DNA from: an uncultured Clostridia bacterium
Lineage (GTDB): Bacteria; Bacillota; Clostridia; Christensenellales; Borkfalkiaceae
Length of the DNA: 47,723 nucleotides
Assembly: GCA_964426105.1 (NCBI GenBank)
Contig: CAYRPB010000001.1
Span: 1 to 47,723 of the forward strand
Reading direction: 5' to 3'
Shown: one piece after another, positions 1 to 47,723 of the stretch
How positions within the stretch are numbered: position 1 is the first letter of the stretch
Layout: each line of letters begins with the position of its first letter
Program-made: the position numbers and the translations under genes
The notes under the pieces: model-generated
Database searches by the model: none
What the model was told of the DNA's origin: nothing
What the model saw: the letters and a program-made list of their open reading frames with translations, nothing else

Positions 1-52
1 GTTTTATATATAATCGAGTCTTTCGACGGATTATCGTTTGTTAAAGCGTAGA

Positions 53-1576
53 TTATTCCCACTCGATGGTTGCGGGCGGTTTGCCGCTGAGGTCGTAACA
101 AACACGCGAAACACCCTTTACTTCGTTTGCGATTCTGCTTGCGATTCGTTCTAATACGGGGTAGGGGATGCGTGCTGTTTCTGCCGTCATAAAGTCGGAA
201 GTAACGACTGCCCGTAATGCTACCGCATAATCGTAAGTGCGGAAATCTCCCATAACACCGACAGAACGAACGTTGGTAAGTACGGCGAAATATTGATGTG
301 CTTTTACCTTGTTTTTTATAATTTCTTCACGGAATATCGCGTCCGCATCTCTTAAAATATCCAACTTTTCCTTGGTAATTTCTCCGATAACGCGAATTGC
401 AAGTCCGGGACCGGGGAACGGTTGCCGTTGAACCAGTTCTTTAGGTAAACCGAGTTTCTTTCCCAAAACGCGCACTTCGTCCTTAAAAAGCCCGCGTAAG
501 GGTTCGATAAGTCCGCAGAAAGACATATCTTTTGGCAGACCGCCTACGTTGTGGTGGCTCTTAATATTGGCAGAATTGTTTGCGCCCGATTCGATTACGT
601 CCGGATAAATCGTTCCTTGGGCAAGGAAATCGTAATGTCCGTGTTTTTTGCTTTCGTCTTCAAAGACAGATACGAATTCTTTTCCTATAATTTTTCGTTT
701 TTCTTCCGGATCGGTAACGCCTTTTAGTTTTTCTAAAAAGCGCGCTTCCGCATCGACGTGAACGAAGTTCAAATCCATTTTCGAGAATACGCGATCGATT
801 TCTTCGCTTTCGTTTTTGCGCATCAAGCCGTGATCTACGTAAATGCAAATCAACTGACCGGGAATGGCTTTTGAAATCAATGCGGCAACGACGGATGAGT
901 CTACGCCGCCGGATAAACCGAGTAATACGCGTTTATCGCCCACTTTTTCGCGAATTTCCGCTATTTGGCGTTTGATGTAATCGTCCATATTATAGTCGCC
1001 TTTTGCGCCGCAGACGTTAAAGACGAAATTTTTAAGTATTTCTTTTCCTTTCGGCGTGTGTTGAACTTCGGGGTGGAATTGCACCGCGTAAAATTGTTTT
1101 TCCGTATTTTCAAATGCTGCGCAACTGCAATCGCGTGTTTTGGCGACGGTTTTGCAGCCTTTCGGTAACTCCGCTACGTAATCGGTATGACTCATCAAGG
1201 TGATTTCAGATGCGTTCAAACCCGAAAATAAGGGGGAAGAAAGGTCTAAATTTGTTTCGATTTTTCCGTATTCGCTCACTTCGCAAGAACGAACCGCTCC
1301 GCCTAGCATATGCGCGAGGATTTGCATGCCGTAGCAGATGCCGAGCACGGGGATGCCGAGATTTAATATCGCAGGATCGCATTTGGGGGAATCGGGTGCG
1401 TAAACGCTATACGGACCACCGGTAAAAATGATACCGATCGGAGCGATTTCTTTGATTCGTTCGACGGAAATCGTGCAAGGTTCGATAATTGCGTATACGT
1501 GCTTTTCTCTGATTCTGCGAGCAATCAATTCTTTATATTGTCCGCCGAAGTCCAATACTAATATGGTTTGATTCAT
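53..1576 (-). CDS. guaA: GMP synthase (glutamine-hydrolysing)
   Basis: 507-aa ORF. N-terminal class-I amidotransferase (LGICYGMQ nucleophile elbow, QFHPE), PP-loop [11 protein letters not shown], and the characteristic C-terminal end [18 protein letters not shown] upstream. Confidence 0.95.
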
Positions 1577-1624
1577 TGGTATTCTCCTATTTGATAAAAA
1601 AGACAGGGAAACCCCGCCTTTGTT

Positions 1625-1963
1625 TTATTTAATTTCGATTCCGTGAGGCGTAAAGAGAAAAATATTATTTTCCATTTCGTATACGCCTCCGTCTAACGCA
1701 TAAATTGCACCGCAGAGCATATCGAGTACGCGATATGCGGTGTCTTTCGCAAGTTCTCCGGTATGAACAACCGCTTGCTGTCCGTTTTTGAGGGTTGAGA
1801 TGACTTTTTCTACGTCTTTGAACGATTTCGGGTGAAATACGGTAACAGGACCTTTTTTAACGGTGTCAAAACTTTCTTCTCCGCGTTCGAAACGATCGAA
1901 ATTGATACGGCGTCTTTCCGTATTATCCTTTTCGGATCGTTGAAAAAAATCAAATAACCCCAT
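1625..1963 (-). CDS. sepF: Cell division protein SepF (DUF552)
   Basis: 112 aa. Variable N-terminus followed by a SepF-like core (VFHPKSFKDVEKVISTLKNGQQAVVHTGEL...AYRVLDMLCGAIYALDG). Lies directly downstream of ylmE/yggS, as in Firmicutes ylmE-sepF pairs. Confidence 0.82.
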   Translation of the reverse strand: MGLFDFFQRSEKDNTERRRINFDRFERGEESFDTVKKGPVTVFHPKSFKDVEKVISTLKNGQQAVVHTGELAKDTAYRVLDMLCGAIYALDGGVYEMENNIFLFTPHGIEIK

Positions 1964-1965
1964 AA

Positions 1966-2634
1966 TTACCTCTGTTCTGCTCTGTTCCCGAAGATGGCTC
2001 TTCCGAGACGAATCATATTGCTTCCGTTTCTGATTGCGATCAAATAATCTTCGCTCATGCCGACTGAAAGAAATCGAAACGGAAAACCTTCTTCTTTTAT
2101 TGTATCATAGATTGCTCGCATTTGCAAACACAATGCGCTTAATTTTTCTTGATTTGTTGTTTTCGGGAGCATTGCCATCAAACCGAGCGGACGAATATTA
2201 GGCATTGCCGACACAAGTCGGACGGCTTCTGTTGCCGAATTGGGGGGGAATCCGCTTTTTGAAGACTCGCATCCGATGTTGATTTCAAGTAAAACGTTCG
2301 TCGTTAAGTTGCGCTTTTTGCTTTGTTCGGAAATTTCTTTCGCTAAACGAATACTGTCTACCGATTGAATTAGGGAAACTTTTCCGATCAGATATTTTAC
2401 TTTATTAGTTTGCAGATGTCCGATAAAATGAAATTCCGCACCGCTTAAAAAGGGCGATTTTTCTCGGAATTCTTGTACGTGATTATCGCCTACGATCGTT
2501 AGTCCGCAATCGATTGCTTCTTGAATCGTTCGGACGTCCATCGTTTTGACCGCGCCGACTAAAGAAATCGGTTCTCCGAGATTATTTCCGTTTTCGATCT
2601 CTTTGAAAACATGTCGCAACGCATCTTTTGTCAT
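1966..2634 (-). CDS. ylmE: YggS/YlmE-family PLP-binding (PLP homeostasis) protein
   Basis: 222 aa. Alanine-racemase-N-like fold signature (VGAVKT... HFIGHLQTNKVKY ... MSEDY ... IRLGRAIFG). Adjacent to sepF. Confidence 0.85.
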   Translation of the reverse strand: MTKDALRHVFKEIENGNNLGEPISLVGAVKTMDVRTIQEAIDCGLTIVGDNHVQEFREKSPFLSGAEFHFIGHLQTNKVKYLIGKVSLIQSVDSIRLAKEISEQSKKRNLTTNVLLEINIGCESSKSGFPPNSATEAVRLVSAMPNIRPLGLMAMLPKTTNQEKLSALCLQMRAIYDTIKEEGFPFRFLSVGMSEDYLIAIRNGSNMIRLGRAIFGNRAEQR

Positions 2635-2635
2635 A

Positions 2636-3640
2636 TTATTCGAGAATTCCCGTTTCGATTACTTTTTGCGCGATTTGAACGGCGTTCGTCGCCGCGCCCT
2701 TTCTGATGTTATCCGCAACAACCCAAAGGTTGATTCCGCTTTCTACCGTGTCGTCTTTTCTGATTCTGCCGACAAAAACTTGATCTTTGTTTTCGGAGGT
2801 AAGAGGCATGGGGTATAAATTTTCGGCAGGATTGTCTTGAACGATTACGCCTTCCGCCTCGCTTAAAACTCGTCTGACTTCTTCGACGGTGCAGGGTGAG
2901 TTGAATTCCACGTTGATCGATTCGCTGTGTCCGTAATACACGGGAACACGGACGGTCGTAGCGGTTATTTTTATGGATTGATCGTTCAGAATTTTTTTGG
3001 TTTCAAAGATCATCTTGTCTTCTTCTTTCGTATAGCCGTTTTCCAAGAATACGTCGATATGCGGCAAGCAATTGCCGAAAATCGGGTAAGGGAATTTTTG
3101 CGGCGCTTCTCCGCAAATGCCGCCTTTTAAATCATTAAAACCCTTTACGCCTGCGCCGCTGACGGCTTGATAGGTAGAGTACACGATCCGCTTAATGCCG
3201 AAACGCTCGTGAAGGGGCTTTAGTGCGACGACTGCCTGAATCGTAGAGCAGTTCGGGTTGGCGATGATATTATGATGATTTTTGATTTCTTCCGCATTAC
3301 ATTCTGGTACGACGAGGGGGACGGACGGATCTCTTCTCCAAGCATTGGAGTTGTCGATGACGAGCGTTCCGTTTTCGGCGAATACGGGGGCGAATTCTTT
3401 ACTTGTTTCGCCGCCTGCGGAAAATAACGCGATATCGATTTTTTTGTCGAGAATGTTCTCTCGGCTCAATTGAATGACGGTGTGCGGCTTTCCCATAAAA
3501 TCAACGGTTTGCCCGGCACTGCGCGCGGAAGCGTAGAGGTAATATTCTTCGACGGGAAGATTCCGTTCGGTTAAAACCTCTAAAATTTTTCTTCCGACCA
3601 TTCCGGTTGCTCCAACAACTGCAATACGATATTTTTTCAT
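2636..3640 (-). CDS. asd: Aspartate-semialdehyde dehydrogenase
   Basis: 334 aa. Rossmann motif VVGATGMVG, active-site IIANPNCSTI, YQAVSGAG. AGGAGA RBS at 3649-3654 on the minus strand. Confidence 0.93.
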   Translation of the reverse strand: MKKYRIAVVGATGMVGRKILEVLTERNLPVEEYYLYASARSAGQTVDFMGKPHTVIQLSRENILDKKIDIALFSAGGETSKEFAPVFAENGTLVIDNSNAWRRDPSVPLVVPECNAEEIKNHHNIIANPNCSTIQAVVALKPLHERFGIKRIVYSTYQAVSGAGVKGFNDLKGGICGEAPQKFPYPIFGNCLPHIDVFLENGYTKEEDKMIFETKKILNDQSIKITATTVRVPVYYGHSESINVEFNSPCTVEEVRRVLSEAEGVIVQDNPAENLYPMPLTSENKDQVFVGRIRKDDTVESGINLWVVADNIRKGAATNAVQIAQKVIETGILE

Positions 3641-3738
3641 CCGAAACTTCTCCTAAATATAAATGAAAATAAATTTTTATTTATATTATCAAAATAAAAT
3701 AGAAAAGTAAAGTTTTTTCAAGGAGTATCTTCTTTTTG

Positions 3739-3767
3739 TTGAAAAATATTTTAATTTAGTGTACAAT
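3739..3767 (+). promoter_or_regulatory. Putative sigma-A promoter for the 3801 gene (TTGAAA-17 nt-TACAAT)
   Basis: TTGAAA at 3739-3744, a 17-nt spacer, TACAAT at 3762-3767. Lies about 35 nt upstream of the AGGAGA RBS and ATG at 3801, in an AT-rich divergent intergenic region. Confidence 0.4.
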
Positions 3768-3800
3768 AGTAATAACACTTTCATGGTTAGGAGAATTTGA

Positions 3801-5081
3801 ATGGCAAAAGGTAAAATCGGCGGGTTGATTAACCGAATGATTATGGGCTCGGAAAAATCCGAAGGATATGCTCGTTCTACTTTGCCCAGCAATCGTTGGG
3901 CGTTATTTGGAGATATCTTCAAGGGGAATTTAACGCGGTTACTCGGGATCAATCTTTTGATCTTGGTATTTTTTATTCCCTTGTTTCTCGTTTTGTTTTA
4001 TAAACAATCTTACGGGCTTTATGTGGGGGGTAATACGCCGTTTTCCCAAAACGTAGGAATCGGCTACCCGATCATTCCCGATATGACGGGCGTAACCGAA
4101 CAGGTAAACGTAATCGTCGTGTTGAGAACCTACGTTTTTCTGCCGTTGGCGGCAGTTATCGCGGCGGTCGGCGTATCCGGCGGAGCGTATGTTATTCGTA
4201 ACATGGTTTGGACTGAGGGTATTTTTGTCGCAAATGATTTTTGGCGAGGAATAAAACAGAACTTCGGCGTTATCGTCTGTGCATTGATGTTCTTTTCCGT
4301 ATTCTTTTTGTTGGGGAAGATTTCTCTTGCTTATACCGATTTAATGCTTGCTCTGGGGCAGGATAACGAATGGTTGTTGTGGATCGCAAAGGGTGCGACT
4401 TATATCGTGCTCGGTCTTTTAACGATCATGACGTTTTGGATGATATCGATGGGCGTTACGTATCAACTCGGTTTTTGGAAATTGTTAAAGAATTCCTTTT
4501 TAATGACGATTTCTTTGTTACCGACCAACGTTTTCTTCTTGTTTTTAAGTTTGATTTCGTTTATATTGGTCTATATCGGTAGCATCTTTACGATGATCGG
4601 TTATATTTTGATTCTGACGTTCGGTTTTTCCGTCGGCTTGTTGGCTTGGACGGATTATAGCCATTGGGTGTTTGATAAATATATCAATGATAAAGTTCCC
4701 GGGGCGCAGAAGAATCGCGGAATTTACGAAAAGGTCGGAAAGGACGATGCGGAGTCGATTAAACGGTATAAAGAGCAGATGCAACAGTTCGGGCGTTCTA
4801 ATTTGACGTTGCGTCCGATAAAGCCGATTACGGACGAAGAATTGACGTTGGTGGAATTACCGACAACGTTTAACCGTTCGGACTTGCAGAGATTGCAGGA
4901 GAGCAAAGAGGCAATTTATAAGGATTCCGAAGAGTACGTTCTTGCGCATAAGGATGAAGAGCAATATCAGTTGACGGAAGAAGAAAAGCAAATGGAAGCC
5001 GATCGCGAAAAACGAAAAGAGGAAGCGAGAAAACTTCTCGAAAAGAAAGAGAAGAAAGCGCGTAAGAAAAAGGATCACTGA
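3801..5081 (+). CDS. Polytopic membrane protein (possibly DUF624/YesL-like) with a long charged C-terminal tail
   Basis: 426 aa. The N-terminal segment FGDIFKGNLTRLLGINLLILVFFIPLF resembles YesL-type proteins. Several hydrophobic spans are followed by a hydrophilic tail of about 135 aa ending EKRKEEARKLLEKKEKKARKKKDH. Good RBS. The family call is tentative. Confidence 0.5.
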   Translation: MAKGKIGGLINRMIMGSEKSEGYARSTLPSNRWALFGDIFKGNLTRLLGINLLILVFFIPLFLVLFYKQSYGLYVGGNTPFSQNVGIGYPIIPDMTGVTEQVNVIVVLRTYVFLPLAAVIAAVGVSGGAYVIRNMVWTEGIFVANDFWRGIKQNFGVIVCALMFFSVFFLLGKISLAYTDLMLALGQDNEWLLWIAKGATYIVLGLLTIMTFWMISMGVTYQLGFWKLLKNSFLMTISLLPTNVFFLFLSLISFILVYIGSIFTMIGYILILTFGFSVGLLAWTDYSHWVFDKYINDKVPGAQKNRGIYEKVGKDDAESIKRYKEQMQQFGRSNLTLRPIKPITDEELTLVELPTTFNRSDLQRLQESKEAIYKDSEEYVLAHKDEEQYQLTEEEKQMEADREKRKEEARKLLEKKEKKARKKKDH

Positions 5082-5083
5082 GA

Positions 5084-5806
5084 ATGAAATACGGCGTATT
5101 GGCGGAATTTTATGAAGATTTGATTTGCGACTGCGACTATGAAAAATGGTCGCAGTACGTTTGTAAAAATATTCTGAAATACGCCCCTTCGTTAAACGGG
5201 GTGGATTTTGCTTGCGGAACGGGGTATTTTACGCGTGCGCTTGCGACCGCAGGGTGTGACGTTATCGGCGCGGATATTTCAAACGAAATGCTGTCGGAAG
5301 CGTTGTCGCGTTCGGAGAGATGCGGAATTACTTACGTTCATCAAGATATGACTAAGCCGTGCGGCTTTCGTGATTTGGGGTTTATTACCGTGATCAACGA
5401 CGGGGTTAATTATATTCCGCAAAAATCCGTGCGTTCTCTTTTTGAGAGATTCGGCGCGTGTTTGAAAAAGGGTGGAATTTTATTATTCGACGTTTCCAGT
5501 CCGTATAAACTTCGTGAAATATTGGGAAACAATTTATTCGGCGAGGATTTAGACGAGGTTACGTATCTTTGGTTTAACCGCTTAAAAAAGGATTCCGTTC
5601 AAATGGACTTGTCCTTTTTTGTTCCGAAAGGGGATTGTTACGAACGCTTTGACGAGCGGCACGTTCAATATATTCATGAGCAAGAAGATTTGGAGCGTGC
5701 ATTGTGCGAAACGGGGTTTCGATTGATTCGGACAGACGGAGATTTCGGTAGAAAATTAAAGGAAGATTCTCGGCGGATTCATGTGATCGCCGAAAAAGAG
5801 AGATAG
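5084..5806 (+). CDS. Class I SAM-dependent methyltransferase
   Basis: 240 aa. SAM-binding motif I VDFACGTGYFT, acidic post-I residue (GADIS), motif II/III region ILLFDV. Confidence 0.8.
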   Translation: MKYGVLAEFYEDLICDCDYEKWSQYVCKNILKYAPSLNGVDFACGTGYFTRALATAGCDVIGADISNEMLSEALSRSERCGITYVHQDMTKPCGFRDLGFITVINDGVNYIPQKSVRSLFERFGACLKKGGILLFDVSSPYKLREILGNNLFGEDLDEVTYLWFNRLKKDSVQMDLSFFVPKGDCYERFDERHVQYIHEQEDLERALCETGFRLIRTDGDFGRKLKEDSRRIHVIAEKER

Positions 5807-6682
5807 ATGAAAGATAAAAACAGATTGATAAAAACTTTGATATACGATAACGAGTTGTCTTTATGCTTGTTGGATACGACGGAAATGGTTAACCGAGCGA
5901 TTGAACTTCATCGGTTATCGCCGCTATCGGCGGCGGCGTTGGGTCGTTCTCTGACAATCGGGACTTTTATGGCGTCTTGTCTGAAAAACGAAACGGACAA
6001 ACTTTCGATTACCATTAACGGCGACGGTGTCGGCGGCAGTATCGTTGTTTGCGGTAACAGTAATTTAGATATGCGAGGCTCGATCGATCAACCTCGGGCG
6101 GAACTTCCGTTGCGTGCGGACGGAAAGTTGGACGTGGGAGGTTGTGTTGGTAAAAACGGGCGTCTGACGGTTGTTAAAAACATGGGGCTAAAAGATCCCT
6201 ATTCCGGATCTTGTCGCCTTGTATCGGGTGAAATTGCGGAGGATTTTGCGGCGTATTATCTTTACAGTGAGCAACAACCGACTGCAATTGCGTTGGGGGT
6301 GAAAATCGGTACGGATTATCGGTGCGTCGGCGCGGGGGGCGCGGTGATTCAGACTTTGCCTGGGGCAAGTGAAGAAAATATTGTCCGTGCAGAGAAGGTG
6401 ATTTCTCAATTATCGAATATCAGTTCGTTGATCGAAACCGATTCCCTTGAAGAAATTTTGCATCGTTTTTTCGGTGTGGAAAAATTTGAGACTTACGAGC
6501 CGCGTTACCGTTGCTTGTGCAGTCGTGATTATATTGAGCGGATTTTGCTTTCGATGGGGAAAGACGAGTTGTATGACATTTTGAAAGAACAGGGAAAGAT
6601 TACGGTTGACTGTCAATTCTGTGAGAAAAAATACGTTTTTGAACGGGAAGATATCGATCGACTGATTGGAATAAATGAGTGA
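5807..6682 (+). CDS. hslO: Redox-regulated chaperone Hsp33
   Basis: 291 aa. C-terminal zinc/redox switch CLCSRDY...CQFCEKKY (CXC...CXXC) typical of Hsp33. Its start immediately follows the stop of the upstream gene. Confidence 0.9.
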   Translation: MKDKNRLIKTLIYDNELSLCLLDTTEMVNRAIELHRLSPLSAAALGRSLTIGTFMASCLKNETDKLSITINGDGVGGSIVVCGNSNLDMRGSIDQPRAELPLRADGKLDVGGCVGKNGRLTVVKNMGLKDPYSGSCRLVSGEIAEDFAAYYLYSEQQPTAIALGVKIGTDYRCVGAGGAVIQTLPGASEENIVRAEKVISQLSNISSLIETDSLEEILHRFFGVEKFETYEPRYRCLCSRDYIERILLSMGKDELYDILKEQGKITVDCQFCEKKYVFEREDIDRLIGINE

Positions 6683-8366
6683 TAAAGTAATCAAATTAGA
6701 CAATACGACCAAATATTATAAGCGACTTGCCGAAGAGAAAGCGGATCGGAATGATTTATTGGGAAGTCTTTCTTTGCTGTTAGCATGCAAAGATAAGACG
6801 AAAGGCGTTATGATTTATGCCGATATTGCCGATCTTTATTTTGATATGGGACATTACGATCTTTCGATTCGTTATTGGTATCGTTTTCTCAATATGGTAA
6901 GCAAGAAGAATTATTCCATTGCGTATAACGGCTTGGGCGCGAGTTATTTTTATTTGGGAAACGTCAATATGGCAGGGTATTATTTTAACGAACAGTTGTC
7001 TGCCGTTCACGATCCGTCTAAGGTTTATATTGACGATAACATGATGGAGTATTTTGACGATGTCGTAAGCGGAAGAAAGGATTACAAAATCGTTTATCCG
7101 TTTACGAGCGTTGATTATACGGACGTCCTCGATGCAGGAAAAAGGAAAATTATGCACGGCGATTATGACGGTGCGCTGGAAACGCTATCCGAGGTGCAAC
7201 CGAGATCGGAACGTTACGTCGATGCTTTATGCGAACGGGCTGTCGCTTATTTTTTCAAAGGTGACGTGCGAGATTCGGTTGAAGAAAGCAAGAAAGCGTT
7301 GATTTATGATCCGAATTGCGTACGCGCGTTTTGTTCGCTTGCTAGTGTTTATTATTATTGCGGACAGTACGAACAAGCCGCGCTTTGCTTAAAACACGCG
7401 GAAGAAATCGAGTCGATGGACGACGAATCGACTTATAAATTGGCAACTACGTTTTGTGAACAAGGAAAACACGGAAAGGCTTTGCGTTATCTTTCGAAAT
7501 TGATTGAAACAAATCCTTATGAAATTAAAATTCTGCATTTAATGGGGATTGCTTATTATAATACGGGAGATTTTGCCAAGGCGCAGGAATGTTTTCATAA
7601 GATTATTCGCATAACGCAGAAAAATCCGACAGCACTCTATTATTATCGCCTTAGCGGAGAACAAATTGCTGCAGGTACGAAAAACGCAAAGCCGCTCACG
7701 TATTTTTTCCGTATTCCTGATGAAGAGCAGGAGAAGAGAGTAAAGGAATTAAAGGATTTGCTGCAAATCCCCCCGAAAGGCCGTGAGAAAAAAACGGAAA
7801 AGAAAGAGTTGATCGAATTGATCGATTGGGCTTTTTCTACGATGAATATCGAATTAATGATGCTTGCTGTCGGGATTTTGGCTTCCTTAAACGAACCTTT
7901 TGCAACCGATTACTTGTTGGATATTTTGTTGGACGCGTCGGTATATGATGACGTCAAGGAAGTTGTTGTGTACCGTTTGGCGGTAAAACAGTATGATAAA
8001 AAGACAGGTGTGGTATTCGGTAACTTTTTTAAGAAGATTCAGTTTATGAGCCTTGATTTGTCCGAAGAAAAGGAGGCGGATCTTTTTATTTGCGCTTATG
8101 CGGAGGCATTTACCAAGTTGTTGCTTTTCGGGGAAGAACGGTTTGAACAATTGGTTGAGGTAACGCGACGGCTTTTTTACGAGTTTTTGCTTTGTGGCAG
8201 ATTGAACGAGATAAAGGATTCGACCGTATTGGCGGCTGTTCTTGCGCTTATGTGCGGAAGTGATTCTTGCAAGGGATTTAACAAGGCTGCGAAAATGTTC
8301 AAACAAGAGGTTGAAACTATTAAAAATTTATTGGCATTGGTTAACGAGGTGGAAGGAAATGATTAA
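6675..8366 (+). CDS. Tetratricopeptide-repeat protein
   Basis: 563 aa. Repeated 34-aa TPR-like units (e.g. ADLYFDMGHYDLSIRYWYRFL, GIAYYNTGDFAKAQECFHKII, ASVYYYCGQYEQAALCLKHA). Overlaps the hslO stop by 8 nt. Confidence 0.7.
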   Translation: MSDKVIKLDNTTKYYKRLAEEKADRNDLLGSLSLLLACKDKTKGVMIYADIADLYFDMGHYDLSIRYWYRFLNMVSKKNYSIAYNGLGASYFYLGNVNMAGYYFNEQLSAVHDPSKVYIDDNMMEYFDDVVSGRKDYKIVYPFTSVDYTDVLDAGKRKIMHGDYDGALETLSEVQPRSERYVDALCERAVAYFFKGDVRDSVEESKKALIYDPNCVRAFCSLASVYYYCGQYEQAALCLKHAEEIESMDDESTYKLATTFCEQGKHGKALRYLSKLIETNPYEIKILHLMGIAYYNTGDFAKAQECFHKIIRITQKNPTALYYYRLSGEQIAAGTKNAKPLTYFFRIPDEEQEKRVKELKDLLQIPPKGREKKTEKKELIELIDWAFSTMNIELMMLAVGILASLNEPFATDYLLDILLDASVYDDVKEVVVYRLAVKQYDKKTGVVFGNFFKKIQFMSLDLSEEKEADLFICAYAEAFTKLLLFGEERFEQLVEVTRRLFYEFLLCGRLNEIKDSTVLAAVLALMCGSDSCKGFNKAAKMFKQEVETIKNLLALVNEVEGND

Positions 8367-9189
8367 GTTGGTTGATATCGACGCGATTTTTGAAAAACAA
8401 TTAAGAGCGTATATGCAAGAGCATGCAGGGGAGTTGGATGAATCGGCATGGGAAGAAAAGATTGCCGAATTATACGAAGCGTTCGGACGCTCTGTTTTGC
8501 CTGAATTGGGGACTGCTCCGGAAAATTATTATTCCGATTGCACGGGGCGAGAACTTGCCGAACTTTTATCGGCGCACGTAAAAAACGACGTGGCTGTTTC
8601 GGATTATCTTTGCGAAGCGATTATTCGTTCGGAGGATGCGGAGGACGCGTTGTTGCCTTTTTTGGACGCAGAGGAAGAAGAACTTGCTTTTTATGCGATG
8701 AATTTATTAAAGGATAAGGGAAGCGTGAAACCGTTAGATCGTTATCTTTCCTTTATTGTAGAACAATCGGTTTGTCAGGATAAAAAGGATCTTGCTTGCG
8801 AAATTTTAATTGAATACCCCGATAGAATGAAAGAAAAAATTCTTTCCGTTTTTGACGAATGTGCAAAAAACGATCGCGCTTCTTTATTGGATATTCTTTC
8901 GCGTTGTAATCGTGACGATCGCATTTTGAATCGGTTGACGGATGCTTTACGAGAAAATAGTGGCGAAATACCGCTTTACGTTTCATTTATTCGTCGTTAC
9001 GGCGACGAGCGCGCGTTGAATCTTCTTTATGAGTTGATTGAACGGGAAGAAATTAATTATCAAGATTTTCAAGAGTTGAAGTTGGCAATAGAGGCTCTTG
9101 GCGGAGAATATGAGAAAGAACGGGATTTTTCAAACGATAAAATCTATCGAAAAATTATGAAAAACAAGTTGTCCGACATGAAATCTTGA
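8359..9189 (+). CDS. Hypothetical helical-repeat protein
   Basis: The ORF track starts at 8242 inside the TPR gene. I chose the in-frame ATG at 8359 (MIKLVDIDAIF...), which is preceded by GAGGTGGAAGGA and overlaps the TPR stop by 8 nt. No recognisable catalytic motif. Confidence 0.5.
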   Translation: MIKLVDIDAIFEKQLRAYMQEHAGELDESAWEEKIAELYEAFGRSVLPELGTAPENYYSDCTGRELAELLSAHVKNDVAVSDYLCEAIIRSEDAEDALLPFLDAEEEELAFYAMNLLKDKGSVKPLDRYLSFIVEQSVCQDKKDLACEILIEYPDRMKEKILSVFDECAKNDRASLLDILSRCNRDDRILNRLTDALRENSGEIPLYVSFIRRYGDERALNLLYELIEREEINYQDFQELKLAIEALGGEYEKERDFSNDKIYRKIMKNKLSDMKS

Positions 9190-9209
9190 ACTTTTTCATA
9201 TTTTAAAAT

Positions 9210-10226
9210 GTGAAAAGTTTTTATCAAATCGTCAGTTCCTCGCTGATTGTTATCGGAAGCGTAATCGGGGCGGGGTTTATTTCGGGAAGAGAAATCGTAA
9301 GTTTTTTTTCGGGAGCGATTTTAATCCCGTCCGTGTATTTAACGGGCTTGATTTTTTTCTTTGCTACGTTGATGCTCTTTCGCGTCGGCACTGTATGGGG
9401 AGATGAAACGGTCGCAAACAAGGCGATCTTCGGGCGATTTTATCCGCTTTTAGAGGGATTTATTTTACTTTCCTGTTTTATTTCCTTTGCGAGTATGTTG
9501 GCCGGACTGGATGCGCTTTCCGAAAGTTTTTTGGGAAGCGTTCCTGTTTTTTCGATCGGGGGAATGATTGCCGCTACGATTAGTTTGAAACGCGGAATCA
9601 AGGGGATCGCCGTCGTGAATTTTATTATGGTTCCTTTTATGGTCGGCGCGGTTTTATGCTTCTTGTTTCAAAAGGGCGAGTTTGTTGTTTTTTCGGCAGG
9701 AGTCAGCGGAACAAAAGATTTTAAGATTGTTCTATACGCTGCAATGAACCTTTTTTCGGCTTCGCAGGTGATTATATCGTTAGGTTCTGAAATTGATAGG
9801 AAATCTCAGATGATTTCGTCTTTGATTCTGTCTGTCGTATTGTGTTTTTTGATTTTTTTAATAGCCGCTGCGGTAGCGTTTGAAGGGGCAAATGCGGAAA
9901 ACGCCGATATGCCGCTTTTGTATTTGATAAGCGAAAATAAGTCGTTCGGAGTCGTGTTCGGCGTTATTGTTTTTTTCGGGATTTTTACGACGTTGATTAC
10001 CGCTTATTACCCTTTATATCGCTTTGCTTATGAGCGGAAAAAGAGTATCGGCGTTATCGTTGTGTGTGTGATTTCTTTTTTGTTTTCGAGAATCGGGTTG
10101 AAGACAATTGTCGATTATGTTTATCCCGTTCAGGGAATGATGGGATTGATTTATCTTGTTTTTTGCGCGGTATATATGTTTCGCGGAGAGCATGGTAAAA
10201 ATAAAACGTCGTATCGTGCCTTGTGA
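9210..10226 (+). CDS. YkvI-family-like polytopic membrane protein
   Basis: 338 aa, GTG start. The N-terminal IGSVIGAGFISGREIVSFF resembles the YkvI-type signature (GAGFATGREI). About 10 hydrophobic spans. The RBS is weak, so the start is uncertain. Confidence 0.55.
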   Translation: MKSFYQIVSSSLIVIGSVIGAGFISGREIVSFFSGAILIPSVYLTGLIFFFATLMLFRVGTVWGDETVANKAIFGRFYPLLEGFILLSCFISFASMLAGLDALSESFLGSVPVFSIGGMIAATISLKRGIKGIAVVNFIMVPFMVGAVLCFLFQKGEFVVFSAGVSGTKDFKIVLYAAMNLFSASQVIISLGSEIDRKSQMISSLILSVVLCFLIFLIAAAVAFEGANAENADMPLLYLISENKSFGVVFGVIVFFGIFTTLITAYYPLYRFAYERKKSIGVIVVCVISFLFSRIGLKTIVDYVYPVQGMMGLIYLVFCAVYMFRGEHGKNKTSYRAL

Positions 10227-10310
10227 TTTTTGAGTATATTCTTTGGCCTTTGGGGTAAAATATAAAATAAGATTAGCGTTTTCGCTGAAATTATCCGAGG
10301 AGTTGTAAAA

Positions 10311-10439
10311 ATGTCAAAGAAAAAAAAGAATAAAGTGATTCATTTGACCGAAGAAGACTATGGAAACTATATTATGGCGTTGAAAGACGAAACACCGCCG
10401 AAAGTAATCGTTGAAAAAGACAAAAAGTTAAAAAAATAG
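10311..10439 (+). CDS. Unannotated small ORF (42 aa, Lys-rich): MSKKKKNKVIHLTEEDYGNYIMALKDETPPKVIVEKDKKLKK
   Basis: Below the ORF-track length cutoff. ATG at 10311 is preceded by GAGGAG (10297-10302) at 8-nt spacing. TAG at 10437-10439 is followed 3 nt later by a strong intrinsic terminator. Confidence 0.45.
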   Translation: MSKKKKNKVIHLTEEDYGNYIMALKDETPPKVIVEKDKKLKK

Positions 10440-10441
10440 TC

Positions 10442-10469
10442 AAATCCCCGATAATTTCGGGGATTTTTT
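10442..10469 (+). terminator. Rho-independent terminator
   Basis: Stem AAATCCCCG / CGGGGATTT (9 bp, 5 of them G-C), 7-nt loop ATAATTT, and a T-run of 6. Confidence 0.7.
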
Positions 10470-10471
10470 AA

Positions 10472-10500
10472 TTGTCATTTTTTAAGAATTATAGTATACT
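10472..10500 (+). promoter_or_regulatory. Putative sigma-A promoter (TTGTCA-17 nt-TATACT)
   Basis: TTGTCA at 10472-10477, a 17-nt spacer, TATACT at 10495-10500. Lies directly after the terminator and about 45 nt upstream of the 10547 start. Confidence 0.45.
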
Positions 10501-10546
10501 ATATAAGATCTTTTAAAAATATCATTGGAGGACTTGGGAGAACTGG

Positions 10547-11683
10547 ATGGTTATCGTAAAAGAAGTATTAAACAAAAAAGACATGAGGTTATTTGCTACA
10601 TATCCTTTGAAGTTATATAAAAATTGTCCGTATTACGTACCCTCTTTGCGGTCGGACGAATTTAATACGCTGAATCCGAATAAAAATTTCAGTTTAGAGG
10701 AATGTGATTGCAAGTGTTTTCTCGCTTATCGCGACGGCGAACTTGTCGGAAGAATTGCCGGAATTATCAATCATGCGTATAACCGTATAAACAATAAAAA
10801 ATGTATTCGTTTTTCGAGATTTGACTGTATTGACGATATTGAAGTGTTTCGGGTTTTGTTGTCTGCGGTAGAACGATACGGTGCGCAAAACGGCATGGAT
10901 ACGATTCACGGACCGTGGGGATTTAACGATACGGACAGAGAGGGGTTGTTGACGTACGGATTTGATAAACGCAGTACGTATGCTACCAATTATTATTATC
11001 CGTATTTTTCTGAAAAAATGCCGCTGCTAGGGTATTCGGACGAATCAAAGTGGTTAGAACGTAGTTTTTCTATTCCCAAAGTTCCGTATGAGAGAATTAC
11101 GAGAATCAGCGAACAGTTGAAACAAAAGTTAAACATTCGCGACGTTGCGGAAACGATGACGATTAAAGAGATTGTTACGCAATATGGCGACGGTTTCTTC
11201 GATACTTTGAACGACGCGTACGGACATTTGGACGGCTATGTTCCGGTTGAGGGAAAAGCGAAAGAGAATGTATTGAAACAGTTTGCAACCATTGCCAATA
11301 CGCGGTATATTAGTTTTCTCGTAGATGAGAAAGAAGAGGTCGCCGGATTCGGTATCGTATTGCCGTCGATTTGCGACGCTTTGATTAAGCATAAGGGAAA
11401 ATTGTTCCCGACGGGATTTATCAACGTGCTGTATTCGATCAAAAAACCGAAAGAACTTGAAATGGCTTTGATCGGAATTAAATCGTCCTATAAAAATTCG
11501 GGGATCAACTCCATTATTATCAATCGGATTATGATGAATATTATGGAGGACGGAATCGAACACTTGGAATCCAATCCGATGTTGGAAACCAATCTTGCGA
11601 TTCAGCAGCAATGGAAATTTGCCGAAAATGAAATAATTAAACGGAGGCAGACTTATATCAAACCGATAGAGGTTGCCGAATAA
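10547..11683 (+). CDS. Uncharacterised GNAT-like N-acetyltransferase family protein
   Basis: 378 aa. The N-terminal pattern ([32 protein letters not shown]...[18 protein letters not shown]) matches a family I recall being annotated as GNAT/N-acetyltransferase. No substrate can be inferred. Confidence 0.5.
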
Positions 11684-11694
11684 CGAGGAAAATT

Positions 11695-13086
11695 ATGAAG
11701 AGAACTTATTTGAAAGAAATCGGTTTGGATTCGCAGTCGTTCGATGGAAAAACCGTGACGGTAGCAGGTTGGGCGCGGACGATTCGGGATTCAAAGGCAT
11801 TCGGCTTTATCGAGTTGAACGACGGATCGTGTTTCAAAAACGTGCAGATCGTGTTTGACCGTTCCAAAATCGCTAATTACGACGAGATTGCAAGGCAGAA
11901 TGTCGGCGCTTCTCTCGTCGTGACGGGCAAGGTTATTTTGACGCCCGAAAACAAACAGCCTTTTGAAATCAATGCGGGCAGCATTGCGGTAGAAGGTGAG
12001 TCTACGGCAGATTATCCGTTACAGAAGAAAAGACATTCCTTAGAATTTTTAAGAGAAATAGCGCATTTAAGACCGCGCACGAATACGTTTTCCGCTGTTT
12101 TTCGGATTAGAAGCGAAGCGGCTTTTGCAATTCACGAATATTTCCATAATCAAGGTTTTGTTTACGTTCATACCCCGATCATTACGGGAAGTGATTGCGA
12201 GGGAGCGGGCGCGATGTTTCAGGTTACGACGCTTGATTTGGAGCGGATCGCTGCAAATCACGAACCCATTGATTATAAAAAGGACTTTTTTGAAAAGAAA
12301 GCGAGTTTGACCGTTTCCGGTCAACTTGACGTCGAAACGTACGCAATGGCATTTGCAAACGTTTATACGTTCGGACCGACTTTCCGTGCAGAGCGATCGA
12401 ACACTGTTCGTCACGCTGCGGAATTTTGGATGATCGAACCCGAAATCGCGTTTGCGGATCTTTCGGACGATATGGATTGCGCCGAAGGAATGGTGAAGCA
12501 TATTATCATGCACGTTATGAATACGTGTAAAGATGAACTCTCTTTTTTGAATCAATTTGTAGATTGCGGACTTTTGGATCGCTTAAACAACGTCGTCGGT
12601 AATACGTTTGTTCGGTTATCGTATACGGAAGCGATCGATATTTTGGAAAAGGTCAAAGATCGGTTTGAATTTCCCGTGTATTGGGGAGCGGATCTGCAAA
12701 GCGAGCACGAACGCTATCTGACGGAAGAGGTATTTAAAAAGCCGGTGTTCTTGACCGATTACCCCAAGGAAATCAAAGCGTTTTATATGCGCTTAAACGA
12801 CGACGGGAAGACGGTTGCCGCATCCGACTTGTTAGTGCCAGGAATCGGCGAGTTAATCGGCGGAAGTCAAAGAGAAGAGCGCATGGATATGTTGAAAGCG
12901 CGTATGAAAGAATTGAATCTCAGTGAAACGGATTATCAATTTTATCTCGATTTGCGGAAATACGGCGGCGTAAAACATGCCGGTTTCGGGTTGGGATTTG
13001 AACGTATGATTATGTACTTGACGGGAATTGCAAACATTCGTGACGTAATTCCGTTCCCACGTACGGTAGGAACTTTGGAATATTGA
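11695..13086 (+). CDS. asnS: Asparagine--tRNA ligase
   Basis: 463 aa. OB-fold N-terminus ([21 protein letters not shown]). Class II motifs: FRAE (motif 2 region), [20 protein letters not shown] (motif 3). Confidence 0.93.
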
Positions 13087-13087
13087 T

Positions 13088-14101
13088 ATGAAAATCATTG
13101 TTGATGCATTCGGCGGCGATCATGCTCCCGAAGAAATTGTAAAGGGCGGCGTAGAAGCGCTTGCGAAAAAGAAAGATTTAGAATTGATTTTCGTCGGGAA
13201 AAAGGCGGAAATAGAGAACGTCCTTTCTTCTTGTCGGTACGATGCCGATCGAATTGAAATCGTGGATGCGCCGGATGTGATTGCGTGCGAAGAAGAACCG
13301 ACGGTTGCGATCAAGCGAAAGCCGGATTCTTCTATTTGCGCAGGCTTTCGGCGATTGAAAGATGACGATTCCGTTTCCGGGTTTGTTTCGGCAGGCTCGA
13401 CGGGGGCGGTATTGGTTGGAGCAACGTTAAAACTCGGTCGTCTCAAAGGTGTTTCTCGTCCTGCCTTGTGTCCGTTTTTACCGACGGTGCAGGATTCAAA
13501 ACGCGTCTATTTGTTAGATGCAGGCGCGAATGCCGACTGCAAGCCGATCAATTTGGTGCAGTTTGCTTTAATGGGGGCTGCCTATGCGGAAGTTTTCGGC
13601 GTAAAAGAACCAAAAGTGGCGTTATTGTCCAACGGAACGGAAGATAAAAAAGGAAATGCGTTGAATCACGAAGTGTTTCCGTTATTAAAAGAGTTGCCGA
13701 TTGATTTTGTCGGCAATATGGAAGCGCGTGAAATTTTATCGGGAAACGTAGACGTCGTGGTTTCCGACGGTTTTTCCGGCAACATTGCGTTGAAGGGAAT
13801 GGAGGGCGCAATCGGAAATCTGATGTGCATTATGAAGGCTGAAATAATGTCTACGTTTAAGGGCAAACTCGGCGGTTTATTGCTGAAAGGTGCTTTTTCC
13901 GATATAAAAGACAAAATGGATTACAATCGTCAGGGGGGTGCGGTTTTTCTCGGCGTTGAAAAGGTCGTCGTAAAAGCACACGGCTCTTCCAAGAGCGACG
14001 CGATCTGCAATGCTGTTTTGCAGGCAACGGAAGCGGCGGAACGCGATATAATCGGTAAAATCAAATTAAAATTAGGGAATACGATAGGGGTTGCGGAATA
14101 G
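13088..14101 (+). CDS. plsX: Phosphate acyltransferase PlsX
   Basis: 337 aa. MKIIVDAFGGDHAP N-terminus, SAGSTGA, and the GNIALK/HGSS motifs typical of PlsX. Confidence 0.93.
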   Translation: MKIIVDAFGGDHAPEEIVKGGVEALAKKKDLELIFVGKKAEIENVLSSCRYDADRIEIVDAPDVIACEEEPTVAIKRKPDSSICAGFRRLKDDDSVSGFVSAGSTGAVLVGATLKLGRLKGVSRPALCPFLPTVQDSKRVYLLDAGANADCKPINLVQFALMGAAYAEVFGVKEPKVALLSNGTEDKKGNALNHEVFPLLKELPIDFVGNMEAREILSGNVDVVVSDGFSGNIALKGMEGAIGNLMCIMKAEIMSTFKGKLGGLLLKGAFSDIKDKMDYNRQGGAVFLGVEKVVVKAHGSSKSDAICNAVLQATEAAERDIIGKIKLKLGNTIGVAE

Positions 14102-14103
14102 TT

Positions 14104-14826
14104 ATGATTTTCGACGTCGCCGAATGTGAATTGCGATTAGGATATCGCTTTAACGATAAAATGTTGTTGCGGCAATGCTTTACGCATGCTTCGTATGCAA
14201 ATGAGAATAAGACGAAAGACAACGAGCGGTTGGAGTTTTTCGGCGATGCGATTTTGGGGTTGGTCGTCACAGAGCATTTGTTTAGGCGTAATCTTGCCGG
14301 AGAGGGAAAATTAACGCAGAAGCGTGCGGAACTCGTTTCAAAAAAGCCTTTGCAAAACGCAGTGGAAGAACTCGGATTAAGCGATCTTATTTTGTTGGGA
14401 AACGGTTTAACCATGCACTCTAATCACGAAGAGAAACTTTATTCCAGTTTATACGAAGCGGTTGTTGCAGGGATTTATTTGGACGGCGGCATGGAAGCGG
14501 CGAAAAAATTTATTTTCCGTACGTTATTACAGAAAAAAGATCGAAAGACGGAATCGAAATCGGTTAATAAAAGGAACCGAGTTGCGGAAAAAGACAATAA
14601 AAGCGCGTTTCAAGAATACGTGCAGAAATATAAACTCGGGACGATTCGTTATGTTGAACTCGAAAAGAGCGGTAGCGATCATAATCCCGTCTTTACGGTT
14701 GAAGTACGATTAGATAATCAAGCGCGTGCGGTCGGAGTCGGAAAAAGTAAAAAACAGGCAGAAGCGGACGCGGCGGGAAAAGCATTGATCCGAATCAAAA
14801 AAAAGAAATCGAATACGAGGAAATAA
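14104..14826 (+). CDS. rnc: Ribonuclease III
   Basis: 240 aa. RNase III signature NERLEFFGDAIL, then a C-terminal dsRBD (FTVEVRLDNQARAVGVGKSKKQAEADAA). Confidence 0.93.
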   Translation: MIFDVAECELRLGYRFNDKMLLRQCFTHASYANENKTKDNERLEFFGDAILGLVVTEHLFRRNLAGEGKLTQKRAELVSKKPLQNAVEELGLSDLILLGNGLTMHSNHEEKLYSSLYEAVVAGIYLDGGMEAAKKFIFRTLLQKKDRKTESKSVNKRNRVAEKDNKSAFQEYVQKYKLGTIRYVELEKSGSDHNPVFTVEVRLDNQARAVGVGKSKKQAEADAAGKALIRIKKKKSNTRK

Positions 14827-14827
14827 G

Positions 14828-17800
14828 TTGAATTTTGAAAAATTGGAACTTTACGGTTTTAAGTCGTTTGCCGATAAAGTAGAGATTAAATTTAATGACG
14901 GTATCACTGGAATCGTCGGTCCGAACGGCTGCGGTAAGTCCAACGTAGCGGATGCTATTCGGTGGGTATTGGGCGAACAGTCTGCAAAGACGTTGCGCGG
15001 ATCGAGTATGCAGGACGTTATATTTAGCGGAACACAAGCGAGAAAATCCCTCTCTTATTGCGAAGTTTCTCTTTATTTCGATAATACCAATCGAATGTTC
15101 AGTTTGGATTATAACGAAGTAATTATTACGAGAAAGTTGTTTCGGAGCGGAGAAAGCGAATATTATATCAATAAGCAGCCGTCCCGTCTGAGAGATATCG
15201 TTGATTTATTGCATGAATGCGGAATCGGTAAGGAAGGGTATTCGATTATCGGACAGGGTAAGGTCGAAGAAATCATGTCGGCAAAACCCGAAGATCGTCG
15301 CGCGATTTTTGAAGAGGCGACGGGAATTGCGAAGTTTAAGGCGAGAAAGAACGAAACGCAAAGGAAGTTGGAACGAACCAAGGAGAATTTATTCGTTTTT
15401 TCTAACGTTCTTTCCGAATTAGAGGCGCAACTTGCGCCGTTAGAAAAGCAAGCGGAAAAGACGCGTCAATTTCGCGATTTGTCCGAACAGTTGAAACATC
15501 ATGAAATCAATACGTATATCGCAAGATACGATAACGTAGCGGTGGAAAAAGAAAAGATCGACACTCGTATTCGCGGAATACAGGAAGAAGGCGTTCTTCG
15601 GCAAGAGGAATACGAGAATGCGCAGACGCGTTATGAAACGATCTTCGATCAAATTAACGGCGCAGACGCAAAGTTGAACGATCTGCATGAAAAACTTCTC
15701 GTAAAAACCGTCGATATCGAAAAGCAAGCCGGGGAAGCGAAACTTTACGGGGAAAAAATTTCTTTTTTGCGTTCGCAGATCGAACGTTTGCAATCGGAAA
15801 TCGAACAAAACGATGTGACGATTGACGGACATCGCGTCCAATTGGAAGAAAACGAACGATTAAAGGCAGACAAGCGCAAGCAAATCAATTCGTTTGTCAA
15901 GCGTTCGGGAGAGATTCGAGATTCGCTTGCAAAGGTGTTGACTGAACTTTCTGCATACGAAGGACTTGCCGAGCAGAGCAGAAAAAAGATAATCGAATCC
16001 ATCGAATCTCTGTCGGATATTAATTTGAACAAGGGGTCTCTCGGTGCCGAAAAGCAGGCTTTGGAGAGCAGAAAACGCGAGATTGAACAAGAACTTGTCT
16101 CTCTTAACGAAAAAAGAAACGTCGTTTATGGAGAAAAGGATACTCTTGATCGGAATCTCGGCGATTTGGACAGAAAGGTTTCCGATCTGAAAAATCAGAT
16201 TTTGGAACAAGAGGATATTGTTCGCAACGTCAACGAAGCGGTTGCGGATATCGATAATAAACTGTATAATCTCAATTCAAACGTTACGATGCTTGCCGCA
16301 AAGGAGAACTTTATTATCGGGATTAAGGAGTCGTACGAGGGGTATATGCCTGCCGTTAAGCGACTGTTGGTTTCGGCAAAGGAAGATAAGCGGATCGGTT
16401 CGAGAATCAAGGGCGTCGTTGCGTCTGTGATTCGTACGGAAGCGCGTTATGACGTTGCAATCGAAACGGCGTTGGGTGCTTCTCAGCAGAACGTTATTAC
16501 GGCGAATACGGACGACGCTAAATTTTTGATCGAGTATCTGAAACAGACGCATGCCGGTCGCGTAACGTTTTTACCCGTTACTTCTATGAAACCTCGCTTT
16601 GAAAACGATTCCGTGAAAGCGGCGTTGAGAGAACCGGGGGCTTTGGGGCTTGCGAATCGCCTTGTTTCGTACGATCCTTATTTTGAAAACGTGATTTCCA
16701 ATTTGTTGGGAAATACGTTGATTGTCGATCAAATTCACAATGCAACCAATATTGCCAATAAATATCGATTTGCTTTTAAGATCGTTACTTTAGAGGGGGA
16801 TGTCTTTAATCCGCAAGGCTCTATGACAGGCGGTTCTCGCCGTCAAGACGCGCCGAATCTTTTGGCGGGAGATCGTCAATTGGACGAAATCCGAGAAAAA
16901 CTGTCCGCAAAGCGGAAAGAAATGGAAAGCGTTAAAAAGGAAAAAGCCGAGGCGGAAGAAAAACGTGACGCGGCGATGAACGATTTGACGATGCTGAACG
17001 AGATGTACCAATCGCAACGACAAGAGCAATTGTTGGTTCGTGAAAAATTGAATGTTTCGGAAGCGTCTTTGATCGATTTAGGAAAAGAGATCGAGGCACG
17101 CATGGACGATTCCGACTTGTTAACGCAAAAAATCGTGCTTTTGGAGAATGAAATTCAGAAGATTTTGAGCGGTTCCGAAAAACTTGTCGAAGAGAAGGAA
17201 AGCGCGAATCAAGATGCGTTTAAGCATCAAACGGAATACGATTTATTGAGAAAACGTCAAAACGAGTTGACGGAAGAAAGTACTGCATTGCAGATTAAAA
17301 TGACTGCCGTCAATGCCGATTTGGCGGCATTGGAATCTGATAACGAATGGCGACAGTCTGAAATTACGCGGTTTTCCGAAATGAAAGAGGATTACTTAAA
17401 GAATATTTCGGATACAGAGGTGATTATCGGTCAATTGAAACGCAATGCCGAACAGGTCGCGCTTTCAAAAGAAGAGCAAGATTACGTTAACGATTTGAGG
17501 AATCAAATTTCCAATATCGAGAACGAAAAATCTGCTTTGAGAGAGGAAATGAACCGCACGGACGAGTTGCGTTCGCAGTTATCCGCTCGTATAAACGAAT
17601 TAGCGGAGAAAAAACACGCAGAAGAGATTGCTCTGACAAAAATCGATTCGGATATCGAGTACATGCAGCAGCGGATATGGGAAGAATATCAAGAAAGTTA
17701 TGAAACTGCTGTAAAATGGCGTAGCGAGGGGTATGACAGTATGGTCGGCGAGCAGGAAATTGCACGCTTAAAAAGAAAAATTAACTCGCTTGGTTCAATC

Positions 17801-18412
17801 AATCCTAATGCTATCGAGGATTGTAAGGTTTTAAAAGATCGCTATGATGAAATGGTGATTCAAAAGGAGGATCTTGAAAAGGGCGAAGCCGATCTGCAAC
17901 AGGCGATCGATACGTTAAAGGCGGAAATGTTAAACACTTTTAACGCAGGATTTAATACGATCAATGAAAATTTCAAAAAGATTTTCAAAGAACTGTTCGG
18001 CGGTGGGCGCGCGATGCTTGAACTTGACTATACGGACGTTGACGATCCGTTGGAAGCAGGGGTAGACATCATTGCCGAGCCGCCCGGGAAAAAATTGCAG
18101 AAAATTTCCCTATTGTCGGGCGGCGAGCGTGCGTTGACGGCGATTGCGATACTTTTCTCGATTTTACGTTTGCGCCCGATGCCGTTCTGCGTGTTGGACG
18201 AAATAGAGGCAGCATTGGATGAGGCGAACGTTGATCGCTTTGCGCGTTATCTGAAAAAATTCTCGCAAGATACGCAATTTATCGTCATAACGCATAGAAA
18301 ACCCACGATGGAATTGGCGGATTCTTTGTTTGGCGTGACAATGGAAGAAAAGGGCGTTTCTAAAATCGTTTCGGTAAAATTGAGTGACATTATCGATGAG
18401 GAGGCTGTATAA
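14828..18412 (+). CDS. smc: Chromosome segregation protein SMC
   Basis: 1194 aa, TTG start. Walker A GPNGCGKSN, long coiled coils, a central hinge, C-terminal signature LSGGERALTAIA, and Walker B FCVLDEIEAALD. Confidence 0.95.
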   Translation: MNFEKLELYGFKSFADKVEIKFNDGITGIVGPNGCGKSNVADAIRWVLGEQSAKTLRGSSMQDVIFSGTQARKSLSYCEVSLYFDNTNRMFSLDYNEVIITRKLFRSGESEYYINKQPSRLRDIVDLLHECGIGKEGYSIIGQGKVEEIMSAKPEDRRAIFEEATGIAKFKARKNETQRKLERTKENLFVFSNVLSELEAQLAPLEKQAEKTRQFRDLSEQLKHHEINTYIARYDNVAVEKEKIDTRIRGIQEEGVLRQEEYENAQTRYETIFDQINGADAKLNDLHEKLLVKTVDIEKQAGEAKLYGEKISFLRSQIERLQSEIEQNDVTIDGHRVQLEENERLKADKRKQINSFVKRSGEIRDSLAKVLTELSAYEGLAEQSRKKIIESIESLSDINLNKGSLGAEKQALESRKREIEQELVSLNEKRNVVYGEKDTLDRNLGDLDRKVSDLKNQILEQEDIVRNVNEAVADIDNKLYNLNSNVTMLAAKENFIIGIKESYEGYMPAVKRLLVSAKEDKRIGSRIKGVVASVIRTEARYDVAIETALGASQQNVITANTDDAKFLIEYLKQTHAGRVTFLPVTSMKPRFENDSVKAALREPGALGLANRLVSYDPYFENVISNLLGNTLIVDQIHNATNIANKYRFAFKIVTLEGDVFNPQGSMTGGSRRQDAPNLLAGDRQLDEIREKLSAKRKEMESVKKEKAEAEEKRDAAMNDLTMLNEMYQSQRQEQLLVREKLNVSEASLIDLGKEIEARMDDSDLLTQKIVLLENEIQKILSGSEKLVEEKESANQDAFKHQTEYDLLRKRQNELTEESTALQIKMTAVNADLAALESDNEWRQSEITRFSEMKEDYLKNISDTEVIIGQLKRNAEQVALSKEEQDYVNDLRNQISNIENEKSALREEMNRTDELRSQLSARINELAEKKHAEEIALTKIDSDIEYMQQRIWEEYQESYETAVKWRSEGYDSMVGEQEIARLKRKINSLGSINPNAIEDCKVLKDRYDEMVIQKEDLEKGEADLQQAIDTLKAEMLNTFNAGFNTINENFKKIFKELFGGGRAMLELDYTDVDDPLEAGVDIIAEPPGKKLQKISLLSGGERALTAIAILFSILRLRPMPFCVLDEIEAALDEANVDRFARYLKKFSQDTQFIVITHRKPTMELADSLFGVTMEEKGVSKIVSVKLSDIIDEEAV

Positions 18413-18415
18413 CGT

Positions 18416-19312
18416 ATGGGACTTTTCGGAAAATTAAAGGAAGTTTTGAAAAAAACAAAGGATAATCTCTCCAAAAAATTGGTGGAATTATTTGCAAAGA
18501 ATAAACTTGGCGATGAATTTTACGAGGAGTTGGAAGATATCTTGGTTTCTTCCGACGTCAGCGTAAAAACGGCTATGAATATTGTCGAAAATATTCGGGA
18601 CGTTGCGATAGACGAGAAATGCAAAGATAAGGATTACGTTATCGATTTGCTGAAAGAAGAACTTTACGATACGTTGACGGAAGCGGAGGAGTTGGAAATT
18701 CTTTCTCCGGCAGTAATAATGATTGTCGGTGTTAACGGCGTCGGTAAAACAACAACGATCGGAAAACTTGCAAATTATTTTGTTAAACAAGGAAAAACGG
18801 TTACGATTGCGGCAGCGGATACCTTTCGCGCAGCCGCGTCCGATCAACTTTCCGTATGGGCGGAGCGCGCTAAGGTTCGCCTCGTAAAGCATAGCGAAGG
18901 GGCTGATCCGAGTGCGGTCGTATACGATGCGATTGCCTCCGTAAAAGCCAAGAAAACGGATATTTTGATTATCGATACGGCAGGTCGACTTCACGTAAAA
19001 TCAAATTTGATGGAAGAGTTGAAAAAGATGGATCGCGTTGTAACGCGTGAATATCCAGAAGCGCATTTTTATAAATTGATTGCGTTAGATGCAACGACGG
19101 GGCAGAACGCCTATAATCAAGTTGACGTGTTTAAGGAAGACGTCGGGGTGGACGGTATCGTTTTAACGAAACTGGACGGAACGGCGAAAGGCGGTTTTGT
19201 GATTTCTCTTTGCGGAGAATTGCAAGTGCCGGTTGTGTACGTCGGTACGGGGGAAAAAATCGACGATATCGAACCGTTTGACGCCGAAGCGTTTGTGGAA
19301 GGGCTGTTTTAA
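18416..19312 (+). CDS. ftsY: Signal recognition particle receptor FtsY
   Basis: 298 aa. NG domain only: GVNGVGKTTTIGKLA (G1), DTAGRL (G3), TKLDGTAKGG (G4). Confidence 0.93.
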   Translation: MGLFGKLKEVLKKTKDNLSKKLVELFAKNKLGDEFYEELEDILVSSDVSVKTAMNIVENIRDVAIDEKCKDKDYVIDLLKEELYDTLTEAEELEILSPAVIMIVGVNGVGKTTTIGKLANYFVKQGKTVTIAAADTFRAAASDQLSVWAERAKVRLVKHSEGADPSAVVYDAIASVKAKKTDILIIDTAGRLHVKSNLMEELKKMDRVVTREYPEAHFYKLIALDATTGQNAYNQVDVFKEDVGVDGIVLTKLDGTAKGGFVISLCGELQVPVVYVGTGEKIDDIEPFDAEAFVEGLF

Positions 19313-19358
19313 GGAATGATCCTTTTTATGGCATGATGCGAGAAATAAGGAGAATCTG

Positions 19359-21023
19359 TTGAATAAAACGTTATTACATAAATTAAAAGAAGCATTGCTT
19401 GCTGTTTTACCGATTACGATCATCATCTTGATTTTGAATTTTTCGGTTGCTCCGATGGATCGTTATCAGTTGTATAGTTTTTTGATCGGAGCGGTGTTTT
19501 TAATCCTCGGAATGGGGTTGTATTCCTTGGGGTGTGATACGTCCGTTGAACCGATTGGCGGACATATCGGTGCGAAAATAACCGAATCTAAAAAGATTTG
19601 GTTGATTTTGGCTGTTTGTTTTGTTCTCGGGGTTATCGTGACGATTGCCGAACCCGATCTTACCGTCCTTGCAACGCAAGTCGCCGGCATGATCGATAAA
19701 TGGGAATTGATTTTGACAGTGGCATTCGGCGTTGGTTTTTTTATGGTAATCTACGTATTGAGGACGGTATTAAAAATCAATCTGAATTTCGTTTTGATTT
19801 TTTTCTACGGCGTTTTGTTTTTATTGGCGGCATTTGTCGATGCGGGGTTTGTTCCGCTTGCCTTTGATTCGGGCGGTGTTACGACCGGCCCGATTACCGT
19901 GCCCTTTATTATGGCGCTCGGAGTGGGGATTTCGTCTGTTTTGGGCGGAAAAAACAGCCAAGATAACAGTTTCGGTATGATCGGCGTATGTTCGATCGGA
20001 CCGATTATTGCCGTTTTGATTTTGGGCTTGATTCATGACGTATCTTCGTTTGATTATGCTCTTTCCGTTCCGGAAACGTTTGGCAGTTTCGGAGAGGTTA
20101 TGGCGTTTTACATGAAAAGTTTGCCACATTATTTGGGAGAAGTAGCGATCGCGCTTTCTCCGATTGTTGGTTTTTTTGTGATTTTTCAGATTTTTGTTTT
20201 GAAATTGCCGTTAAAGCAATTGTTGAAAATCATTGTCGGAATTCTTTATACATATATCGGATTGTCGATTTTTTTGACGGGCGTTAACGTAGGTTTTATG
20301 TCGGCAGGGCAATATATCGGCGCGGAATTGGCTAAGGCAAATCGTTGGTTGATTATTCCGATTGGAATGATCGTCGGTGCGTGTATTGTTTTTGCAGAGC
20401 CTGCGGTTCACGTCTTGAACAAGCAGGTGGAAGAAATAACGGGTGGAACGATCACCCGATCTACCATGTTGATGGTGCTTGCAGCCTCTATGGCTTGCGC
20501 GTTGGGGCTTTCCATGTTGCGAGTCGTTACGGGAATCAGTATATGGTATATTATATTGCCCGGATATGCGATTGCTTTGACTATTTCTTTCTTTGTACCG
20601 AAGATATTTACGGCGATTGCGTTCGATTCCGGCGGAGTCGCTTCAGGACCGATGACGGCAACGTTCTTATTGCCGTTTGCGATCGGTGCTTGTTCGGAGA
20701 TAAGCGGAACGTCCGCTATCATGACGGATGCGTTCGGACTTGTTGCGTTGGTGGCGATGACGCCGTTGTTGACGGTACAAATTCTCGGGCTTGTTTATAA
20801 GTTGCATACCGCAAAAGCAACGAAAGTCGCTGCAAAACAATTCAAGGAACTTCTTGCGGAAGAGGGAAATGTTATTGAATTAGCGGAATATAATCCTGAA
20901 GAAAGTGTTAATATCGAAAAAAGAGGACGGCTAAAAACGAAAATCAAACGAGCGGAAGAGCGTGTAAAGCGAATCGTGAAGCAGAGAAAAGAAAAAAACG
21001 ATAAGGAGAAATCCGATGAATGA
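19359..21023 (+). CDS. DUF1538-type polytopic membrane protein (two fused DUF1538-like halves) with a K/E-rich tail
   Basis: 554 aa, TTG start 5 nt after AAGGAGA. Two homologous halves each carry AEP(D/A)..VL..QV and AFDSGGV(T/A)(T/S)GP(I/M)T motifs. C-terminal tail KRGRLKTKIKRAEERVKRIVKQRKEKNDKEKSDE. The family call is from memory of DUF1538 annotations. Confidence 0.72.
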   Translation: MNKTLLHKLKEALLAVLPITIIILILNFSVAPMDRYQLYSFLIGAVFLILGMGLYSLGCDTSVEPIGGHIGAKITESKKIWLILAVCFVLGVIVTIAEPDLTVLATQVAGMIDKWELILTVAFGVGFFMVIYVLRTVLKINLNFVLIFFYGVLFLLAAFVDAGFVPLAFDSGGVTTGPITVPFIMALGVGISSVLGGKNSQDNSFGMIGVCSIGPIIAVLILGLIHDVSSFDYALSVPETFGSFGEVMAFYMKSLPHYLGEVAIALSPIVGFFVIFQIFVLKLPLKQLLKIIVGILYTYIGLSIFLTGVNVGFMSAGQYIGAELAKANRWLIIPIGMIVGACIVFAEPAVHVLNKQVEEITGGTITRSTMLMVLAASMACALGLSMLRVVTGISIWYIILPGYAIALTISFFVPKIFTAIAFDSGGVASGPMTATFLLPFAIGACSEISGTSAIMTDAFGLVALVAMTPLLTVQILGLVYKLHTAKATKVAAKQFKELLAEEGNVIELAEYNPEESVNIEKRGRLKTKIKRAEERVKRIVKQRKEKNDKEKSDE

Positions 21024-21348
21024 GAAATTAAAGGTTATGATGATTATTGCGGAACGTGAGTTTTCTAAGAAAATCATTGAAAAAATCAAAGACGTCGGAG
21101 CGAATTATATTCACGCCGTGTATGCAAGAGGAACTGCTCGTACCGATTTGCTTGAAGTTTTAGGAATCGGAGAATCGGAAAAGATTTTGATTTTAGCAAC
21201 GGTTAAAGAGAGTAGAATTGAAGAGATTTATCAATATTTGCGGAATGATTTTAAATTTGAAAAAGCAGGGAAAGGGATTGCGTTTACGATTCCCGTCGTG
21301 AGCGTAGGCGGTCCCGCCACTTTACAGATTTTATCAGGAAGAGTTTAA
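21016..21348 (+). CDS. PII-like (GlnB superfamily) protein, copy 1
   Basis: 110 aa. PII-like beta-alpha-beta layout (KVMMIIAEREFSKKIIEKIKDVGANYIHAVYARGTA ... KILILATV ... AGKGIAFTIPVVSV). Its ATG overlaps the DUF1538 stop by 8 nt. Confidence 0.68.
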   Translation: MNEKLKVMMIIAEREFSKKIIEKIKDVGANYIHAVYARGTARTDLLEVLGIGESEKILILATVKESRIEEIYQYLRNDFKFEKAGKGIAFTIPVVSVGGPATLQILSGRV

Positions 21349-21357
21349 GGAGGAATT

Positions 21358-21687
21358 ATGGAATACGAATTGATTATAACAATCGTTAATCGCGGGTTTA
21401 ATGAAATTGTAATGGATGCGGCGCGTGCGGTCGGGGCGCGCGGCGGCACGATTATCAATGCGCGCGGAGCAGGCGCTCACGAAGCGGAAAAACTGTTCGG
21501 TATTTCCGTTCAGCCGGAAAAAGAGTTGGTTTTGATTCTTGCCGAAAAAGAGGGAAAGTCTGAAATTATGTCGGCGATTATTAAGGCTGCCGGCTTGAAT
21601 ACCGTCGGACAAGGGTTATGTTTCTCCGTGGCGGTAGAGGATGTTTTGGGTGTTGCGCTTCTAAACGCTCCGAAACAAGAGGAGTAA
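21358..21687 (+). CDS. PII-like (GlnB superfamily) protein, copy 2
   Basis: 109 aa. ELIITIVNRGFNEIVMDAARAVGARGGTIINARGAG ... ELVLILAEK ... VGQGLCFSVAVEDV parallels canonical PII (IEAIIRP.K...V..AL...G..G.T...V.G.G ... GDGKIFV..VE). GGAGG RBS. Confidence 0.74.
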   Translation: MEYELIITIVNRGFNEIVMDAARAVGARGGTIINARGAGAHEAEKLFGISVQPEKELVLILAEKEGKSEIMSAIIKAAGLNTVGQGLCFSVAVEDVLGVALLNAPKQEE

Positions 21688-21725
21688 AACGCAACTCAAA
21701 ATTAGAGTGCGTTGTGTGTTTTTAT
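21688..21725 (+). terminator. Rho-independent terminator after the PII-like genes
   Basis: AACGCA(A)CTC / GAGTGCGTT stem (9 bp with 1 bulge), 7-nt loop, then GTGTGTTTTT. Confidence 0.55.
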
Positions 21726-21727
21726 GG

Positions 21728-21763
21728 AAAAGAGGCTGTGCTTTTACGAGCATAGCCTCTTTT
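21728..21763. terminator. Bidirectional hairpin terminator between the convergent PII operon and glnN
   Basis: AAAAGAGGCTGTGC / GCATAGCCTCTTTT: a 14-bp stem (one G-U), 8-nt loop, flanked by an A-run and a T-run, so it can work on either strand. Lies 27 nt beyond the glnN stop. Confidence 0.7.
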
Positions 21764-21789
21764 GCGCCTTATAAAAAGAGTTTATAAAA

Positions 21790-23865
21790 TTAGAGATAAT
21801 AAAGCAAATCGCCGTAGTCGGGGAAAGGCCAATATTTCTTAGCGGTCAACAATTCCGCTTCGTCTACGCATTTTCTGAGTTTTTCCATAGCGGGCAGAAT
21901 TGAATCCTTATAATTCTTCGCACAATCAAATCCGCTGAGTTTTTCTGCTTTTGCAATTGCTTTTTCAAGCGATTCCGTCTTGGTTGTGATTTCGGAATAC
22001 AATGCGACTAGTTTGGTGAGCGTTTCGGTATTCGATTTTATTTCCAGCTGTTTTAACTTATAGGCTGTTTCCGATAATTCGCCTAAATAGTCGTTAATCG
22101 CAGGAAGAATCGATTTCTTTACCATATCGATTGCGGTTAAAGCCTCGATATGAATAATTTTGGAGTAGTTTTCCAAGAAGATTTCTTTACGGGATTGTAA
22201 TTCCGTTTCGGTAAAGATTCCGTGCTTTCCGAAGACTTCGACGTTTTTCTTATCTGTTAAATGAGGAAGTGCGTCGACAGTGGTTTTTAGATTCATTAAG
22301 CCGCGCTTTTCTGCTTCAACACTCCATTCTTCCGAATAGTTATTACCGTTAAAAATAATTCTTTTATGTTTTTTGAAAGTTTCCTTTATGATATCTTTAA
22401 CGCAGGAAGAAAGGTCGCCTGCGTGTTCCAAGCGTTCTGCGAACAGACTTAATTCTTCTGCGATAATCGTGTTGAGAACGGTATTGATATCCGCAATTGA
22501 TTGAGAAGAACCTGGCATGCGGAACTCGAATTTGTTTCCGGTAAAGGCAAACGGAGAGGTGCGATTGCGATCCGTACTGTCTTGCGGCAAACGAGGGAGT
22601 ACGTGAACGCCGATTTCTACGACGCATTTTGCGCGTTTGGAATAATTTCGATCTTCTTCGATTGCGTTGAGAATACCGGTGAGTTCATCACCGAGGAACA
22701 TAGAAACGATTGCCGGGGGGGCTTCGTTTGCGCCCAATCTGTGGTCGTTTCCGGGGCTTGCGACCGTAATGCGCAGCAAATCTTGATATTCGTCAACCGC
22801 TTTGATGACGGCTGAGAGAAAAAGAAGGAATTGTGCGTTGTCGTACGGCGTTTCGCCCGGTTCGAGTAAGTTAATACCGGTATCCGTCGAAAGAGACCAA
22901 TTGTTGTGTTTTCCGCTTCCGTTAACGCGTTCAAACGGTTTTTCGTGCAAAAGGCATTTTAATCCGTGCTTGCTTGCTATGTTTTTCATCAACTCCATTG
23001 TTAGTTGATTGTGATCGGTCGCGATATTCGTGCTGGAAAAGATGGGTGCGAGTTCGTGCTGACTGGGGGCGGCTTCGTTGTGTTTTGTTTTTGCAAGAAC
23101 GCCGAGTTTCCATAATTCTTCGTCAAGTTCTTTCATGTACGCAACAACTCTGGGTTTGATTGCACCGAAATAGTGGTCTTCCAATTCTTGTCCTTTCGGC
23201 GCGCGAGAACCGAATAACGTTCTGCCTGTAAAGACTAAATCGGGGCGTTTTGCGTAATCCGCCAAATCGACTAAAAAATATTCTTGCTCTGCACCGACGG
23301 TAGAAATAACTTTCCGAACGTCCGTTTTGCCGAATAATTTCAAAATGCGCAACGCTTCCGCGCTGATTGCTTCCATACTGCGAAGCAAAGGGGTTTTCTT
23401 GTCCAATGCCTCTCCGTTGTAACTGCAAAAAGCCGTCGGAATACAAAGAATATCGTCTTTGATAAAAGCATAAGAAGTGGGATCCCACGCAGTGTATCCG
23501 CGTGCCTCAAACGTCGAGCGGAGTCCGCCGGACGGGAAACTGGACGCGTCAGGTTCCCCCTTGATTAATTCCTTTCCGCTAAATTCCATGATTACGCCGC
23601 CGTCGGATGTGGGGGAGATAAACGAATCGTGTTTTTCAGCCGTAATGCCGGTCATGGGTTGAAACCAATGCGTAAAGTGTGTGACGCCGTGCTCGATCGC
23701 CCAATCTTTCATGGCGTTTGCGACGGCATTCGCGACTTCGATGTCCAATGCTTTGTTTTCTGCGATGCATTTTTTCAGCAAATTGTAAATGTCTTTCGGT
23801 AAGCGTTGCTTCATAATGCGATCGTTAAATACAAGACTGCCGAACAAGGTGGGAAGTTCCTTCAT
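21790..23865 (-). CDS. glnN: Glutamine synthetase, type III
   Basis: 691 aa, the length typical of GSIII. N-terminus [25 protein letters not shown]...[11 protein letters not shown] is characteristic of GlnN. AGGAGA RBS. Confidence 0.9.
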
Positions 23866-23892
23866 TTTTTTCTCCTGTTGATAGTATTTGAA

Positions 23893-23920
23893 CGAAAAAA
23901 TTCTCTTCGAAATTTTTTCG
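23893..23920 (-). promoter_or_regulatory. Perfect 10-bp A/T-rich inverted repeat in the glnN leader (CGAAAAAATT-N8-AATTTTTTCG)
   Basis: Arms at 23893-23902 and 23911-23920 are exact reverse complements. Lies about 20 nt upstream of the glnN RBS. It could be an RNA hairpin or a DNA operator. Confidence 0.3.
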
Positions 23921-23966
23921 CGATAAGTGTGCTTTTGTTAAGATAAATAAAACTTTAGTATGCGAT

Positions 23967-24003
23967 AAAAAAGAAAAAAGCGTTACGGAAAAAACCGCAG
24001 CGC
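23967..24003 (-). terminator. Leader terminator/attenuator upstream of glnN
   Basis: Minus-strand RNA GCGCUGCGG-UUUUUU-CCGUAACGC (9 positions: 7 Watson-Crick pairs, 1 G-U, 1 mismatch) followed by UUUUUUCUUUUUU. Lies between the predicted promoter and the glnN start, about 100 nt upstream of the ATG. Confidence 0.55.
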
Positions 24004-24011
24004 CTTTGCTG
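23998..24011 (-). promoter_or_regulatory. 4-bp hairpin with hexaloop AAAGGC overlapping the terminator 5' arm (candidate anti-terminator / ANTAR-type element)
   Basis: Minus-strand CAGC-AAAGGC-GCUG. The loop has A at position 1 and G at position 4. Its loop end and 3' arm (24003-23998) are part of the terminator's 5' arm, so the two structures are mutually exclusive. Confidence 0.35.
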
Positions 24012-24022
24012 TCTTTTATAAA

Positions 24023-24051
24023 ATTATAACAAACGATGTTTTTTTTGTCAA
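24023..24051 (-). promoter_or_regulatory. Consensus sigma-A promoter for glnN (TTGACA-17 nt-TATAAT with TGn extension)
   Basis: On the minus strand: TTGACA at 24051-24046, a 17-nt spacer ending TGT, TATAAT at 24028-24023. Confidence 0.7.
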
Positions 24052-24094
24052 ATCATTTTTAATGGATTTTTAAGAGAAAATTTTTATTATTTTA

Positions 24095-24123
24095 TTGACA
24101 ACGAAATAAAAATGTGATAGGAT
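24095..24123 (+). promoter_or_regulatory. Sigma-A promoter for the GS-like gene (TTGACA-17 nt-TAGGAT with TGn extension)
   Basis: TTGACA at 24095-24100, a 17-nt spacer, TG at 24115-24116, TAGGAT at 24118-24123. Back-to-back with the glnN promoter (43 bp between the -35 boxes). Confidence 0.55.
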
Positions 24124-24135
24124 TAAAAAATAAAA

Positions 24136-24201
24136 GGACAAGGGGGTTCTTCTCAAAAGACACAGTCGTTTGGGAGAACTCTCTTTCCCGTTTTATCGGG
24201 A
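24136..24201 (+). promoter_or_regulatory. Structured 5' leader of the GS-like gene (hexaloop hairpin, long hairpin, RBS-proximal hairpin)
   Basis: GGAC-AAGGGG-GUUC (24136-24149). A 14-bp imperfect hairpin at 24146-24179 with loop ACA shares its 5' arm with the small hairpin. UCCCG-UUUUAU-CGGGA (24186-24201) ends 1 nt before GGAGG (24203-24207). Confidence 0.4.
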
Positions 24202-24214
24202 CGGAGGTATAAAA

Positions 24215-25462
24215 ATGAAGTATTCGATTTCCGACGTTGTGGAATTTATTCAAGAAAACGATGTGAAGTTTATTCGACTTGTGTTTTGCGATTTGTTCGG
24301 CAGAATCAAAAATATTACCGTAATGTCGGATTGTATTGAGGAAGTTTGCAAAAAGGGTAAAGTGTTTACGCCGACCGGGATTGACGGGTTCGGGACGGAA
24401 GATCTTTTATTGTTTCCCGATCTCGATACAATGAATGTTTTGCCGTGGCGGCCGCAACAAGGGCGAGTAATTCGATTTATCTGTTCGGTTAAAAGGAAAG
24501 ACGGACAATGCTTTGACGGAGACGGAAGAGAGGCATTAAAGCGCGTATTAAACGAAGCCGCCGCGGAAGGATACCGATTAAAAGTCGGGACGGAATCCGA
24601 GTTTTATTTGTTCTGTACGGATGAAAAAGGCGATCCTACTTATCGTCCTCACGATAACGGGGGGTATTTGGATATGGCTCCGCTCGATAAAGGGGAGAAT
24701 ATTCGCCGCGAAATTTGTTACAATTTAGAGGCGATGGGGATTCGCCCTACGGCATCTCATCATGAACGAGGAAGGGGACAACATGAGATTGTCTTTGAAG
24801 AAAGCGATGCGTTAGAATCGTGTGATAATTTCATTTTTTTCAAATCTGCGGTAAAGGTTATAGCGGGGCTAAACGGACTGTACGCTTCTTTTATGCCGAA
24901 ACCGTTATTAAACGAAGAGGGAAACGGAATGAATATTACCATCGATCTATGGAAAGACGGAGAAAATCTTTTCGGGAAATCCATAGCGCATAAGACGACT
25001 TTGTTTGATGCGTTTTCGGTAGGCGTATTGTCTGAATTAAAAGGAATTACGGCGTTTCTCAATACTACCGTTAACTCGTACGAGCGTTTAGGGCAGTTTG
25101 ACGCTCCCGAAAGAATCGGTATGTCGGAAGCCCTATCTGATTGTGCTACGCGGATTGTGCAGGGCGTTGGGGGGGTAAAATTAGAGGTCCGTTCGCCCGA
25201 CGCTCTTTTGAATCCTTACTTTGCGCTTGCATTGTTGATTCGTGCAGGGTTAAACGGAATAAAGGAAAAAAAAGAACAATCTTCTTTGAATGAAAAATTA
25301 CCGATTACATTATCGGAAGCGTTAGATGCGGCTCGTGTCAGCAAAGTGGTAAAGGCAGTTGTCCCTTGCGCGGAGACATATTTTTCGCTTCAAGAGGGCG
25401 TGATTGTCGATGCGGTAAGAAATGTCGGATCGTATAGAGAAAAACTTTTTTATTTGGTTTAA
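24215..25462 (+). CDS. Glutamine synthetase type-I-like protein (divergent)
   Basis: I chose the ATG at 24215 (MKYSISDVVEFIQEN..., GGAGG 7 nt upstream) over the TTG at 24170; this gives 415 aa. GS motifs present: GTESEFYLF, SHHERGRGQHEIVF, NSYERL, EVRSPD..NPY. Several canonical motifs are altered (see findings). Confidence 0.78.
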   Translation: MKYSISDVVEFIQENDVKFIRLVFCDLFGRIKNITVMSDCIEEVCKKGKVFTPTGIDGFGTEDLLLFPDLDTMNVLPWRPQQGRVIRFICSVKRKDGQCFDGDGREALKRVLNEAAAEGYRLKVGTESEFYLFCTDEKGDPTYRPHDNGGYLDMAPLDKGENIRREICYNLEAMGIRPTASHHERGRGQHEIVFEESDALESCDNFIFFKSAVKVIAGLNGLYASFMPKPLLNEEGNGMNITIDLWKDGENLFGKSIAHKTTLFDAFSVGVLSELKGITAFLNTTVNSYERLGQFDAPERIGMSEALSDCATRIVQGVGGVKLEVRSPDALLNPYFALALLIRAGLNGIKEKKEQSSLNEKLPITLSEALDAARVSKVVKAVVPCAETYFSLQEGVIVDAVRNVGSYREKLFYLV

Positions 25463-25467
25463 TCGGT

Positions 25468-26040
25468 ATGGAAAGTGTGTTGTTAGCGGCGTCTTCCGAG
25501 CAGAGCGCTGTTGCAATCGGGAAACTCGTTGCAAAATACGGCGTTCACGATATCGTTTTTGTATCAAACGGTATGGAAGCACGCAGAAAATTGCTTGAAC
25601 GTGCGTTTGATTTGTTGGTAGTGAACGCGCCTCTTTCCGATGAGTACGGAGAAGCCCTAGCGCGAGACGTTTCGGCAGGGTATCGGACGCAGGTTTTGTT
25701 ATTGGTGCGTGAAAATACGGGAGAAATCGCTTATAAAATGGAGCAATGCGGTGTATTTACGCTTGAGCGCCCGATCAATCATATCGTTTTTTTTAACGTA
25801 TTAAAAATGATTAATGCGGCGCATTATAAGTTCGTACAAGTATATGAGGAGCGAGAACGATTAAAGAGTCGTTTGGAAGATATGCGGCTAATCGGTTTGG
25901 CAAAATGCCTTTTAATCGAAAAACTTTATTATACGGAAGCAGCCGCGCACAAGCAGATAGAAAAAATTGCAATGAACGAGCGAAAAAGCAAGTTGCAAGT
26001 CGCTCGTGAAATAATAGAGAAATATCGTTCTTTGGAGTAA
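25468..26040 (+). CDS. ANTAR-domain RNA-binding regulator with a degenerate (pseudo-)receiver domain
   Basis: 190 aa. C-terminal ANTAR-like helices (RLEDMRLIGLAKCLLIEKLYYTEAAAHKQIEKIAMNERKSKLQVAREII). N-terminal CheY-like fold with Asn in place of the phospho-acceptor Asp (DLLVVNAPL). Lies 5 nt after the GS-like gene. Confidence 0.82.
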   Translation: MESVLLAASSEQSAVAIGKLVAKYGVHDIVFVSNGMEARRKLLERAFDLLVVNAPLSDEYGEALARDVSAGYRTQVLLLVRENTGEIAYKMEQCGVFTLERPINHIVFFNVLKMINAAHYKFVQVYEERERLKSRLEDMRLIGLAKCLLIEKLYYTEAAAHKQIEKIAMNERKSKLQVAREIIEKYRSLE

Positions 26041-26044
26041 ATAA

Positions 26045-27637
26045 ATGACAAAGTATATTTTTGTAACGGGCGGCGTTGTGTCCGGTTTGGGCAAGGGAAT
26101 TACCGCGGCTAGTCTTGGGCGACTTTTGAAAGCGCGCGGATTAAAGGTCGCTGCGCAGAAGTTAGATCCTTATATCAATATCGATCCTGGCACGATGAGT
26201 CCTTATGAACACGGAGAAGTTTTTGTAACGGAAGACGGCGCGGAAACAGACCTCGATCTCGGTCATTACGAGCGGTTTATTGATGAAAATCTCAACAAGT
26301 TTTCCAATTTGACCACGGGAAAGGTTTATTGGAACGTTTTGAATAAGGAACGTAACGGAGATTATCTCGGAAAGACCGTTCAGGTGATTCCGCATGTAAC
26401 CAACGAGATTAAGTCTTTTATTTATAACGTCGGAAAAAAGACGGACGCGGACGTTGTAATTACGGAAATCGGGGGAACGATCGGCGATATCGAAAGTCAA
26501 CCGTTTTTGGAAGCGATTCGACAAGTTGCTTGGGAAGTCGGGCGTGAAAACTGCCTTTATATGCACGTGACACTTGTTCCTTATATTTCCGGTTCTTGTG
26601 AGTTCAAGAGCAAACCGACGCAACATTCAGTTAAAGAAATGCAGGGTTTGGGAATTCACCCCGATCTTATTATTGCTCGCGTCGACGCACCTATGCCGCA
26701 GGACGTTAAGAGAAAAATTGCATATTTTTGTAACGTAAAAGAGGATTGCGTGATTGATAATATTACGGTTTCTTCTTTATACGAAGCCCCGTTAATGTTA
26801 GAAAACAGCAATCTTTCGGAGATTGTTTGTCGAGAATTGAGAATCTGTGCGCAAGAGGCGGATATGAAAGAATGGATTGAAATGGTCGATCGTATTCATC
26901 GTCGGAAATTGCGCGTCACGATCGGAATTGTCGGGAAATACGTGCGTTTACACGATGCGTATCTTTCTGTCGCGGAATCCTTAATGCATGCAGGCTTTGA
27001 AAATAATGCGGTTGTTGAGATTGCTTGGATTGACAGCGAAACGATTACGGAACAAACTGCGGACGATTTGCTTGGAGGGTTAGACGGGATTCTTGTCCCG
27101 GGCGGATTTGGAAATCGCGGAATCGAGGGAAAAATCCAAACGGCAAAATATGCAAGGGAGCACGATATCCCTTATTTGGGAATTTGCTTGGGAATGCAGA
27201 TTGCCGTGATTGAATTTGCTCGCAACGTATTGCGTTTGCCTCGCGCGAATTCAAAAGAATTCGACGAGGGGAGCCCCGATTGTGTAATCGATTTAATGCC
27301 GGATCAATTCGGCGTGCAGATGGGAGGAACGATGCGTTTAGGTGCTTACCCTTGTGCGGTGAAGAGCGGAACGCTTTTAGACCGCGCTTACGATTTGCCG
27401 TTGATTCAAGAGCGTCATCGTCATCGCTTTGAGTTTAATAACGTCTATCGTGCGGCGTTTGAAAAGAGCGGCATGATTTTTTCCGGATTATCTCCGGACG
27501 GAAAATTAGTGGAAGCGATCGAAATTCCTACGCATCGTTTTTACGTCGGGGTACAGTATCATCCTGAATTCAAATCGCGTCCGAATCGCGCGCATCCGCT
27601 TTTCCGCGAATTTGTGAAAGAATCGTTAAAGCACTGA
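26045..27637 (+). CDS. pyrG: CTP synthase
   Basis: 530 aa. [20 protein letters not shown]-terminus and a C-terminal amidotransferase (GICLGMQ, QYHPEF). Confidence 0.95.
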
Positions 27638-27682
27638 AAAAACAATTTTTTTTGATTATTTTTATGTCTGATAAAATCGATT

Positions 27683-27717
27683 AAAAGAGTACTGATTTAT
27701 TTCAGTGCTCTTTTTTC
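27683..27717. terminator. Bidirectional terminator between pyrG and the convergent dnaI-like gene
   Basis: AGAGTACTGA / TCAGTGCTCT: a 10-bp stem (one G-U), 6-nt loop, with AAAA upstream and TTTTTT downstream. Confidence 0.7.
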
Positions 27718-27728
27718 GACATAAAAAC

Positions 27729-28646
27729 TTATTTAATTAGTCGTAAATCCAAAGAGGGAAATTGAAGTGCTACGCCGATTCTTTTATCCATTAAGCGACT
27801 GTAAAAACGATCTCCGTAGCGCGTTAAAATTTCTTGCGGATTGAGGTTTGTCGTAATAATCGTATGTCTTTGCGCTGCAATTCGTTCGGATAAAACGGAC
27901 AGCAAATATTCTTTTGTTACGTTTCGGTATATTTGCTCTGTTCCGAGATCGTCAATGACGAGCAGATCGCATTCGATAACGGGATCGAGCGAGGGACGAG
28001 ATTCGTTAAAATCGGTATGGTGCTTTAACAAAAGATGATTAAGGGCGAAGGAAGAAATCACAATAACCGAAAACCCCTTGCTTGCAATCTCCTTCGCCGT
28101 CATTTCGGCAAGATAGGTTTTTCCGCCTCCTGTTGCTCCCGTGAATAACAAATTTCGTTTTGTTACATTTGGAAATTGATGGCAAAACCGCTTCATTTTT
28201 TCATACGTTTGTTGTAATTTCGGCTCTTTTTTCATTGTGTCTTCACAAAAAGACGGGAGCACTTGAACCGGAATTCCGATATTTTGCTTTTCCGATTCGA
28301 GCAATCGTTTTTTTAAACACGTACAATATTCCGTTCCGACAATTCCGGTATCGTGGCATATCTCGCACGAATAACGGGGGGTGAGGTCATTCGGGGTCAT
28401 GCCGATTTTTTTCAAGGCAGAGACTAGGCGATCGGATAATTCCCGTATCCGTTTGGTAATATTTTCAAATTCTTTTTCGGTATGAGCATAAAGCACATAT
28501 TCCGATTCCGTTTCTTTCAGTGCGCGATAAACTGTTGCAACGGATTCGTCTTGCAATGCGCGCCGTAAATTGCGCGATGCAACGAATTCTGCTTTTTCTC
28601 TGCTTGCTTGTAATTGCTGTTCGATTTTGTAAAGATTGGATGCCAT
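27729..28646 (-). CDS. dnaI: DnaI/DnaC-family helicase loader (AAA+ ATPase)
   Basis: Walker A GATGGGKTYLA, Walker B LLVIDDLGTE, and an N-terminal Cys cluster CEICHDTG...CTC. I prefer the ATG at 28646 (MASNLYK..., 1 nt after the upstream stop) to the TTG at 28667 used in the ORF track. Confidence 0.78.
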   Translation of the reverse strand: MASNLYKIEQQLQASREKAEFVASRNLRRALQDESVATVYRALKETESEYVLYAHTEKEFENITKRIRELSDRLVSALKKIGMTPNDLTPRYSCEICHDTGIVGTEYCTCLKKRLLESEKQNIGIPVQVLPSFCEDTMKKEPKLQQTYEKMKRFCHQFPNVTKRNLLFTGATGGGKTYLAEMTAKEIASKGFSVIVISSFALNHLLLKHHTDFNESRPSLDPVIECDLLVIDDLGTEQIYRNVTKEYLLSVLSERIAAQRHTIITTNLNPQEILTRYGDRFYSRLMDKRIGVALQFPSLDLRLIK

Positions 28647-28647
28647 A

Positions 28648-30072
28648 TCAGAATTCAATGTCCGCAATATCGTCGATCATTGCGTCCAATTCCTCCTTGG
28701 AGTAGTGATGTTCGTTTGTAAAATGCATTGTTTTTTGCGTTGCCTTTTCGGGTTGCGGAATTTGCTCCGGAGTATAAATCCCCATATTCTTCCAGTTTCC
28801 TAAAATCGCATTGACGTAGGCGATAGGGCTTGCTTTCCCGGAAGCGATTTTTGCCGCTTCCAAGATCATATTGTCCGTAAAATTCCAACTCTTCCACAAT
28901 TTCAGATTTTTTCTGTCCCAATTGTTTGGCTTGCGTTCGATTCCGACCGTTTCGAGAATGGATTTTATCAATTCGTCATTCTTTGTATATTGCTTAAAGT
29001 ATTCTGCGATACTGCCTAGGGAAATCAGTCCTTCTTTATAAAGAGCGCGTACGAGCGAATCCATTCCCTCCAATGTGTTCTTATTGTGTTTGAAACAATA
29101 GTTCGCAATCAAGAGGAGAGCGTCCTCTCGATAGCCGAAATTAACCCAATTGGAAGTGTAATGATCGACGACGGGATCTAAAACGTCGTAATAAACGGAT
29201 AATGCTTTATTAATTTTTATTGCGAGATCGTATATGTTTTTCTTATTGTCCAGATATTCTTGAATTTCTTGTGCGGAAAATTTTTTGTGCGCATAAAGTT
29301 CGGAAATAAATTCGTCCAACTTTTCGATGCTGCTTTTTTTAAATTTCCCGGCAGCGAATACAACCGTATCGTAATCGAACCCAAATTCTTTCGTCCATTT
29401 GTTCAAGTAATTGAGATCTTCCGGTTCCGGTTGCCGTTTGGTATTCATGGCGCGCAATAATTTTTCTAATTCCGCCGTGCGAAGAATATAAGCGGAAAGT
29501 TCTTTTTCGACTTTTTCTTCGGTATTGATTCCACGCTTGCCGAAATCTTTCGCGACGCTTGCAATGTAGCGGAAGCCGATATCGCCGCCTTTTCGATCCG
29601 TACAATACTTTACGATCATCAAAAGCGCTTCCGGTTTTAAACGGTAGGTTTCCATAATGTTGAAATATTCGGAATATTCGTTTGTTCCTATCATTCTTCC
29701 GGAAATCAACGGTTGCAATGCGGCGGTAAATTTTGCGTACTTTTCAGGCTTGAATTTTTTCGGACGCCCCATTCCGTTTGCGCGGAGAGAAAGGTATTGT
29801 ACCGAGAACGGCGATTCGGATGTTATGGTTACGACTCCGAATTCTTCCCAATACCGAAAACATTCGATTATGGTTTCTTCCGTCAATTTCACGTTTTTCG
29901 CAAACGAGGAAAGTTCCATATCGAATTCGGCGTTTTGACACAAAAACAAGCCGTAAGTGTAGACCTTTACGGCGTCGCCGGATGCTTCCGGAAGATATTC
30001 ATAAATAAAGATATTTTCCAAACTGGTGCAAGTAGTTCCGGAATATTCTTTTGCAAACGAGCAAAATGCCAT
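28648..30072 (-). CDS. DnaD-domain replication initiation protein (B. subtilis DnaB-like)
   Basis: 474 aa. Winged-helix-like N-terminus, then three DnaD/DDBH2-like segments. The last carries the typical YVNAILGNWKNMGIYTPEQI signature. Lies immediately upstream of the dnaI-like gene, as in dnaB-dnaI operons. Confidence 0.72.
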   Translation of the reverse strand: MAFCSFAKEYSGTTCTSLENIFIYEYLPEASGDAVKVYTYGLFLCQNAEFDMELSSFAKNVKLTEETIIECFRYWEEFGVVTITSESPFSVQYLSLRANGMGRPKKFKPEKYAKFTAALQPLISGRMIGTNEYSEYFNIMETYRLKPEALLMIVKYCTDRKGGDIGFRYIASVAKDFGKRGINTEEKVEKELSAYILRTAELEKLLRAMNTKRQPEPEDLNYLNKWTKEFGFDYDTVVFAAGKFKKSSIEKLDEFISELYAHKKFSAQEIQEYLDNKKNIYDLAIKINKALSVYYDVLDPVVDHYTSNWVNFGYREDALLLIANYCFKHNKNTLEGMDSLVRALYKEGLISLGSIAEYFKQYTKNDELIKSILETVGIERKPNNWDRKNLKLWKSWNFTDNMILEAAKIASGKASPIAYVNAILGNWKNMGIYTPEQIPQPEKATQKTMHFTNEHHYSKEELDAMIDDIADIEF

Positions 30073-30100
30073 GACTAAACGCTCCCTGCGTCAGAAACGC

Positions 30101-30129
30101 TTGATTTATTTTCTTATTCATATTATAAT
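30101..30129 (+). promoter_or_regulatory. Putative sigma-A promoter for sbcD (TTGATT-17 nt-TATAAT)
   Basis: TTGATT at 30101-30106, a 17-nt spacer, TATAAT at 30124-30129. About 80 nt upstream of the sbcD ATG. Confidence 0.45.
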
Positions 30130-30148
30130 ATTTCGTGAAAAAAATCAA
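30122..30148 (-). promoter_or_regulatory. Possible divergent promoter for the DnaD-like gene (TTGATT-15 nt-TATAAT)
   Basis: On the minus strand: TTGATT at 30148-30143 and TATAAT at 30127-30122. The palindromic TATTATAATA core is shared with the plus-strand -10. The spacer is only 15 nt, hence the low confidence. Confidence 0.3.
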
Positions 30149-30210
30149 GATATTTTAATTATTTTTTTATTCTGCACAAAATATTGTGTCTGAATTTACG
30201 GTGAGGGCAA

Positions 30211-31377
30211 ATGAGGTTTCTGCACACGTCCGATTGGCATATCGGGAAAAAATTAGAGGGAAGAGATCGACTAGAAGAGCAACGTGCCGTTTTGGAAGAA
30301 ATTGTATCCGTTGCGGATCGGGAAGAAGTCGACGTTGTTCTTGTTGCCGGTGATGTGTTCGATACTTATCTTCCGAGTTCGGAGGCGGAAGATTTGTTCT
30401 ACGAGATAGCGATGAAACTCGCCGATCGCAAACGTTTGGTTGTGATTATCAGCGGAAATCACGACGATGCAACGCGTCTTTGCGCTGCCGTTCCTTTAGC
30501 GGAAAAACTAGGGATTGTTTTAGTCGGCAATGCAAACGAGCCGATTTGCTCTCATATTGTGACCGAACGCGTGCGCGTCTGTTCCGCCGGAGCAGGGTGG
30601 CTTGTTTGCGAAAAGAATGAAGAACGCGCGTTTCTCTCTCTTGTTCCTTATCCTACGGAGAGTCGGTATAAAGAAGAGGTTTCGGAAGGAGAAAACTTTT
30701 CGGATAAAATGACGCGTTGGTTAAACGTCGGTGCGTTAAACAATACGGAAAATCTTCCAATGATTTTGGTTGGACATTTTTTTGCTGTTGGAGGCGTTGT
30801 TTCGGACAGCGAGAGGGAAATTGATCTTGGCGGCGTTCGTGCTGTATCAAAGGAAATGATGCCGAAGTGTGCTTACGTTGCTCTCGGACATTTACATAAA
30901 AAGCAAGTTATGAGTTGGACGAAAAACGTTCGTTATTCCGGCTCTATTCTTCCGTATGCGTTCGATGAGGCGGGATCGGAGAAAAGTGTTAGCGTCTTTG
31001 ACTTAAAAGACGGGAACGTAATCGATTTGAAAGAGATTCCGTTGACGTCCGGCAAACAATTGTATCGTCTTTACGCAGAAAGTCCGGAAGATGCCGAACG
31101 GCAACTTTCCGAGATCGAAAACGGATACGTGGAATTAAATTTGAGAATGGACCGCCCGTTGGAGTATGCGGAAAGCAAACGATTGCGCTCGCTTTTTCCG
31201 AACCTCGTGAAATTGAATTTGGAATTGATCGAAGAACAAAAACAGAAAGAGAGTTCACGTAAATCCTTAAATGATCGAGAGATGTTTACGGAGTACTACC
31301 GTTCAAAATTCGGGAAGTTGCCCGAAGAGCAATTGCTTGCTCTTTATATGGAACTTATGGAGGAGGTTGATCAATGA
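30211..31377 (+). CDS. sbcD: Exonuclease SbcD (Mre11-family nuclease)
   Basis: 388 aa. Calcineurin-like phosphoesterase motifs: HTSDWHIG, AGDVFD, GNHD, GHF, GHLH. Confidence 0.9.
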   Translation: MRFLHTSDWHIGKKLEGRDRLEEQRAVLEEIVSVADREEVDVVLVAGDVFDTYLPSSEAEDLFYEIAMKLADRKRLVVIISGNHDDATRLCAAVPLAEKLGIVLVGNANEPICSHIVTERVRVCSAGAGWLVCEKNEERAFLSLVPYPTESRYKEEVSEGENFSDKMTRWLNVGALNNTENLPMILVGHFFAVGGVVSDSEREIDLGGVRAVSKEMMPKCAYVALGHLHKKQVMSWTKNVRYSGSILPYAFDEAGSEKSVSVFDLKDGNVIDLKEIPLTSGKQLYRLYAESPEDAERQLSEIENGYVELNLRMDRPLEYAESKRLRSLFPNLVKLNLELIEEQKQKESSRKSLNDREMFTEYYRSKFGKLPEEQLLALYMELMEEVDQ

Positions 31378-34064
31378 AGCCCGTACGGTTGGAAATAGAG
31401 GGAATCAATAGTTTTTCTGAGCGACAAACGATTGATTTTCGACCTTTGATCGACGCCGGTTTGTTCGGAATATTCGGGAATACCGGGAGTGGAAAAAGTA
31501 CGATCTTGGATTGCATTATGCTTGCTCTTTACGGACGCTCGGAAAAGGGACAAAAAGGCGATTTTGTCAACATTAAAAAGTTGAAAGGGCGCGTTTTGTT
31601 TGCATTTGACGTAAAAGAGAACGGAAGTGATGTCCGTTACGAAGTTGTTCGTGAATTTCCTTTGAAAGACGATCGCGAGGCAAAAATCGCGTCTGCCGTT
31701 TTGTATCGAGAAGAAAACAGGGTAAAACGCGAGATCGAGGACGGAATGACTCGTGTTTCCGAGCGCCTTTATAATGTCATCGGGTTAAATTATGAGGATT
31801 TTAAGAAGTGTATTGTTTTGCCGCAGGGGGAGATCGATCGCTTTGTGAAATCGGCGAGAAGAGAGCGCCTTGAAATCGTCGGTCGTTTATTTTCGCTTGA
31901 TCGCTACGGAATTCGGTTGCAGGAACGCGTTCAAATTCGTTGGGCTGTTGCGCAGAGATCGTTGGAACAAGCAGAAGCGGAATATCGCGTTTTTGAGGAA
32001 TATCAAGTCGACATAATGCAAAAGATGGAAGCCGAACTTGCCTCGTCGGAAGAGCGCAAGGTTCGTTTGGAACGGGAACTTTTAGAATTAAAGAATTGCG
32101 TTGCGAAAGAAGAGGAGATTGCCGCTTTGCAAACGGAATTAGAGGATGCGCTTGCAAAGATAGAGGAATTTGAAAAAGCAAAACCCGTTGTGGAACGGCG
32201 GAAAGAAAAGATTTCTCGCGCGGAAACTGCTAAGAAAATTATAGAGGCGGATTCGGTCGTGCTTACATTTCAAGAGGAACTTGAAAAACTTGAGTCGGAA
32301 CTTAAAAACAACGATAAATTACTGAAAAGTTCAAATCAAATTATGTTAGACATAATAGATTCGGATAGTTATAACGGATACCAATCCGAGTTGGATCGAT
32401 TGACCGATCAAATGTCTGCGGCAAAGGCTCTCATAGAAACAGAACGACAAATAACGGAAAAAGAGAAACTCCTCAACGAAACGGAGAAAAAAACAGCGCA
32501 ATATCAATCGTCATTGACGGAAACAAAAAAACGATTGGAAGAGTTAACGAAAAAAATCGAAGAACTGCAAGCGGAATTAAAGTCGTTTGAAGAAAACGAT
32601 TTGTTCTTTGCGTTGGAGCACGCGATTGAAAAAGCGACGTTAACGACCGAATCGGAACGTTGGCGTTCGTATTTTAATGAAAAATTATTTTTGATAAAGC
32701 AGTATGAACCATCTCTTTTTCGAGAGGATGCTGAGCGCGAAGTCGAAAACGTAATTCGTAGCCTTGATGAAAAGTTGATTGATCAAACGGACGGAAAGAC
32801 TGACACTTTGGAAATGAAAAAGGCTCTTTATACCTCGATTGAGAAAGAGAAAAAGCGAGCGGAAGAGCACACAAAGACGGAAAAGCGTCTCGCCACATTA
32901 ATAAGCGATCGATCCTTGAAAGAAAAAGAAATACAAGTTACAAACGAACGTTTGGCTGAAATAATGAGGTCTGCCGATTCGCTTCGGAATGTTTTAACGG
33001 GAGAAAGAGAACGGTTGTCTGTCTTTGGAAACGGAAAAAGTATTTCCGAGATCGTAAAAGAAACCGAACGAAAAAAAGAACTTTTAGTAAAAAAGAAAGA
33101 ATCTTGGGAAGAAACCATTCGGAAAAACAGAGAACTTATTTCCGAACTAAGGGCTAAAAAGGCAACTCTCGAAGAGCGAAAAATATATTTTATCAAAAAT
33201 ATAGAAGAAAATCGTGAAATCGTGAAACAAAACATGGAAAAGTGTGGTATAATATCTATCACACAGGCGAAAGAGTCTTTTTTAACGGAAGAACAGATAT
33301 CGCACTATCTTCATGAGTTGGAACAATACGAACAACGTTTTTCTTTTTGGCGCGAAAAATACGGCATTGTAAAAGAGAAAATTGGCGATCGAAAGGTTGA
33401 CGTTGCAACTTTGGAAAAGAGGCGCGCACGACTGGAAGAACTTCAAAGAGAACTTAGGGAGACAGACGCGGCAATCGTTGCGGGAAAAATAAAATCCGAG
33501 GATTATCGCGGCAAGTTAAAAAAGAAGAAAGAGTTAGAAAAAAAATGTGCGGAAATACGAAAGTCATTCGGCTTGATCGATCAACTTTCTTCGCTTGTAA
33601 AAAAACAGTCGCTGATGGAATTTGTCGCAGACGAATATCTGAGAGAAATCGCGCAATCCGCTTCCGGTACGCTTGCCGAGTTGACGTTGGGAAGATATTC
33701 ACTCGACTATGAAAAGGAATTTTTCATTGCGGACAATCTGAACGGCGGCATGCCGCGCGGTGTTAATACGCTGTCCGGCGGAGAGGTGTTTTTAGTATCG
33801 CTTTCTCTTGCAGTTGCTTTATCCGAAGCGATTTGCGAACGCTCCAAAACGCCGATTGAATTTTTCTTTTTGGACGAGGGGTTCGGCGCATTGGACGGAA
33901 CGCTTGTCGAAATCGTGATGGATAGTTTGGAAAAACTAAAAAACACACATTTCTCTATCGGCTTAATTTCGCACGTTGCGGAATTGAAACATCGAATCAA
34001 TGCAAAAATACTCGTAGAGGGAGCGTCCGAGGAAAAGGGCTCTGTCATCTCTCTCTCGATTTAA
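31374..34064 (+). CDS. sbcC: Exonuclease SbcC (Rad50-family ATPase)
   Basis: 896 aa. Walker A GNTGSGKST, a long coiled coil, C-terminal signature LSGGEVFLVSLSLA, and Walker B FFFLDEGFGALD. ATGA overlap with sbcD. Confidence 0.88.
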   Translation: MKPVRLEIEGINSFSERQTIDFRPLIDAGLFGIFGNTGSGKSTILDCIMLALYGRSEKGQKGDFVNIKKLKGRVLFAFDVKENGSDVRYEVVREFPLKDDREAKIASAVLYREENRVKREIEDGMTRVSERLYNVIGLNYEDFKKCIVLPQGEIDRFVKSARRERLEIVGRLFSLDRYGIRLQERVQIRWAVAQRSLEQAEAEYRVFEEYQVDIMQKMEAELASSEERKVRLERELLELKNCVAKEEEIAALQTELEDALAKIEEFEKAKPVVERRKEKISRAETAKKIIEADSVVLTFQEELEKLESELKNNDKLLKSSNQIMLDIIDSDSYNGYQSELDRLTDQMSAAKALIETERQITEKEKLLNETEKKTAQYQSSLTETKKRLEELTKKIEELQAELKSFEENDLFFALEHAIEKATLTTESERWRSYFNEKLFLIKQYEPSLFREDAEREVENVIRSLDEKLIDQTDGKTDTLEMKKALYTSIEKEKKRAEEHTKTEKRLATLISDRSLKEKEIQVTNERLAEIMRSADSLRNVLTGERERLSVFGNGKSISEIVKETERKKELLVKKKESWEETIRKNRELISELRAKKATLEERKIYFIKNIEENREIVKQNMEKCGIISITQAKESFLTEEQISHYLHELEQYEQRFSFWREKYGIVKEKIGDRKVDVATLEKRRARLEELQRELRETDAAIVAGKIKSEDYRGKLKKKKELEKKCAEIRKSFGLIDQLSSLVKKQSLMEFVADEYLREIAQSASGTLAELTLGRYSLDYEKEFFIADNLNGGMPRGVNTLSGGEVFLVSLSLAVALSEAICERSKTPIEFFFLDEGFGALDGTLVEIVMDSLEKLKNTHFSIGLISHVAELKHRINAKILVEGASEEKGSVISLSI

Positions 34065-34072
34065 GGTGAAAT

Positions 34073-35734
34073 ATGTCAAACGCAATTTTAACGCCTATAA
34101 CGCTTTGGAAGAACTCGGATGCGGTTTTGCCCTTGGAAAAGGTGTCGACGGAACGCTTTGTTTGCGATGGAATCGTATGGGAAAACGTGCGCTTTTCCGG
34201 AAGAGAAACAGGGTACGGTCGCGTATCCGTTTCGGGGGTATATGCACATCGAGAGAACGAATCTTGCGAGGCAGCGCTTTTGTTTTTGCCTGAGGTCGGA
34301 AAAAAAGAAGATAAAGTGTTAATAGAGCGTTTCGTAAAAATGGGGTTCAGCGTGCTTTCCGTTGATTATTGCGGTGCCGGGAGTGCCGTCGGTACGCGTT
34401 ATCCGACCGCTCTTTCTTATGCTAATTTTGATCAAGCGGATTATTCTTGCAACTTGGAAGAGGATGCCGCGGAAACTTGTTATTACGAATGGGGTTGTAC
34501 CGCTCGTTATGCTGTAAAATTTTTGAAGGAAAGTTGTCCTCAAAAAAAAGTCGGTGTTTTCGGTACGGGCTATGGCGGCGACGTTGCCTGGTATCTCGCT
34601 TCGATGGATGAGGAGATCGATTGCGTTGCCGTTGCGCACAGCGTCGGATGGCGCGCGTATGCGAAAGCGTTTCGATACGGAGAAAATCCGGAGCCTGCTT
34701 TTGAAGAGGGAAACTATCGCTATCTTGCGGGGATTGATATACAGGCTTACGCGCAATACGTAAAATGTCCTGTGTTGATTATGGCATCGACCAACGATCC
34801 TCATTGCGATTGCGACCGCGCAGGCGATACGATTGCTCGTCTTGACGGAAATTTGCAGTCTTCTTTGTACTTATCCGTCAATTCGGAATATTATCTGGAT
34901 AACAGAGCGTTAAAAGATCTTGCGTTATTTTTCAATTCGCTCGTGAAAGAATGTCCTTTGCACCGCGTTGCGGAAATCGTCGCCGAAAGCGAAGAGAAAT
35001 CCTTGTTGGTAAAAGTATTGCCGGAACAGGGGGAGAAAATCACTCGCATAGTGCTTTACGGTGCTTTTAACGAGGTTAATCCTGCACTGCGTTGTTGGGA
35101 GCCGATCGCGGTTATAGAACCGAACGAGGGTGAATATAAGTATTCGTTTTTGCCGAAAACGGGGGAAAACAATATTTTTCTTTTTGCGGAAATAGAATAT
35201 GATGACGGTTTTTTACTGTCTACTAAGGTAATTGCTAAAAATTTTTCTGAAAGTCGAAACTATACGAATCGCTTGTTATATAACAATAAGCGTTCTTGCG
35301 ATTTGTTTATTCCGATGTTTCAAACGGGCGTTATGTACGGCGATACGTTTTTAAGTCAAAGCGGAAATGCCGTTTGCGTAAAAAACGGTCCGATGGAAAT
35401 TGCGGGGGCTTATGGGGAAGGCGGTCTTAAAACGTATAAGATAAACGAAATTAAGAGATATTTGACCGAAGATTCGCTTTTGTTAATGGATCTTTATTCT
35501 CCCGAAAAATCGCTTTTATCGGTAGAAGTCGTATGTGACGCGGATACAAGTGCGGAAACGCATTATTTTGCCGAAGCAAAAGTACCCGGAGGCGAAACGT
35601 GGCATTCTTTGAAATTCTATTTGAATAAATTTAAAACGGAGGACGGTATGTTGTTAAAAACGCCCGATCGCATCAATCTGTTGGTTTTGCGCGTGGACGG
35701 CGATTTTCTGGTTAACAACGTTCTTTGGTTATAA
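34073..35734 (+). CDS. Alpha/beta-hydrolase-fold-like protein (nucleophile apparently missing) with a C-terminal beta-rich domain
   Basis: 553 aa. The N-terminal half resembles acetyl-xylan-esterase/dienelactone-hydrolase-type proteins (ALLFLPE...VLSVDYCGAG...), but the nucleophile elbow reads GTGYGG rather than G-x-S-x-G. The C-terminal 250 aa are unassigned. Confidence 0.4.
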   Translation: MSNAILTPITLWKNSDAVLPLEKVSTERFVCDGIVWENVRFSGRETGYGRVSVSGVYAHRENESCEAALLFLPEVGKKEDKVLIERFVKMGFSVLSVDYCGAGSAVGTRYPTALSYANFDQADYSCNLEEDAAETCYYEWGCTARYAVKFLKESCPQKKVGVFGTGYGGDVAWYLASMDEEIDCVAVAHSVGWRAYAKAFRYGENPEPAFEEGNYRYLAGIDIQAYAQYVKCPVLIMASTNDPHCDCDRAGDTIARLDGNLQSSLYLSVNSEYYLDNRALKDLALFFNSLVKECPLHRVAEIVAESEEKSLLVKVLPEQGEKITRIVLYGAFNEVNPALRCWEPIAVIEPNEGEYKYSFLPKTGENNIFLFAEIEYDDGFLLSTKVIAKNFSESRNYTNRLLYNNKRSCDLFIPMFQTGVMYGDTFLSQSGNAVCVKNGPMEIAGAYGEGGLKTYKINEIKRYLTEDSLLLMDLYSPEKSLLSVEVVCDADTSAETHYFAEAKVPGGETWHSLKFYLNKFKTEDGMLLKTPDRINLLVLRVDGDFLVNNVLWL

Positions 35735-35736
35735 GT

Positions 35737-35934
35737 ATGGAATATCAAATCGGCGATGTCGTCGTGACAAAAAAGAAGCATCCTTGCGGCGGAGATCGGT
35801 GGGTAATCGTGCGTGTCGGTGCAGATATGAAAATGCGTTGCGAAACGTGCGGACACGTTGTAATGCTGGACTATGCGGTATTTCGGAAATCGATAAAAAA
35901 ATACGTACCGCAAGGTCGGGAGGAAACTATTTGA
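35737..35934 (+). CDS. DUF951-family small protein
   Basis: 65 aa from the ATG at 35737 (MEYQIGDVVVTKKKHPCGGDRWVIVRVGADMKMRCETCGHVVML). CGG...CxxCG zinc-ribbon-like pattern typical of DUF951. The ORF-track start at 35725 overlaps the upstream gene. Confidence 0.68.
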   Translation: MEYQIGDVVVTKKKHPCGGDRWVIVRVGADMKMRCETCGHVVMLDYAVFRKSIKKYVPQGREETI

Positions 35935-36593
35935 ACGATCGGTTATTAAACGCTAAAAAAGACGACGGCATATTGAGTTGGATCACGTTTTTGTGCTTCC
36001 TCTTGATCATAGTCTTTGTTATAACGTTAGTAAATTCCAATCTGTTTTTACGAGTACAGGTTTGCGGTCCGTCTATGAATAACACCTTATACGGGGGCGT
36101 TATGCAAAACGGTACGTATGTCGGCGGCGATATTTTGCTCGCGGTAAAAAACAGAAAACCCGATCGCGGAGATATCGTCGTGATCGACGGAAAGAAACGG
36201 ATGGAAAACGGCAGTTACGCTTTGATTATCAAACGCGTAATCGGAATCGGCGGAGATACGATTAAAATTACAAAAGACGGAGAAGTTTATCGAAACGGCG
36301 AAAAATTGAACGAAACTTATATCGTCGGGAAAACGCTCGGAAGCGCAATAATCGGCGTTTGGTCGGAAGAAGAGAACGCTTATTTATACAGAGTACCCGA
36401 GCAACAGTATTTTTACTTAGGCGATAATCGGGAAAACAGTACGGACAGCCGTAGCCCCTACGCATATTGTACTTTGGATCAAATCGTCGGAGTCGTGCCG
36501 GAGTGGTCCGTTTCGGTTAAGGGCGTCGTCACTTTCTTTACGGAAGCATTTTTACCGATCGGAAATTTTTTTCGTTCGATATTTGGATTATAA
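35931..36593 (+). CDS. lepB: Signal peptidase I
   Basis: TTG start at 35931, 7 nt after GGGAGG, overlapping the DUF951 TGA (TTGA). TM segment ILSWITFLCFLLIIVFVITLV. Catalytic boxes GPSMNNTL (Ser), IKRVIG (Lys), GDNRENSTDSR. The ORF-track start at 35784 lies inside the DUF951 gene. Confidence 0.85.
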   Translation: MNDRLLNAKKDDGILSWITFLCFLLIIVFVITLVNSNLFLRVQVCGPSMNNTLYGGVMQNGTYVGGDILLAVKNRKPDRGDIVVIDGKKRMENGSYALIIKRVIGIGGDTIKITKDGEVYRNGEKLNETYIVGKTLGSAIIGVWSEEENAYLYRVPEQQYFYLGDNRENSTDSRSPYAYCTLDQIVGVVPEWSVSVKGVVTFFTEAFLPIGNFFRSIFGL

Positions 36594-36605
36594 GGAGTGA
36601 ATATT

Positions 36606-37121
36606 ATGACGAATATTTATCAAGAACAGGATTTTCGTAATTGCAAAAAACAGCGTAAAAATACGTTAATATTCTTTTTTTCCGTTACCGGGGTATATGC
36701 CGCGGCAACGATCGCGCTGTTTGTTTATTATTTGTTTTTACCCTATCAGGCGTCGGAAATCACCGGATTAAAGTGGATAACGTTCGGTTTGACGGCGATT
36801 TATATTATTTTTGCTTTTATCTTTTTAGGAATTCGTTTTAGACGCGTAAATCGCTATTATCGCATGTTTAAGGATGTTGATCTCGGATTGAAAGAGGAAT
36901 GGGAAGGCAGTTTTTTGCGATTCGGCGAAACGATAGAGGTAAAAGACGGCGTGGATTTTAAATCGTTGATTTTTTCGGAGTGGAGCAATAAAAAGCAGGA
37001 TTACTTTGAACGGAAAGTTTTATTCGATGCGGAAAAGGAGTTTCCTTCGATTCGAGAGGGCGAACGGGTTAAATACGTTACGCAGGCAAATATCCTACTG
37101 AGTTACGAAATACAAAAATAA
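36606..37121 (+). CDS. Hypothetical membrane protein (2 TM + soluble C-terminal domain)
   Basis: ATG at 36606, 8 nt after AAGGAG (the ORF track uses GTG at 36597). Two hydrophobic spans, then a hydrophilic domain of about 85 aa. No recognisable motif. Confidence 0.5.
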   Translation: MTNIYQEQDFRNCKKQRKNTLIFFFSVTGVYAAATIALFVYYLFLPYQASEITGLKWITFGLTAIYIIFAFIFLGIRFRRVNRYYRMFKDVDLGLKEEWEGSFLRFGETIEVKDGVDFKSLIFSEWSNKKQDYFERKVLFDAEKEFPSIREGERVKYVTQANILLSYEIQK

Positions 37122-37142
37122 GAAAAGAGAGGTGCGATACGA

Positions 37143-37412
37143 ATGAAAGCAATAATAACGGTAATCGGGCAAGATAAGCCCGGCATTATTGCAAGCGTGA
37201 GCGGATTGCTTGCCGAGTCGTCTGTCAATATCGAAGATATCAGTCAAACCATTATGAGCGGTAATTTTACGATGATTATGTCCGTGAATTTGAGCGCGAG
37301 TAAAGTCGCTTTGTCGGAACTTGCAAAATCAATGCAAGAATTAAGCGAGAAAATCGGCGTCAGTATCCGCGTGCAACACGAGGATATCTTTAACGCAATG
37401 CATAAAATTTAG
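37143..37412 (+). CDS. ACT-domain protein (UPF0237 family)
   Basis: 89 aa. [25 protein letters not shown]...[10 protein letters not shown] is the typical ACT/UPF0237 pattern. Paired with the UPF0210 gene downstream. Confidence 0.8.
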
Positions 37413-37419
37413 GAGCGAT

Positions 37420-38775
37420 ATGGTTAACAAAAGCGAAATATTGGAAACGATCGAGATGATCGATAAAGAGCATTTCGACGTTCGTACGATTACAATGGGA
37501 CTATCTTTATTTTCCTGTATTCGCGCGACAGCGAAAGAAACGTCGAAATGCGTTTATGATTTTATTTGTAAACGAGCGGAAAAAATCGTCGATGTCGGTA
37601 CTGAGTTGGAGCGCGAATACGGCGTTCCTATCGTCAATAAAAGAATTTCAATTACGCCCGCGAGTTTTTTGACCGCGAATTTTGTCGGTGAAGAAGTCGT
37701 TTTGGCGAGTGCGTTAGATCGCGCTGCAAAAACGGTCGGCGTTGATTTCCTCGGAGGTTATTCTGCGTTGGTACACAAAGGAATGACGTCGGAGGAACGT
37801 TCCTTTATCGAAAGTATTCCGGAAGCGCTTGCCGTTACCGATCGCGTTTGCAGTTCGGTCAACGTGGGAACGTCGAAATCGGGAATCAATATGGACGCGG
37901 TTGCTCTGCTTGGAAAAATTATTAAAAAGACTGCCGAAAACACGTCGGAAAAAGACGGCTTGGGTTGTGCGAAATTCGTCGCATTTGCAAACGCCGTCGA
38001 AGATAATCCCTTTATGGCAGGGGCTTTTCACGGCGTGGGAGAAGGCGAAGCCGTAATTAACGTCGGCGTTTCCGGACCGGGCGTCGTACAACGCGCGATC
38101 GAAAAAATTCCGAACGGTTCTATTTCCGAACTTGCGGAAGTGATTAAAAAGACGGCTTTCAAAATTACGCGCGTAGGGCAGTTGATTGCAAGAGAGGCTT
38201 CCGCTCGTTTGCGGGCGGAATTCGGAATCGTCGATCTTTCGCTTGCCCCCACACCGGTTATGGGCGACAGCGTTGCTCATATTTTAGAGGAAATGGGGTT
38301 AGAGCACGTCGGTGCACACGGTACGACCGCCGCGCTCGCCATGTTAAATGACGCCGTAAAAAAAGGCGGCGTAATGGCAAGTTCCAACGTGGGCGGCTTG
38401 TCGGGTGCGTTCATTCCGGTCAGTGAGGATATTGGAATGATACACGCGGTAGAAGCCGGCGAGTTAACGCTCCATAAATTGGAAGCAATGACTGCCGTTT
38501 GCAGCGTCGGAATCGATATGGTTGCAATTCCCGGCGATACTCCGGCATCCACGATCAGTGCGATTATTGCAGACGAAGCGGCAATCGGCATAATTAATAA
38601 TAAGACGACGGCGGTTCGCGTAATACCCGTTCCGGGGAAAAAGGTCGGGGACTGCGTGGAGTTCGGAGGATTGCTCGGTCATGCTCCGATTATGGCGGTG
38701 CAACAAGCGAGTGCGGAAAAATTTATCGGTCGCGGCGGAAGAATGCCTGCGCCCATTCATAGTAATAAAAATTAA
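37420..38775 (+). CDS. UPF0210 (DUF711, PFL-like) family protein
   Basis: 451 aa. N-terminus [24 protein letters not shown] and overall Gly/Ala-rich composition are typical of UPF0210 proteins, which are commonly preceded by the small ACT gene. Confidence 0.78.
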
Positions 38776-38782
38776 GAGGTGT

Positions 38783-40555
38783 ATGATGAAAAGAGAAGCG
38801 GTTGCTGAAAAATACAAGTGGAATTTAGAGGATATTTTTCAATCGGACGAAGAATGGGGAGCATTGCTTTCCGAGGTAAAAGGGGAAATCAATTTTAGTG
38901 AGTTCCAAGGAAAACTCGGTGAGGCGGATTTCTTTCTTCGCTGTATGCGGAAACAGGATTCCGTTAATCAAAAGTTGGAAAAACTCTACGTTTACGCGAT
39001 GATGCGGAGAGATTCGGATACGTCTGATTCCGCCGCCGACGCATTGATTATGCGTGCACAAAGCGTTTTAGTCGCTTACAATACGAATTTATCCTTTGTT
39101 TTGCCCGAACTTACGGCTTTGGATTCTTCGATTTTAGTCGCTTATCGGGATAACCCGGCTTTTTCCGATTACGATTATTTTTTGACGACGGTAATCAAAA
39201 GTAAACAGCACGTTCTTTCTCCGGAAGAAGAAAATTTACTCGCCATGGGCGGAGAAGTTTATTCTCAATTTCAGAACGCTTTTACGAAATTAAACAATGC
39301 GGATCTGAAATTTCCGGAAATTAAAGCGAAGAGCGGAGAGAAGATTCAATTAACGCACGGGACTTACAGCGTTGTTATGAACGGTACCGATCGCGCTTTG
39401 CGTAAAAAGGCGTTTGAGGGAATGTACGGAGCGTATTGCGATCTCTTAAATACCATTACCGCGATTTATTCGGGAAACGTTAAGAAAAACGTGTTCATCG
39501 CAAAGGCGAGAAAATACGATTCCTGTCTTTCGATGGCGTTAGCCGAAGAAGATGTCGATCCGATCGTTTATCGGAATTTAATTAAGGCGGTTCACAAAAC
39601 GTTACCTGCATTGCATCGCTATATGGCTGCGAAAAAACGTTCGCTCGGCTATTCTAAGATGTATATGTACGATATGTCTGTTCCGGTTGTAGAGAACGTT
39701 GACTTGAAATTAGAGTACGAAGAGGCGTTTGCCTTGGTGAAAGAGGGCTTAAAGCCGCTCGGCGACGATTACGTCGCTTTGTTGCAGCGTGCCTTTGACG
39801 AACGTTGGATTGACGTTATGGAAACCGAAAATAAGCGCAGCGGCGCTTATAGTACGGCGATTTACGACGTGCATCCTTACGTTCTTTTGAACTATCAAAA
39901 AACGACGCACGACGTATTCACGATCGCGCATGAATTAGGACATAGTTTACATTCTTATTTCTCCAACGGTGCGCAGCATTATGCCAAAGCAGACTATAAA
40001 ATTTTCGTTGCAGAGGTCGCGAGCACCGTCAACGAGGTATTGTTGTTGAAGCATATTCTTGCAAAGGCAAAAGATCCGAAACTGAAAAAGTATTTATTGT
40101 CGTATTTTTTGGAAATGATTCGGACGACTTTGTTCCGCCAAACGCAGTTTGCCGAATTTGAGGCATTAGCGCATGAAATGGCGGAAAAGGGCGAGCCTCT
40201 TACGAAAGAGAATCTTTCTGAAAAATACTTGGAACTCAACAAGCGTTATTACGGCAGAAGCATTGTTTCCAATAAGGAAATTGCATACGAATGGGCGAGA
40301 ATCCCTCATTTCTATACTGCGTTTTATGTTTATAAATATGCGACGGGTATTACTTCTGCAATGGCGATCGTTGATCGGATTTTGAAAGAAGGCGAGCCTG
40401 CCGTGAAAGATTATTTTGCATTCCTTTCGTCCGGTTCGAGTGATAATCCCGTCAATTTACTTAAAATTGCGGGTGTCGATCTGACCAAGCCTGCGGCTTT
40501 TGAAAACGCGATGAACGTATTCAAAGAAACGCTTTTCGAATTTGAAGCGCTTTAA
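38783..40555 (+). CDS. pepF: Oligoendopeptidase F (M3B metallopeptidase)
   Basis: Start at the ATG pair 38783/38786 after AAGAGG (the ORF-track start at 38681 lies inside the upstream gene). N-terminus REAVAEKYKWNLEDIF and zinc motif HELGHSLH. Confidence 0.9.
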   Translation: MMKREAVAEKYKWNLEDIFQSDEEWGALLSEVKGEINFSEFQGKLGEADFFLRCMRKQDSVNQKLEKLYVYAMMRRDSDTSDSAADALIMRAQSVLVAYNTNLSFVLPELTALDSSILVAYRDNPAFSDYDYFLTTVIKSKQHVLSPEEENLLAMGGEVYSQFQNAFTKLNNADLKFPEIKAKSGEKIQLTHGTYSVVMNGTDRALRKKAFEGMYGAYCDLLNTITAIYSGNVKKNVFIAKARKYDSCLSMALAEEDVDPIVYRNLIKAVHKTLPALHRYMAAKKRSLGYSKMYMYDMSVPVVENVDLKLEYEEAFALVKEGLKPLGDDYVALLQRAFDERWIDVMETENKRSGAYSTAIYDVHPYVLLNYQKTTHDVFTIAHELGHSLHSYFSNGAQHYAKADYKIFVAEVASTVNEVLLLKHILAKAKDPKLKKYLLSYFLEMIRTTLFRQTQFAEFEALAHEMAEKGEPLTKENLSEKYLELNKRYYGRSIVSNKEIAYEWARIPHFYTAFYVYKYATGITSAMAIVDRILKEGEPAVKDYFAFLSSGSSDNPVNLLKIAGVDLTKPAAFENAMNVFKETLFEFEAL

Positions 40556-41079
40556 TGATGGTCAAAGCAGTTTGTAAAAACGATCGAAAGGGATATGCTT
40601 CTTTTTTGATCTATACCGTTTTAGTGGTTAATCGGAAAATTATTACGCCGACCTTATTTTCTTTCTTGACGGTCGTGTTGGGAGTAATGTCTTTTTTCTT
40701 TCCTGCGGCGGTTGTTTTGTTTCTAATCTTTTTGGCAGGAACGCTTTTGCTGTTTGTCGGAGTTGCGTTAAAGATACGTAGTTCCGTCAATCGGGTTGTG
40801 AAGCAATCTCCCGATTTTTCGAACATCGAAAACACGTATACGTTTTACGAAAATCGTTTTGAGATCGTTACGAAAGTGAGAAAAAAGAAAGAGCAAAAGG
40901 AAGTCTTTTACGACGATCTAATCGCTGTTAAGGAAAGAAAAAACGTATTTTATCTTTACGTTACCGAACGGCTCGCTTTTTTGATAGAAAAGAAAAATAT
41001 CACGGAAGGAAGCGCGGAAGAACTTCGGACGATTTTTTCGAATTACGGAATCGGTGCTAAAAAGAAAAAATCCGCCTGA
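40555..41079 (+). CDS. YcxB-like membrane protein (2 TM + bPH-like C-terminal domain)
   Basis: 174 aa. Two hydrophobic spans, then FYENRFEIV...VFYDDLIAVKERKNVFYLYVTERLAFLIEK, resembling YcxB-type proteins. TAATG overlap with pepF. Confidence 0.5.
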   Translation: MMVKAVCKNDRKGYASFLIYTVLVVNRKIITPTLFSFLTVVLGVMSFFFPAAVVLFLIFLAGTLLLFVGVALKIRSSVNRVVKQSPDFSNIENTYTFYENRFEIVTKVRKKKEQKEVFYDDLIAVKERKNVFYLYVTERLAFLIEKKNITEGSAEELRTIFSNYGIGAKKKKSA

Positions 41080-41093
41080 CGGGAGAAAAGAAA

Positions 41094-42596
41094 ATGGCAA
41101 ATCAAGAAAAAAACGGAACGACTAAAAATTATAAAGAAATGCCTCACAATTTAGAGGCAGAGCAATCGTTATTGGGTTGCTTACTATTGGATAGCGAAAT
41201 TCAATTGGAATTGCTCGCGACCTTGACCGAGGACCATTTTTACAGCGAATCGCATAAGTATATTATCAATGCGATGCGCGAGATTTATGAGCAGAAAAAA
41301 GCCGTCGATCTTGTAACGTTGACCGATCAGTTGGAGCGGAATACGACGTTGGAGGCAGTCGGCGGAATTTCTTATCTGACCGAGTTGACTCGTATTGTCC
41401 CGTCTACCGCAAATTATAAATATTATTGTGAAATCGTACAACGGGACGGATTATTAAGACGGTTGATTCGAAGCGCGACGGCGATCGTGAGCGAGGCTCA
41501 ATCCAGTCAAGACGGCGAAAGCGCGCTGGCGTTTGCGGAAAAAACGATATTCGATTTATCGACGACGCAAGATACGAGTTCCGTCGTTGAAATCAACGAA
41601 GTAATTCCCGAAGTATTAGGTAAGTTTGACCAAATTAACAAAGATAAAGACGCTTTCCGTGGAATGAAAACGGGTTTTACGAAGTTGGATTATTTGACGA
41701 ACGGGCTGCATCCGACTGACCTTGTTCTCATCGCGGCTCGTCCCGCAACGGGAAAAACTTCGTTTGCAATGAACATTGTCGAGAACGTCGCTACCAAACT
41801 TACCGGGAAAGTCTGTATGGTGTTTTCGCTGGAAATGGGAAAAGAGCAATTGGTTCAGAGAATGCTCTGTTCGGTTGCGGAAGTCAGTATGGAAAAGGCG
41901 TTAAAGGGAGATTTGGGCGAAGACGGATGGATTAAACTCGGAAAAGCGAAAAATTCCCTGCAAAAGGCAAAGATTTTTATTGACGACAGTTCCTTAATTA
42001 CTCCGCCGGAAATGCTTTCAAAATGTCGGCGCGTAAAGAGAAAATACGGCTTGGACTTGATTATGGTCGACTATATTCAGTTGATGACGTCTGGGAGCAA
42101 GCGTTCTGCAGAAAGTCGTCAAGTCGAAATTACGGAGATTTCCAGAAGTTTGAAAATTTTAGCAAAAGAAATCAACGTACCTGTCATTGCTCTTTCTCAG
42201 TTATCGCGTGCGGTTGAAAGTCGAACGGGGCATCGTCCGCAACTTTCCGACCTTCGTGAATCGGGGGCAATCGAGCAGGATGCGGACATTGTTATGTTTA
42301 TTCACAGACCGGATAATTTTGCGACGGAAAAAGAAATTTTGGAAGAAAAAGTCCAGAAAAACGTAGCCGAAATTATCATTGCAAAGCATCGTAACGGCCC
42401 GACAGGCGTAGTAAAACTTTACTTTAGAGGTGAATGCACGAAGTTCGTCAACCTGGTGGAAAACGAACCGGAAGAACCCGTTTACAACCGAGATGAGATT
42501 CAGGGAATCGAGGACGTTCCCGCCCCGGAAGACGGAGACGCGCCTGCACCGGAAGAAGTGCCGCCGCTTTCGCCGGACGAGGATATCTGGGGGTAA
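41094..42596 (+). CDS. dnaB: Replicative DNA helicase (DnaB family; DnaC in B. subtilis nomenclature) with an acidic C-terminal extension
   Basis: 500 aa. N-terminal NLEAEQSLLGCLLLD, Walker A ARPATGKTSFAMN, Walker B LIMVDYIQLM, SQLSR, and the arginine-finger region. About 45 extra acidic/Pro-rich residues at the C-terminus. Confidence 0.93.
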   Translation: MANQEKNGTTKNYKEMPHNLEAEQSLLGCLLLDSEIQLELLATLTEDHFYSESHKYIINAMREIYEQKKAVDLVTLTDQLERNTTLEAVGGISYLTELTRIVPSTANYKYYCEIVQRDGLLRRLIRSATAIVSEAQSSQDGESALAFAEKTIFDLSTTQDTSSVVEINEVIPEVLGKFDQINKDKDAFRGMKTGFTKLDYLTNGLHPTDLVLIAARPATGKTSFAMNIVENVATKLTGKVCMVFSLEMGKEQLVQRMLCSVAEVSMEKALKGDLGEDGWIKLGKAKNSLQKAKIFIDDSSLITPPEMLSKCRRVKRKYGLDLIMVDYIQLMTSGSKRSAESRQVEITEISRSLKILAKEINVPVIALSQLSRAVESRTGHRPQLSDLRESGAIEQDADIVMFIHRPDNFATEKEILEEKVQKNVAEIIIAKHRNGPTGVVKLYFRGECTKFVNLVENEPEEPVYNRDEIQGIEDVPAPEDGDAPAPEEVPPLSPDEDIWG

Positions 42597-42597
42597 T

Positions 42598-43590
42598 ATG
42601 AAAACCGAAATTCTGGATATTACCGAAGAGAGCCTTTTATTAGCGCGGAATATTCTTGAAAAAAGCGGCGTCGTTGCGTTTCCGACAGAAACGGTATACG
42701 GCTTGGGTGCAATTGCGACGGATGATTCTGCGGTGAAAGAAATTTACCGCGTAAAGGGAAGACCTGCCGATAATCCGTTAATTGCGCACGTACACAAGGG
42801 GTTTAATATCGATTCGCTTGTGGAAATCGATCAACCGTACGTATACGAGTTGTTTCGGCGTTTTTCGCCCGGTCCGCTCACAATGGTGTTTCGCAGTCGC
42901 GGCGTCGTGTCTTCCGTCGCAACTTGCGGCGGAGATACGCTCGCAATTCGGATTCCGTCGCATGAAGGAGCACAGCGTTTTCTTCGTTTTGTCGATCGAC
43001 CGATCGTTGCTCCGTCGGCAAATCTTTCTAAACACGTAAGTCCGACTTCGAGTGCGCACGTTTATGAGGATTTACAAGGGAAAATTCCTTTGATTTTAGA
43101 GGGAGGACAGTGTTCGGGCGGAATTGAAAGCACTGTTCTAGACGTAACGGAATCAATTCCCAAAATTTTGCGTTTTGGTTTAGTTACGCAAGAAATGATT
43201 GCGAATGTCGCCGGAGATTGTGCTGTTGCGCGGCATTTGCCGACAGATCGCGTTCGTTCGCCCGGCGTAAAGTATAAGCATTACGCACCGAATTGCGATA
43301 CGGTGTTGTTTGAAGAAAACCAAATAGACGAAGCGCAAGTCTTTTACGCACAATGCGAGAGTTCGGGCGGCGTCCCGTATTATCTTTGTTCTGCGCGCGT
43401 TGCCGAACGGCTATCGGGAAATAAATTGGTTCTCGGTGAAAATGCGGAAGACATGGCAAAGCATTTATACGAATTGCTTCGAGAGGGCGAAAAGGTCGCT
43501 ACTTGTTTGATTGCCGTTCGTATGCCCGAAAGCGGCGGCATATACGACGGTGTGTTAAATCGATTAAATAAGGCGTGTAACGGAAAATGA
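42598..43590 (+). CDS. tsaC: L-threonylcarbamoyladenylate synthase (Sua5/YwlC/TsaC type)
   Basis: ATG at 42598 (MKTEILDI...), 1 nt after the helicase stop. The ORF-track extension from 42430 overlaps the helicase tail. YrdC-domain motifs VAFPTETVYGLGA, KGRPADNPLI, SANLS. A C-terminal Sua5 domain is present (331 aa). Confidence 0.9.
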   Translation: MKTEILDITEESLLLARNILEKSGVVAFPTETVYGLGAIATDDSAVKEIYRVKGRPADNPLIAHVHKGFNIDSLVEIDQPYVYELFRRFSPGPLTMVFRSRGVVSSVATCGGDTLAIRIPSHEGAQRFLRFVDRPIVAPSANLSKHVSPTSSAHVYEDLQGKIPLILEGGQCSGGIESTVLDVTESIPKILRFGLVTQEMIANVAGDCAVARHLPTDRVRSPGVKYKHYAPNCDTVLFEENQIDEAQVFYAQCESSGGVPYYLCSARVAERLSGNKLVLGENAEDMAKHLYELLREGEKVATCLIAVRMPESGGIYDGVLNRLNKACNGK

Positions 43591-44021
43591 AGCGTATTTT
43601 ATTCGTTTGTACAGGGAATACTTGTCGCAGCCCGATGGCTGAGGCTATTCTAAGACAAAAGTTGAAATGGGCTGGAATCAGGGGAATTGCTGTTTCTTCT
43701 GCCGGCATCGGCGCGGTTGACGGAGAAAAAATGTCTCCGAATGCGTTTCTTGCGTTAAAGCAACTCGGGATCACTTGTTATTCCTTTCGATCCAGACGGT
43801 TAACCGAAAAAATATTGTTACGCAGCGATCTCGTGATTACCATGACGGAAGCGCAAAAGAAATCGATTTCCCGAAAAGACGGCGTTTATACGGCTGCTGA
43901 AATTGCCGGGGGCAGGGAGATTGCAGATCCGTTCGGCGGATCGCAAGAAGAATATATTCGCGTTTCTCACGAGTTGGAACGCGTTTGTAACGTATTATTG
44001 CAAAAAATGACGGAGGTATAA
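43587..44021 (+). CDS. ywlE: Low-molecular-weight protein phosphatase (YwlE-like, protein arginine/tyrosine phosphatase)
   Basis: 144 aa. P-loop VCTGNTCRSPMAE (CX5R(S/T)) and the DPFGG general-acid region. The order ywlC-ywlE-ywlF mirrors B. subtilis. ATGA overlap with tsaC. Confidence 0.82.
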   Translation: MKRILFVCTGNTCRSPMAEAILRQKLKWAGIRGIAVSSAGIGAVDGEKMSPNAFLALKQLGITCYSFRSRRLTEKILLRSDLVITMTEAQKKSISRKDGVYTAAEIAGGREIADPFGGSQEEYIRVSHELERVCNVLLQKMTEV

Positions 44022-44025
44022 GATT

Positions 44026-44484
44026 ATGAAAATTGCTATCGGCTGTGATCACGGCGGTTTGATTTTAAAACCGACATTGATCGAGTTTTTGGAAAAAAAT
44101 AATATCGAATACCGTGATTTCGGTACTTACGGCGCGGAATCCGTGGATTATCCGGATTACGCTTTGCCGGTTTCCGAAGCGGTTGCCTGCGGAGAATATG
44201 ACTACGGTATCCTGATTTGCGGAACGGGAATCGGAATGTCGATTGCCGCGAATAAAGTTACGGGAATTCGTTGCGCGCTTTGTCACGACGTGTTTAGCGC
44301 AAAGGCAACGCGGCTTCATAATAACGCGAATATGCTTGCTTTCGGCGCGCGTGTCATCGGCGCAGGTTTAATGTTGGAAATCGTTCAAGCGTTTTTGGGA
44401 ACAGAATTTGAGGGAGCGCGACATGTTCGTCGCCTTGAAAAGATTGCCTCAATCGAAAAAAAGTACAACGGGAGCGTAAAATGA
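44026..44484 (+). CDS. rpiB: Ribose-5-phosphate isomerase B
   Basis: 152 aa. MKIAIGCDHGG, GILICGTGIGMSIAANK, and the N.L..G region typical of RpiB/LacAB. Confidence 0.92.
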   Translation: MKIAIGCDHGGLILKPTLIEFLEKNNIEYRDFGTYGAESVDYPDYALPVSEAVACGEYDYGILICGTGIGMSIAANKVTGIRCALCHDVFSAKATRLHNNANMLAFGARVIGAGLMLEIVQAFLGTEFEGARHVRRLEKIASIEKKYNGSVK

Positions 44485-45356
44485 GGGTAAGAAAAGCAGT
44501 TATCCCTGCGGCAGGGTTAGGGACTCGTTTTTTGCCGATTACCAAGGCGATTCCGAAACCGATGCTTCCGATTGTCGATAAGCCGTCCATTCATTATATT
44601 GTGGAAGAGGCGGTAGAGGCAGGAATAAAAGACATTGTAATCGTCGTGAGCGAGAAAACCGATGCGATCGAGACGTATTTTTCGGAAAATTCTGCGCTGG
44701 AAGCAAAGTTAAAAAGAGAGGGAAAGACCGATCTTTATCGCTCTGCGGCAGAACCGTCGCGAATGGCAAAAATACAATTTGTCACGCAAACGGATTTAAA
44801 CGGGCTTGCCGGGGCGATTTTATGCGCGGAACGCATTATCGGAAAAGAACCGTTTGCTCTTTTGTTGGGCGATGAAGTTATTTTCCATGAAGAAAAGGAA
44901 ACGCCTTGTATAAAGAAGTTGATCGACGTTTATCAAGATACGAATAAAAGCGTAATTGCTACGATGAAAGTTTCAAAAGAGAATTTATCGAAATACGGCA
45001 ATCTCGGAATCAAGGATAAACGGGCGGATCGTAAAATCGTTACCAAAATCGTGGAAAAGCCGAAACAAGGAGAAGAACTCTCCGATTATGCGATCATCGG
45101 TCGATACGTCTTTTCCAACGAGATTTTCGATTACATTAAAAAATCGCGCGTATTAAACGGGGAAATCTATCTGACGGATGCGTTGGAGATTCTTGCGGAG
45201 AAAAGTCGTTTATTGGCGACGCGTTTTGAGGGGACTCGGTACGATATCGGGGATAAAGCCGGATACGTATCTGCGAATATCGCTTATGCGTTAAAGCGAG
45301 GCGATCTTTCTGCCGAAATCGGCAATTTTATTAAAACAATATCCGAACGCTTATGA
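44481..45356 (+). CDS. galU: UTP--glucose-1-phosphate uridylyltransferase
   Basis: 291 aa. KAVIPAAGLGTRFLPITKAIPKPMLPIVDKP signature and LLGDE. ATGA overlap with rpiB. Confidence 0.92.
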   Translation: MRVRKAVIPAAGLGTRFLPITKAIPKPMLPIVDKPSIHYIVEEAVEAGIKDIVIVVSEKTDAIETYFSENSALEAKLKREGKTDLYRSAAEPSRMAKIQFVTQTDLNGLAGAILCAERIIGKEPFALLLGDEVIFHEEKETPCIKKLIDVYQDTNKSVIATMKVSKENLSKYGNLGIKDKRADRKIVTKIVEKPKQGEELSDYAIIGRYVFSNEIFDYIKKSRVLNGEIYLTDALEILAEKSRLLATRFEGTRYDIGDKAGYVSANIAYALKRGDLSAEIGNFIKTISERL

Positions 45357-46636
45357 ATCTTCTTTTTTATCATGCAAAAATTTCCCCTACTGCAGATTCT
45401 GAAATAATAGACGGCGAAGTGCACGTATCGGACGGAAAAATTATCTACGTCGGGAAAGAAAAAGCCTTTGATGCGGATCGTCGTATCGATTGTAACGGGA
45501 ACCTCTTGATGCCGGGATTCGCAAACGCGCATACCCATTCCGCAATGACGTTGTTTCGCGGATTTGCAGACGATCTGCCGTTGCAAGAATGGTTGTACGA
45601 CCGTATTTTTCCGTTGGAATCGTATTTGACGGAAGAAGACGTTTATTGGGGGACGATGCTCGCGTTGGCGGAATACGTGCGCGGCGGCACGACCGCAATT
45701 GCGGATATGTACTATGCGGAGGACACGATCATTCAAGCTGTTGAAAAGTCGGAACTTGCTATGGGAATGTGGGCAGGAGTCTCCGATTTGACGGGCAAAA
45801 CCAACGAAGCGTTAAAGCATGCAGAGGAGTATTATTTAAAATATCGGGACAACGAGCGTATCCGTTATCATTTAGGCGTACACTCGGAATATCTTGCGTC
45901 GGATGCGTTGCTATACGGAATGGCTGACCTTTCGCAAACATACGGTGCGCCGACAACTGCTCACGTAAGCGAAACTTTAAAGGAAACGGGAGAATGTACG
46001 GTCAGAAGAAACTTGACGCCTGCTCAATTTTTACACAAGATCGGATATTTTGATTTTGGCGGCGTCATTGCGCACGGAACTTATCTCGATAAGGATGACG
46101 TAGCGTTGTTGGCGGAAAAAGGCGTTTATTGTGCCTCTAATCCCGGGAGCAATCTCAAACTTGCAAGCGGAATCGCGCCCATTTATTCCATGTTGAAAAA
46201 TAATATGAGAGTCTGTCTCGGAACAGACGGCGCGGCTAGCAATAACGCGCTTTCCATGTTCCGCGAAATGTATTTGCTTTCGTGTTTGCAAAAAGGAACG
46301 ATGAAGGACGCGACTGCCGTTCCTGCCGAACAGGCGATTGCTTGCGCAACGCTCAACGGATATCGAGCTTTGGGATTGAACGGCGGTACGTTAGAAATCG
46401 GAAATCCGGCAGATATGATATTATTGGATTTATCCGCGCCGAATTTCCGTCCGCTCAACGACGTAAAAAAACATATCGTTTATTCTGCCGATACCGCAAA
46501 CGTGCTGATGACGGTTGCGAACGGTAAGATCGTTTATAATCAAGGAAATTACGATATCGGAGAAGATATCGATGAAATCTATCGCAAAGCGGAGAAATGT
46601 ATCCGTCGGTTAAAAAGCAAGGCTGGAATGAAATAA
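45353..46636 (+). CDS. mtaD: Amidohydrolase, MtaD-like 5-methylthioadenosine/S-adenosylhomocysteine deaminase
   Basis: 427 aa. Metal-binding MPGFANAHTHSAMTLFRGFADDLPLQEWL, HVSE, and GTDGAASNN. ATGA overlap with galU. Confidence 0.8.
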   Translation: MNLLFYHAKISPTADSEIIDGEVHVSDGKIIYVGKEKAFDADRRIDCNGNLLMPGFANAHTHSAMTLFRGFADDLPLQEWLYDRIFPLESYLTEEDVYWGTMLALAEYVRGGTTAIADMYYAEDTIIQAVEKSELAMGMWAGVSDLTGKTNEALKHAEEYYLKYRDNERIRYHLGVHSEYLASDALLYGMADLSQTYGAPTTAHVSETLKETGECTVRRNLTPAQFLHKIGYFDFGGVIAHGTYLDKDDVALLAEKGVYCASNPGSNLKLASGIAPIYSMLKNNMRVCLGTDGAASNNALSMFREMYLLSCLQKGTMKDATAVPAEQAIACATLNGYRALGLNGGTLEIGNPADMILLDLSAPNFRPLNDVKKHIVYSADTANVLMTVANGKIVYNQGNYDIGEDIDEIYRKAEKCIRRLKSKAGMK

Positions 46637-46956
46637 TGAATACGGAAAAAACTTGCCCGTCCTGCGGAACAAAACTAAGCGTTTTTTTTGAAACTTCCAT
46701 GCTGGGGTGTCCGAACTGCTATCGCGCTTTTGAAAGTGAATTAAAGCCGATTTTGCGAGAAATGCAAGGAAAAATCGTTCACGTCGGGAAAAATCCGGGA
46801 ATTTCCAGTGTGGATTACGAGTTAATCTATGCGTATGACTCTTTTTTGAGAGAAAAAGAAAAGGCGATTTTAGACGGAGATACGAGAAAGGCGGCTGAAA
46901 TAAGCGAAGAATTAAAGGAACTTTTCAAAGAATTGGAAAAACGGGGTTTGCGATAA
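46636..46956 (+). CDS. mcsA: McsA-like protein (zinc-finger + UVR-like motif; arginine kinase activator), short form
   Basis: ATG at 46636 (TAATG overlap with mtaD; the ORF-track start at 46597 lies inside mtaD). 106 aa. CPSCG...CPNCY Cys4 cluster, then a helical EKAILDGDTRKAAEISEELKELFKELE segment. Lies directly upstream of mcsB. Confidence 0.62.
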   Translation: MNTEKTCPSCGTKLSVFFETSMLGCPNCYRAFESELKPILREMQGKIVHVGKNPGISSVDYELIYAYDSFLREKEKAILDGDTRKAAEISEELKELFKELEKRGLR

Positions 46957-47723
46957 TGGAAGTTTATCGTCCGAACGATTTGGATTACAATATCATATCT
47001 TCCCGTGTGCGGCTCGCGCGCAACTTGATGAGCGAACGTTTTTTTATCGAGGATTCCGCATTTGCGAAGAGCGTCGTTCAACGTGCGTTGACGGCAGTCA
47101 ATCGCTTAGAGTCGTTTGACCTTTTGTTTTTGTCGTCTGTTCCGGAATTGATCGGAGAGGCATTAAAAGAAAAGCATTTGATTAGTCAAAAACTGATTGA
47201 CAATCGTGCAAGAAGTGCCGTTCTTATCAATCGTGAAGAAAATATTTCTATCATGATACACGAAGAAGACGTGTTTCGGGAGCAGTGCTTTATGCGCGGT
47301 TTACGAATTGCAGAAGCATATAAAGCCTTATCGCTTGTAGACGAATCGCTTGCAAAAACCTTTCATTTGGCGTTTGATTCAAAACTGGGCTATCTTACCT
47401 CGTGCCCGACGAACGTCGGAACAGGAATGCGCGCATCCGTCATGTTGTTTTTGCCGGCATTGACCGAAAGCGGTCGATTGAGGGAATTGGTCCCGAAAAT
47501 CAAGGAACTCGGTTTGACTATACGCGGTGTATACGGGGAAGGCAGTAGCGCCGATTGTTATATGTATCAAGTAAGCAACGAGGTAACGCTCGGCGTTTCG
47601 GAGCAACAGATTTTAGACAGCGTTGAAGATACCGTTTTGAAACTGTGCGAAGCAGAACAAAAAACATGTCGCGAGTATTATCGAAAAAATCGCTTGCAGG
47701 TTGTGGATCGCTGCGGACGCGCG
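46956..47723 (+). CDS. mcsB: Protein arginine kinase McsB (5' part; the ORF runs off the window end)
   Basis: Not in the ORF track because no stop is reached. My own translation from the ATG at 46956 (TAATG overlap with mcsA) gives 256 codons: MEVYRPNDLDYNIISSRVRLARNL...LGYLTSCPTNVGTGMRASVMLFLPAL...GLTIRGVYGEGS...YQVSNEVTLG, the ATP:guanido phosphotransferase signature. Confidence 0.85.
   Translation, partial: MEVYRPNDLDYNIISSRVRLARNLMSERFFIEDSAFAKSVVQRALTAVNRLESFDLLFLSSVPELIGEALKEKHLISQKLIDNRARSAVLINREENISIMIHEEDVFREQCFMRGLRIAEAYKALSLVDESLAKTFHLAFDSKLGYLTSCPTNVGTGMRASVMLFLPALTESGRLRELVPKIKELGLTIRGVYGEGSSADCYMYQVSNEVTLGVSEQQILDSVEDTVLKLCEAEQKTCREYYRKNRLQVVDRCGRA

Follow-up and report, generated by a model that had tools for sequence, protein, structure and literature searches.

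PII and PII-like trimers plug the transporters they are co-encoded with in the GlnK-AmtB and SbtB-SbtA systems, and PotN controls ATP hydrolysis by a polyamine transport system. UmpAB from Halomonas zhaodongensis belongs to the DUF1538 family of membrane proteins (Pfam PF07556). One heterologous study determined that UmpAB catalyzes pH-dependent Na+(Li+, K+)/H+ antiport in E. coli KNabc and that it features two separate homologous subunits of ~245 aa each, which form a heterodimer; that paper never mentions a PII partner (PMC5484666). DUF1538 is also among the Pfam features that are predictive of growth pH, together with Mrp, Trk, and Kdp (PMC13255231). The NifI1 and NifI2 proteins form a 2:1 heterotrimer (PDB 9p1x) in which the canonical residues for ADP and 2-oxoglutarate are retained and which targets the nitrogenase NifDK (bioRxiv 10.1101/2025.09.09.675011). 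No paper was found in the literature that describes a DUF1538-PII module or that links DUF1538, PF07556, or UmpAB to PII, and the module is absent from a 2023 preprint on PII proteins as valve plugs. A literature match to a Borrelia "PII-like" protein was rejected as a relative; it concerns an unrelated YitT/DUF2179 protein.

The locus described here lies within a window of 47,723 nt, which is the whole stretch of DNA that was analyzed, and encodes a DUF1538 transporter together with two PII-like proteins, PII-1 and PII-2. The DUF1538-PII module is real but uncharacterized, and the nitrogen link that had been assumed for it is not supported. A first-pass annotation knew of no experimentally defined substrate for DUF1538, a view that is outdated by the 2017 characterization of UmpAB (PMC5484666) and by the UmpA and UmpB models that are available in NCBIfam.

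Operon organization

The three genes are arranged on the plus strand in the order DUF1538 transporter (554 aa), PII-1 (110 aa), and PII-2 (109 aa), followed by two hairpins (Table 1), and they probably constitute one functional unit, a regulated-transport module. The TTG start of the transporter gene is supported by the alignments of its homologues, which begin at residue 1. The transporter TGA at 21021-21023 lies past the PII-1 ATG at 21016, resulting in an 8-nt overlap that fits translational coupling. The overlap, the position of PII-2 9 nt further on with its GGAGG ribosome binding site, and the two terminator hairpins had all been proposed in the first-pass annotation, and the coordinates and RNA folding bear them out. 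Folded together, the two hairpins have a free energy of -36.8 kcal/mol (z -6.6), and none of 200 shuffled sequences folds as well; a simple terminator scan missed both of them, and they were revealed by explicit RNA folding. Hairpin 2 is probably a bidirectional terminator that is common to the operon and the convergent glnN gene. Upstream, the ftsY stop is just 46 nt away from the transporter start, and no promoter-like site on the plus strand was found in this gap, so co-transcription of smc-ftsY with the transporter operon is possible.

Table 1. Positions of the operon, its sequence signals, and the convergent glnN gene in the window.
Feature	Coordinates	Strand	Basis and remarks
RBS AAGGAG of the DUF1538 gene	19349-19354	+	Read off sequence; 5 nt before TTG
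DUF1538 transporter gene, 554 aa, TTG start	19359-21023	+	ORF, Pfam
RBS AAGGAG of PII-1, within the 3' end of the transporter gene	21003-21008	+	Read off sequence; 7 nt before ATG
PII-1 (domain type D1), 110 aa, ATG start	21016-21348	+	ORF, profile and fold
RBS GGAGG of PII-2, taking up most of the 9-nt intergenic gap	21349-21353	+	Read off sequence
PII-2 (domain type D2), 109 aa	21358-21687	+	ORF, Pfam; 9 nt past the PII-1 stop
Terminator hairpin 1, followed by a GU/U-rich tract	21688-21713	+	RNA fold of 21685-21775
Hairpin 2, stronger, ~16-bp stem, A-run before and T-run after	21726-21764	.	RNA fold
glnN (GSIII), tail-to-tail with the operon	21790-23865	-	

Conservation of the transporter-PII pairing

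Relatives of the module were collected from two clades of the DUF1538 family, which is large (3982 clusters at 50% identity) and common in gut Clostridia. In the class with a fused transporter, 78 of 80 species loci have a PII-like ORF that begins no more than ~100 nt from the DUF1538 stop, and the other two loci stop at a contig edge, giving 78 of 78 loci that can be checked. The split class features the order DUF1538-A, DUF1538-B, and a single PII gene in 73 of 80 metagenome loci; the remaining seven again stop at a contig edge (73/73 checkable). Thus PII is found directly downstream of DUF1538 in all 151 loci where downstream DNA is present, and the same arrangement was observed in four out of four inspected annotated plasmid records from Alphaproteobacteria and Peptostreptococcales. 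PII domains are fused onto the transporter itself in 8 of 150 family representatives, two of which are single chains of the form DUF1538x2-D1-D2. Together, the constant gene order and the direct fusions bear out the co-localization that had been anticipated for the transporter and its PII-like partner, and they strongly support the reading of the PII-like proteins as partners dedicated to the transporter. In this the module resembles GlnK-AmtB and SbtB-SbtA, where a small PII-fold protein is encoded directly downstream of, and is dedicated to, a transporter.

The two PII types are also joined to each other. About 68 of 78 species have a D1-D2 tandem fusion protein, with a median linker of ~5 aa, and the domain order is D1 then D2 in 69 of 70 fusion cases. 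These fusions lend support to the earlier suggestion of a hetero-oligomeric pair and, along with the DUF1538-D1-D2 chains, argue for a 1:1 heteromer over a canonical homotrimer. Two diverged PII paralogues at 1:1, as the fusions suggest, would differ from the homotrimers of GlnK-AmtB and SbtB-SbtA. A comparable case is NifI1/NifI2, which also features adjacent diverged PII genes and whose heteromer has non-equivalent ligand pockets. The window pair differs from NifI in its 1:1 ratio, as judged by the fusions, in the loss of the canonical residues, and in a target that would be a membrane transporter; no nif genes were found in a sweep of the window ORFs.

Identity of the PII-like proteins

PII-1 and PII-2 are both members of the PII superfamily at the fold level. 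The P-II assignment made in the first-pass annotation was checked with the Pfam P-II model (PF00543) and holds directly for PII-2, which scores 34.7 bits and is above the cut-off of 25. PII-1 scores 22.4 bits and stays under this cut-off, and none of 22 PII-1 homologues has a precomputed Pfam match; its membership in the family is given instead by profile comparison and by its fold. The D1 and D2 family profiles align in hhalign with a probability of 98.9% (E 1e-17). The AlphaFold2 model of PII-1 features a beta-alpha-beta-beta-alpha-beta fold of moderate confidence (pLDDT 70), and its best 50 Foldseek matches are all PII-family structures. The best of these are TTHA0516 (PDB 2cz4) and PotN (PDB 7o4x), with E-values of 6e-6 and 3e-5 and TM-scores of 0.58-0.69, and GlnK1 and SbtB are also among the structural matches. 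The similarity to TTHA0516 and PotN is in fold only, and neither protein belongs to the DUF1538-linked PII family; 2cz4 was rejected as a solved family member because it is absent from the sequence-profile search.

Among solved structures, the D2 family profile finds PII proteins, with the NifI chain 9p1x_H ranked first (E 1.7e-5). This 105-aa chain is the best PDB sequence match for both the D1 and D2 profiles and has a similarly short T-loop. Because 9p1x is a complex of NifI with nitrogenase, it was rejected as a solved family member. SbtB is absent from the D1 and D2 profile matches, and the window proteins differ from it in two further respects: no SbtA-family match was found among the window ORFs swept with Pfam, and neither PII-1 nor PII-2 has a C-terminal Cys pair or an SbtB-type C-terminal Cys-containing R-loop. 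PstA/DarA (DUF970), a c-di-AMP receptor, combines a short T-loop with a long B-loop, unlike the DUF1538-linked PII proteins, whose B-loop is of canonical length, and no PstA/DarA chains were found among the sequence matches or the best 50 Foldseek matches of PII-1.

The ligand pocket

In canonical PII proteins, adenine and ribose are bound by Thr29' of the neighboring subunit and the alpha-phosphate is held by the backbone of Gly87 and Gly89 (literature). Column conservation revealed that these contacts are retained in the DUF1538-linked PII proteins, as they are in GlnK and SbtB. In the single PII proteins of the split class they lie on one chain, with the beta-2 GGT motif conserved at 100/94/100% and the B-loop G-x-G at 90/100%. 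In the fused class they are divided between two proteins. D1 has the G-x-G (90/96%) and is without GGT, and D2 has the GGT at 100%, invariant across 61 homologues, with Gly at only 16% and 39% at the two G-x-G positions. The window proteins follow this pattern in part. PII-1 retains G85-x-G87, F90, K56, and a conserved short T-loop (G39-T40-A41...L49-G50), and is without the beta-2 GGT motif. PII-2 retains G29-G30-T31, which corresponds to the canonical G27-M28-T29, and E54-K55, of which K55 is the canonical K58. PII-2 of the window still carries G-x-G, and the source genome therefore shows only one half of the complementary degeneration. The nucleoside and alpha-phosphate contacts thus appear to survive in complementary halves, the PII-1 B-loop and the PII-2 Thr29.

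The remainder of the pocket differs from that of GlnK and SbtB. All three groups, D1, D2, and the single PII proteins, have lost R38, Q39, K90 (I or L in its place), R101 (G in its place), and R103, which in canonical PII serve the beta- and gamma-phosphates, Mg, and 2-oxoglutarate. Of the canonical Mg-ATP/2-oxoglutarate set (R38, Q39, K58, G87, G89, K90, R101, and R103), only K58 is common to all three groups, where it is kept at 91-100%; F92 is kept at 68-100%. The T-loop is ~6 residues shorter than the canonical loop (~19-20 residues), and at the position of Y51 the alignment has a gap for D1 and I or L for D2, leaving no modification site at Y51 or S49. The signal is probably energy or nucleotide status and not 2-oxoglutarate or nitrogen status, and the ligand may even be other than a nucleotide given that R38, Q39, K90, R101, and R103 are all lost.

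The same losses could mean that ligand sensing is gone and that the PII-like proteins are structural or assembly subunits, such as a cytoplasmic cap or an oligomerization scaffold. Most canonical effector-binding side chains are indeed lost, strict 1:1 fusions are as compatible with a permanent structural function as with regulation, and UmpAB is active without a co-expressed PII. This explanation is nonetheless unlikely, since the near-invariant residues are those of the pocket, T29 (100%), the glycines at 87 and 89, K58, and F92, and without selection on an interface pocket it would be difficult to account for their complementary retention in D1 and D2. All the characterized transporter-paired PII-like proteins in this comparison bind nucleotides, namely PotN and, judging by the ligands that appear in the titles of their PDB entries, GlnK, SbtB, and CPII.

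The DUF1538 transporter

The assignment of the 554-aa protein to DUF1538 was checked with the Pfam model and stands, with 453 bits (cut-off 22.6) in two stretches and an E-value of 1e-136. The protein features repeat 1 (~aa 4-225), repeat 2 (~aa 244-480), and a Lys/Glu-rich cytoplasmic tail (aa 481-554). The distribution of Lys and Arg implies that both termini are on the inside (N-in, C-in) and that the repeats are inverted. The likeness to UmpAB extends to the design of two homologous halves, to conserved Gly/Phe-rich motifs, and to matches of both window halves to the UmpA and UmpB models. The window protein differs in being a single fused chain whose scores against these models (NCBIfam NF041627 and NF041628), 170 and 153 bits, do not reach the equivalog cut-offs of 490 and 500. 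Sampled relatives of the split type score only 80-131 bits against the same models and also stay below the cut-offs. The fused chain may be viewed as a pseudo-heterodimer that is functionally analogous to UmpAB, without having the defined UmpAB architecture. At 170 bits against a cut-off of 490, the window transporter is only a distant relative of UmpAB.

Homologue alignments revealed that E98, D170, E347, and D423 are invariant and that they are located in the AEP and FDSGG motifs of both repeats. The AlphaFold2 model is all-helical (pLDDT 79, pTM 0.74) with helix breaks at the FDSGG motifs. Foldseek found no PDB fold match for it at E 0.001 or better, the best hits being MurJ, MATE, and CLC at TM-scores of 0.1-0.2, and a substrate assignment from the fold was rejected on this ground. 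No solved fold, SbtA included, resembles the model, so the architecture gives no independent hint of the substrate; the DUF1538 transporter is also unrelated to Amt by sequence. Monovalent cation/H+ exchange is tentatively put forward as the most likely substrate class, based on the distant homology to UmpAB and on the two pseudo-symmetric pairs of invariant membrane carboxylates. Transfer of the substrate from UmpAB is weak because the scores are 80-170 bits against cut-offs of 490 and 500.

An alternative keeps the same architecture and changes the substrate, which could be inorganic carbon or another anion, in the manner of SbtA/SbtB or DAB/CPII, or an organic solute, with the cation activity of UmpAB being a side activity or specific to its clade. 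In the SbtB-SbtA and CPII precedents, PII-like proteins are devoted to the transport of inorganic carbon, and the structural matches of PII-1 include SbtB and CPII. UmpAB is a very distant relative, and the authors of the UmpAB study have used the same KNabc assay to report Na+/H+ antiport in several unrelated families. This alternative is considered distinctly unlikely. An SbtA chain is not among the 50 best Foldseek matches listed for the transporter model, although the SbtA-SbtB complex 7egk was in the searched library, and the D1 and D2 profiles match canonical PII, GlnK, and NifI structures and not SbtB or CPII. The two carboxylate pairs are more typical of cation/proton binding, and genes for carboxysomes, RuBisCO, or carbonic anhydrase are not conserved near the module in 80 loci.

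Genomic neighborhood and the nitrogen link

PII proteins are classically nitrogen regulators, and the surroundings of the operon are suggestive of this role. The coordinates agree with the first-pass description of a tail-to-tail glnN and of a GS-like/ANTAR gene pair, which starts at 24170, about 2.5 kb from the operon. A Pfam sweep of the 30 other ORFs, along with PII HMM and GlnB searches of all ORFs of at least 60 aa, revealed no AmtB and no further PII gene in the window, which agrees with the reported absence of amtB, glnK, and glnB. The GS context is not a general feature of the module. Homologues of GlnN, GS, and ANTAR are found near related modules in only 2 of 80 loci, one of which is the source genome; the other is a species (L055) with these genes within ~3 kb of the module in a rearranged order. 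Clustering of the flanking ORFs over the 80 loci revealed no gene family that recurs in more than six of them, and a substrate assignment from the neighbors was rejected for this reason. Recent horizontal transfer was also rejected as the cause of the GS-adjacent placement, as the GC content is flat at ~0.43 over 14-27 kb.

Regulatory RNA elements were likewise uninformative. No riboswitch was found in the window by Rfam at the gathering threshold, and the 13 loci with the longest leaders gave only unrelated matches on the opposite strand (a T-box, a TPP element, tRNAs, and tmRNA). With no operon-related Rfam match in either set, a riboswitch was rejected as a source of information on substrate or signal. 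The module upstream regions share no common sequence except among close relatives.

A tie to nitrogen or carbon status, which the first-pass annotation drew from the neighbors, is thus not supported, given a GS context in only 2 of 80 loci, the lack of a conserved neighbor, and the family-wide absence of the canonical 2-oxoglutarate/Mg residues. A transporter of ammonium or an amino acid that is gated by nitrogen/carbon status through 2-oxoglutarate and ATP/ADP sensing, and that works with the adjacent glutamine synthetases, is highly improbable, as Y51, the site of T-loop modification, is missing or substituted, the transporter has no homology to Amt, and the sole characterized relative moves alkali cations. 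The gene name "P-II family nitrogen regulator" is probably misleading here, as neither the genomic context nor the binding-site residues give support for nitrogen or 2-oxoglutarate.

Proposed mechanism and implications

The reading preferred here, and held with reasonable confidence, is that of a cation/proton-type transporter that would be regulated by an obligately heteromeric PII-like pair sensing an adenine nucleotide. The transporter would be a secondary transporter of the DUF1538/UmpAB family with two homologous, oppositely oriented halves in one chain, and PII-1 (D1) and PII-2 (D2) would form its dedicated cytoplasmic regulatory subunit as a hetero-oligomer. The natural fusions suggest that D1 and D2 assemble 1:1 and that the assembly docks on the cytoplasmic face and the C-terminal end of the transporter. 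On the basis of residue conservation and of the pocket geometry known from the literature, a small adenine-nucleotide-type effector would bind at the single putative interface where the ancestral pocket is kept, with the D1 B-loop G-x-G, F, and K facing the beta-2 Thr of D2. By analogy with GlnK-AmtB and SbtB-SbtA, occupancy by the effector may alter the short T-loops and thereby open or block transport. UmpAB alone is active in E. coli KNabc, and such basal transport without PII fits a regulatory role for the PII-like proteins.

More speculatively, the DUF1538-linked PII proteins could represent a large undescribed subfamily, in which the clostridial members became an obligate 1:1 heteromer by complementary loss, with one composite site per pair, gating a transporter whose predicted inverted-repeat fold is without a solved relative and sensing a mono-/diphosphate or cyclic adenine nucleotide rather than ATP and 2-oxoglutarate. 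If this is true, NifI1,2 would be joined by a second heteromeric PII system that differs from it in stoichiometry. Few signal transducers are as widespread as PII proteins, and the module would add a third transporter family to the principle of transporter plugging. It would also be a case of subfunctionalization, where one ancestral PII appears to have divided into two complementary halves, which most species have joined again. The transporter model has no counterpart among solved structures, and solving the complex experimentally would probably establish a new transporter architecture. The candidate key residues are T31 of PII-2, G85, G87, and K56 of PII-1, and E98, D170, E347, and D423 of the transporter.

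Organization of the module

The module consists of a DUF1538 membrane protein followed by two small PII-like proteins, PII-1 and PII-2 (domain types D1 and D2). Reading of the sequence found the three genes where the first-pass annotation had placed them, with the transporter stop codon (TGA, 21021-21023) overlapping the start of PII-1 by 8 nt and a GGAGG-containing gap before PII-2. Its glnN, GS-like and ANTAR neighbours were likewise recognized by Pfam. The two proposed hairpin terminators were also borne out, with a joint folding energy of -36.8 kcal/mol (z = -6.6) that none of 200 shuffles matched; explicit RNA folding revealed both hairpins and a consensus terminator scanner detected neither. 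Because of its flanking A- and T-runs and its position between convergent genes, hairpin 2 is probably a shared bidirectional terminator that also ends glnN. As the annotation had noted, the window features no amtB and no further PII gene, as judged by Pfam on 30 further ORFs and by searching every ORF of at least 60 aa with the PII HMM and with GlnB.

Features of the module and its flanks in the window
Feature	Coordinates	Strand	Remarks
DUF1538 membrane protein, 554 aa	19359-21023	+	TTG start preceded by AAGGAG
PII-1, 110 aa	21016-21348	+	ORF; ATG start at 21016
PII-2, 109 aa	21358-21687	+	ORF; preceding 9-nt gap contains GGAGG
Hairpin 1	21688-21713		Downstream of PII-2; RNA folding
Hairpin 2	21726-21764		Stronger; A-run before, T-run after; between convergent PII-2 and glnN; RNA folding
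glnN (GSIII)	21790-23865	-	Pfam
GS-I-like gene, 430 aa	24170-25462		Pfam; below GlnA equivalog cut-off
ANTAR response regulator	25468-26040		Pfam; 5 nt after GS-I-like gene

The 46 nt between the ftsY stop and the DUF1538 start (19313-19358) contain no + strand promoter-like site or terminator, so the module may be co-transcribed with rnc-smc-ftsY in the source genome. In 34 of 76 loci from other species, the upstream gene and the module are on different strands. The other window genes identified by Pfam (30 further ORFs) are housekeeping genes, including guaA, sepF, asd, hslO, a class II aminoacyl-tRNA synthetase of the Asp/Lys/Asn type, plsX, rnc, smc, ftsY, pyrG, sbcCD and dnaB. Pfam recognized no domain (E 1e-4 cut-off) in six larger ORFs of 104-426 aa, among them those at 3801-5081, 9210-10226, 10547-11683, 36597-37121 and 37714-38591, and the stretch 8367-9209 is free of ORFs.

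Genomic linkage of DUF1538 and PII

DUF1538 transporters occur as a fused class, with both repeats in one chain, and as a split class with separate subunits, DUF1538-A and DUF1538-B. The fused class was sampled at one genome per species and the best 80 of at least 595 relatives (45-98% identity) were analysed; these loci, which include the source contig, are mostly from Christensenellales, Oscillospiraceae and Lachnospiraceae. In 78 of the 80, PII-like ORFs begin on the same strand no more than about 100 nt past the transporter's stop codon, and the two exceptions both end at a contig edge. For the split class, metagenome contigs were scanned with a proteobacterial subunit to give 80 loci, of which 73 feature DUF1538-A (~231 aa), DUF1538-B (~243 aa) and a single PII-like gene (~105-118 aa) in that order; the other seven are all truncated within 200 nt of the DUF1538-B stop. 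With both classes pooled, the association is present at every checkable locus (151/151), which exceeds chance by a wide margin, and fusions are also found. The co-localization mentioned in the first-pass annotation is real, and the coupling of DUF1538 to PII is close to certain.

Plasmids of Methylocystis and Chelativorans carry the split subunits with a 'P-II family nitrogen regulator', and those of Peptoclostridium and Paraclostridium carry the fused transporter with a 222-aa 'P-II family' protein. The split modules on the Methylocystis rosea (L081) and Chelativorans (L082) plasmids adjoin IS66/IS4 transposases or heavy-metal P-type ATPase genes, and the first DUF1538 subunit of L082 is annotated at just 90 aa and may be decaying. 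Two MAGs named Corallococcus (L002) and Barnesiella (L076) contain Clostridia-type fused DUF1538 and PII modules whose transporters are 58% and 51% identical to that of the window; their names probably reflect binning contamination or mislabelling, and less probably the modules were acquired by horizontal transfer.

Annotation pipelines already label the genes 'DUF1538 domain-containing protein' and 'P-II family nitrogen regulator', and their adjacency is therefore already visible in databases. No link of DUF1538 or UmpAB, a two-subunit antiporter of this family, to PII was found in the searchable literature, and no solved structure of any module family member was found. The module is real, widespread and uncharacterized. 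Regulation of a co-encoded transporter by a PII-like protein is a known principle; the novelty here lies in the kind of transporter, in a PII pair that is tandem or predicted to be heteromeric and whose two members have degenerated in complementary ways, and in a changed effector pocket.

Natural fusions

PII-1 and PII-2 are a single ORF of 222-289 aa in about 68 of 78 fused-class loci. Of 70 tandem cases, 69 have the PII-1-type domain on the N-terminal side; the linker between the domains has a median length of about 5 aa. Separate genes occur in the window and in the loci most closely related to it (L001-L005, L008, L018, L020 and L025; L001 is the source contig). At 50% identity the DUF1538 family falls into 3982 clusters (E <=1e-3), and a survey of the best 150 representatives revealed eight in which PII-like domains are fused to the transporter C-terminus. 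Two of the eight, P0252 (720 aa) and P0257 (709 aa), feature two DUF1538 repeats, D1 and D2 in a single chain. These natural fusions point to a single working complex of transporter, D1 and D2 in a 1:1:1 ratio, with the PII part at the cytoplasmic C-terminus, and the C-in topology predicted from the K+R distribution agrees with this placement. P0216, P0264 and P0170, in which DUF1538 is truncated in repeat 2 and followed by unrelated soluble sequence, are probably assembly chimeras or frameshifts and not real fusions.

The window transporter features a 74-aa Lys/Glu-rich C-tail (20799-21020), whose AF2 model shows helices of low confidence with a disordered segment between them (aa 491-530, pLDDT <50). 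Charged low-complexity C-tails of 60-170 aa replace the fused PII in many fused DUF1538 proteins (P0145, P0146, P0150, P0156, P0189). The tail might serve as an arm that tethers or docks the PII pair.

PII-1, PII-2 and the predicted effector pocket

Profile searches confirmed the DUF1538 and PII-2 assignments of the first-pass annotation, PII-2 scoring 34.7 bits against the Pfam P-II threshold of 25. PII-1, however, falls below this threshold at 22.4 bits, and its 22 detectable homologues gave no Pfam hits. Its membership in the PII superfamily is assigned instead by profile and fold. Profiles of 61 PII-1-type and 61 PII-2-type sequences align over their full length (hhalign probability 98.9%, E 1e-17), and the PII-2 profile matches many solved PII structures, the best being the NifI chain 9p1x_H (E 1.7e-5). 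The AF2 model of PII-1 (pLDDT 70) has a beta-alpha-beta-beta-alpha-beta fold, and its top 50 Foldseek matches are all PII-family proteins, such as TTHA0516, PotN, GlnK1, SbtB and CPII (probability 1.00, TM 0.5-0.69).

Alignment of 61 D1, 61 D2 and 55 non-redundant single PII sequences with E. coli and Synechococcus GlnB determined that R38, Q39, K90 (now I or L), R101 (now G) and R103 are lost in all three groups. In canonical PII these residues bind the beta/gamma phosphates, Mg and 2-oxoglutarate (PMC8395244). D1 has a gap at the Y51 position, where D2 and single PII carry Ile or Leu; the T-loop is about 6 residues shorter than in canonical PII, and K58 (91-100%) and F92 (68-100%) are kept throughout. 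The G27-M28-T29 positions (here GGT) are conserved at 100/94/100% in single PII and 100/100/100% in D2, and are not conserved in D1. The B-loop glycines G87 and G89 are present at 90/100% in single PII, 90/96% in D1 and 16/39% in D2. Thr29 of the neighbouring subunit binds the adenine and ribose 2'-OH, and the alpha-phosphate is bound through the main-chain amides of Gly87 and Gly89 (PMC7919409, PMC8395244). Because these contacts are retained and the other ligand residues are lost, the DUF1538-associated PII proteins are predicted to keep the nucleoside and alpha-phosphate pocket and not the triphosphate/Mg/2-oxoglutarate extension.

In the heteromer, the full ancestral set would be found only where the D1 B-loop meets the beta-2 strand of D2, so that each D1/D2 pair is predicted to have one type of functional site. 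Such an obligate 1:1 pair would differ from NifI1/NifI2, which is a 2:1 heterotrimer. The complementary loss is visible in the source genome as the loss of GGT in PII-1 alone, where Y-I-H is found in its place; PII-2 still has G83-x-G85. The beta1-alpha1 loop (columns K9-K12 of E. coli GlnB) features a family-specific motif, which is R-K-G-W-G in single PII (92/87/100/100/98%), N-x-G-[YF] in D2, and R at the P10 column in D1 (88%). Arg9 of Methanococcales GlnK contacts 2-oxoglutarate (PMC8395244), and by analogy the loop could form part of a new effector site.

Nitrogen connection

The first-pass annotation described a PII-gated transporter that was plausibly tied to nitrogen/carbon status by its neighbours. 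The coupling to PII stands, and its regulation of the transporter, including the gating mechanism, is well motivated but is something we infer. The nitrogen tie, however, did not hold. GlnN, GS-like and ANTAR homologues are found near the module in 2 of the 80 fused-class loci, the source genome and L055, and in the latter these homologues are 2.6 kb away in a different arrangement. No other recurrent gene family was found near the module in these 80 loci, no known riboswitch or shared leader was found upstream of it, and the GC content around it is flat. Given these results, and since the residues for 2-oxoglutarate and Mg-ATP are lost, the nitrogen/carbon-status inference is without support and should be dropped; the position beside glnN looks incidental. 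Within this flank, a 304-nt leader lies between the GS-I-like gene and the divergent glnN (region 23866-26040) and could be an ANTAR antitermination target. The regulator's receiver domain is a weak match, and Rfam at the gathering threshold gave no match within the window.

The transporter

The 554-aa protein features two DUF1538 repeats (Pfam, 453 bits, E 1e-136). The first-pass annotation knew of no defined substrate for DUF1538, but UmpAB, a Na+(Li+,K+)/H+ antiporter of Halomonas zhaodongensis, was already characterized by E. coli KNabc complementation, co-immunoprecipitation and everted-vesicle assays (PMC5484666). Both halves of the window protein match the NCBIfam models of UmpA and UmpB at 170 and 153 bits, and since these scores are far below the equivalog cut-offs of 490 and 500, it is a distant relative of UmpAB and not an orthologue. 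The AF2 model (pLDDT 79, pTM 0.74) resembles no solved structure in a Foldseek search of the PDB (best match E 0.024, TM 0.1-0.2), and no DUF1538 sequence was found in the PDB.

Each repeat has one A-E-P and one F-D-S-G-G-x-x-x-G-P motif, both invariant and located at helix breaks; the carboxylates they supply are E98 and D170 (repeat 1) and E347 and D423 (repeat 2). The A-E-P and F-D-S-G-G motifs are also present in the split class. Such pseudo-symmetric, putatively buried carboxylates would be typical of cation- or proton-coupled carriers. DUF1538 is also listed among the Pfams predictive of growth pH (PMC13255231). Based on the carboxylates, the UmpAB data and this listing, cation/H+ exchange is the best available guess for the substrate, albeit a tentative one. 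The K+R distribution (N-terminus +3.4, inter-repeat linker acidic, first loop of repeat 2 +3.4, C-tail +4.8) suggests, by the positive-inside rule, that both termini are cytoplasmic (N-in, C-in) and that the two repeats have opposite orientations. P0228 (860 aa) features an insert of ~340 aa between its two DUF1538 repeats, in the linker that this analysis predicts to face outwards.

Follow-up and report, generated by a model that had tools for sequence, protein, structure and literature searches.

The window analysed here, 47,723 nucleotides of a contig from an uncultured Clostridia bacterium, contains two divergently oriented genes of the glutamine synthetase (GS) kind. The minus-strand gene is glnN (21790-23865), which codes for a type III glutamine synthetase of 691 aa with the Pfam domains GSIII_N, Gln-synt_C and Gln-synt_C-ter and is a predicted target of the control described below. 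The operon on the plus strand contains the gene for a GS-like protein of 415 aa resembling GSI-alpha (24215-25462), that for an ANTAR regulator of 190 aa (25468-26040) and, as the last gene, pyrG (26045-27637), which codes for CTP synthase, a glutamine amidotransferase. The GS-like protein scores 284.8 bits against the GlnA equivalog NCBIfam TIGR00653, below the cut-off of 429, and its catalytic motifs are altered (GSGMH reads GNGMN, and the RSQLIRIP region reads SDCATRIV in its clade). In 53 of 58 loci the gene immediately before the ANTAR gene encodes a homologue of it, and pyrG is found 3' of the ANTAR gene in many loci. The GS-like protein is a candidate sensor partner of the ANTAR protein.

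The ANTAR regulator is composed of a receiver-like domain, a long helix and the three-helix ANTAR bundle. It matches the Pfam ANTAR family with 47.2 bits (cut-off 27.3) and AmiR is its best sequence match in the PDB. The full-length Foldseek matches of the structure model (pLDDT 92.9) are RNA-bound EutV (TM 0.79), Rv1626 and AmiR. The phospho-acceptor Asp is replaced by an Asn (N53) that is near-invariant in 18 homologues, and no kinase gene adjoins the regulator gene. A His occupies the position of the Tyr that stacks on G4 in EutV, as in AmiR. The Pfam score, the fold and the missing phospho-acceptor place the protein in the AmiR-like pseudo-receiver subgroup.

Both transcription units have a sigma-70 promoter. 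The glnN promoter (24051-24023, minus strand) consists of the -35 box TTGACA (24051-24046), a 17-nt spacer and the -10 box TATAAT (24028-24023), with 12 of 12 consensus matches. The promoter of the GS-like/ANTAR operon (24095-24123, plus strand) has TTGACA at 24095-24100, a 17-nt spacer and TAGGAT at 24118-24123, with 10 of 12. A TG precedes the -10 box in each. Judged by the promoter consensus, the glnN transcript probably starts with an A near 24015-24017 and the operon transcript near 24130, and because of these promoter positions the small hairpins reported in the initial annotation begin about 5 nt into the transcripts.

Both small hairpins are present. The putative anti-terminator hairpin of the glnN leader, CAGC[AAAGGC]GCUG (23998-24011, minus strand), is formed by CAGC (24011-24008), the loop AAAGGC (24007-24002) and GCUG (24001-23998), and has a stem energy of -3.7 kcal/mol. 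The small hairpin of the GS-like leader, (AA)GGAC[AAGGGG]GUUC(UU) (24134-24151, plus strand), is formed by GGAC (24136-24139), the loop AAGGGG (24140-24145) and GUUC (24146-24149), and the stem can be extended to AAGGAC/GUUCUU. Each loop has A as its first and G as its fourth base (A1 and G4), as first reported, and with stems of 4 bp (glnN) and 4-6 bp (GS-like) both hairpins have the make-up of an ANTAR target, a stem of 3 bp or more with an A1/G4 hexaloop. The loop on the GS-like side ends in G; most copies of the motif end in C or U. The motif covariance model matches the glnN site at 23990-24019 (27.7 bits, E about 9e-4) and the GS-like site at 24128-24157 (22.8 bits, E about 0.02), the only good scores in the whole window, and the occurrence of the two hairpins is far above chance. 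The motif is absent from Rfam. The search for sequencing runs with this sequence returned DNA metagenome runs only and no RNA sequencing runs.

In both leaders the small hairpin has bases in common with a larger and much stronger hairpin downstream, which agrees with the earlier description. On the glnN side this is an intrinsic terminator (23967-24007, minus strand), whose stem AAAGGCG-C-UGCGG / CCGUA-A-CGCUUUU spans 24007-23976. The layout is (AAAG)GCGCUGCGG-U6-CCGUAACGC(UUUU), where the core GCGCUGCGG/CCGUAACGC ends at 23980 and is followed by the run U6CU6 (23979-23967), the first four U of which are able to base-pair with the A-rich extension on the 5' side. The terminator has an energy of -14.1 kcal/mol, and its 5' arm takes in the small hairpin's loop and 3' arm; in a constrained fold, enforcing the small hairpin makes the terminator stem impossible.

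The large competing hairpin of the GS-like leader (24140-24185, plus strand) has an energy of about -30 kcal/mol (-29.9; z = -3.87), and in it GGGAGAACUCUCUU is the pairing partner of the small hairpin's hexaloop and 3' arm. The sequence that follows, UCUCUUUCCCGUUUU, is not a clean U tract and fails the strict terminator rule; it offers a weak U-rich run, UCCCGUUUU. The orthologous hairpin of the relative L002 is followed by UUUUCUCGUU. The sharing of bases between the small hairpin and a terminator is thus evident on the glnN side and in 28 of 31 related copies, whereas the plus-side U tract of the window is weak, and the direction of control is less certain on the GS-like side than on the glnN side. 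Downstream (24186-24217, plus strand) there is a short hairpin, UCCCG-UUUUAU-CGGGA (24186-24201), then the Shine-Dalgarno sequence GGAGG (24203-24207) and the ATG at 24215. A second hexaloop, ACAGUC, at the tip of the large hairpin was discarded as a candidate, being lost in the relatives L001 and L002.

The two leaders also have the string ATAAAAG(G)ACA in common, which the initial annotation took as part of a shared element. The string is common to both, but it is not a conserved element: outside the window it survives in L001 alone, a relative of 94% identity, and it is lost in L002 and in the more distant loci. Four matches occur in the window (0.29 expected), two of them within coding sequence. 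It is an A-rich transcript start followed by the first bases of the stem.

The comparison was extended to related loci from Clostridia with a homologue of the window's ANTAR protein (L001-L089). A scan of the genome collection with the GS-like protein returned two close relatives only, and the distant loci were obtained by aligning the ANTAR protein against metagenomes. All related loci were gathered through the ANTAR gene, and the association between motif and regulator is drawn from regulator-bearing loci. About 31 non-redundant copies of the motif were found. The element is only 14-22 nt long and has a stem of 3-8 bp, an invariant C-G closing pair (27 of 27 sequences) and a hexaloop AA(A/U/G)G(G/A)(C/U/G), in which A1, A2 and G4 are invariant in the 27 related copies. 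It overlaps the 5' arm of the larger hairpin, and the terminator arm begins inside the loop. The overlapping terminator is mutually exclusive with the small hairpin in 28 of the 31 copies, and the median energies are -24 kcal/mol for the terminators and -4.9 kcal/mol for the small hairpins.

Across loci the stem covaries while the loop remains constant. Changes at both partners of a pair were observed in 46 cells, compared to 21 in shuffles, and none of 500 shuffles reached the covariation score of the real stems. Two stem pairs lying outside the criteria by which the sequences were selected are paired in 85-93% of the cases, with five pair types each. In the GS-like leader of L002, AGAAGAC[AAGGGG]GUUUUCU, the hairpin is kept with a G-C to A-U change. 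Among the ANNGNN hairpins that overlap terminators the loop AAAGGC is an outlier, with 20 copies compared to at most seven for any other loop.

The genes found 3' of the motif copies are glnN, the GS-like/ANTAR operons, asnB-like, glmS, gltB-like, pyrG, purF, gdhA, amtB and purA, and in L074 pyrG has its own copy of the hairpin and terminator. The expectation that the motif would precede nitrogen genes was correct for amtB, gltB-like and the GS genes and failed for the DUF1538 / PII operon of the window (19359-21687), which has no match to the covariance model and was dropped as a member of the regulon. The occurrence of the motif before glnN orthologues, the GS-like/ANTAR operon and other nitrogen genes supports, at the sequence level, the proposal that the ANTAR protein co-controls both GS genes. 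The covariation around a constant loop, the exclusive terminators and the identity of the core with a site bound by the ANTAR protein GnfR (PMC2995071) point to the same reader.

The proposal that each leader holds one minimal ANTAR site also holds across the copies. The -10 box of a canonical sigma-70 promoter, present in 24 leaders, ends 5-14 nt before the stem (median 9 nt), and for this reason there is no space for an upstream hairpin. A second ANNGNN hexaloop hairpin is found within 50 nt upstream in one of 31 leaders and within 60 nt downstream in five of 31, compared to a background of 13%; the tandem arrangement of two hairpins, P1 and P2, is thus not above background in the 31 copies. 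In the current model of ANTAR control two hairpins are needed, P1 recruiting the protein so that it reaches P2 before the polymerase finishes the terminator.

Our main reading, to which we give a probability of roughly 80%, is that both divergent transcripts start with a protein-dependent attenuator read by the ANTAR protein through a site of one hairpin, with the GS-like protein as its likely sensor. The polymerase would start at a strong sigma-70 promoter and, before it has gone beyond about 50 nt (glnN) or 60 nt (GS-like operon), would have made a stable hairpin at which it stops or stalls. Alternatively, the first 20 nt may fold as the weak hairpin of 4-6 bp with the hexaloop AA(A/G)GG(C/G), and since its loop and 3' arm double as the 5' arm of the stop hairpin, only one of the two folds can exist at a time. 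The ANTAR protein would bind the small hairpin and stabilise it through A1 and G4 of the loop and the C-G closing pair. Consequently, the terminator would be blocked and glnN would be read through. The single hairpin may represent the whole binding site, with no need for an upstream recruitment hairpin. As an AmiR-like pseudo-receiver the regulator is not open to phosphorylation, and its activity is most likely set by the GS-like protein, which would sense glutamine or nitrogen and hold or release the regulator in the way that AmiC controls AmiR.

A wider proposition can be put forward tentatively, at slightly less than even odds: one 5'-terminal hexaloop hairpin suffices in vivo, the non-phosphorylatable AmiR-like regulator is gated by a GS-like pseudo-enzyme acting as nitrogen sensor, and the resulting glutamine regulon extends across gut, rumen, termite-gut and bioreactor Clostridia and includes the amidotransferases pyrG, purF, glmS and asnB-like.

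On the GS-like side the weak U tract behind the large hairpin allows another view, in which control is inverted or translational: binding of the small hairpin would free CUCUCUU (24180-24186) to pair with GGAGG, and the regulator would damp its own operon. These segments do pair when the leaders of the window and of L001 are folded with the small hairpin enforced. The pairing is short, however, and the two states are similar in energy; L002 has no such anti-Shine-Dalgarno pairing, and both its orthologous leader and the distant GS-like leaders of L013, L015, L016 and L021 carry canonical terminators with U tracts. We regard this inversion as unlikely. Rather less probable still is that the switch between hairpin and terminator is real and its reader is another factor, such as the GS-like protein, a PII-type protein or a different RNA-binding protein. 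The parts of the circuit do vary, because L006-L009 carry the motif and the ANTAR gene without an adjacent GS-like gene, and the association of motif and regulator was counted among regulator-bearing loci only. Against a different reader, the loop obeys the A1/G4 rule of ANTAR targets with a conserved closing pair, in many loci the motif precedes the very operon that contains the ANTAR gene, and a Geobacter ANTAR regulator binds the identical core.

The inverted repeat could also be a DNA operator for a dimeric repressor at the transcription start, with an incidental RNA fold; it has a 6-bp spacer, and its position at +5 to +20 is typical of repressor sites. Yet its arms vary and covary around a fixed spacer, the reverse of what protein operators show, and the asymmetric loop is on the transcribed strand every time, with an arm of the terminator beginning within it in each case. 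The GlnR/TnrA box is absent from both promoters; the intergenic region has a single near-match, with one mismatch, within the glnN leader (23936-23952), and the total for the window is below chance. The chance of a DNA operator is very small, and equally small is that of a metabolite riboswitch or of an unregulated attenuator or 5' stabilising hairpin. A riboswitch would suit the position before glutamine-related genes, and a glutamine riboswitch is known in other phyla, but the element measures only 14-22 nt, and Rfam gave no family match at the gathering score in the window (glutamine riboswitch included) and chance-level matches only at E up to 10 in 23800-24300. Unaided, the small hairpin falls far short of the stability needed to outcompete the terminator, and the strict conservation of the loop across diverse stems argues for a protein reader.

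If the ANTAR reading is correct, these leaders represent a large family of natural attenuators with one hairpin at the very 5' end, and the two-hairpin ANTAR model would not be general. An RNA of 20 nt and a protein of 190 aa would then be a minimal pair for mechanistic work. Many uncultured gut and rumen Clostridia may in this way couple the supply of glutamine (glnN, GS-like, gltB-like, gdhA, amtB) to its spending (pyrG, purF, asnB-like, glmS), with the GS-like protein as the candidate sensor. The covariance models now used for annotation describe two hairpins and were not built for the one-hairpin form.

The element shares with the dual-hexaloop substrates of EutV, NasR and AmiR (PMC3369931) the short stem, the A1/G4 hexaloop, the conserved closing pair, the bases held in common with the terminator and a regulator encoded nearby. 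In those systems A1 and G4 are required for ANTAR binding, and EutV needs the P1 hairpin upstream for its action in vivo (PMC3369931). Here, in contrast, there is one hairpin only and P1 is absent, the loop is much tighter (AA-R/U-G-R-C/U/G) and the terminator arm begins in the loop. One EutV dimer contacts a single hexaloop, and the authors of that structural work anticipated sites with one hexaloop solely where the protein is under no time pressure from the polymerase (PMC8934654).

GnfR of Geobacter sulfurreducens binds RNA with CAGGCAAGGGCGCC, a stretch overlapping the terminator of nifH, and premature termination is seen in gnfR mutants (PMC2995071). Its site, CAGGCAANGGCGCC, was bound in vitro in nitrogen-fixation leaders (Ueki and Lovley 2010, PMC2995071) and was given in that paper as a linear sequence, not as a hexaloop hairpin. 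The core of the present motif, GCAANGGCG, matches CAGGCAANGGCGCC, and the GnfR core GGC[AANGGC]GCC can be drawn as the same hairpin (L002 glnN leader, AAGGCAAGGGCGCC; window glnN leader, CAGCAAAGGCGCUG). As in Geobacter, where an ANTAR protein reads it, the site overlaps the upstream half of an intrinsic terminator before nitrogen genes: the window glnN leader has GCAAAGGCG, the L002 glnN leader GGCAAGGGCGCC and the GS-like leader the variant ACAAGGGGG. The two systems differ in that GnfR, a response regulator, can be phosphorylated and has a partner kinase, whereas the receiver of the window has N53 instead of the acceptor Asp, no adjoining kinase gene and the GS-like protein as candidate partner. 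The Geobacter promoters are RpoN-dependent; here the promoters are of the sigma-70 type, the hairpin lies at the extreme 5' end and the regulon is centred on the use of glutamine (glnN, pyrG, purF, asnB-like, glmS) instead of nif genes.

With AmiC-AmiR and NasS-NasT, in which a sequestering sensor protein governs the ANTAR regulator, the regulator of the window shares the combination, in its 190 aa, of pseudo-receiver, coiled coil and ANTAR domain, and a gene directly 3' of that for a candidate ligand-binding partner. The candidate partner here is GS-like and not of the periplasmic-binding-protein fold, and gene adjacency suggests that it interacts with the regulator.

The glnA-nitR system of Clostridium saccharobutylicum and Clostridium acetobutylicum was reportedly treated by Stutz et al. 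in 2007. By its published description it has the same gene order, GS followed by an ANTAR regulator, and anti-termination under nitrogen limitation is proposed (PMC6316151, PMC4676874), with NitR anti-terminating the GS/GOGAT genes in C. saccharobutylicum (PMC6316151). So far as that description goes, glnA-nitR also uses an antisense RNA, of which no sign was seen here; the present GS-like protein, in contrast, falls below the GlnA cut-off and the separate glnN is the main controlled enzyme. A genome survey of 2012 found matches in Clostridia before operons of GS and ANTAR genes, asparagine synthase and amtB (Ramesh et al. 2012, PMC3369931). Nitrogen regulons that include GS-ANTAR operons were thus already catalogued, and the single-hairpin form is a stripped-down version of this known ANTAR nitrogen switch.

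The type III glutamine synthetase gene glnN (21790-23865, minus strand) and a GSI-type GS-like gene (24215-25462, plus strand) are separated by a gap of 349 nt with two back-to-back sigma-70 promoters, TTGACA-17-TATAAT for glnN (24051 to 24023, minus strand) and TTGACA-17-TAGGAT for the GS-like operon (24095 to 24123, plus strand). The operon continues on the plus strand with the genes of a 190-aa ANTAR regulator (25468-26040) and of the CTP synthase PyrG (26045-27637). Because of the promoter positions, a small hairpin with a hexaloop carrying A1 and G4 starts about 5 nt into each transcript, counted from inferred transcription starts; the sequencing runs with the window sequence include no RNA data.

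Inspection of both strands placed these hairpins exactly where the initial annotation had them: CAGC[AAAGGC]GCUG at 24011-23998 (minus strand) in the glnN leader and GGAC[AAGGGG]GUUC at 24136-24149 (plus strand) in the GS-like leader. A covariance model scores well at only these two sites of the window, with 27.7 bits for the glnN hairpin and 22.8 bits for the GS-like one, and an Rfam search at the two leaders found no family. The proposed competition with larger folds was also borne out. The glnN competitor is a terminator, the minimum-energy fold, with its 5' arm beginning within the hexaloop and U6CU6 following its 3' arm; it is lost in constrained folding when the small hairpin is enforced. 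On the plus side, the fold at 24140-24185 (about -30 kcal/mol, z = -3.9) takes up the hexaloop and the 3' arm. It is followed by UCUCUUUCCCGUUUU and fails a strict terminator rule; ordinary terminators are present in the orthologue of the close relative L002 and in the more distant GS-like leaders. In this large-hairpin state, CUCUCUU (24180-24186, plus strand) pairs with the hexaloop AAGGGGG. Constrained folding with the small hairpin enforced frees CUCUCUU, which can then pair with the Shine-Dalgarno GGAGG, so that a translational layer on the GS-like/ANTAR operon is possible and the sign of control is less secure than for glnN.

The glnN leader contains a second, A/U-rich hairpin of 12 bp (23892-23921, minus strand) between the terminator and the ribosome-binding site. 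It is kept with compensatory changes in the other close relative, L001 (CGAAAAGAUUC[CAAAGC]GAAUUUUUUCG), and is absent from the short glnN leader of L002. It may act as an additional weak stop, as a processing site or as a stabiliser.

For comparison, the regulator alignment retrieved 80 loci from metagenomes of gut, rumen, termite gut and bioreactors; the comparison loci were all obtained by way of the regulator gene. The divergent layout is kept in L001 and L002. The GS-like protein of L002 is 79% identical to that of the window; the glnN leader there has GGC[AAGGGC]GCC and a terminator, and the GS-like leader has AGAAGAC[AAGGGG]GUUUUCU and a hairpin followed by UUUUCUCGUU; relative to the window, the loops are unchanged and the stems altered with compensation. 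ATAAAAG, previously regarded as an element common to both leaders, is gone in L002. The 10-mer ATAAAAGACA is over-represented in the window (4 matches versus 0.29 expected) and is not leader-specific; two further exact copies lie in coding regions at 13904-13913 and 44625-44634 (plus strand), the latter within a GIKDIV-coding stretch.

More distant ANTAR homologues (31-42% identical) occur in related contexts: GS-like, ANTAR, purF and pyrG; glutamate-synthase-like genes, GS-like and ANTAR; or glnN divergent from ANTAR-pyrG. The last group has the hairpin in both leaders, as GGC[AAAGGC]GUC and GAGC[AAUGGC]GUUC. In L003 (95-200, plus strand), which encodes a 42%-identical homologue, the GS-like leader has a promoter, a long terminator and, where the hexaloop hairpin is expected, UAGAC[CAAGU]GUUUA, a possible pentaloop variant.

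About 31 non-redundant copies define the family. The stem has 3-8 bp with a C-G closing pair (invariant across all 27 aligned copies), and the loop reads AA(A/U/G)G(G/A)(C/U/G). A terminator overlaps 28 of the 31, with a median energy of -24 versus -4.9 kcal/mol for the small hairpin. A canonical promoter precedes 24 of the 31, the end of the -10 box lying 5-14 nt (median 9) from the stem and 11-18 nt from loop A1. Among all ANNGNN hexaloop hairpins overlapping a terminator on both strands of the 1.27-Mb set formed by these loci, AAAGGC is an outlier, with 20 copies versus at most 7 for any other loop. The stem covaries: 46 cells are changed on both sides of a pair versus 21 in shuffles, and the observed score was reached by none of 500 shuffles. 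Pairing drops from 83% to 31-50% when partner columns are slid, and stem pairs 4 and 5, unused in sequence selection, still form in 85-93% of sequences, each through five types of pair.

The genes 3' of the hairpin form one coherent set: glnN, GS-like/ANTAR operons, asparagine-synthase-like, glmS, pyrG, purF, gdhA, amtB and purA, together with the amidotransferase subunit of a glutamate-synthase-like operon. Hits had been predicted at nitrogen genes, and most of this prediction holds: amtB, gltB-like and GS genes have the motif. The DUF1538 operon does not, the covariance-model search of the window giving no ANTAR hairpin upstream of 19359-21687. This operon (plus strand) encodes a DUF1538 membrane protein, with sub-threshold NCBIfam similarity to UmpA/UmpB cation/proton antiporter subunits, followed by two small PII-like genes. 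At 1601-1633 (minus strand), directly behind the stop codon of ORF 1625-1963 and some 25 nt 5' of guaA (GMP synthase, a glutamine amidotransferase), ACAAAGGCG is fused to the terminator GGCGGGG-UUU-CCCUGUC and U6. With a poor stem and a weak score (15.3 bits, E = 1.7), this site can be read as a degenerate copy of the family hairpin or as a simple terminator.

The canonical substrate of ANTAR proteins carries two hexaloop hairpins, both of which EutV requires in vivo (PMC3369931). The single hairpin per leader noted initially is general here: against a background of 13% per 50-nt window, an ANNGNN hairpin lies within 50 nt upstream in only 1 of 31 leaders, and one lies within 60 nt downstream in 5 of 31. 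The promoter placement leaves no transcript to hold an upstream hairpin. In the EutV-RNA structure one dimer grips one hexaloop, and the authors, who revised the minimal site to a single hexaloop, expected such sites mainly without a polymerase-imposed time limit (PMC8934654). One leader (L059, 1681-1830, plus strand) has two tandem attenuators of this family, with loops AAAGAC and AAAGAU, each with its own terminator.

The regulator contains an ANTAR domain, and among PDB entries AmiR is closest to it in sequence. A predicted structure (pLDDT 92.9) aligns along its entire length with RNA-bound EutV (TM 0.79), Rv1626 and AmiR. The phospho-acceptor Asp is replaced by Asn (N53), near-invariant in 18 homologues, which makes the protein a pseudo-receiver of the AmiR kind. 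It retains the Lys of the conserved AK motif and, as AmiR does, has His in place of the G4-stacking aromatic of EutV.

Of 58 loci with sufficient sequence, 53 have a GS-like gene directly upstream of the regulator gene. The window protein resembles GSI-alpha enzymes over residues 1-353 and scores 285 bits, under the NCBIfam GlnA cut-off of 429. Its clade has GNGMN for GSGMH and SDCATRIV instead of the missing RSQLIRIP motif, with proteins some 30 residues shorter than the best-matching GSI-alpha enzymes (442-449 aa); most ANTAR-linked relatives (homologues in L002-L087) have GQNEI for GQHEI. Judging from these sequences, the ANTAR-linked GS-like protein may be a pseudo-enzyme. Judged by gene adjacency and by comparison with the AmiC-AmiR and NasS-NasT pairs, it may act as a sensor of nitrogen status that retains or frees the regulator.

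The strongest outside support for the ANTAR protein as predicted reader of the hairpin is GnfR, a Geobacter ANTAR regulator that binds nifH-leader RNA with CAGGCAAGGGCGCC; the consensus CAGGCAANGGCGCC overlaps terminators of several Geobacter nitrogen-gene leaders, and termination is premature in gnfR mutants (PMC2995071). The GnfR site is the same GGC[AANGGC]GCC hairpin as in the family described here. ANTAR control of nitrogen genes is already established as a prediction: a 2012 survey reported target hits upstream of a GS+ANTAR operon in Alkaliphilus and, in Clostridia, upstream of asparagine synthase and amtB (PMC3369931), and NitR has been suggested as an anti-terminator of GS/GOGAT genes in Clostridium saccharobutylicum (PMC6316151). 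New to this picture are the documentation of a single-hairpin, 5'-terminal architecture at many loci, a tight loop consensus in common with the Geobacter site, a regulon reaching glutamine amidotransferase genes, and a pseudo-receiver ANTAR protein paired with a degenerate GS.
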